DNA of 64,000 nt from Octopus bimaculoides (lineage: Eukaryota), in the NCBI RefSeq assembly GCF_001194135.2, contig NC_068991.1:77544971-77608970 (forward strand), written 5' to 3'. Below the pieces are notes generated by a model that saw nothing but the letters and a program-made list of their open reading frames with translations, had not been told where the DNA came from and ran no database searches. Shown one piece after another: positions 1 to 64,000 of this stretch; position 1 is the first letter of the stretch; each line of letters starts with the position of its first letter. The position numbers were made by a program, and so were the translations under genes.

Positions 1-26697: not shown

Positions 26698-27003
26698 AAA
26701 TGCCAGGCTTCAATAGCAAACCACAACTTTCGTTTCTGCACTAGACACCAGCTATGAGTTGCTGAGTTTATATCTATATATCATTATATAAAATTATTCT
26801 TCAGAATTACTATATAATTAAATATTTTCAGCAACAGCTGTGTGGAAGCTTCCTCAGGTGGAATGCAATCAAGCACAGTGCTTGAGTGCATTCCCATTGA
26901 GGAATAATCCAAACACACATCTGCTGCTTATTCATATCGAAGCTGATGTCCAGTGCAGAAACAAATGTGAACAAATGTGATTTGCTGTTAAAGCCCGGCA
27001 TTT
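26698..27003. repeat. imperfect palindrome centred at about 26877, with an AT-rich insertion in the left arm
   Basis: TGCCAGGCTTCAATAGCAAACCACA vs revcomp TGCCGGGCTTTAACAGCAAATCACA. Central 55-nt hairpin TTCCTCAGGTGGAATGCAATCAAGCAC-A-GTGCTTGAGTGCATTCCCATTGAGGAA. Confidence 0.85.
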
Positions 27004-27042
27004 ATTTATATAAAAGAGTTATAGGATGAAGGGGGATAAGAT

Positions 27043-27132
27043 CTGGGCTACATATGTTTCGTAACGAGCGGAACCTCAGAAGGGGTAAGTATCCAAGCAA
27101 GATGTATATCGTAGGTTCCTCTTCAGGCCAAG
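27043..27132 (-). ncRNA. putative minimal hammerhead ribozyme, family D (left arm)
   Basis: CUUGGC-CUGAAGA-[long stem II, pairing ambiguous]-GAAAC-AUAU-GUA^GCCCAG; palindromic stem III ACAUAUGU. Confidence 0.5.
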
Positions 27133-27266
27133 GATATCTTAATTAAATGAAAGTTTACATTGCTGCAAGGAGGTACATGGTAACATGTGGAAGATTCAAT
27201 CAGAACGTGACAACATTAACATGTACCTCCTCGTGACAATGTAAACTTCCATTTAATCAAGATATC

Positions 27267-27356
27267 TTTGGTCTGAAGAGGAGCCTGTGGAATACACCTT
27301 GCTTGGATATTTACCACTTCTGAGGTTCCATTCGCTGTGAAACATATGTAGCCCAG
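27267..27356 (+). ncRNA. putative minimal hammerhead ribozyme, family D (right arm)
   Basis: CUGAAGA at 27273-79; stem II GGAGC/GCUGU + GUGGAA/UUCCAU; GAAAC 27339-43; AUAU; GUA^ 27348-50; imperfect stem I. Confidence 0.55.
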
Positions 27357-27600
27357 ATCTTATCTATTCCATTCCATAACTCTTGTATTCTTATTCGTAC
27401 ACCCAGCAACCGTAGTCGCCTACCGTGAAATATAAAAGAACTTTTTACAGTTTATTGCACTTTGATACAGAAAAATCCACAGCCTTCCGTCTCAATAAAC
27501 GACTGTTGTCCTTGAAAATTGTTTTTTTATATTTGCTATGGATTGGTTGAAGCTAACTTTCTTCCTACACCTCGATCCCTGGATCTCACATTTATTAATA

Positions 27601-27815
27601 TATATATTAAGTATATGATTTCACCTTATAAAACAAAGATCAACAAATTCAATCATACTCTACATAAATGGAGGAGATTAGATGTTAAAATGGATGACAA
27701 TTTTTTTTTATTCCAAATTATCATCCATATCAACATCTAATCTCCTCCATTTACGTAAACTGGGATTGAATTTGTTGAACTTTGTTTTATAAGTGAAATC
27801 ATATACTTTATATAT
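27601..27815. mobile_element. palindromic MITE/fold-back (~100-bp arms) in TA-rich flanks
   Basis: AAGTATATGATTTCAC...GGAGGAGATTAGATGTT...GGATGACAATTT mirrored by its reverse complement; ~11-nt loop. Confidence 0.85.
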
Positions 27816-28103
27816 CTATGTAACTTTTCATATCTAATTTACACCAGTCAATTCAAAGTACAGTATGAAGAAGCAACATTAGAAATCCTTTGAAAACTAC
27901 TCCAATTAGAGGACGAATTCACATTCAACTTTTAAAAAGCATAAATATATATATANNNNNNNNNNNNNNNNNNNNNNNNNNNNNNNNNNNNNNTATTACT
28001 CTACCTCAGATATTCAAGTACTATTTTTCCCCTCCTTACTTTACATTTATGTGCTTACGTTCGTGTATATATATATTTATATATATACTTTATTATTATT
28101 ATC

Positions 28104-28231
28104 AAAGCTGCAAAAATATTGCAAAAATCTGCTACTCAGAGTTTCCCCATTGCCATTTTTCAATCTAAACTGTCCGATGGACAGGAATGTGAAACTCTGA
28201 GTATCAGTTTTCGTGATGTTTTCGCAGCTTT
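28104..28231. repeat. imperfect palindrome (~45-bp arms) with an internal CTGTCC-GAT-GGACAG hairpin
   Basis: AAAGCTGCAAAAATATTGCAAAAATCTGCTACTCAGAGTTTC vs revcomp AAAGCTGCGAAAACATCACGAAAACTGATACTCAGAGTTTC. Confidence 0.75.
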
Positions 28232-28502
28232 AATACTAATACAGCATATTACTCTACCTCAGATATTCAAGTACTATTTTTCCCCTCCTTACTTTACATT
28301 TATGTGCTTACGTTCGTGTATATATATATTTATATATAATAGTGGTACAACAAGGCACCAATGTTTACTGGAAAGAGCAGTCGATAATTTTACGACGCTA
28401 TAGTAAAGCTTCACTGTGTCTATATACTGTCAAAGATGTAGGAGGGCAGCGAACATAAAGAATTTTATCTTACCTCTAAGAAGAACATTAGATAAAATCT
28501 TG

Positions 28503-28747
28503 GTAGAGGCGTTGGTCTCGGGACCACTCATGTCTTGCCGCTGAGGTTGGGGGTAAGCAAGGGCATGCTCCCCGTAAAAAATCCAGCTCCAAAATAGCCT
28601 CATGATAGCAAGGGAGAATGGGCACCAGCCAGCCCAAGGTTGGGGTGGGCTGCACCTGCCTACCTTGGTTGCTATGGTATTGAGGTAGATTCGGCCACCC
28701 CTGTTATCGGGGACAAAACCCGGATTTAAAACACTGGATGATGATGA

Positions 28748-28752
<5 letters not shown>
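28503..28752 (+). mobile_element. GC-rich retroposon fragment with (GAT)n tail
   Basis: Abrupt GC-rich block with retained CpGs, ending TTAAAACACTGGATGATGATGATGA and followed by (TA)n(GA)n. Confidence 0.55.
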
Positions 28753-28829
<77 letters not shown>

Positions 28830-29496
28830 AGATAGACGTTTTTATACTACTGGATACTTTGTCTAATTAATCTCATCAGTTATTCGCAATAAGAATTACA
28901 TATAATCAATACCACCCATGTTTTCGCTACTCTTATGTATATATCATTACATGTTTAATGTTTAACTACTTTATTTTGTTGCGGATATTGCTTAGCTGGA
29001 TGCAATTCCAGTTCATAGCACTTGAGGCACAGTATGTAACCTTAGAAACTTGTTTTTATTGCTAGTGAACTATCAGTATTTTGTGTATGTGTGCATGCAC
29101 ACACAAGCACATGTAGACATGCAGATGTATATATTTATATGTATGCATGCATGTGTAAAAATATATTTACATACACCTATGTATAACACTACATACATAT
29201 TAACACATAATTATATTTTTAAAACTGCATTTATATTTATACATAAGCACGTACACCTATANNNNNNNNNNGTGGTGGTGGTGGTGGCAGTAGTAGCAAG
29301 CAGACAGACAGACAAACAGAATATGATGGATTCACACTGCTGTTAAATGCAACAAAGTGAAAACACCCTTAGGTGATGTAGAACAACATATTTATTGGAA
29401 GCTGAATCAGATGTGAGTTGCTACTCATCACTTCTCAGCGTTTCTTGGTCCCAACATCTGAAGCCTAAAAATTACAAAATTAACAAACTCCAAATA

Positions 29497-29910
29497 TGAG
29501 GGGAAGTCAAAAATTATCTGCACTTTTGCCATAACATGTCTTTATTATTGATAACACTGCCTTCTGTGCATGCATGCTTATAGTTGGTACTGTTGTGGTC
29601 ACATGATCAAAAATTTGAGCCTGATTGTGCCATTTTTTTTTCTGGCTTTACAGTGTAAGCATGGCTGCTCCACTAGCAATGTCCACCAAAGAAGAACAAA
29701 GATCAGTGATCCGATTTCTCTGGTCAGAAGGTGTGTCTGGTGCTGAAATTCATTGGAGGCTTTTAGCACAATATGGGGACAGTGTACTATCATGTGGAAG
29801 CATGTATGAGTGGATTGAGAAGTTTAAAAGGGGCCAGACAAGTGTGAAGTGAGAACAGGATACCCATCAACCTCCACCACTGACAAGAAGATTCAGCAGG
29901 CTGGCATAAT
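29497..29910 (+). mobile_element. mariner transposon left end + truncated transposase N-terminus (HTH)
   Basis: TA|TGAGGGGAAGTCAAAAATTATC TIR-like start; EEQRSVIRFLWSEGVSGAEIHWRLLAQYGDSVLSCGSMYEWIEKFKRGQTSV, then a stop. Confidence 0.9.
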
Positions 29911-30089
29911 TTAGGGCTCATTCTGGTTCCCAAAGCCATCATGGTTACATATTTTGGTAGACATCACTAGTAAAAGAAAAACAGTATAGGTCCCTGCCAA
30001 TTCACTCAACCCCTGAAGTACTTTCTTTCTTGGAGTTCCTTACACATTCAATTGCACTGAATGAACGTCTTGGATTTTTTGGGGGGTCT

Positions 30090-30400
30090 AGAATGCAGAT
30101 GATTTGCAAAAACTAGAACGAAATGAAGAAGCATGATGCTCTGAGGGAATGTGTTCTGTTAGTGTGCATGAACGACAGGGCAAATGAGCTGAGAGTAAAG
30201 TATAAAAGGAATCGGATTTAGTTTGCAAGAAGTAAAACCATATATGGACATTGTGATGCACAAGGGTGTCAACAGCTTGATGGAAGAATGTGCAAAGTGT
30301 TCAGAGGAAATGAAACCTGCTGAAAGAGGATGAGCTCAGAAGACAGGGAGCAAAATGGCAAAACCCAGGCTCGAAATGCCAAAACTTCTCAAAAAAGAAG
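30090..30400 (+). mobile_element. highly decayed RTE RT C-terminal fragment
   Basis: ADDLQKLERNE..MML.GMCSVSVHERQGANELRVK, homologous to 49368-49785. Confidence 0.6.
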
Positions 30401-30949
30401 ACAATTGACTGCAATATGCTGCACTGGTGCACGCTTGTGTGTTCATGCAAGTATCATCAAAGAGAGAATATTAAAACAAGGGTAGAAATGGCAGCCAGCA
30501 TGCCCTCACTGTTCTTCTCTACTCATTTCCACATCAATAACCCCCTCTTTCTCACAACTTCCCCAACACCTCTTCACCCTCATGCCTATAAACCTTTCAA
30601 GCACCCCTCCATTCATCCCCTTCTGTCATTTTTATAACATGGGATAGCACCAACCTCATCACTCAGTTTCTTCCTATCTCCTGATCCTACTTTTTACGAT
30701 TCCCTTCCATTATTCCCCCCACTGACACCCTCTCACAACAATAAATCTATTTCTCCCACCTAAAATCTCTCAACACCTCACCGAAAGACATCCCCCCTTC
30801 TCTGTCCCTCCTATCATTCCTGTCAGTTGTGAGGGTTCTTTAGTCTTGCAAACTACATGGCAACCCCACTAGTAGTGGAGTCTCAAACAATGCATCCTCC
30901 AGCACCCTCTGTAAAGTGGCTGATGAACTGAGCAGCAGAGACAATACAG

Positions 30950-31109
30950 GGCCAAGAGGACTATTTAATTCTCAATTCTGAATCTGGCCTATTTCCTGTC
31001 TCATTGTTTTGTTATTTTCCTCCTAATAACTATGTAGTTATTATTATAACAAAACAATGAGACAGGAAGTAGACCAAATCCAGAATCGAAAATTAGAGTC
31101 CTCTTGGCC
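30950..31109. repeat. palindrome (~65-bp arms) with an internal AATAACTA-TG-TAGTTATT hairpin
   Basis: GGCCAAGAGGACT...TTCCTGTCTCATTGTTTTGTTAT mirrored by ATAACAAAACAATGAGACAGGAA...AGTCCTCTTGGCC. Confidence 0.85.
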
Positions 31110-31435
31110 AGATTCATTAATCTGGGAAATACTACACAGTTATGTCGACATTCACTATTAAGTACCACAGCTACCATTGTCCACCAATATCTGTTTTCAA
31201 CTGAGGAGATTAATGGAATTGGATGCATAGACAAAATTGTGGAACTTCATAAGATAGATTGTACCTGCCTTGGGTGGCAGACTTAATTTGTCACACCATG
31301 TTTAACATCACTCTTCAGTGCTCAGGTGCTTTTAATGGAAGTCATCCTTTTGTAAGCATTTGCCCTGGGATTCCATTCTGAAAATAACTGCCTTCCAACC
31401 CTCAAGGAAACCCTGCAAAAGGTTACGGATGGCAA

Positions 31436-31466
<31 letters not shown>

Positions 31467-31694
31467 NNNNNNNNNNNNNNNNNNNNNNNNNNNNNNNNNN
31501 NNNNNNNNNNNNNNNNNNNNNNNNNNNNNNNNNNNNNNNNNNNNNNNNNNNNNNNNNNNNNNNNNNNNNNNNNNNNNNNNNNNNNNNNNNNNNNNNNNNN
31601 NNNNNNNNNNNNNNNNNNNNNNNNNNNNNNNNNNNNNNNNNNNNNNNNNNNNNNNNNNNNNNNNNNNNNNNNNNNNNNNNNNNNNNNNNNNNNN

Positions 31695-31734
<40 letters not shown>

Positions 31735-32653
31735 AGGAAACTTTTCATAAAGATTTATATGCATATGTGTGCTGAACAAATATTGTTGTAAGAAAATGAA
31801 TGTGTGTAAATAAAAATATATATCTACACACACATGTGTGTATATGTAGGCATACATATAGTTGAGAAGTTTGCATTCTAACCATGTGGTCTTGAGTTCA
31901 ATTCCCACAGTGTGACAACTTGTACAACTTGTGTCTTCTACTATAACCCTGGGCCAAACTCTGTTTGACTCGTGGAAAAGTAGACATTAAATGGTGATAA
32001 TGGTGTGCGTGTATTTCAGTATCACTTTATTACTTGTTAGCTGTGGCCAGTTTATCCAATCTTGCATCTATAGTCTTCAGTATTATCTGCTGCCTGCTGT
32101 GTGCGTAAGGCAACCTATTTCATTTGTTTGGTAAATGTTTACCAATGGATCACCACTTTTATGAAAGCTAATGTATTTCTCAAGCAGTTTGATATTAATG
32201 GCCCCAAATAGTGAACTGTTCAAGAAATACATTAGCTTTCATAAAAAAAAAACAAAGGCTAATATATTTCTTGAACACCAGATAGCAGTGCATGTGTCCC
32301 ACCAAATTCAAATCTATCAGAAGTAACTTTAGTTAATTCTCTTAATTGTACTTAATATTTCTTAGTTAAATTTACTTAACATTTTTCAGCTTGTTCACAA
32401 ATAAAATAAATAGCTGTTGTTGTAGCTTGACTTTATATTGAGTGGATTGAAAAGTATGTGGTAAACAAAAGTTGGAGAGTTGATAACAGCTCCCAGTCCA
32501 CTTATGGACAGGAAAGTGTAGAGAGTGAGACTGTTGAGTGTGAGAAACATTATCGTCTTTTGTGAAAGTTTCTTTTTAAAATCTTTCCAGATGGTAGATA
32601 AACTTTATGTATGTACTTTGTCTAATTAAGATGATAATGATGATATATATATA

Positions 32654-33115
32654 CAGGGGTTGTATGAAATAATGGAAACACCTTAAAATTTCAAACAAAT
32701 TTATTTTAATATGGGGCAGCTTGAATTCTATGAGGTATGGACTCATACAAAGTTTGAATTGTTTCCAAAGGAATTTTTGTCCATTCTTCGGCTAAAACAG
32801 TCTCCAGTTCTTGTAGTGATGATGGTGGAGGATATTGACTCCTTGATTTTCTAAAATGCACCATAACTGTTCAATAACATTGAGATCTGGGGACTGTGGT
32901 GGCCAGGTAAGATGTTCAACTTCATTAGAATGTTCGTTGTGCCATTCAGTAACAACTTTAGCTGTGTGAATTGGTGCAGTATCATCCTGAAAGATTGCGT
33001 TTGGCTCCGGAAACAGTTCCGCAACCATAGGATGAATTTGATCTGATAAAATGCTTAAATAGTCTTGATTACTAATTCTGCCATGGTGGATTTCCAAGAT
33101 ATAGCCTCCCCCCCC
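32654..33115 (-). mobile_element. Tc1-family transposon right end with DDE transposase C-terminal fragment (continues into a gap)
   Basis: IFQDDTAPIHTAKVVTEW...LTWPPQSPDLNVIEQLWCILE (Tc1 QDxNAP.H and WPPQSPDLN.IE.LW motifs); TA|CAGGGGTTGTATGAAATAATGGAAACACC TIR. Confidence 0.92.
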
Positions 33116-33380
33116 NNNNNNNNNNNNNNNNNNNNNNNNNNNNNNNNNNNNNNNNNNNNNNNNNNNNNNNNNNNNNNNNNNNNNNNNNNNNNNNNNNNNN
33201 NNNNNNNNNNNNNNNNNNNNNNNNNNNNNNNNNNNNNNNNNNNNNNNNNNNNNNNNNNNNNNNNNNNNNNNNNNNNNNNNNNNNNNNNNNNNNNNNNNNN
33301 NNNNNNNNNNNNNNNNNNNNNNNNNNNNNNNNNNNNNNNNNNNNNNNNNNNNNNNNNNNNNNNNNNNNNNNNNNNNNNNN

Positions 33381-33418
<38 letters not shown>

Positions 33419-33668
33419 CCCCTGCTAGCATGGAAAGTGGACGTTAAATGATGATGATGATGATGATCTGTATGTATGTATGTTAGCAGTACCTATGGAA
33501 ATTCTACTGTCCATTTTGTAATACAGTGTCAGCCATAAATATCTCTCTCCCCAATAATAATATCCTGTCATTTCCTCCATGATCGTTTGCTTAATTTCAG
33601 TTCTCTCCAGCCATGTTTTCTCTTTCAGTAAGTTTTCTCATTCTGGCTTTTGCAAAATATTCTTGCCT

Positions 33669-33715
<47 letters not shown>

Positions 33716-35531
33716 TTTGCCTTTTTTCCGGATTGACAACTCTCATTCTTCCCCTATTAACTTCATTCTCATCATTCATTAACACTTTATTCTTAATTTC
33801 TATTTCTTCTTTTGACCCTTTTCCCTACATTTCTCTCCCTTTTTGATTTAGTTCTTCCTGCTATCCTACTTTATGGTCGTTGTCCATTATTACACACCAA
33901 ACTCCATTTCAGTTATAAAATAACTTAAGAAGCACTTCCTATTATAATAGGTGTTAACATGTGAATCCAGAACAATATACACTCCTTCTCTCTCTCTCAC
34001 ACATTCACAAAATGGGTTTATATACAACCCAAAGCTACAATAAAGGGCCTATGCCTAAGGTGTCATACACTGCATGTTCAAACCTGGGACTACATGGTTA
34101 CAAAGCAAACTTCATACTTAAATAACAATCAAACACTTGTGTTTCATCATTCCTTCCAGTGGTTTTCACATTGCCACTTCATCAAAACTTGAAATTTACT
34201 GTAAAGACCCAATGCAAACCAGGGGTTTCTTTTCTTTTTCTTCCCTGATTTTATTATTAATTCTACTTTCAACTTCTCTGGATGACTTTTATCAACAGTA
34301 ATGTATCACTCACAATGTTGGAATGGCAAAATCCTTTAAGCTGCATGCAAATTGCTTGGCAGCATTTACCGATCATCTTTTAACATTCCAAAATCCTGCC
34401 AGCATCAACTTAGCCTTTTGTCTTACCAGGATTGATAAAAGAAGGCACCAGTCAAGGAGATAGCTTCCTTTGACTCTAGCTTCACCTAAATTTAAGGTCT
34501 TGAGTTCATGTAAGGAATGAACTTCAGCTACCACTTCTCATTTGCACAGAACTTAAGACTAGTAAAGCATTTTATTTTATTTTGCCTGGTTGTCTGAAAT
34601 ATTAGCTAGTTGTTTTGTAAGAAAGTTAACTATAATAGTTTGTTGTTCTATCCCAGGGGAAGATTCATCTCTTATTTGCTTAGCATTGCTGAAAGTGAAA
34701 TCAGGTTAGGTTTCATTTTAAAAAAGAAGTTTTTTGTTCTTCTTCTTCTTCTTTTGTTTTTGTTTTGTTATGGCCTAATCAGGGTTTATTTTCTTCTTTC
34801 CATGTTGACACTGGGGTGGACGTGCTTGAGTACAAAAGCTGAGTACATTTGCTTGCCTGCAACAGCAGTAGACTGCTCCATAAATGAGATTAGGAGGAGA
34901 TTATTTAGCCACCCTGGTGACAGGCAACAAGAGTGTCAGTGTGCCGGGTGTGGGTATAAGCAGGTGAGGTGAACAGCAGCAGCGGTAGTAGCAGTGGTGG
35001 GCATGGTAAATTTGTCATGTAAATAACACATAATGAAAGCCTGAGAGAAATTAAATTAAGGAAACAAAAAAAAAGAAAAACAAGAAAAGAAAGAAATACA
35101 GGGAGGGAAGTGAAATAATCTATGTCTGGTAATTTACAAAAACAAACAACCCCGAAAGAATAACACGTATCAANNNNNNNNNNNNNNNNNNNNNNNNAGA
35201 GATTTTCAAGTAAACATCACCACAATGACTACGGCTGATTGGAATGTGATGATGACTGATGACAAATCAGTGGACAACTGCTGAAGACTTTACTACACAA
35301 CAATCATCACAGACATTAGAAGGGCCAAGGGAGTGGGAGAAGCAATAGCAGTAGTAGTGGTGGTGGTGGTGGTGGTGGTGGTGGTGGTGGTAATGGAAGA
35401 GTGGTGGCAGGGGTGACAGTAATGCGAAGTTATTACAATGTCCTGTAAGTTAATAACTTACCAGGACACTGGTACAAAGAAACGCTGGGGTGGAGATACG
35501 TACACATTCAAACACATGTACACATACATGC

Positions 35532-35601
<70 letters not shown>

Positions 35602-35904
35602 GCATGTGCACTCACATGCACACACACACCCATGTAATGGATAAATTTTGGTGAGGAATAAACAAGAAAGAAAAAAAGACTGAGCTAAAGAAAGTTGTAA
35701 ATGTTAAGATATATTGTAACCGATGCTAATTAAGACATTAGAGTTTGTATTATAATTAAACAACATCTAACACACCAAACTATTTTCTCTTTAATTACAA
35801 AAAACGAAAAAAAAAGTATAATTAACAAACCTTACATAACCATTGCCTTTATACACACACATGCATATATATATACACACATGTATATATGTGTATATAT
35901 ATAG

Positions 35905-35964
<60 letters not shown>

Positions 35965-36994
35965 TCTGTTTTTTAACAAGCAGAACAAAGAAGCTAGAGA
36001 CGATAATTATTTTGTTTTCAACTTGATTCTAAAAAAGGAAATAGTAAATACAGTGTTTTACCTGGCCGAGCTGAGCTGCTCAGGTGATTTTGCACTGAGG
36101 ATTCCCACACCCCCTCTACACAGACCCACATGTCCAACCATTCCACCTGATACCATCTTAAGGTAAGTGTTATGAGTGCTTTAGCACCAGGTCCCGTCAA
36201 CCAATGAATAATATGATTTTGTTGGTTGTTAAAGCCCATGGCCTAGTATTTAGAGAGCTCCTGATCATAATAAGACCATGGGTTCAATTCCTGGATCAAG
36301 CAATGCATTGTGTCCTTGAGCAAGTCATTTCATTTTTGCATTGCTCCATTTATTCAATTGTAATGAGTTGCAGCAGGCTGTTGTTGGTGTAGCTTTCTCT
36401 CTCTCTCACTCCAGCTGCCATATTTCTAGATGTCCTGTTGGATCAAAGGTGAGTAATAGGGTGTCTATGTCTGTTCGTGACTAACCAGACATGGAAACAA
36501 GTAGCAAAAGCATAGCTACCAAACCATACTCATTCATATATGACCATCTGGCTGAAAAGGTTGGTGGTAACCAGCTTCTTTGGTACTCAAGTACTCAAGC
36601 CTACCACTACGTAAATGTAGCCCTGGTTCCTCTTTTCCTCTCAGCCTTTACCTTCTAGACACTTCACCTCTTCTCTAAAAGACTTTGTCTAGTCATTACT
36701 CCACAAATCAGGGACCCTCTCTCACACACATACCATCATCATTAACAACAACAACAACAACAACAAAGCAAGTTGGCAAAGTTATTTGCACACTGGACAA
36801 AATGCCAAGTTGTATTTCTTGTGGCTTTTCATTCTGTGTTCAAATGTTGCTGAGGTTGACTTTACGTGTCATCATTTCAGGGTTGATAGAATAAGTACCA
36901 GTTGAACACTGGAGGTCAGTGTATTCGACCACCACAATCACTTATAGCAGAAAGAATTATTCTTATCTCACTTCTTTTTTAGCAAAGCAAATAT

Positions 36995-37230
36995 TTAATG
37001 CTGCATCAATCATGTCAGTCTGGGTTCTTTCATGGAATATTTCTCCTGCCTTCCTCAATTATCAGGGAAGTTCTTATCCAGTCATTTGGAATTATACTCT
37101 CTGACCACATCACAGGCATAGACTCTCTCACTGGAGTGGTTAGTTCTAAGAAAGTCTTGAACAGAGCAACACCACACTGTTCCAACATCAACCATCTAAG
37201 TTCCCCCCTTTTAACTAGGTCTGCATGTGG
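36995..37230 (-). mobile_element. decayed RTE-like LINE RT fragment
   Basis: MWSESIIPNDWIRTSLII resembles the LINE W....IP.DW..S.I motif. Confidence 0.5.
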
Positions 37231-37297
37231 GTTAAAGGTCTTTTCTACAATCTTCTCAGTGCTTAGAGTGGTAAAACTTCCCATTTAAATAGCTTGC

Positions 37298-37500
37298 GGC
37301 ATTGAGAGAATTGCAGAAGGCCTTTGGCTTGCTTACAGAAAATGACATACAAGCCGGATTCCAAAAGTGGCAGGAATGCTGGGACCAGTGTATTGCTACG
37401 CAAGGTAACTATTTCAATGAAGGTGATGCTAAAACTTAAGGTAAATAAGTTCTTTTTTATCAATCATGGCTAGTCCAGGAACTTCTTGATACCAATACAT
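37298..37500 (+). mobile_element. mariner transposase C-terminus + right TIR remnant
   Basis: LLTENDIQAGFQKWQECWDQCIATQGNYFNEGD* (mariner ...RW.KCI...GDYFE motif), then GTCCAGGAACTTCTTGATA. Confidence 0.8.
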
Positions 37501-39695
37501 ACATATTANNNNNNNNNNNNNNNNNNNNNNNNNNNNNNNNNNNNNNNNNNNNNNNNNNNNNNNNNNNNNNNNNNNNNNNNNNNNNNNNNNNNNNNNNNNN
37601 NNNNNNNNNNNNNNNNNNNNNNNNNNNNNNNNNNNNNNNNNNNNNNNNNNNNNTATTTTTTCATTGGTAATAATGAAAAAGTGAAGTATTCTGTTCTGAT
37701 ATTGAGAGCAAGTTTTTTTGTTTTTTTCTGGTTAATCCAGTGTCCTGTTATTCTAGAACATCCTCATGTCTGAGGAACTGACTGCACATTAACATAGTTC
37801 TAGAGTATCATGCCACCAGATTAACTTAGATAAACTCTGTGTGTGTGTGTGTATGTGTGTCTGTGTGTGTGTCTGTGTGTGGACGTATGTGTTTTACATT
37901 CACAAGGAATCCCCCAACAGTGACATATATATATATAATAATAGTTTCAAATTTTGGCACAAGGTCAGTAATTTTGAGGGGAGGGGCTAATTCAGTTACA
38001 TTGACCTTGGTGCTTAACTGGTACTAATTTTATCATCCTTGAAAGGATGAAAGGGAGAGTCAACCACAACAGAACACAAAGATGGCTGAATTGCCACTAA
38101 GCATCTCACGCAGAGTGCTAATGATTCTGTCAGCTCCCCATCTATGAAGATGCAATAATGTGGATATATTTCTGCCACTTATTTCGGAAGAGTTACTTCT
38201 GTAATCAGTGAGAAGATTAATCAATTCACGTTTCCTGAGATTAGACTGCTGAGTTTGTATTATCATACATAGATATATCGTACACACACACACTTATACG
38301 TATATTTATTATTTGATATGATATATACACACACACACATAGTATTCAGTTATGTTTCTCTTTGTGTTCTATGTTCCTCTCTGCCGAGTATATTTTGGCT
38401 TTCATCCATTCAGAGATTAATGAAACAAGTACCCAGTGAAAAGGGTTCTGATCACTCCTCTAAACCTCAGTTCTTGCAAAAGCTGACCTTGGATCAAAGG
38501 CAGCTGAAATCAAAATCAATAAGCTGGTATGTTTATGTTAATTGCTTCAACATATTATTTACTTAGATTCATTAAGCAGTAATATATAGACATTTCTCAG
38601 TTCCATATTATTATTATTGCTGTTTAATAATATGCAGTAATAATGAACATGTATGTTAAGTTCTGTATCTTCAGACTCAGTCCGCTCACAAATATTAAGG
38701 TGTTTTAGGGCAGGTAAAGGGTGTATGTGGAGCTCTTGCTGTTTAGCATAATTGAATATATTATTTTTTGTTCTAGATTTCTGATAAAATACGAGAACAT
38801 ATGTAACAAAATATAATAAACAAGTAACAAAAAGAAGGATGTTATTGCTAATGATTTATGTAGGGGAAAAAACAAAATAAGTGAAACAGAAATGAAACAT
38901 AACATAATGAAGATGATTTGGATATTATTGATTTACATTAATTAAATTATAGCATAATTAATTTAATTACTGAAAACTGTCATGTGCCTTGAAACATTCC
39001 AGAGGTCATTTTTGAAATAGAATGTATTGTTTTATCAAAGTGTATTGTAGAAAGCAGATACTGTTAGTGTATCAATAGGGAGCTGAACAATCAGCTGAAT
39101 GGTTTTCTGGTTTGTATTATCCTGTCATTGGTTTTCAATTGCTTCTGGTGAAGGTAGTTAACTTACAACTAACATATATTTTCCCACAACCCAAGTTACA
39201 ACCCCACTTTTCCCCCACCCTCTTGCTATCAAATGGAAAGAAATGGCCTGAAGCTTTCAATTCTTTAGTCTCCATAGCAATTGTAATTACTAAACTCTTC
39301 GATGAACCCTCTTTTCAACCATTCACTCCACTTAGATGTGTGAATTTTTCACTACTACTCTGTGGGCCACAGAGTAGTGAAAATTTACTGTTTTAAACAA
39401 CAAAAGTATTATAAAAGTAATGAGATTTCCAAAGGTTTTATTGCTAAGTTCAACTTCTCTAAGCAGTTACTTGACCAGTTAGAAATATCAGCCAATTTCA
39501 TTTTATATCTGACTATTTCATCTTTAAAATTATATAAACAATATGATATAAACAATATGAGAGATCACTATATGGATCTCTTGTATGCTAAAAATAGATG
39601 CCAAACCATTTTACCACTAAATCTGTGTTCTTAACTTAGTAAGATGCTAGATGTTAACGAGTTAGACAAATGAAAAGAAATAAACGTAGTACTTA

Positions 39696-39758
39696 ATTCC
39701 ATAGCTTAAGGTTTCGACATGAACAATTCAACAATTGTCTGTGTCTCCTCAGTGGAAT
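39696..39758 (-). ncRNA. putative hammerhead ribozyme, family C
   Basis: AUUCCA-CUGAGGA-GACA(CAG)ACAAUU GUUG AAUUGU(UCA)UGUC-GAAAC-CUUAAG-CUA^UGGAAU: perfect 6-bp stem I, canonical G-C-closed stem II, near-palindromic stem III with one C.C mismatch. Confidence 0.75.
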
Positions 39759-41824
39759 CGGTGCTGACACAACAATGGAACTGGACACAACCCGTTTCTG
39801 TGAGAGGATACGAATGTATACAGTTCCAATGTCATCTATTTGAACTTCGATTCAAACGCCCTCTTACTGGTGCATTAAACCAGAAAATAACTGCAAATGA
39901 ATGATATTCAGCAGTGAATCAACTGGCGAGAGAACACAGATATATGAAATTAAATGATAAGAGTAAAAATTAATATTATATGTCATAGACATGTGATATC
40001 TGAAAATTGGGGTGGTCATGACTGGAATGTTTTTACCTATAAACCTGCTTGACAAAGGCAGACTTTGGGCTAAACAAATTTTCTCATAGATATAGCTTAA
40101 AGAAAGGTGTCTTCTACAAGGCACACAACATAAAGTTTTGAGTAATGTACTTTATATTGAGATCTCACAGTGGACAGAAGAGTCCAAACTGATTACAGGT
40201 AACCCTAAAAACCCCTAACCAAATATTAAAAAAAAAAATATTAATTCATTCACCGAAGGCCACTGGTAGACTTTGGTTTGTAAGAAAGACAAATTTCTTC
40301 CCAGACAGGCATCTAGATTATTATGGTAATCTTATCTTCATGGCTTAGCAACCGTCCTACTGAGAGATTAGCTCAAGTAATAGATATTTATGGTCTTAGT
40401 CCAGAAAATGACAATGCAATATCTACAGTGGATTATTGAATCAAGATCTTGATTATTATAACTGAATGTTAATTTGATATCGTGTTTGTCTCCTGTTACT
40501 TGAAAACCAACTGGTGTTGGTTTGTTTTTGTTCTTGAAACTTACTGGTTCAGCAAAAGGAACCAATAGAATAAGTCCCAGACTTAAAATACAGACTGAGA
40601 TTGACTTGTTTGACTAAACCCTCCAAGGAAGTGCCCCAGCATGGCCACACTAACAGTGACTGAAAAATATTTTTAAAAATACATCTTTTCTATTTTGGAC
40701 ACAAAGCTGTTGAATGATGACAAAAAATTTTTGATCAATTATATTTTAATTTTATCATGGTGGTGCTCCAGCATGACCACAGCCACCTGGCTGAAACACA
40801 TAACTGAATAAACAAACAGAAACTCTTGTATCATGTTTGACTGTTTGTAGTCGGTGGGGTATCTTTACAATTATTGACTTCAGGAAAGAAGGGAATGTGA
40901 GAAATCGGATTTGTAGTGTCTGTGAATTTACCAAGAGAATTAGCCTCACAAATCGATTGATATATATATATGGCAATAGCCTGAAATCAAAACTGAGTAA
41001 CAAAAATCAGCTTTGCTTGAAGCTTGCATCAGCTCTATGAAACAAATTATACCAAGAATCCTTCTGGCTAACTTAGAAGAAAGTCATTTAAATTTATATA
41101 AAGATATCCATATTTTTTTCTAAATGGATTTTGGAAATATTCAAATGTACATCAAATTATGTGCTGCAAGACATAGAGAAATATTTGAAAAGGATTCTTG
41201 CAAAGAGAATACTGATAGATCGGAAAGTATTAAAACTGCTAATGCCTTGAAAGTATATCATTTCGGTGAGTAGATTCTCTACATTTTCCTCTGTCATATG
41301 GATGATTACATAAATAATTGCCTGGAATTTTATTTATTATAAACTGGGAGCCAACAAAACTTGTGCTGTGGTTGTGTGATGAGGCAAGAACAGAATCAGT
41401 CAAATCTTCTGGTTTCTCTCAATTTCTGTTCAGGGTTTATTTCCTAAACATCATATGCTTATGATTGCAATCAACAAGTTGAATTTATAATGGATTTCAT
41501 AATGAGCCTAAATCCCTGTGAATTACCCATTAAATAGGCTGTCTCTGTAATCTGTTAACAGCTGGATTATTCACCCACATTTGATTCCTCCCACAATTTT
41601 ATTATTGAATTTCATCCATAGTGTTTGTAGTTCGTTGACATGCTTTCCAAGTCCTCAATTATGTCCAAAATAATTAAATAAACTTCGAAACTATAACCAC
41701 TAAAATAGTAATATAAACTATGAAGGAATATATATGTGTGTGTGTGTGTGTGTGTGTTAAATAGAATGAGCCAACAAAGCCAAGGCTGTGTGGAATTTTC
41801 AGGACATTTACAAAGAGAAAGTTA

Positions 41825-41872
41825 GTCTTACAGCTGTTTCTGGGATATTAGGGATATCGCTTCATCAGAGAC
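41825..41872 (-). ncRNA. putative minimal hammerhead ribozyme, family B
   Basis: GUCU-CUGAUGA-AGCGAUAU CCCUA AUAUCCCA-GAAAC-AGCU-GUA^AGAC; palindromic stem III ACAGCUGU; 4-bp stem I. Confidence 0.7.
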
Positions 41873-42463
41873 AATGTGAGATGGTTAAATAGAGGGAAAT
41901 ATTAGAGTTCAATATAAAGAGTTATTTGACCTTTTCCTTTGACCTCTCTCCTCCTTTTAACATACACATCTCCCCTGTCTATCCACTGAATATTACCACT
42001 ACATCTCAATATTTCACTCCCACCACAAGACCCCTTTGAATGAAGAACACATGGAATCTACGTCTCTACACTTTCCATTTGTAATTACAAAATATGAACT
42101 CCTATTGGAATTTACATACTATCGACAAAAAGCATTTCTACACACCACTTTCCTTGGATAATGGAACTGCAATTATAACATCTCTATAGCACATACATAA
42201 CGTTACCTGCCACCCTTGGGTCTTCTGGATACCAATACCTCTCATACCTATATATATATATATATATATATACATATATGCATATGTTGGATAATAAAAT
42301 GAATGGTTTACACCTGGTAGCTTACTGGTAAAGCATGGTCACTTTCACATTAATTGTTATGTATATGGCAAATGAGAGATTGATGCTAGATGTGTCGAAA
42401 CAATTATCGTGATTAATGAATTCTCACATATTCCATCTTTCATTTGCCATATATATATATATA

Positions 42464-42522
<59 letters not shown>

Positions 42523-44560
42523 GATATAGTAACTGAATATATCATTTTTAAATGAGTAGAATATCTAAGTAGAAAGTGTGGTCACATGTGACAAAGAATT
42601 ATTAAATGAACTAAAAGATCTATGGATAACAACTGGCATTAGAAAGGGACACACATAATATCAAGCAAAGAGTATTTATATTAAAAGTAGCGCCCTCTAT
42701 TTCTTTTCTGAAGTAATAGCACATACGTGGCCATTGTGTTATTTTGCATCAGTTCTTCCATATTTAATTCTAATCTTTTACATATTGTTAAAGAATAAAT
42801 TGCTTTAGAAATTTGAGTGGAAATACCATCTTGTTTGTGTGATATCTAACAAAGCAGCCTCTACCGACTAATGAGGGAGATTTTACAGACTAACAAGGGA
42901 GAGCCTCTAAAGGCTAGCATTAAAACTTCTGCATGAGTTAATGAGGCAGCCTCTATGTGATCACTCAATCTGCAAGAAATTGCAGCCGAATTCCCCTCAT
43001 ATCAAAACTTGCCAGCTTAGAAATAGGAAGGCCACATTGGTTAATATATTCATAGACACACTCTTAAAAAGAAAAAAAAAAGATGAGATGAGTATCTATG
43101 AAATTACTTGATTCTAAAGAATAACAACTTAGAGCTAGATGAACTGAACCATTATTGCAGGGTTCAGTGGCCATCAGCAGACATTTGTGCCAGTAACACA
43201 ACAACAACAAAAGAATCTATTTGAATGTATTCAATTGTGTATGCCATGCTCCTTTTGTAAGAAGCAACATGGGAATCTTTATGTGGTTGAAAGAACTGAT
43301 AGGAATAACCACATTTCCCTAAATTTAAATCCTGTTCTCTGTTGAATAATGTAGTTCTAGATACAGAATGTCTTAAAGATGGGAATGTCATGGTTGGAAT
43401 ACCTTGGATCATGAGTCTGCTCAATCAAGGCTGATCTGTGGTTTAAGCTGCAACAACCATGCAGGTCTTGGTACCATAAAGGAAAAGGATGACAGTGGTG
43501 AATGTAGGATGGGTTTTCAGGCTGGGAATGTTGCTGCCAGTGGCAAAGTGGCAGAGTGGATTAGATGAACGAAGGAAGGAATATAGAAAAGAATTGACAA
43601 AAGGGAATGTCAAAAACTGAAAGAAAACACAAAAGGGAAACTCAACAAGGAGAGAAAGAAAGAAATACGAGAGAACAATACGATAAAATTGTATTAAATT
43701 GCATGGAGGCAAATTAATGTGGATCCATTGTTGTAAAAGTATTAAGTAATGCTTATATATCTGCATTTTAACTGCACCCAGAAAAAAAAAGGTGCATTTT
43801 TATGCAGTTAATATTGCTTTGTATTGTTTCAAGACAAAATGATTAATATTTTAAAATTCAAATTTTGCTCTGGAGAATTCATTTTCTGATAACATTGGAG
43901 AAGATTAAGGTTTTTAAAAATAATTAATTATTGTTCAGTCTTCATTTTGTTTGTTTCGTTAAAGTGTTGTCATAATTTCTTGAGTCTGCTATTACGCTCT
44001 GTACTTTACTGTTGTTATATTCAGAATTATCCTTGTTGCTGTGTTCAATGAATTTACTAGTAAATGCAAACCGTAGTTTAATGTGCATATATGCACTTGA
44101 GGCTACATACAGTTTCAGGAAAATAGTGATGTCTGACAGTAATCATTTGATTTGACACCAAATTAATTTTTATTTATAAAATTAATTAACTGAAATCTCT
44201 AAATCTTCCAACTTTTTACTGATACACTTATTCTCTCATTTATTATGCACATATCCATCATCAACAATGTCACATCTACATGTATTGCAATTTCATCAAA
44301 AATGTAGGTTAATTGTTAATGTGGCTCAGATATAAATACATTGTTAGAGTTTAACTCTTATGTATTCACATCTCAACACAATACCTTAGGCACATATGTA
44401 CAGCAAGGTTGTATACACTTGTCCTGCAAAATCATTAGCATGTAACTTTATTATAAATGTGCCTCAATATCAGATGTTCACACTTGCTGCAGTTTTACTA
44501 ATGTATATAATTAACATAACACCATCACCATGTGTAGTTAAATAAAATATGTACCCCAAA

Positions 44561-44717
44561 CTAGGGGGGACTGGTAGGATCGGTCCGTCCTGGGCAGCAC
44601 TTTTAAAGGGGCACCACTTTTGGATCTGCAGTAAGCAATATTTGTTTTTGTGGGGTCCGGGGGTGGTGGTAAATGGCCCTTCCACCCTGGGTGGCACACA
44701 CTCTAGCTACACTAGTG
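44561..44717. mobile_element. GC-rich hAT-type MITE with 8-bp TSD, left TIR truncated
   Basis: ACCCCAAA duplicated at 44553-60 and 44718-25; right end CTCTAGCTACACTAGTG. Confidence 0.65.
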
Positions 44718-46496
44718 ACCCCAAAGTGTTTTCATTACATGTGTACCATTTTATTGATTATTGTAGCTTAACATAATTCCTAACATAGACACAAGACTTC
44801 AGATTAGGGGTAGTGCAGAATCAGTCGATCAAATCAATGCTGGTACTTGAGTGGTGACTTTATCAACCCCAAAATGATGAAAGGCAAAGTTGACCTTAAC
44901 AGGATTTGATCTCAGAATGCAAAGAGCAGTACCTAAATGACACACCCATCTGAACAGCTTTTATATTATGCAAAGCATAATATGGTAACTGTGGAGATTG
45001 GCATGTTGTTATAATATTTGTGTCTTGGCATTATTGATATAGAAGTATCTTGTCTTACCATTATCAACATCTCTACTTCAGCAATACAAATACATGTTCT
45101 TTTACCAGATTACCAGTTTTATATACATACAGAAGTGTGCCCCCTTTATGTAATTTTCTGGCAGAATCAGCATGAAATAGTCAGTGGACATGGCTGTTTC
45201 TTTTCAATTACAGGTACAAAATACATCTGACAGGCTTCCATGAATTTATTGTCTCCTCATTTTCATTCACAAAGGATGGGCTGAGCCAAGGCTATTGAAA
45301 CTGACACTTGCCCAAGATTCCTCAGAGCAGGATTGAACCCAGCATTTCATGGTTGTAAAACGAACTTAACTATTTGGCCATACAGCACTTAGATATACAC
45401 ACACACACACACACACACGCGCGTATGGATGTGCATGTGTGTACATGTATCTGTACAGTTTGATACTTATTGATTGACTCTGTTTTACTAGTTAACTATT
45501 GGCAAATGTTACTGAGAGTTAAATCTGATCTGCAACTTGCTGTAACTTGTTATTTATCAATGATCAAACATTAGCCTATAGCTTGCTGTAACTTGTTATC
45601 AACCGATAGTCAAATCTGGTCCATGGCTGTGTATAAGTGACTATGTGACAACATGGTCATGCACATAGTAACTATTTGTGATTTTTGTCAAAATTGTTGC
45701 CTTTATTTATCAGAGCTAAAAATCTATAATTTGGTAACATCTGTTGTTTGAGAATAAAATCTCTTCTCTGGATTGCTGCTTTGTGCTAAAGGTCTAATAG
45801 TGTCCATAAATCAAATGAAAATTGCATAGATTTCTTGTTTTGAATGATAACTTTTCTAATACACTGTTGTGATTAACATTCATAAACTTTCTTTGTACAT
45901 ATTTTAAATATTAGAAAGTGAATAGTTTCAGGCTGACTTTAAAGCATTAAGCTATTAATATGAGACATCATTTTTATAAAAAATTGTTATATAATCATTT
46001 CAGTTTTATTATTTCTTTTTTTTTATTGTTTCCAGTCGTTGGAGTGCCACCTTGCTGGTGCACTATTTCCAATGGTCTTCATTGATCATATTGATTTCAA
46101 TATCGGTTTCATCCTGGTATTTATTTCATAAAATTTCTATTCTCTATTCATCAAATCACTAAGAAGTTAGGTTCTACTTTTTTTTATACAAGGGGCACAA
46201 CTTGACACAATACATATATACATACACATACATACACACATATACATACAAACATTCATGCATACAAACATGCATGCATGCATGCTACAATCAGTGCACA
46301 CATGTCAAAATGAAATGGAATGTGCACTCAGTCACACATACACACAATCACATATGTATACATACATGTGTATATAAACATACACACATATATGACATAA
46401 TATATTATAAACAAACTAGATACTTTGACAGATTAATATACAGTCTCAAACGAAAATTACTTTTATTACTAACCGCAAGAGTAATGCATCAACGTC

Positions 46497-46600
<104 letters not shown>

Positions 46601-47307
46601 CAAGACAAAAGAGAACCAAGCTAAGGAGCCAACACTGAAACAACAAAAGCTACAGTAAATACAATAATAATAATATGTTGACCCCTTTTTCCTGGTAACA
46701 ACAAAACTGACGTGCAAATGACTTCTCAAGATTTCAAGCTTCACTTGTATCTAACAAAATTTCCTAGAATTTATTCTTATAAACGGTGCAGCAAAATAAT
46801 GTTCTGGTCCATCACAATTGCACTTATTAATGCACAACCTTCCTTCATCTCTATACAAAAATATATATTCTGTGTTGCAACAAAAGGTTTTTCTCCTTTA
46901 TGTTTCCCTATTCTTTGGATTCATGGCTAAAGCCTTTTGGTACCTCCTAGTAGCATCTCCCTATTTTCCATTTATACATTACCATCTCATCCACATGCAT
47001 TTCAATCATACATTTACAAATTAGACAGAACCCTACCTCTGCTGCAAGTATCAATCAAATCTACTACTCCCTTCGCTAGACAACATGATCTTCTACAACA
47101 CATCACACTAAACGAACCCCAACATCTCCCCCTTCTCCCCCCTCTCGCGTGGAAAATCAATGTTCTTTGGTTGCGCAAAACAAAATGAAATACTAACATT
47201 GAAGAGGATAAGTGGTGGTCTGTGTCGACAAAAATCAGTTTAATAAAGTTCCCAAGAGGGAATAAGTTAGTGTGTTGTTAAGAAGAGAGGACGTTTCTAA
47301 TGTTTTG

Positions 47308-47359
<52 letters not shown>

Positions 47360-48430
47360 AGCTTCTTTAGATATAACACATCAATAACTAACATATTTGT
47401 TGAAATGAATACAACCAAAAAGAAAAATGAAGAAAAAAAAGAGGTTAAATGCACAGAAAGCACTCAAACAACATTTGGACAAAATAAAAGAAACCATTCC
47501 ATGAATATACAAGAAGTACATAAGAACTATTGGTGAATAATGTCAGATTTGCTTGAATAATCTTAGTTGATGGGAGTTTTTCAACTCACTATATTCTATG
47601 TGTGAGACCCTAACCTACTTTTTACATTGGAGGCAATTACAATTACAAATCAGAACAAAATGGGGGAAAAAAAAATATCATCCCAAACTCTGCTCCCTTC
47701 ATCATAAAAGACCAGCTATCATCTATATGTATGTATGCAGGTATGCATGTGTGTGTATGTGTATATGTGTGAATATATATATATGTAGATGTGTGAATTC
47801 TTTTCTTCCTTGGCTATCGCCAAGCAAACATACGAACCTACTTCGTCCCGCTTCCTTCCAGTTCGTTGCTTCACAGCATTCAATATATGCATAATATTTC
47901 ACGTCTGGCCTTAAAGCCTTTTCCGTTTGTTTTCCTGTCTTGTTTTCTGTCTGCCACTACATTCCTCCATGGTACAAATTTAATTTGTGGTCCATGGGAA
48001 GAGCTATTTTAACAATGCGTCCTGCCCTAACTCTTCGAAACACCTATGTTAGAATGGTGGCAGCTGATGAAGGAAAATGTTCACTATGTGGCCTGTGTGT
48101 TTTCTGTACTCTGATTATTATTTTTTTTTTTTGTCTACGTTTTGTTTGCAACGTCCTGTACTCAGATATGCACCTATACATACAGGTAGATGTAGGTATG
48201 CACATACTTGTACGTATATATGCATATACTCATTTATTATTTGTTTTNNNNNNNNNNNNNNNNNNNNNNNNNNNNNNNNNNNNNNNNNNNNNNNNNNNNN
48301 NNNNNNNNNNNNNNNNNNNNNNNNNNNNNNNNNNNNNNNNNNNNNNNNNNNNNNNNNNNNNNNNNNNNNNNNNNNNNNNNNNNNNNNNNNNNNNNNNNNN
48401 NNNNNNNNNNNNNNNNNNNNNNNNNNNNNN

Positions 48431-48479
<49 letters not shown>

Positions 48480-48944
48480 TGTCTGTGCACATATCGCATA
48501 CACCCACATACTTGCATACACAACACTCTGCTGAAATTTCACATTATCATTCATAAACTAATAAGATTCTGATTGAGATTTTAATTAAAATTACTTTTTA
48601 ATTTGCAATCAGCTTCAGAAAATTGATAGCATGGAATGAAAGGAAAGGTGTTCCCAAGGGAGTTCATAACATAGCAACAGGCAAGAAGAAAGTCTCAGGT
48701 AGATTGGTAAGAGAGGATCAAATTTGCATGTATTTTATCTCATCTCTTGTGAACCACATTGGTTACAGATTTAGAACAGGTAAATTGCTGTTTTACAGCA
48801 TTTATGATGGTGAGACTGACAAGAAATAATCAGTGTAAATCAGGCAGAATAAATACCACAAAACTTTCCAGGCATTATTTACAACTTCCATAGATTTGTG
48901 AAATGCTTTCTCATGCACATGCACACACACGTGCACGTACACAC

Positions 48945-49320
48945 ATGCAGATGTGACTGTGTGGTTTAAAAGTTTGTTTCCCAACCATATGGTTCTGGGT
49001 TCAGTCCCACTCTATAGCACATTCTGTACATGTCTTCTACTATAGCCCTGGGCAGACCAAAGCTTTCTGAGAGGATCTGGTACACAGAAACTGAAACAAG
49101 CTCATCGAGTGTGTGTGTGTGTCAATTTCCTTGTCTTTACATCACATGATAGCTGTAAAGGAGTGTCACTGTCATACAAGCAGTGTCGTTCATTTCCAGT
49201 ATCCTACGAAAGCATGTCTGCTCATGGAGAGATATGACCTTGCTAGAAAACAGGTAAGATTTGGAGACAAGGGGGGCATCTCGTTGTAGAAAATTTATCT
49301 CAATAAACTTTATCTAACCA
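48945..49320 (+). mobile_element. SINE family Y copy
   Basis: GACTGTGTGGTTTAAAAGTTTGTTTCCCAACCATATGGTTCTGGGTTCAGTCCC head plus body. Confidence 0.75.
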
Positions 49321-49367
49321 TCAGATACCAGGGGAAAAAAACTAGAAGTAGTTTAGCTTCCATTACC

Positions 49368-49785
49368 TAGGTGACCAAGTCAGTAGTTGGGAGTAGATGC
49401 TCTGAGATCGTAGCTGCTAGAATAAGAATAGCCTGGGCAAAGTTCAGAGAGCTCCTACTTCTGCTGTTAGCAAAAGGCCATTTGCTCAGAATGAAAGGTG
49501 GACTGTATGATACATGTGTGTGAACAGCCATGCTACATGGCAGTAAAACTTGGGCTGTAACTGCTGAGGACATGCATAGGCTGGAAAGAAATGAAACTAG
49601 TATGCTCTGCTGGATGTGCAATGTCAGTGTGCATACACGACAGAGTGTAAGCACCCTGAGAAGAAAGTTGAACATAAGAAGAATCATATGTGGTGTGCAA
49701 GAGAGACGACTGCACTGGTACGGTCATGTGTTGCATATGGATGAGGACAGGTGTGTGAAGAAGTGTCACACCCTAACAGTGGCAC
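49368..49785 (+). mobile_element. RTE-clade LINE RT C-terminal fragment
   Basis: AWAKFRELL...GGLYDTCV*TAMLHGSKTWAVTAEDMHRLERNETSMLCWMCNVSVH...QERRLHWYGHVLHMDEDRCVKKC. Confidence 0.9.
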
Positions 49786-49929
49786 ATCAACACCATCTTC
49801 TCTCTCTCTTCTTTCTCTCTCAGTGTTTGTTGTCTTTCCCCCTCTCTCTCTCTCTCCTTCTGTCTCTCTGTCATAGTTTAATCTTTCCTCGCCTGGCACA
49901 GAGCCATCTTCTTCAATGGCTCTCATTCA

Positions 49930-50165
49930 CTTGATGGGTCTTTGCCTTGCAGGATACTCAGTGACCTCATTGGTGTTGGTGCTACATAAAATGCACCCAG
50001 TACACTCTGTAAAGTGGCCAGTGCTAGGAAGGGCATCCAACCATAGAAACCAGGCCAAAGCAGACACCAGTGAAGTCCTCTGGTTTTGCCAGCTGCTGAG
50101 AAAATTGTCCAACACCATGCCAGCATGGAAAACATGATAAATGGTGATGATGACCATGATGACCA
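49930..50165 (+). mobile_element. RTE-type 3'UTR/tail fragment ending in (GAT)n-like repeats
   Basis: GGAAGGGCATCCAACCATAGAAACC...CCATGCCAGCATGGAAAAC...GATGATGA. Confidence 0.7.
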
Positions 50166-51697
50166 TGATGGTGCATATATGGTGTGTGTCTGGCCATAGA
50201 AAATCCGATCCATGCAGAAATGAACAAGAAATGATGAGGTCAACAATGGTGACAGGTTTCTGCAGACTTCATTTGGAAGTTTTTGAACATCAGAGGCCAT
50301 GGCAGAAAGTTCTTACTTGAAGTGCTTTGACAGTAGGATTGAACTCAGTACCACATGGCTGTACAGTGAACTGCTTGAGTACACAGCCCTTCCTGTACCC
50401 ATAGTAATATGGGATTAGGGTGGGGAGGATCTCAGACCACTGGATGCAGAATGTACAAGGGTTTTCTTTCCAGTCTGTAAATTAATTAATCTACCTGACA
50501 TAATTATGCTGGAGTAGAGCTAACAACATCACAAGATCACAAATAATCTTGATAAAGAAATTTTATCAGGAACAACCACAGCAACAAATCAAAGAAGTCA
50601 CTACTATGTGGTCATTTGATCTACAAGAAATAGCAGCTAACTTTCTCTCAATTTACATTCTGCTGTCTTAAGAAAGAACTCATTGCATAATGGAGCATTA
50701 TATAAACTATGTCATAACTCAAAAAGAATAGAACAGATGTGTTGGTCATGGCTAGAATGCTTTTGATCATAGATCTGTTCAGTCAGGCCCAATGAGGAAC
50801 AAAACAATGACCACAACAATGGAACATAACTACAGTAGCCACAGGAATAACAACTACCAAAAGGGAGTCTCTGTCTCTCTCTCTCTGTAGTTGGTCAATT
50901 GATCTACTGTTAAAAAAGAAATGAGTTGGTTTCATCTTAAATGCCTTTGATCGTAAGCCTGTTCAGTCAATGCTGATCTCAGAGTTAAACAACAACAACA
51001 CTAACAACAATACTCACAATTCCGACTACAAGTTCTCTGAATGAAACCTTTTTTTAAATAAAGGCTGATTGTGATACAAATCTTTCTGTGGTTACTATAA
51101 AATATGCGTAGACAGTTATATTGTCGACATCACAGACTCTGTTAGCGGCCGGCAGCAGCAGCTGCACCTAAGCACAGTCCACAGCAAGATCAATAATATT
51201 TGCTTACATCAAAATAATAAAACAAAGAAGTGAAGAATGGTAATTGCTAAAATCCAGACATTTTAGATTTTGGAAGTAAACAGAAGGACTTCGAAGATTT
51301 GATACATCAATTGTAATGTGTGTGTGAAGGGGTGGGGCATGGCGTGTGTGTGTGTGTGTGTGTAAAGGGGTGGGGCATGGCGTGTGTGTGTGTGTGTCTG
51401 CGTATAATGCATTTGAATTTACAAACGAGGGGGCAAAAAACTAACTCAATTGAGAATTAGAGTGTGATTACTGATTGTAGTGCTGCGGCTTCTCAATGTG
51501 ATAGTATGCCGGGTGCCATCTGGTCTCCCTGCTGATCACAGAATGGAAGGCTTTATTGTAAACCCCTGTATTTAGGAGAAATAGGAGTTGCCTGGGTGGT
51601 TAGGGATACAGAAAAAAGGGGGAAGTCATGGAAGTGAAAAATTAGGAGTCAAATAACAATAGAAAAAAAGAAAAAGAAGTAGTTATATACATATAAA

Positions 51698-51970
51698 CAA
51701 GGCTGTGGAGTTGAAACAAAAATCTTTGACTCCGACCGCTGTACTATTGGCACCTCCAACTCTGATTCCGACTCCTCTTTATATAATCAAGTGATTGTGG
51801 TCTACATATCTCATGAAGCATCTGCATATGCTTGTACTTTGAGTCAGCCTATTTGTTAGAACTGGTTTAGATTAAAGAATAAGGATATTCTGAGTCGGAG
51901 TCAGTATAGTATTACCGACTCTGGCTCCAGTTACCCCTTAATTGTTTCCGACTCCGACTCCACAACCCTG
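51698..51970. mobile_element. hAT-type MITE, 273 bp, with 8-bp TSD
   Basis: TSD CATATAAA at 51690-97 and 51971-78; TIR CAAGGCTGTGGAGTTG vs CAGGGTTGTGGAGTCG (13/16); internal CCGACT repeats. Confidence 0.9.
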
Positions 51971-52636
51971 CATATAAATATATAAACATTAAAATTAGTA
52001 ATAAAACAATAAAACTAGTTGATAGACTCTCATTGATTTTGACTTATGAGGATCTGACAACCTACACTTTCTTTGTTATAATAATTCCCCCAAAGTCGAC
52101 TTTGCATTTCATTGTTTCAGGGTCAATGAAATAAGTACCAGTTTAATACTGGGGTCAATTTAACTGACTTACCCCACCTCCCTCGAAATTGCTGGCCTGC
52201 TACCAAAATTTGAAGCCAATATTTCACTTCGATATAGCAATACAAATAATCTGGTGTTCGAATTCTGTATAGAGATACCTCAGAGGAAAGCGTTGGTCAA
52301 GTCTAGAGCATAATAAGAGATTATATGAATGACAAAGGAATGAGGAATCATGTAATGGACTTCATTGGCTTACAGTTGTTTCTGTTATACAATGCAACAC
52401 ACTCATAATTGAGTGCTTATATATCACCTTATAACTTTATTGGAGTTATATACATGCACACACTAATATACATATATATATATACATATACATATATACA
52501 TATATATATACATACATATATATNNNNNNNNNNNNNNNNNNNNNNNNNNNNNNNNNNNNNNNNNNNNNNNNNNNNNNNNNNNNNNNNNNNNNNNNNNNNN
52601 NNNNNNNNNNNNNNNNNNNNNNNNNNNNNNNNNNNN

Positions 52637-53135
52637 AATATAAATTGAACATGGGCGACCATTGTATTCTTTCTTGTCTCGAGGTTCATGGCCAAACGGC
52701 TGGGTGGATTCATGTGAAAAATGGCACACATGTGGAGACGGGTGCATAGATTAGAATGCGAGGGGTGCAAATTACTTCCTGGAAAGTTCCAAGGACTTCC
52801 TGGAAAGTTCCAAGGGTTCATGGAAAGTCCCAAGGATGAACTACTTCCTGGAAAATTCCGAGGATGGGATTTCCTGGGAATTTCCGAGGTCTTCCTGGAA
52901 AGTCCCGGGAATGGGATTTCCTTGAAAGTTCCTAGGATGAACTACTTCCTGGAAAGTTCTGAGGGGTGGATTTCATGGAAAGCCCTGAGGGTTAAAAACT
53001 GCCTTTCCGAGGATGGGACTTCCTGGAAAGTTTCTGAGGATGGAACTTCAGACATGAACAAGTACAAAGGCCAGACATATTTTCTTGCAGGATTACAAAC
53101 TAACAAGCCTGCTTTTATGATAGTAATGTCCGCTT
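52637..53135. mobile_element. Helitron/DINE-like non-autonomous element with an internal TTCCTGGAAAGTTCC minisatellite
   Basis: 5' block GGCCAAACGGCTGGGTGGATTCATGTGAAAAATGGCACACATG resembles the core of 63649-64000; degenerate repeats at 52776-53030. The class assignment is inference. Confidence 0.5.
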
Positions 53136-53834
53136 ACAATTAATGTGTGATACCAAGTCAGGAACACACACACAGAGTACCTAAAGAGACTAAAATCTTA
53201 AATACCAATTAATAAATATGAGCAGTAAACGATTTCCAATTCATTGCAAAGCTTCTAATTTGCTGCATAGAATTCAGTATATATAATAATTCCATAAATA
53301 GCAACAATTTTGATTTAAGGCAGACTCGATATCCATTGCCTTTCAAGTTTATATACTAATGGCTGGTGCTATTTAGCGTCCATGCTGTTAGTTTTGCTCC
53401 TTAATAGATGAAGCATACTTGAAATCTAGAGAGAAATTAGGCAGCTTTTGTTAAGTTCCATTAAAGAGTGAAGGTGTGTGCATGTGTTATTTTATATATG
53501 TGGTTAGATTGGTGATCAAACTAAAATTGATTTTTGATTTTGCATTTCTTACATAATACAAAAAAAAGCTCTTGTATTGCACTTTGAGGGCAATACAAGG
53601 GTTTCATATATTGACCCCAGATACCTTTTTATTTGAGAAGTGTTGTCTGTCTATTCAAAGCTGCTGACATTCCGATGTAACCATGGACAGCAAGCTATGG
53701 CTATAATCTTCAAAATGATGGAAACGTTTAAAGGTTTAAAACCCTTAAAATAAAATATTCCAACAAACCTGTAAAGCCATCAATAAAATACTCATGACAT
53801 GTTCACTGAAGCATAGCCATTTGTGTCAACAAAT

Positions 53835-54016
53835 GCGGTTCTATATTTCAGAGATGAGGAATTATGTGCATTATTTACATTATTTACATTCAACGGATAT
53901 TTGTCCTCATCTTGTTTGTTGTTAACACAACATTTTGGCTGATATACCCTCCAGCCTTCATCAGGTGTCTTGGGGAAATTTCAAACCTGGGTTCTCATTC
54001 CTAAGGTATTTTTCGA

Positions 54017-54058
<42 letters not shown>

Positions 54059-54166
54059 CATCATTATTAGTTAGGTCACTGCCTGGAATCGAACTCGGAA
54101 TCTTGGGGTTAGTAGCCCATCCTCTTAACCACTAAGCTATATGCCCACGGGCATATGGCATAGTGA

Positions 54167-54246
<80 letters not shown>

Positions 54247-54386
54247 TTGAAAAATACCCTAGGAATGAGAACCCAGGTTCAAAATTTCCCCAAGACACAT
54301 GATGAAGGCTGGAGAGTATATCAGCCGAAACATTGTGTTAACAACAAACAAGATGAGGACAAATATCCGTCAAATGTAAATAATGT
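53835..54386. mobile_element. head-to-head palindrome of a tRNA-head + (AAT)n + hammerhead element (family A)
   Basis: Centre ATATGCCC-AC-GGGCATAT at about 54139-56; full tRNA-like head on the minus arm, deleted head on the plus arm; HHR motifs at 53924-53969(-) and 54294-54339(+), both with core substitutions. Confidence 0.85.
54073..54146 (-). promoter_or_regulatory. tRNA-derived internal Pol III promoter (SINE head)
   Basis: GGGCATA-TAGCTTAGTGG (A box)-TTAAGAGGATGGGCTACTAACCCCAAGATTCCGA-GTTCGATTCC (B box)-AGGCAGTGACCT. Confidence 0.8.
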
Positions 54387-54459
54387 GTTAACAAAGTTGC
54401 TATTATTTTTAAATTGTGAACAATATGGTTCAAGTCTTAAATGTTAACATCTTTTTTTA

Positions 54460-54872
54460 ACATTATTTACAGTGGACAGATAGGTGTCCTCACTGTGTTT
54501 GTTGTTATCACAACATTTTTCGGCTGATGTACTCTCCAGCCTTCATCAGGTGTTCTAGTGGAATTTTGAATCCAACTCTTTATTTGACTAATGGGGTACT
54601 ACTAACCCTTGGATTCTGAGTTCAATTTCAAGCAGAGACTTGGGAAATAATATCAACAGAAAAAATAACATCAGCAAGAAAGAATAGCTTAAGAATGAGA
54701 AGAGAGGACCCCATTAGTCAAATAAAGGGTTGGGTTCGAAATTCCACCAGGACATCTGATGAAGCCTGGAGTGTACATAAGCTGAAACGTTGTGATAACA
54801 ATAAACAAGGTGAGGACACTTGTCCATCCAAGGTAAATAATGTACAGAATTCCTCATCTCTGAAATATAGAA
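54460..54872. mobile_element. second, older head-to-head family A' palindrome
   Basis: HHR motifs at 54507-54554(-) and 54751-54796(+); inverted CCAACTCTTTATTTGACTAATGGG / CCCATTAGTCAAATAAAGGGTTGG; tRNA-head remnant CTACTAACCCTTGGATTCTGAGTTCAATTTC in the centre. Confidence 0.75.
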
Positions 54873-56659
54873 TAGTAATTACCTTTTTTGAAATAAAGTA
54901 TGGATAGTCAGAGCTGAAACATGAACCAGGCTGTAGAAAATCTACTTCAACAAATTTTGAGCCATGGAAGTGGACATTAAAAGGATGAGATGAAGATAAT
55001 GTCACAAGAATGGGTATGAAATTCACTTCATCATAACCCTGTGGCTTTTGAGTTCTATCTCAGTGTGGTACATTGGGCAAATGTTTTCTACAGTAGCCTT
55101 AGACCAAACAATGTTTTGTGAATGAAACTGGTAGATGGAAACTGTATATCAATGCGTATATGTGTGTGTGTTTTAATGTTTGCATTCTGTGTCTTTTCAT
55201 GAAACCCATCTGAGCAGAAACAATGATGTTATGTTTATATTTCCTGGTAACAAACCATCTTTTGGCTCTGAACTTTAGAAGACATGTAGAATAAGAAAAA
55301 GAAATAGCTTACTTGAAAAGCAGTTAAGGGTTAGTGAGAGGAAGGACATCCTAATTGCAAAATACAGCCTCAGGAAAAATTACCTTAAAAACAACCGAAA
55401 GTGAACTGCTTGAGCAGTTCTTCCTAATGTTTGCCTGGTTAAGTCTGCAGATACACTGAAGCATTAGCTCAGAGAAAATCTTTAAAATCAATAAAACTTA
55501 AAACAAAATTTTGTCATTTAATGATAAGCAGTCATAGAAAAGTAACATTATTTATAAATTCACTTGCCATAAGACAGTTGCCAAAATATAAATTTGGCCT
55601 CCATCAGTGATCCTTAAACAAATCATAGCAGACTTTCTTTTTCTTTTTTCTCCATTCCTGTGCTGGGCATGATGACAGCTTACTCACACGTAATCACTAC
55701 TTGTAATTCCAAATTAGGCCAAGAAACCTTGATTGGCAACAGGATAATCCTATGGAAATTCAAACACCAAAATAACCAGAAGATTGCAGCAGCAGTCCTT
55801 GTTAATTTTAAACATTGCATTCTCATTTGCCAGACAGCTGTTTGGTGTACGCTGACTCCATGTATATATAATGCCATCTGGCATACATGCTGAGATATTC
55901 CAGACACAATAGATTAAGTATTCATATTGCTATTAGAACCAACATTGATTTTTATTGCTTTCAGCAGCTTCTATCTCCTGCCCCACTTTTTCCTTTTCCT
56001 TTTTGTTATTATGATGGTTTTACTTCAAATCAAATTCTTGATAATGGCTGTGAACCCATTTAAACATTGGATGTAACATAGTTTATTAGATTTTTGAAAA
56101 GAATTTTTTTTCTTTGAAGATTCAAGAAATATGTCAGAATTTCAAAGAAAAACCAATATGAAATTTCTCAAAATGACTCACACACACAAACACGTGTCTG
56201 TATGTGCAAGTTGGAGAGAGAGAGAGAGAGGTTGTGTGTATAAATATGCATATACACACACATATATATATATAGTAGACTAAGCTTAAGAGTGTGTGAA
56301 TTATGATAATGATGGAATTTAAGTCTGTTATATTTATGAAATTAGAATCATTATAATAACATACAAACTACATAAAAGCAGAAATAATTGAAAAAATGGC
56401 ATAGAGAGAAGCATAAAAGCCATCGTTATTACAGTCTTGTTTTGTGTGAAATACCATCTTTTAAAATTATTGACACAATTTTTTTTTAAATAATTACAAG
56501 CAAATAAATGAAAGCAAAAATATAATTCATTTGACAATTATCTGGATAAGACTTTATGTCTGAATGTTTTTAAATATACATGTCATAATATTTACGCATG
56601 GCTGTATATTCAAAAGTATGCACTCATGCATAAATACATGTATACATAGATGCACGAAT

Positions 56660-57065
56660 GACTGTGTAATAAGAAGTTTTGCTTCCAAATCATATGGTTC
56701 CAGGTTCAGTCCTGTTGCTTGGCACCTGGGGCAAATGTCTTCTGGGCTCACCAAAGGCTTGTGAGTGAATTTTGGCACATGGAAACGAGAAGAAGCCTCT
56801 TTATTTATTTATATATGTATATGGATGTGTGTGTTTTAGTCTTGTTGCCTCAACATTGTATAATGGTTGTAAATGCATGTCACAGTCATGGCAAGTGGTA
56901 TCCTTCATTTAAAATCTTCCATGAAAACATGTCTGGCCATGGGGGATGGGGACAGGTGAGGGTTGGTGACAGGAAGAGCATTTGGCTGTAGAAAATGTAC
57001 TTCAACTAACTTCCTTCCAGTCCACGTAACCATGGCAAAATGGATGTTTAAATAATGGTGATGAT
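56660..57065 (+). mobile_element. SINE family Y copy with RTE-like tail
   Basis: GACTGTGTAATAAGAAG...GGTTCCAGGTTCAGTCC head; tail CCATGGCAAAATGGATGTTAAAATAATGGTGATGA. Confidence 0.75.
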
Positions 57066-57851
57066 CTGCTTTATGCACCCACATACCATTATGTGAAAGT
57101 ACTTGAGTACCTCAGTCAAAGACCATTTGTTTTGTATCGATCAAATATAATAACTGTAATCAATTGAATTCCATAAATATTGGAACATTTCTCCTGGATT
57201 GTATTTGGCTGCGTAAATTAATAAAGTTTGAAATGTCGACACGTTAGAAATTTTATGCACAATTCTTGTCACGATCTTCTGTAAGTTTGAAGTATTGTAT
57301 CCATCTTAATTTAAAATAAAATTCTGATGCAAAAAAGGGAATTCTGTTAACGAGAGTTGCTAATTGATTATAAATGTTATAATTAGTTTCTGTTTTTGCT
57401 TGATTAGACACACATTAAACAAACCTCAAGTGGATAACTCGTCTTTTATTTTTTACTTGTTTGAGTCATTTGACTGTGACCATGCTGGGGCACCATCTTG
57501 AATTTGTAATAATATGAGAGTTATATAGTTTCAGTGTGTTCTATGTTGATCTTTAGGTCGAAGCACTTTAAGTGACAAAGTCTTGGCATTGGTTTATTGT
57601 TTTCTAAGATCTAAGAATCAGACACACTCATTAAAAGCACGTAAGCACTCATAAGTAATTTGCTAATGAAATTTTGTTTCGTTTCTCTCATTGCAGGAAT
57701 GAATGCCAACTGATGTGTTTGGAAAACCAGTGAAGAGGAAATGACAGAGTAAAAGAGCAGAAGAAGAGGAAGTAGAGGAGCAACAGGACAAGGGCAGGAC
57801 AGGTTGGAGGGAAATAATTGTAGCCTGAATGGTATAAAAGGAGGAGAAGCT

Positions 57852-57899
<48 letters not shown>

Positions 57900-58322
57900 A
57901 TGAGTGAAGGGATCAAAGGAGAAAAAATGGAAGAATGAGAAAGAAAGAAAAAAAGAAAGAAGGACTGAGTTGAGAGATGGAGAGTGGAGGAAGAGATATA
58001 AGAAAGGTGGAGGTGATAACTGACCAGTGAAGGAAAATAATGTGCTATCTTGTAACCTATGGTACTCTTTTGTCTGTCTTCATTCAATGTCTGTAGAGAA
58101 AGTCTGCTTGGTCATACTTATCCCCCATTCCACACATAAGAATAGTTGAACTCACCATTGTGTCTCATAAAAACATCAGTTAAACACCTATCTCTGCCTG
58201 ATGGTCTAAGATATTTCATATATGGTCATGGACATAATAGAATGGTACTTCAGTAACAAGAGACAAACTATATGCTCTTTATTTACATTTGACGGATATT
58301 GGTCCTCATCTTGTTTGTTGTT

Positions 58323-58368
58323 AACACAACGTTTCAGCTGATACACCCTCCAGCCTTCATCAGGTGTC
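58323..58368 (-). ncRNA. minimal hammerhead ribozyme, family A, intact core
   Basis: GACAC-CUGAUGA-A-GGCUGG agggugua UCAGCU-GAAAC-GUU^GUGUU; stem III is the palindrome ACGU (dimer type). Confidence 0.75.
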
Positions 58369-58415
58369 TTGGGGAAATTTCAAACCTGGGTTCTCATTCC
58401 TAAGGTATCTTTTGA

Positions 58416-58477
<62 letters not shown>

Positions 58478-58640
58478 NNNNNNNNNNNNNNNNNNNNNNN
58501 NNNNNNNNNNNNNNNNNNNNNNNNNNNNNNNNNNNNNNNNNNNNNNNNNNNNNNNNNNNNNNNNNNNNNNNNNNNNNNNNNNNNNNNNNNNNNNNNNNNN
58601 NNNNNNNNNNNNNNNNNNNNNNNNNNNNNNNNNNNNNNNN

Positions 58641-58674
<34 letters not shown>

Positions 58675-58721
58675 TAAAAAAATACCTTAGGAATGAGAAT
58701 CCAGGTTCAAAATTTCCCCAA

Positions 58722-58767
58722 GACACCTGATGAAGGCTGGAGGGTATATCAGCTGAAACGTTGTGTT
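58722..58767 (+). ncRNA. minimal hammerhead ribozyme, family A, intact core
   Basis: GACAC-CUGAUGA(58727-33)-A-GGCUGG aggguaua UCAGCU-GAAAC(58755-59)-GUU^GUGUU. Confidence 0.75.
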
Positions 58768-58894
58768 AACAACAAACAAGATGAGGACGAATATCCGTCA
58801 AATGTAAATTATGTAAATAATGTACATAATTCCTCAGCTCTTAAATATAGAACTGTACATGCTCTTTACATGGCAGTCTAACATTCTTGTCTGC

Positions 58895-59330
58895 TTTGAT
58901 TGTCCCTATGACATCTCTGTCATGGATTGTCATTTTAACCCACCCCTATTTACATGGATTATTCTTCTGACACCCTCTTTCTTTAACTATGGCACTGATG
59001 TGGATTGTCAGTCTGGCACCCTTGTTCTTTTTTGATTATCTCTCCGACATCCCTTATCTAATTTTATTCCCATGTGCCTTGGATTATCGGTTTGACACCC
59101 CTCACCACTTGGATTGTGAGCCTGCTACCCTTATCTATTTGGGTTGTCACTCTAACACCCCTATTTTCTTTGATTCTCAATTTAACACCCTTATCTACTT
59201 GGTAACCCTATCTACATAGATTGTCAGTCTGATACCACTTACTTTGTCAGTGTTTGGTTTTACTCCCTGCAGCTTGTGGCCCTCGCCTACATGGATTGTC
59301 AGTCTCATATCTTATCTATTAGTCAGTTTG
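58895..59330. repeat. degenerate ~30-bp minisatellite (consensus about GATTGTCAGTCTGACACCCTTATCTACATG)
   Basis: About a dozen decayed units starting GATT(G/A)TC; 10-aa periodicity in the ORF track (LDCEPATLIY LGCHSNTPIF FDSQFNTLIY). Confidence 0.8.
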
Positions 59331-60104
59331 ACTCTTATTCTCTCATCTTGGATATAGAAGTCAATATATATATGCCTCTATTCTACCTTCTACATACAGA
59401 CTGATGTAGTTTCCTAGTCTCTGTCCTCTTTCTGTTTTGTCTGATTATCTAATTGAAAGGGCCCCCCACACACATAAATTTATGACTGTGCCTGTCTATG
59501 CTGCACATAGTAAGGCACATGTCTGCTCCAGTAATGGAAGAAATTATAGAAATGGTAAGATTTCAATGTCTCAGATGCACATGAAATCTCCCCACTACAC
59601 TGGCATCGACCGCTTTTCTAAGGTCCGTTATCTGCATCAGATTGATTATATTGATGGAAGCTGACACAGAACTGCTTTCAGTTTTCAAATAGAACAACTT
59701 TACCTCTTGGTGGTCCATCACTGTTTGGGTTGGCCAGAAATTAAATGACCTTCAAGTTTTATAACAGAATATCCTTGGTCTGACATGAACTAGAGGGTCA
59801 TTGCTTCTTGCAGTGCACTTGTTCACCATCTCCAGTAGCTCTGTATCCCTTTGCTAGATTGTTATTGACCTTATGCCGGTCTTTATCAATCCTTTGGACC
59901 GGTCTTGCTGGGTTTCTAGCACCTTGCTTCATCAGGCCAGCCTGGTGGTAGGGCCAGTTTAATTGCTGACCATGTAACAGGTTGTACAGGATTACATGTG
60001 GCCAGTGACATGCAGAGTGAGCTGACAATATATAGATATATATGTTAGTGTGTGTGCATTTTGTAGTGTAGGAGTTGTAAAGCATTTAAGAAGATATTTC
60101 TCAC

Positions 60105-60217
60105 ACCGGGCAACTGTTTCCTGATATAGAAATCAATATACTTGGTAAAGAAGACAGGAATATTTATTGTCGTATCAAAGACAGCCTGAACCTCACTCTT
60201 GTCTGGGTTCTTCTCAA
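60105..60217 (-). CDS. candidate internal coding exon, product unknown
   Basis: Acceptor CTGTTTTTGTTCTCCTCAG, donor GGT|GTGAGA; single open frame (x)EKNPDKSEVQAVFDTTINIPVFFTKYIDFYIRKQLPG; non-repetitive; no family recognised. Confidence 0.35.
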
Positions 60218-60856
60218 CTGAGGAGAACAAAAACAGATTTGCAGCTTTTAGATTTTAATTATAAAAACATCTATGCTAATTTAGTTAATTTTGTCAAGCT
60301 CCCTTTTCAGTTTCTAAGATAGAAATTTAAATGTAATAAAATGTTTTAAAAGAAATTCAAAATGCCAATGTGGTAAGTGTAAACCTACTTTTGGGGTCCA
60401 ACCTGTATAATGCAAAGCCTACATCTCTTGGAAGATAACCCCATCACAACTGACCAATGGAAGGAGCCTCTATCATGCCATTTTTTCACCTGACACAAGT
60501 ATTGACCATATCTCTTCCGAATCAGATTACCTTTACTGGTTTTACAAACATGTCCTATACATAATGCATGTAGAAACTCTGATGGGATGGCCATGGTTGG
60601 GACATTTTTGGTCGTAAGCCTTGCTGGATCAGGTTAACATCAGGATAAACTACATCATAAACAGTAGCCCTTGTGAGTAATAGTAGGATTGGTAAACGTG
60701 GGAGGGTGGTGGTGGTGGTAGGTAGGAAGGGTGGGTTGGTGGGTGTGGGTGTTGATGATTACAGCTGTCACCAAGTAGTATTTCTAATGTGCTGCCACTC
60801 TCATTCTGCACCACTCTTATGTCATGTCAGATCATGTCATGTCATGTCAGTTCACA

Positions 60857-60896
<40 letters not shown>

Positions 60897-61915
60897 GTTC
60901 ATATTTAATGTACGTCCCTTTTTATTTATGTTTTTTCTCCCCCCCCCCCAAAGTTACTCCCTCCAACTCCCTCAGTCTTAAATTATGTGAGTGATTTACA
61001 AGTGTTCCTACATACAACAAGTCTATCAAACTTACCCCCACCCTCGCCACTGCCTTCCCCTTCACTCCCTATTGTCAACAAAGTCATTTATTTTTTTCTA
61101 AGGGAATATTTTTTTTTACCTTTTCCTTTTTATTTTTTCATCTTTCTACCAATTTATGACTAACACAAAAGCAGGTAAGTAGCGGTAAGTTTAAATATCG
61201 GTTTCTTGATTACAAAGCAAAAAATATTTTAGGGGGAATGGTCAGTTAGGATTAATTTTGACCACCTCAGTTATCCAGTTATTTTATTCTTATTTACTCA
61301 ATACAATTTTTTTTATCACCATCACAGGGATTTGAACTCATGACCACGAGGAACACAGTTAAATAGTATAATGCCTGACTGTCTCATGCCACCTCTAAGC
61401 GAGTGAGGAGGTAAATATAGTCGTTATAATGTTTAAATATCGGAGATTTTATTTGATACATACATAAGTAATTAAAGTTGAATATCATAATTGAAATACC
61501 AGTTAATTACTGAATCATTTAGCTGAGAACCAAGGCCAATATATACAGATAGAAACTTCAAATAAAGGGGAGACCCCTGGTGGAATTTGAAATCAGAAAC
61601 TTAGTTTTATGGGGAATTATCATATCTACCTACACACCACCATTTTAGTCATTAAATATTATAATTATGATAATATATATCTTTTATAGTTAACATATAA
61701 ATGTTAATTTGCATTTTTTTTTTCCTTTTTCGCTATTAGCATCATCATGCAAATGATTTAAATCTCCTTTCACTTTCAACCCAGGGAAATGTTAACACAC
61801 ACATACACACATACACACGCACAAAAACACACACACACAAACAAACACACACATATATATGTATGTACACACATGCACCCCTCCCAGACATTTATGTATG
61901 TCTACATACGTATGG

Positions 61916-61962
<47 letters not shown>

Positions 61963-62944
61963 TACATACATACATGTGTGTGCGTGCATACTCATAAATT
62001 ACCTATATATATATACACACGCAGGATACACAGACACATGATTGCAAACTGAACTAATGGAAACATAGACGAAGCATAAAAAACTAACGAGGAGGTTAAT
62101 AGTCCAGAAATTTTAAATTATTATCATGAATAACTCATCTAAAGTATTTAAGCATGTAATATTGGAATAATTTATATGTAGATATTATTGTTATTTGATG
62201 AATAATTGCCAGCACAGAGAGAAGTTAGCTCCTGGCAAACTGAGTCTACAGAAGACCATTCCATTCCTAGTCAGAGCTTCATTGCTTCTCTTGAAATGAT
62301 AACACTCTTAAGGTATAAATGTCTCAGTTATTTCAGTTGCCATTTCCTTAGAAATCTTAGCTTTTGCACCTAATCGGGTGAATTCTGATTTCTTTTGAAA
62401 TGGTATCAAACCTGCCAACATCGGCACCATCTGTTGATTATCTCCCTCTTTTCGTTTTTTGCTATGTTGAAGGAACATATTTCATTGAATCAACAACCAA
62501 ACTTTGTTAATTTCTAAAGCTATGAGTATTAATTACTGGTACTTCTTAATTGAGTGGCTTCTATAGTGTAGAAGCAAATTAAGGCCTTGCATAAAGTAAC
62601 ATTTGGAATCCAAGGAAACTGGCAGTGGTGTGCATCATCAAATTCCAATCCATAAATGTTTATAAAAGAAAGCAAAAATTGTAGTGAACCAATTTACTGA
62701 TTCTGTACACATGTAGATGAATCTTATAGTTTACCACATGTCTAAATGTCAGCATTTAGATGAGTTTACATATTGATTAAGGTTAAAAACATTTGTTGAT
62801 AGTACAGTACATACACCACTTAGAGTAAAACCAAACCCTTTCAGATCAATATAGATTGTATAGATTAATATAGATTAATACATAGCATATGTAGAAGAGA
62901 TTAAGGCAAGGAAATCATTTTGAACTGAATAGAATAGTATCGTT

Positions 62945-63293
62945 GTGGCACTCCGTCGGTTATGACGATGAGGGTTCCAGTTGATCCGATCAATGGAACA
63001 GCCTGCTTGTGAAATTAACGTGCAAGTGGCTGAGCACTCCACAGACACGTGTACCCTTAATGTAGTTTTCAGGATGACACAAAGTGTGACAAAGCTGGCC
63101 CTTTGAAATAGAGGAAGAAAGAGTGTGAGAAAATTGTGGTGAAAGAGTACAGCAGGGTTTGCCTCCACCACCCCTTGCTGGAGCCTCGTGGAGCTTTTAT
63201 GTGTTTGTGCCCAATAAACACTCACAACGCCCAGTCTGGAAATTGAAACTATGATCCTATGACCACGAGTCTGCTGCCCTAACCACTGGGTCA
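62945..63293 (-). mobile_element. tRNA-derived SINE family X, near full length
   Basis: Reverse complement aligns to 412-779 (TGACCCAGTGGTTAGGGCAGCAGACTCGTGGTC...). Confidence 0.85.
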
Positions 63294-63648
63294 CATAGAT
63301 TAAGTGAGAGACAATTGTGCTGGTATGTAAATAGTAAGGTGTATAATACTAGATTGAATGGCAATATTATTTACTTACATGTGAGTAACTATAGTAATGA
63401 ACTAGAAATATAGTTTTACTAGCAAATGCTCTTTAAACAACCTGCTCTTTCTGTGAATAATAAGATCAGAGAAATGTTAAGACAAAAAAAGATAGACTGG
63501 CTGTTTAGACAAGCAGTATAATGATCACCCTAGCACGGGGATCGCATTGGTATGGATGAAATATTGCACGATTGATAGGGACTGCCAGTCTTTCCATTCT
63601 CTAATTGAAGAATTAATCTTGTAGTGATGCCTAGCATTTATTAAGGAA

Positions 63649-63674
63649 TCTATATATATAAAAATGAGAATGTG

Positions 63675-63721
<47 letters not shown>

Positions 63722-64000
63722 GTGAATCCCTAAAACTCGAGAACTACGCAACCAATTTCATTCAAATTTTACAGATGCCTTACTTAGGGTTCCAGTTGTG
63801 TTTTAGTCAAAAAAATTTTAACTTCTTGCAGAGTTCGAGCCCACAGCAACATAATATCTCCTCCACTATTTAAGTATTACGTGTCAAAAGTGAAACAAAA
63901 ACACTCATGTCAAATACTTTCACTTTAAAAATGAAACTATTCTACTAACTGAAACAATCACATTTCGATACTGTAATGACAGATACTTTCAGAGAGAGAG
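63649..64000 (+). mobile_element. Helitron-like non-autonomous element, 5' part (runs off the window)
   Basis: A|TCTATATATATAAAAATGAGAATG start, (TCTG)n tract, then AACTACGCAACCAATTTCATTCAAATTTTAC core; this is the architecture of Lep1/DINE-1-type elements. Confidence 0.65.

Follow-up and report, generated by a model that had tools for sequence, protein, structure and literature searches.

What kind of element is the short palindrome at this locus, in which a tRNA-like head stands upstream of a hammerhead motif, and by which machinery was it inserted? SINEs are defined by borrowing the tails of LINEs. In the window (the whole stretch of 64 kb of Octopus bimaculoides DNA that was analysed), the element is probably a member of a tRNA-derived SINE family with a 3' module taken from a Penelope-like element (PLE) and mobilised by the PLE reverse transcriptase/endonuclease. 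The evidence base consists of six arms and one outside relative.

Copies, arms and outer ends

Three copies were found within the window, copy A at 53834-54386, copy B at 54458-54882 and copy C at 58282-58858, with total element lengths of 425-577 bp. All three are head-to-head palindromes and together provide six arms. Read outward, the order within an arm is tRNA-like head, A-rich or (AAT)n stretch, linker, minimal type I hammerhead and 3' module, and both arms read in this direction give the same sense RNA. The sequence-only reading had described one such divergent palindrome with outward head, (AAT)n, linker and hammerhead; copy A is real, with an inverted repeat at 53877-54069 / 54194-54386 (193 nt, 88% complementary), and copies B and C were added to it here. 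The core mutations reported for copy A (AAAAT for GAAAC, ATGATGA for CTGATGA) and the deletion in its plus-arm head, now measured at 53 nt between the AGTG copies, were also recovered. TTTT had been reported as missing between head and ribozyme, and it is absent from the sense strand of all six arms; T runs lie just beyond two of them. Searching the window with the six arms by nhmmer and blastn returned those six and unrelated AAT microsatellites, and nothing more.

The arms of copy A are 92% identical to each other and 93-94.5% identical to the arms of copy C, and 8 of the 14 variable sites are of CpG type. Since the A arms are no closer to one another than to C, arm divergence used as a clock fails to separate one template from two. 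Copies A and C form one subfamily and copy B another; the two are about 80% identical and are separated by a 32-nt indel, and the part conserved between them runs from the hammerhead to +30 nt. Head adjacency rests on copies A and B, because copy C has an assembly gap in its middle; palindromes of PLE insertions are known to break assemblies (PMC8557442).

The outer ends of the two arms differ in all three copies. Short arms end 46-52 nt past the hammerhead cleavage site and long arms 91-96 nt past it, so that an extension of 39-50 nt is found on exactly one arm per copy. An ancestral perfect palindrome, as assumed earlier, can apply to the inner part at most: the outer ends were never symmetric, and the one-sided tail had been missed. 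The copies are flanked by AT-rich target-site duplications of 9 bp (A), 7 bp (B, weak) and 10 bp (C), which enclose the whole palindrome, heads included (Table 1). A long-range stem of 9-10 bp in the 3' module (AGAUGAGGA/UCCUCAUCU), placed around the end point of the short arm, was dropped as evidence, its stability not being significant (z -1.0 to -1.6).

Table 1. Coordinates and properties of the element features in the window.
Feature	Position	Strand	Remarks
Copy A left target-site duplication GTCAACAAA	53825..53833	.	8/9 match to right copy; abuts element
Copy A long-arm one-sided tail (…AAATAATGCACATAATTCCTCATCTCTGAAATATAGAACCGCA)	53834..53876	-	43 nt; in all long arms, in no short arm
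Copy A long-arm hammerhead, inactive	53924..53969	-	G12 to A, C15.2 to U, both CpG-type
Copy A (AAT)n microsatellite inside the long arm	54019..54069	-	
Copy A full tRNA-like head of the long arm	54073..54146	-	A box 54129-54139, B box 54085-54095
Copy A centre, 2-nt spacer AC between head 5' ends	54147..54148	.	ATATGCCC-AC-GGGCATAT
Copy A short arm, head remnant GGGCATATGGCATAGTGACC	54149..54168	+	53 nt missing between two AGTG copies; B box lost
Copy A (AAT)n(AAC)n microsatellite inside the short arm	54171..54246	+	
Copy A short-arm hammerhead, inactive	54294..54339	+	C3 and G16.2 both changed to A
Copy A right target-site duplication GTTAACAAA	54387..54395	.	Short arm ends at 54386, 52 nt past cleavage site
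Copy B candidate duplication CTTTTTT	54451-54457 / 54883-54889	.	Weak, low-complexity 7-mer
Copy B short arm	54458..54596	-	5'-truncated within linker; headless
Copy B short-arm hammerhead	54507-54554	-	2-nt insertion in GAAAC
Copy B long arm	54591..54882	+	Head fragment, hammerhead, tail
Copy B long-arm head fragment	54591-54641	+	Starts in anticodon-arm region, without A box
Copy B long-arm hammerhead	54751-54796	+	Stem II damaged
Copy B long-arm tail	54844-54882	+	
Copy C left target-site duplication ATGCTCTTTA	58272..58281	.	10/10 identical to right copy
Copy C short arm	58282..58478	-	Hammerhead core boxes intact
Copy C short-arm hammerhead	58323-58368	-	Core boxes intact, G10.1-U11.1
Copy C centre, assembly gap (N)	58479..58640	.	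Heads unreadable
Copy C long arm	58641..58858	+	Hammerhead core boxes intact
Copy C long-arm hammerhead	58722-58767	+	Core boxes intact
Copy C long-arm tail	about 58815-58858	+	
Copy C right target-site duplication ATGCTCTTTA	58859..58868	.	

The tRNA-like head and the hammerhead motif

A full head is seen in the long arm of copy A. On the minus strand its A box TAGCTTAGTGG and B box AGTTCGATTCC lie on the same strand, in the right order and 44 nt apart; the whole 64 kb contain four A-box matches and two B-box matches. The Rfam tRNA model aligned to the head over model positions 8-63 with 14.6 bits (gathering score 29; E 0.94 in a 106-nt search), and ARAGORN called no tRNA. The head is weakly tRNA-like; it is tRNA-derived rather than an actual tRNA. 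In copy A both arms start at the identical nucleotide; when the head is numbered from there, its A box begins exactly where position 8 of a tRNA would be. Two full-length cDNAs of a head-initiated RNA would produce such a centre. The head fragment of copy B and the A head share 80% identity across 41 nt (E 3e-5), and the two 5'-truncated arms of this copy join at the 6-nt microhomology ATGGGG (54591-54596). The presence of the head in the diverged subfamilies A and B, and inside the target-site duplications, supports its being part of the mobile unit and not a chance neighbour.

The hammerhead motif reads GACAC-CUGAUGA-A-GGCUGG..UCAGCC-GAAAC-GUU^GUGUU. A strict descriptor of the minimal hammerhead matched the window twice, in both arms of copy C, and gave no match in 200 shuffles; the 16-mer CTGATGAAGGCTGGAG occurs six times at one mismatch or less, with a chance expectation of 0.33 at a search tolerance of three mismatches. 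The motif is not a chance product. Scans with the Rfam hammerhead models, at the gathering threshold and at permissive E-values, gave no match, which is expected of a minimal motif without helix III and is no counter-evidence. The CpG-restored consensus of the six arms has the core CUGAUGA...GAAAC-GUU with U at position 17. Each of the six arms departs from the inferred consensus, mostly by changes of the CpG-transition type; both core boxes are kept in copy C only, and the arms of copies A and B carry inactivating changes.

Helix I (GACAC/GUGUU) has 5 bp, and helix II (GGCUGG/UCAGCC) has 6 bp and is preceded by an unpaired A. The pair G10.1-C11.1 is present in three of the six arms and in the outside relative, a diverged solo copy in another contig; in the other three arms it has become G-U through a CpG C-to-T change. 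The segment A15.1-C-G-U16.1 is loopless, with a palindromic C15.2-G16.2 and no helix III loop. Across the seven sequences 88% of the helix cells are paired, and the minimum-energy fold of the consensus includes helices I and II. Covariation in these helices amounted to zero compensatory changes among just seven hammerheads, with an uninformative shuffle control. Minimal hammerheads of Penelope-like elements are reportedly treated by Lunse et al. 2017.

A minimal hammerhead is expected to have the core boxes CUGANGA and GAAA, an H17 other than G and a helix I of 4-5 bp. The published features of minimal PLE hammerheads are the boxes CUGAUGA and GAAA, a helix II of 6 bp, the unpaired A, a 5-bp helix I, G10.1-C11.1, a palindromic 15.2-16.2 without helix III loop, and U17 (PMC4209133). 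All are matched, feature by feature, by the octopus motif (G10.1-C11.1 in the CpG-restored consensus), which supports the earlier assignment of the ribozyme to the PLE-type minimal type I hammerheads. As helix III is merely the self-complementary ACGU (AACGUU), a second copy should be needed for cleavage (PMC4209133), and the hammerhead would be expected to require a partner or a protein for cleavage. A helix formed in trans is weak, at -1.7 kcal/mol for ACGU and -3.5 kcal/mol for AACGUU; the trans helix III dimer lies outside what cofolding can represent. For none of the six arms was the RNA cleaved by the hammerhead before it was reverse transcribed, since each arm still has sequence that lies upstream of the cleavage site.

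Probable insertion by PLE machinery and its alternatives

At their 5' end PLE insertions carry a copy that is inverted and 5'-truncated, and they have a tail of 30-40 bp that is often present at one end only (PMC8557442); the same tail is described in PMC11167929. In vitro, a PLE protein cleaves and extends both DNA strands, prefers AT-rich targets, and reverse transcribes from two adjacent internal start sites with the tail between them (PMC11167929). The octopus copies resemble PLE insertions (Craig et al. 2021, PMC8557442; Frangieh et al. 2024, PMC11167929) in the inverted 5' copy, the one-sided tail, the AT-rich targets, the unprocessed RNA template and the breaks in assemblies, and would share with the PLE mechanism the two internal starts and the cleavage and extension of both strands. 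Because the insertion architecture matches this signature, a non-autonomous element using PLE machinery, as had already been proposed, is the best reading, argued from the inverted 5' copy, the one-sided tail and the variable AT-rich duplications. The octopus unit differs from PLEs in its length of ~300 nt, in having neither a reading frame nor a pLTR tandem, in starting at a tRNA-like head, and in its slightly longer tail (39-50 nt as compared to 30-40 bp).

From the DNA we infer Pol III transcription, a PLE partner and two-strand priming, which could be combined in the following cycle. Pol III would start at the tRNA-like head via the internal A and B boxes and, with no internal T4 terminator, would read on through the A-rich/(AAU)n stretch, linker, hammerhead and 3' module. 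A PLE protein, probably as a dimer, would bind the 3' module and nick the two strands of an AT-rich target at positions 7-10 bp apart, and from each 3'-OH one RNA copy would be reverse transcribed. On one strand synthesis would start at an internal site ~50 nt past the hammerhead cleavage site and on the other ~40-50 nt further downstream, giving the one-sided tail. Both cDNAs would extend toward the RNA 5' end, their ends would be joined via an overlap of a few bases, and the outcome would be a head-to-head palindrome between target-site duplications. The hammerhead would have been inherited along with the PLE module, and the palindrome, made at insertion, would be explained more simply as a by-product than as a function. 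Two-strand priming as the source of the palindromes would extend the in vitro work (PMC11167929), which does not itself demonstrate it.

An ordinary tRNA-SINE mobilised by a LINE, with an incidental hammerhead-like motif and palindromes made by twin priming or later rearrangement, is unlikely. Most SINEs use LINE tails, octopus is rich in RTE, CR1 and Dong-R4 LINEs (PMC13282606), a LINE fragment matching Octopus bimaculoides entries lies inside the window 4 kb from the element, and no PLE partner was present among the window reading frames or in the protein search. However, LINE twin priming inverts adjacent segments and does not give an inverted duplication of the same segment, and the arm asymmetry of ~50 versus ~95 nt in all three copies is a specific PLE signature (PMC8557442, PMC11167929). 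Every feature of the minimal PLE hammerhead is present (PMC4209133), and no LINE in the window has the SINE tail in common. A DNA transposon of the foldback or MITE type, in which SINE-like and hammerhead-like sequence would be an incidental part of the long inverted arms, would fit those arms, the total length of 425-577 bp and duplications of 7-10 bp. It is rendered very improbable by extreme termini that are not inverted repeats (39-50 nt are present at one end only), by the variable length of the duplications and by inner junctions that differ between copies, with full heads meeting in A and two truncation points in B; such variation is typical of 5' truncation in reverse transcription.

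It had been suggested earlier that divergent Pol III transcripts of the palindrome serve each other as dimer partners for self-cleavage through the ACGU helix III. Both arms do give the same sense RNA, and helix III should need a second copy (PMC4209133), but any two genomic transcripts would dimerise equally well. The A and B loci, moreover, are unable to give two Pol III transcripts each: the plus arm of A is without B box, the long arm of B without A box, and the short arm of B is headless. Cleavage upstream of the reverse-transcription starts would cut the head off the copied part and is therefore not obviously useful to a SINE, and uncleaved RNA was the source of all six arms. With the weak trans helix and a one-sided tail left unexplained, a functional palindrome of this kind is distinctly unlikely. 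Little probability is likewise left to chance nesting, in which a non-autonomous PLE fragment would have landed in a short tRNA-SINE unrelated to it, within the (AAT)n tail, and head and ribozyme would not belong to a single element. PLE endonuclease favours ATT-rich and microsatellite targets (PMC11167929, PMC8557442), the ribozyme module is set apart from the head by (AAT)n in copies A and C, and nesting may well describe the first origin of the chimeric family. Against it, two subfamilies with ~20% divergence and a 32-nt indel keep one order (head, A-rich stretch, linker, hammerhead), the duplications enclose the whole palindrome including the heads, and the ribozyme module has no duplications of its own.

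Among known systems, the schistosome elements Sm-alpha and Sj-alpha are tRNA-derived and SINE-like and contain hammerheads (Ferbeyre et al. 1998; Laha et al. 2000, as cited in PMC2770079). Sm-alpha resembles the octopus SINE as a short non-autonomous retroposon with tRNA-derived head and type I hammerhead, and it has a high copy number, thousands of copies being called as tRNA-Gln pseudogenes (PMC2770079). Its hammerhead is canonical type I and recognised by Rfam, whereas the octopus motif is of the minimal PLE type and invisible to Rfam; the inverted copy and one-sided tail of PLE insertions do not appear in the accounts of Sm-alpha consulted, while the octopus copies have them. The host is a flatworm in one case and a cephalopod mollusc in the other. 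For minimal hammerheads (Cervera & de la Pena 2014, PMC4209133), dispersed copies were found to outnumber those in full PLEs, and in S. mansoni opposite-strand pairs were noted, their members separated by 100-700 bp. These motifs were read as PLE pLTRs or truncated PLEs, with no upstream Pol III tRNA-like head described; the octopus SINE has such a head. Animal non-LTR retrozymes (PMC7229834; bioRxiv 10.64898/2026.07.22.740005) are similarly non-autonomous, with hammerheads and a proposed dependence on PLEs. They are tandem repeats expressed as circular RNAs, in contrast to the dispersed, palindromic, duplication-flanked octopus copies with their Pol III-type head; a retrozyme-type tandem arrangement was absent from the window.

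The combination had been put forward as undescribed in the sequence-only reading. This was overstated, minimal hammerheads and non-autonomous PLE derivatives being already known: hammerhead-bearing SINEs exist in Sm-alpha/Sj-alpha (PMC2770079), and novelty is further reduced by the opposite-strand pairs of 2014 (PMC4209133) and by inverted copies with a one-sided tail, which are textbook knowledge for PLEs (PMC8557442). The octopus family could, tentatively, be the first clearly documented SINE class in which a Penelope-like 3' module is joined to a Pol III tRNA-like head. Its head-to-head copies, in which both arms begin at tRNA position 1 and the tail is one-sided, would then record, in vivo and naturally, how a PLE dimer performs symmetric two-strand target-primed reverse transcription on two RNA templates.

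Partner search, significance and relatives

Neither a reverse transcriptase nor a GIY-YIG domain was found in the reading frames of the window. In an anole PLE the reading frame starts at the AUG inside CUGAUGA, and the query for the partner search was therefore a peptide translated from this same AUG. Compared with 1.8 billion protein representatives, it matched short frames from SINE copies, from the diverged solo relative and from tandem arrays, and no PLE protein or reverse transcriptase. Pattern scans of metagenomes yielded only one chance match, in a GC-rich bacterial gene; contigs scanned behind LINE-like matches contained no element copy; and a text search of the literature for the sequences of the element matched no paper.

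Octopus genomes contain many SINEs and recently active Penelope families (PMC13282606). A SINE with a Penelope-like tail would widen the rule of LINE tails and would serve as a small insertion reporter, abundant and easy to align, for the poorly understood PLEs. Its clean palindromes bear on the in vitro finding that PLE protein primes both DNA strands at two start sites, and the use of uncleaved RNA as template bears on the role of PLE hammerheads. The family may help to classify many unclassified octopus SINEs and, if it is abundant, PLE-driven SINEs could be one source of the octopus-specific expansion of SINEs, which is large and for the most part unclassified. The element also accounts for some assembly gaps.

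The solo relative (L001, 9981-10123; nhmmer E about 1e-10) conserves the same module as subfamilies A/C and B. In other contigs the hammerhead module recurs as tandem arrays of ~130 nt, which resemble retrozymes and differ in arrangement from the SINE copies. Further SINE copies are present in gene models of O. bimaculoides, where pieces of the element are annotated as first exons, and peptides translated from the SINE match Octopus bimaculoides entries.

Anatomy and boundaries of the palindromes

The inverted repeat described in the sequence-only reading (copy A) was recovered at the reported interval, and two further head-to-head palindromic SINE insertions in the window, copies B and C, had gone unlisted. 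Copy B lies directly beside copy A. Profile and BLAST searches of the 64 kb with the six arms returned, beyond these three copies, only unrelated AAT microsatellites. Sequence inspection and arm alignment gave the outward order that had been claimed: tRNA-like head, (AAT)n, linker, GACAC-CTGATGA-A-GGCTGG...TCAGCC-GAAAC-GTT-GTGTT and 3' part (hammerhead and 3' part are termed the module below). Copies A and C form one subfamily, to which copy B shows about 80% identity; the linker of B has a 32-nt insertion, and an A-rich stretch stands where A and C have a pure microsatellite. TTTT was absent inside all six arms, which includes the stretch between head and ribozyme of copy A for which this had been stated before, and T runs follow two arms just outside their ends. 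The observation was confirmed and extended in a very small sample of six arms.

Features of the window and of one outside contig
Feature	Position	Observation
Copy A	53834-54386	
Copy A, inverted arms	53877-54069 / 54194-54386	193 nt, 88% complementary
Copy A, A box	54129-54139	
Copy A, B box	54085-54095	
Copy A, flanking repeat	53825-53833 / 54387-54395	GTCAACAAA / GTTAACAAA, 8/9 match
Copy A, long-arm hammerhead		G12 to A, C15.2 to U
Copy A, short-arm hammerhead		C3 to A, G16.2 to A
Linker CpG, copy A (equivalents in C)	54295-54296 / 53967-53968	TG in one arm, CA in the other, arm orientation
Between copies A and B	54396-54450	
Copy B	54458-54882	
Copy B, flanking repeat	54451-54457 / 54883-54889	CTTTTTT / CTTTTTT, 7-mer, weak, low complexity
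Copy B, short-arm hammerhead		2-nt insertion
Copy B, long-arm hammerhead		helix II damaged
Copy C	58282-58858	
Copy C, flanking repeat	58272-58281 / 58859-58868	ATGCTCTTTA / ATGCTCTTTA, 10/10 match
Copy C, hammerheads of both arms		C11.1 to U; core boxes intact
Copy C, centre	58479-58640	assembly gap
Open frame (+)	29625-29849	Mos1-type transposase HTH_48 domain, E 4e-5, at the Pfam cutoff
LINE reverse transcriptase C-terminal fragment (+)	49371-49934	72-76% identical to an O. bimaculoides protein and an ENA contig protein
Recurring repeats, at least two families	334-918, 12223-12447, 62878-63348; and 21943-22612, 26278-26553, 56557-56808	translated motifs ...AQWLGQ.TRG... (one family) and ...CSGTE..WLGSKLLTTQ... 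(another)
Other N runs	~17.4-18.2 kb, 31.4-31.7 kb, 48.2-48.5 kb, 52.6 kb	
Solo module relative (contig L001)	9981-10123	CTGATGAAGGCCGG...TTAGCCGAAACGTT

Short direct repeats abut the outer ends of each copy, and each palindrome was therefore inserted as a single unit, heads included. That the repeats vary in length speaks for reverse transcription at a staggered break and against a transposase. All three palindromes are asymmetric, a feature missed previously: in each copy the short arm ends 46-52 nt past the ribozyme cleavage site, at ...GTAAATAA(TGT), and the long arm, which carries a one-sided tail, ends 91-96 nt past it, with 39-50 nt added (...ACATAATTCCTCATCTCTGAAATATAGAAC...). Copies A and B stem from two distinct insertions, 71 bp apart, whose short arms face each other; their closeness may be due to chance or to a preference of Penelope-like elements (PLEs) for sites near earlier copies.

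Both arms of copy A start at the identical nucleotide (GGGCAT...), with two bases between them (ATATGCCC-AC-GGGCATAT). Counted from the arm start, the A box begins at position 8, exactly as in tRNA, and this centre is what two full-length cDNAs of a head-initiated RNA would give. As claimed, the plus arm has lost sequence between two AGTG copies; the deletion, of 53 nt, takes away the B box. The arms of copy B are truncated at unlike points, the linker in one case and the anticodon-arm region of the head in the other, and are joined at a 6-nt overlap (ATGGGG). Since its head fragment is 80% identical over 41 nt to the head of copy A, the linkage of head and ribozyme module extends to both of the diverged subfamilies.

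The proposed A and B boxes were found on the same strand in the correct order, 44 nt apart, and the whole window contained only four A-box and two B-box matches. The Rfam tRNA model aligned with positions 8-63 at 14.6 bits, below the threshold of 29, and ARAGORN called no tRNA in the head. The head is a tRNA derivative that has decayed, the usual state in SINEs, rather than a tRNA gene.

The hammerhead module and its relatives

The CpG-restored consensus, GACAC CUGAUGA A GGCUGG (8-nt loop) UCAGCC GAAAC GUU^ GUGUU, bears out the proposed Penelope-type ribozyme in carrying all features listed for minimal PLE hammerheads (PMC4209133): both core boxes, a 6-bp helix II preceded by an unpaired base, G10.1-C11.1, a palindromic C15.2-G16.2 with no helix III loop, a 5-bp helix I and U at the cleavage position. 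Helices I and II were present in the minimum-energy fold. The trans helix III of the dimer was computed to be weak (-1.7 to -3.5 kcal/mol), in line with reports that such motifs have low activity in vitro and that cleavage of an anole PLE is protein-assisted (PMC4209133, PMC11167929). All six arms depart from the consensus, mostly by CpG-type changes. In seven aligned hammerheads 88% of the helix cells were paired and 0 compensatory changes were seen, too little to judge covariation by.

A 16-mer of the ribozyme core occurred six times in the window at ≤1 mismatch, with 0.33 chance matches expected at a tolerance of 3 mismatches. A strict descriptor (CUGANGA, optional bulge, helix II of ≥4 bp, GAAA, palindromic helix III of 2-6 nt, U, H17, helix I of ≥4 bp) matched both arms of copy C and none of 200 shuffles. 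The Rfam hammerhead models gave no match to the element, as expected for a motif without helix III.

The ribozyme had left the templates uncut, as each of the six arms retains sequence from upstream of the cleavage site, and cleavage would split the head from the copied part. Both points suggest that in the SINE the hammerhead probably travels as a passenger of the recognition module and has no role in processing. At one linker CpG of copies A and C the pattern of TG and CA implies that C was lost on the same genomic strand in both arms; these are two cases only and not significant.

Peptides translated from the SINE, like the LINE fragment of the window, match Octopus bimaculoides entries, which places the window in an octopod. 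The element lies inside three protein entries of this species: XP_052825882.1 (P0007), XP_052830334.1 (P0014) and the UniProt entry A0A0L8FV75 (P0006). SINE pieces are annotated there as coding sequence. The gene model of dystrobrevin beta isoform X1 has the element at its N-terminus, and that of LOC128249831 isoform X2 takes the AUG within CUGAUGA as its start. The first exon of the dystrobrevin model consists of head and ribozyme module (MPMGIWHSGEGWRVYQPKCC...), and its back-translation fits a further head-to-head centre (ATGCCC-ATGGGCAT). The module also has a diverged solo relative on a 35.7-kb contig (L001, ENA ERZ21867824 ctg85134l), with an unpaired helix I and a B-box-like GATTCAATCC about 170 nt upstream. 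Six further proteins (P0009-P0013 and P0015, from ENA/NCBI contigs of 0.7-222 kb) are translated tandem arrays of a related hammerhead module with a period of 43-44 residues (~130 nt) and the motif HL[MK]KAG.HI.RNVVEITIKMKT..., in which the M/K alternation reflects the single free position of CUGANGA; they look like retrozyme-type arrays. The part conserved across the SINE copies, L001 and the arrays is the ribozyme plus about 30 nt downstream.

Proposed mobilisation and competing explanations

PLE insertions often combine an inverted copy at the 5' end with a tail of 30-40 bp at one end only, and these structures also break assemblies (PMC8557442). Purified anole PLE protein cleaves and extends both DNA strands, begins reverse transcription at two adjacent internal sites with the tail between them, prefers AT-rich targets and uses uncleaved RNA (PMC11167929). 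Copies A, B and C match this published behaviour in every point. Anatomy, duplications, asymmetry and the position of the centre were observed directly, and we infer Pol III transcription, a PLE partner and two-strand priming. In the cycle that is most likely, Pol III would transcribe the element from the head, and a PLE protein would bind the 3' module and nick both strands 7-10 bp apart. Both nicks would prime cDNA synthesis, each on its own RNA template, with one cDNA begun at the proximal start site and the other at the distal one; both cDNAs would reach the 5' end or stop short, and their ends would pair over a few bases before fill-in. This geometry reproduces exactly the order observed, in which an antisense arm (tail to head) and a sense arm (head to tail) follow each other between the two flanks.

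An ordinary LINE-mobilised tRNA-SINE with a hammerhead-like motif, its palindromes formed by twin priming or later rearrangement, is improbable, as LINE twin priming yields inversions and not inverted duplications and leaves the two classes of arm ends unexplained. Rather less probable still is a functional palindrome whose divergent transcripts supply each other's dimer partner. This part of the sequence-only interpretation, which overall is partly supported, was not borne out: such a role is not needed and is at odds with copies whose arms lack promoter boxes. A foldback or MITE-type DNA transposon is very improbable, being contradicted by the asymmetric termini and by the variation in duplications and inner junctions. 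Just as little probability is given to chance nesting of a PLE fragment in the (AAT)n tail of an unrelated tRNA-SINE, since the order of head and module is alike in two subfamilies and the heads are enclosed by the duplications; a past event of this kind, with a small SINE as recipient, is however a plausible origin of the family.

Known systems and other features of the window

Each component of the PLE-mobilised SINE proposed here was already known. The schistosome elements Sm-alpha and Sj-alpha, known since 1998, share with it a tRNA-derived, SINE-like nature and a hammerhead (PMC2770079). A description of minimal PLE hammerheads, opposite-strand pairs included, dates from 2014 (PMC4209133), short non-autonomous Penelope elements have been reported (PMC6685494), and PLE dependence has been proposed for retrozymes (PMC7229834, PMC7761336, bioRxiv 10.64898/2026.07.22.740005). 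Recent surveys of octopus repeats report many unclassified SINEs and active Penelope families, with hammerheads unmentioned (PMC13282606, PMC8967140), and a literature text search for the sequences of the element found no paper. In the literature examined, no description unites a tRNA-like Pol III head with both a minimal hammerhead module of PLE type and the full PLE insertion signature.

The open frame with the HTH_48 domain is a mariner-like remnant, and the LINE fragment gave no Pfam match. The recurring families are probably other octopus SINEs. Most N runs are bordered by TA/CA/AAT microsatellites, and the assembly is broken up at simple repeats and in the middle of palindrome C.
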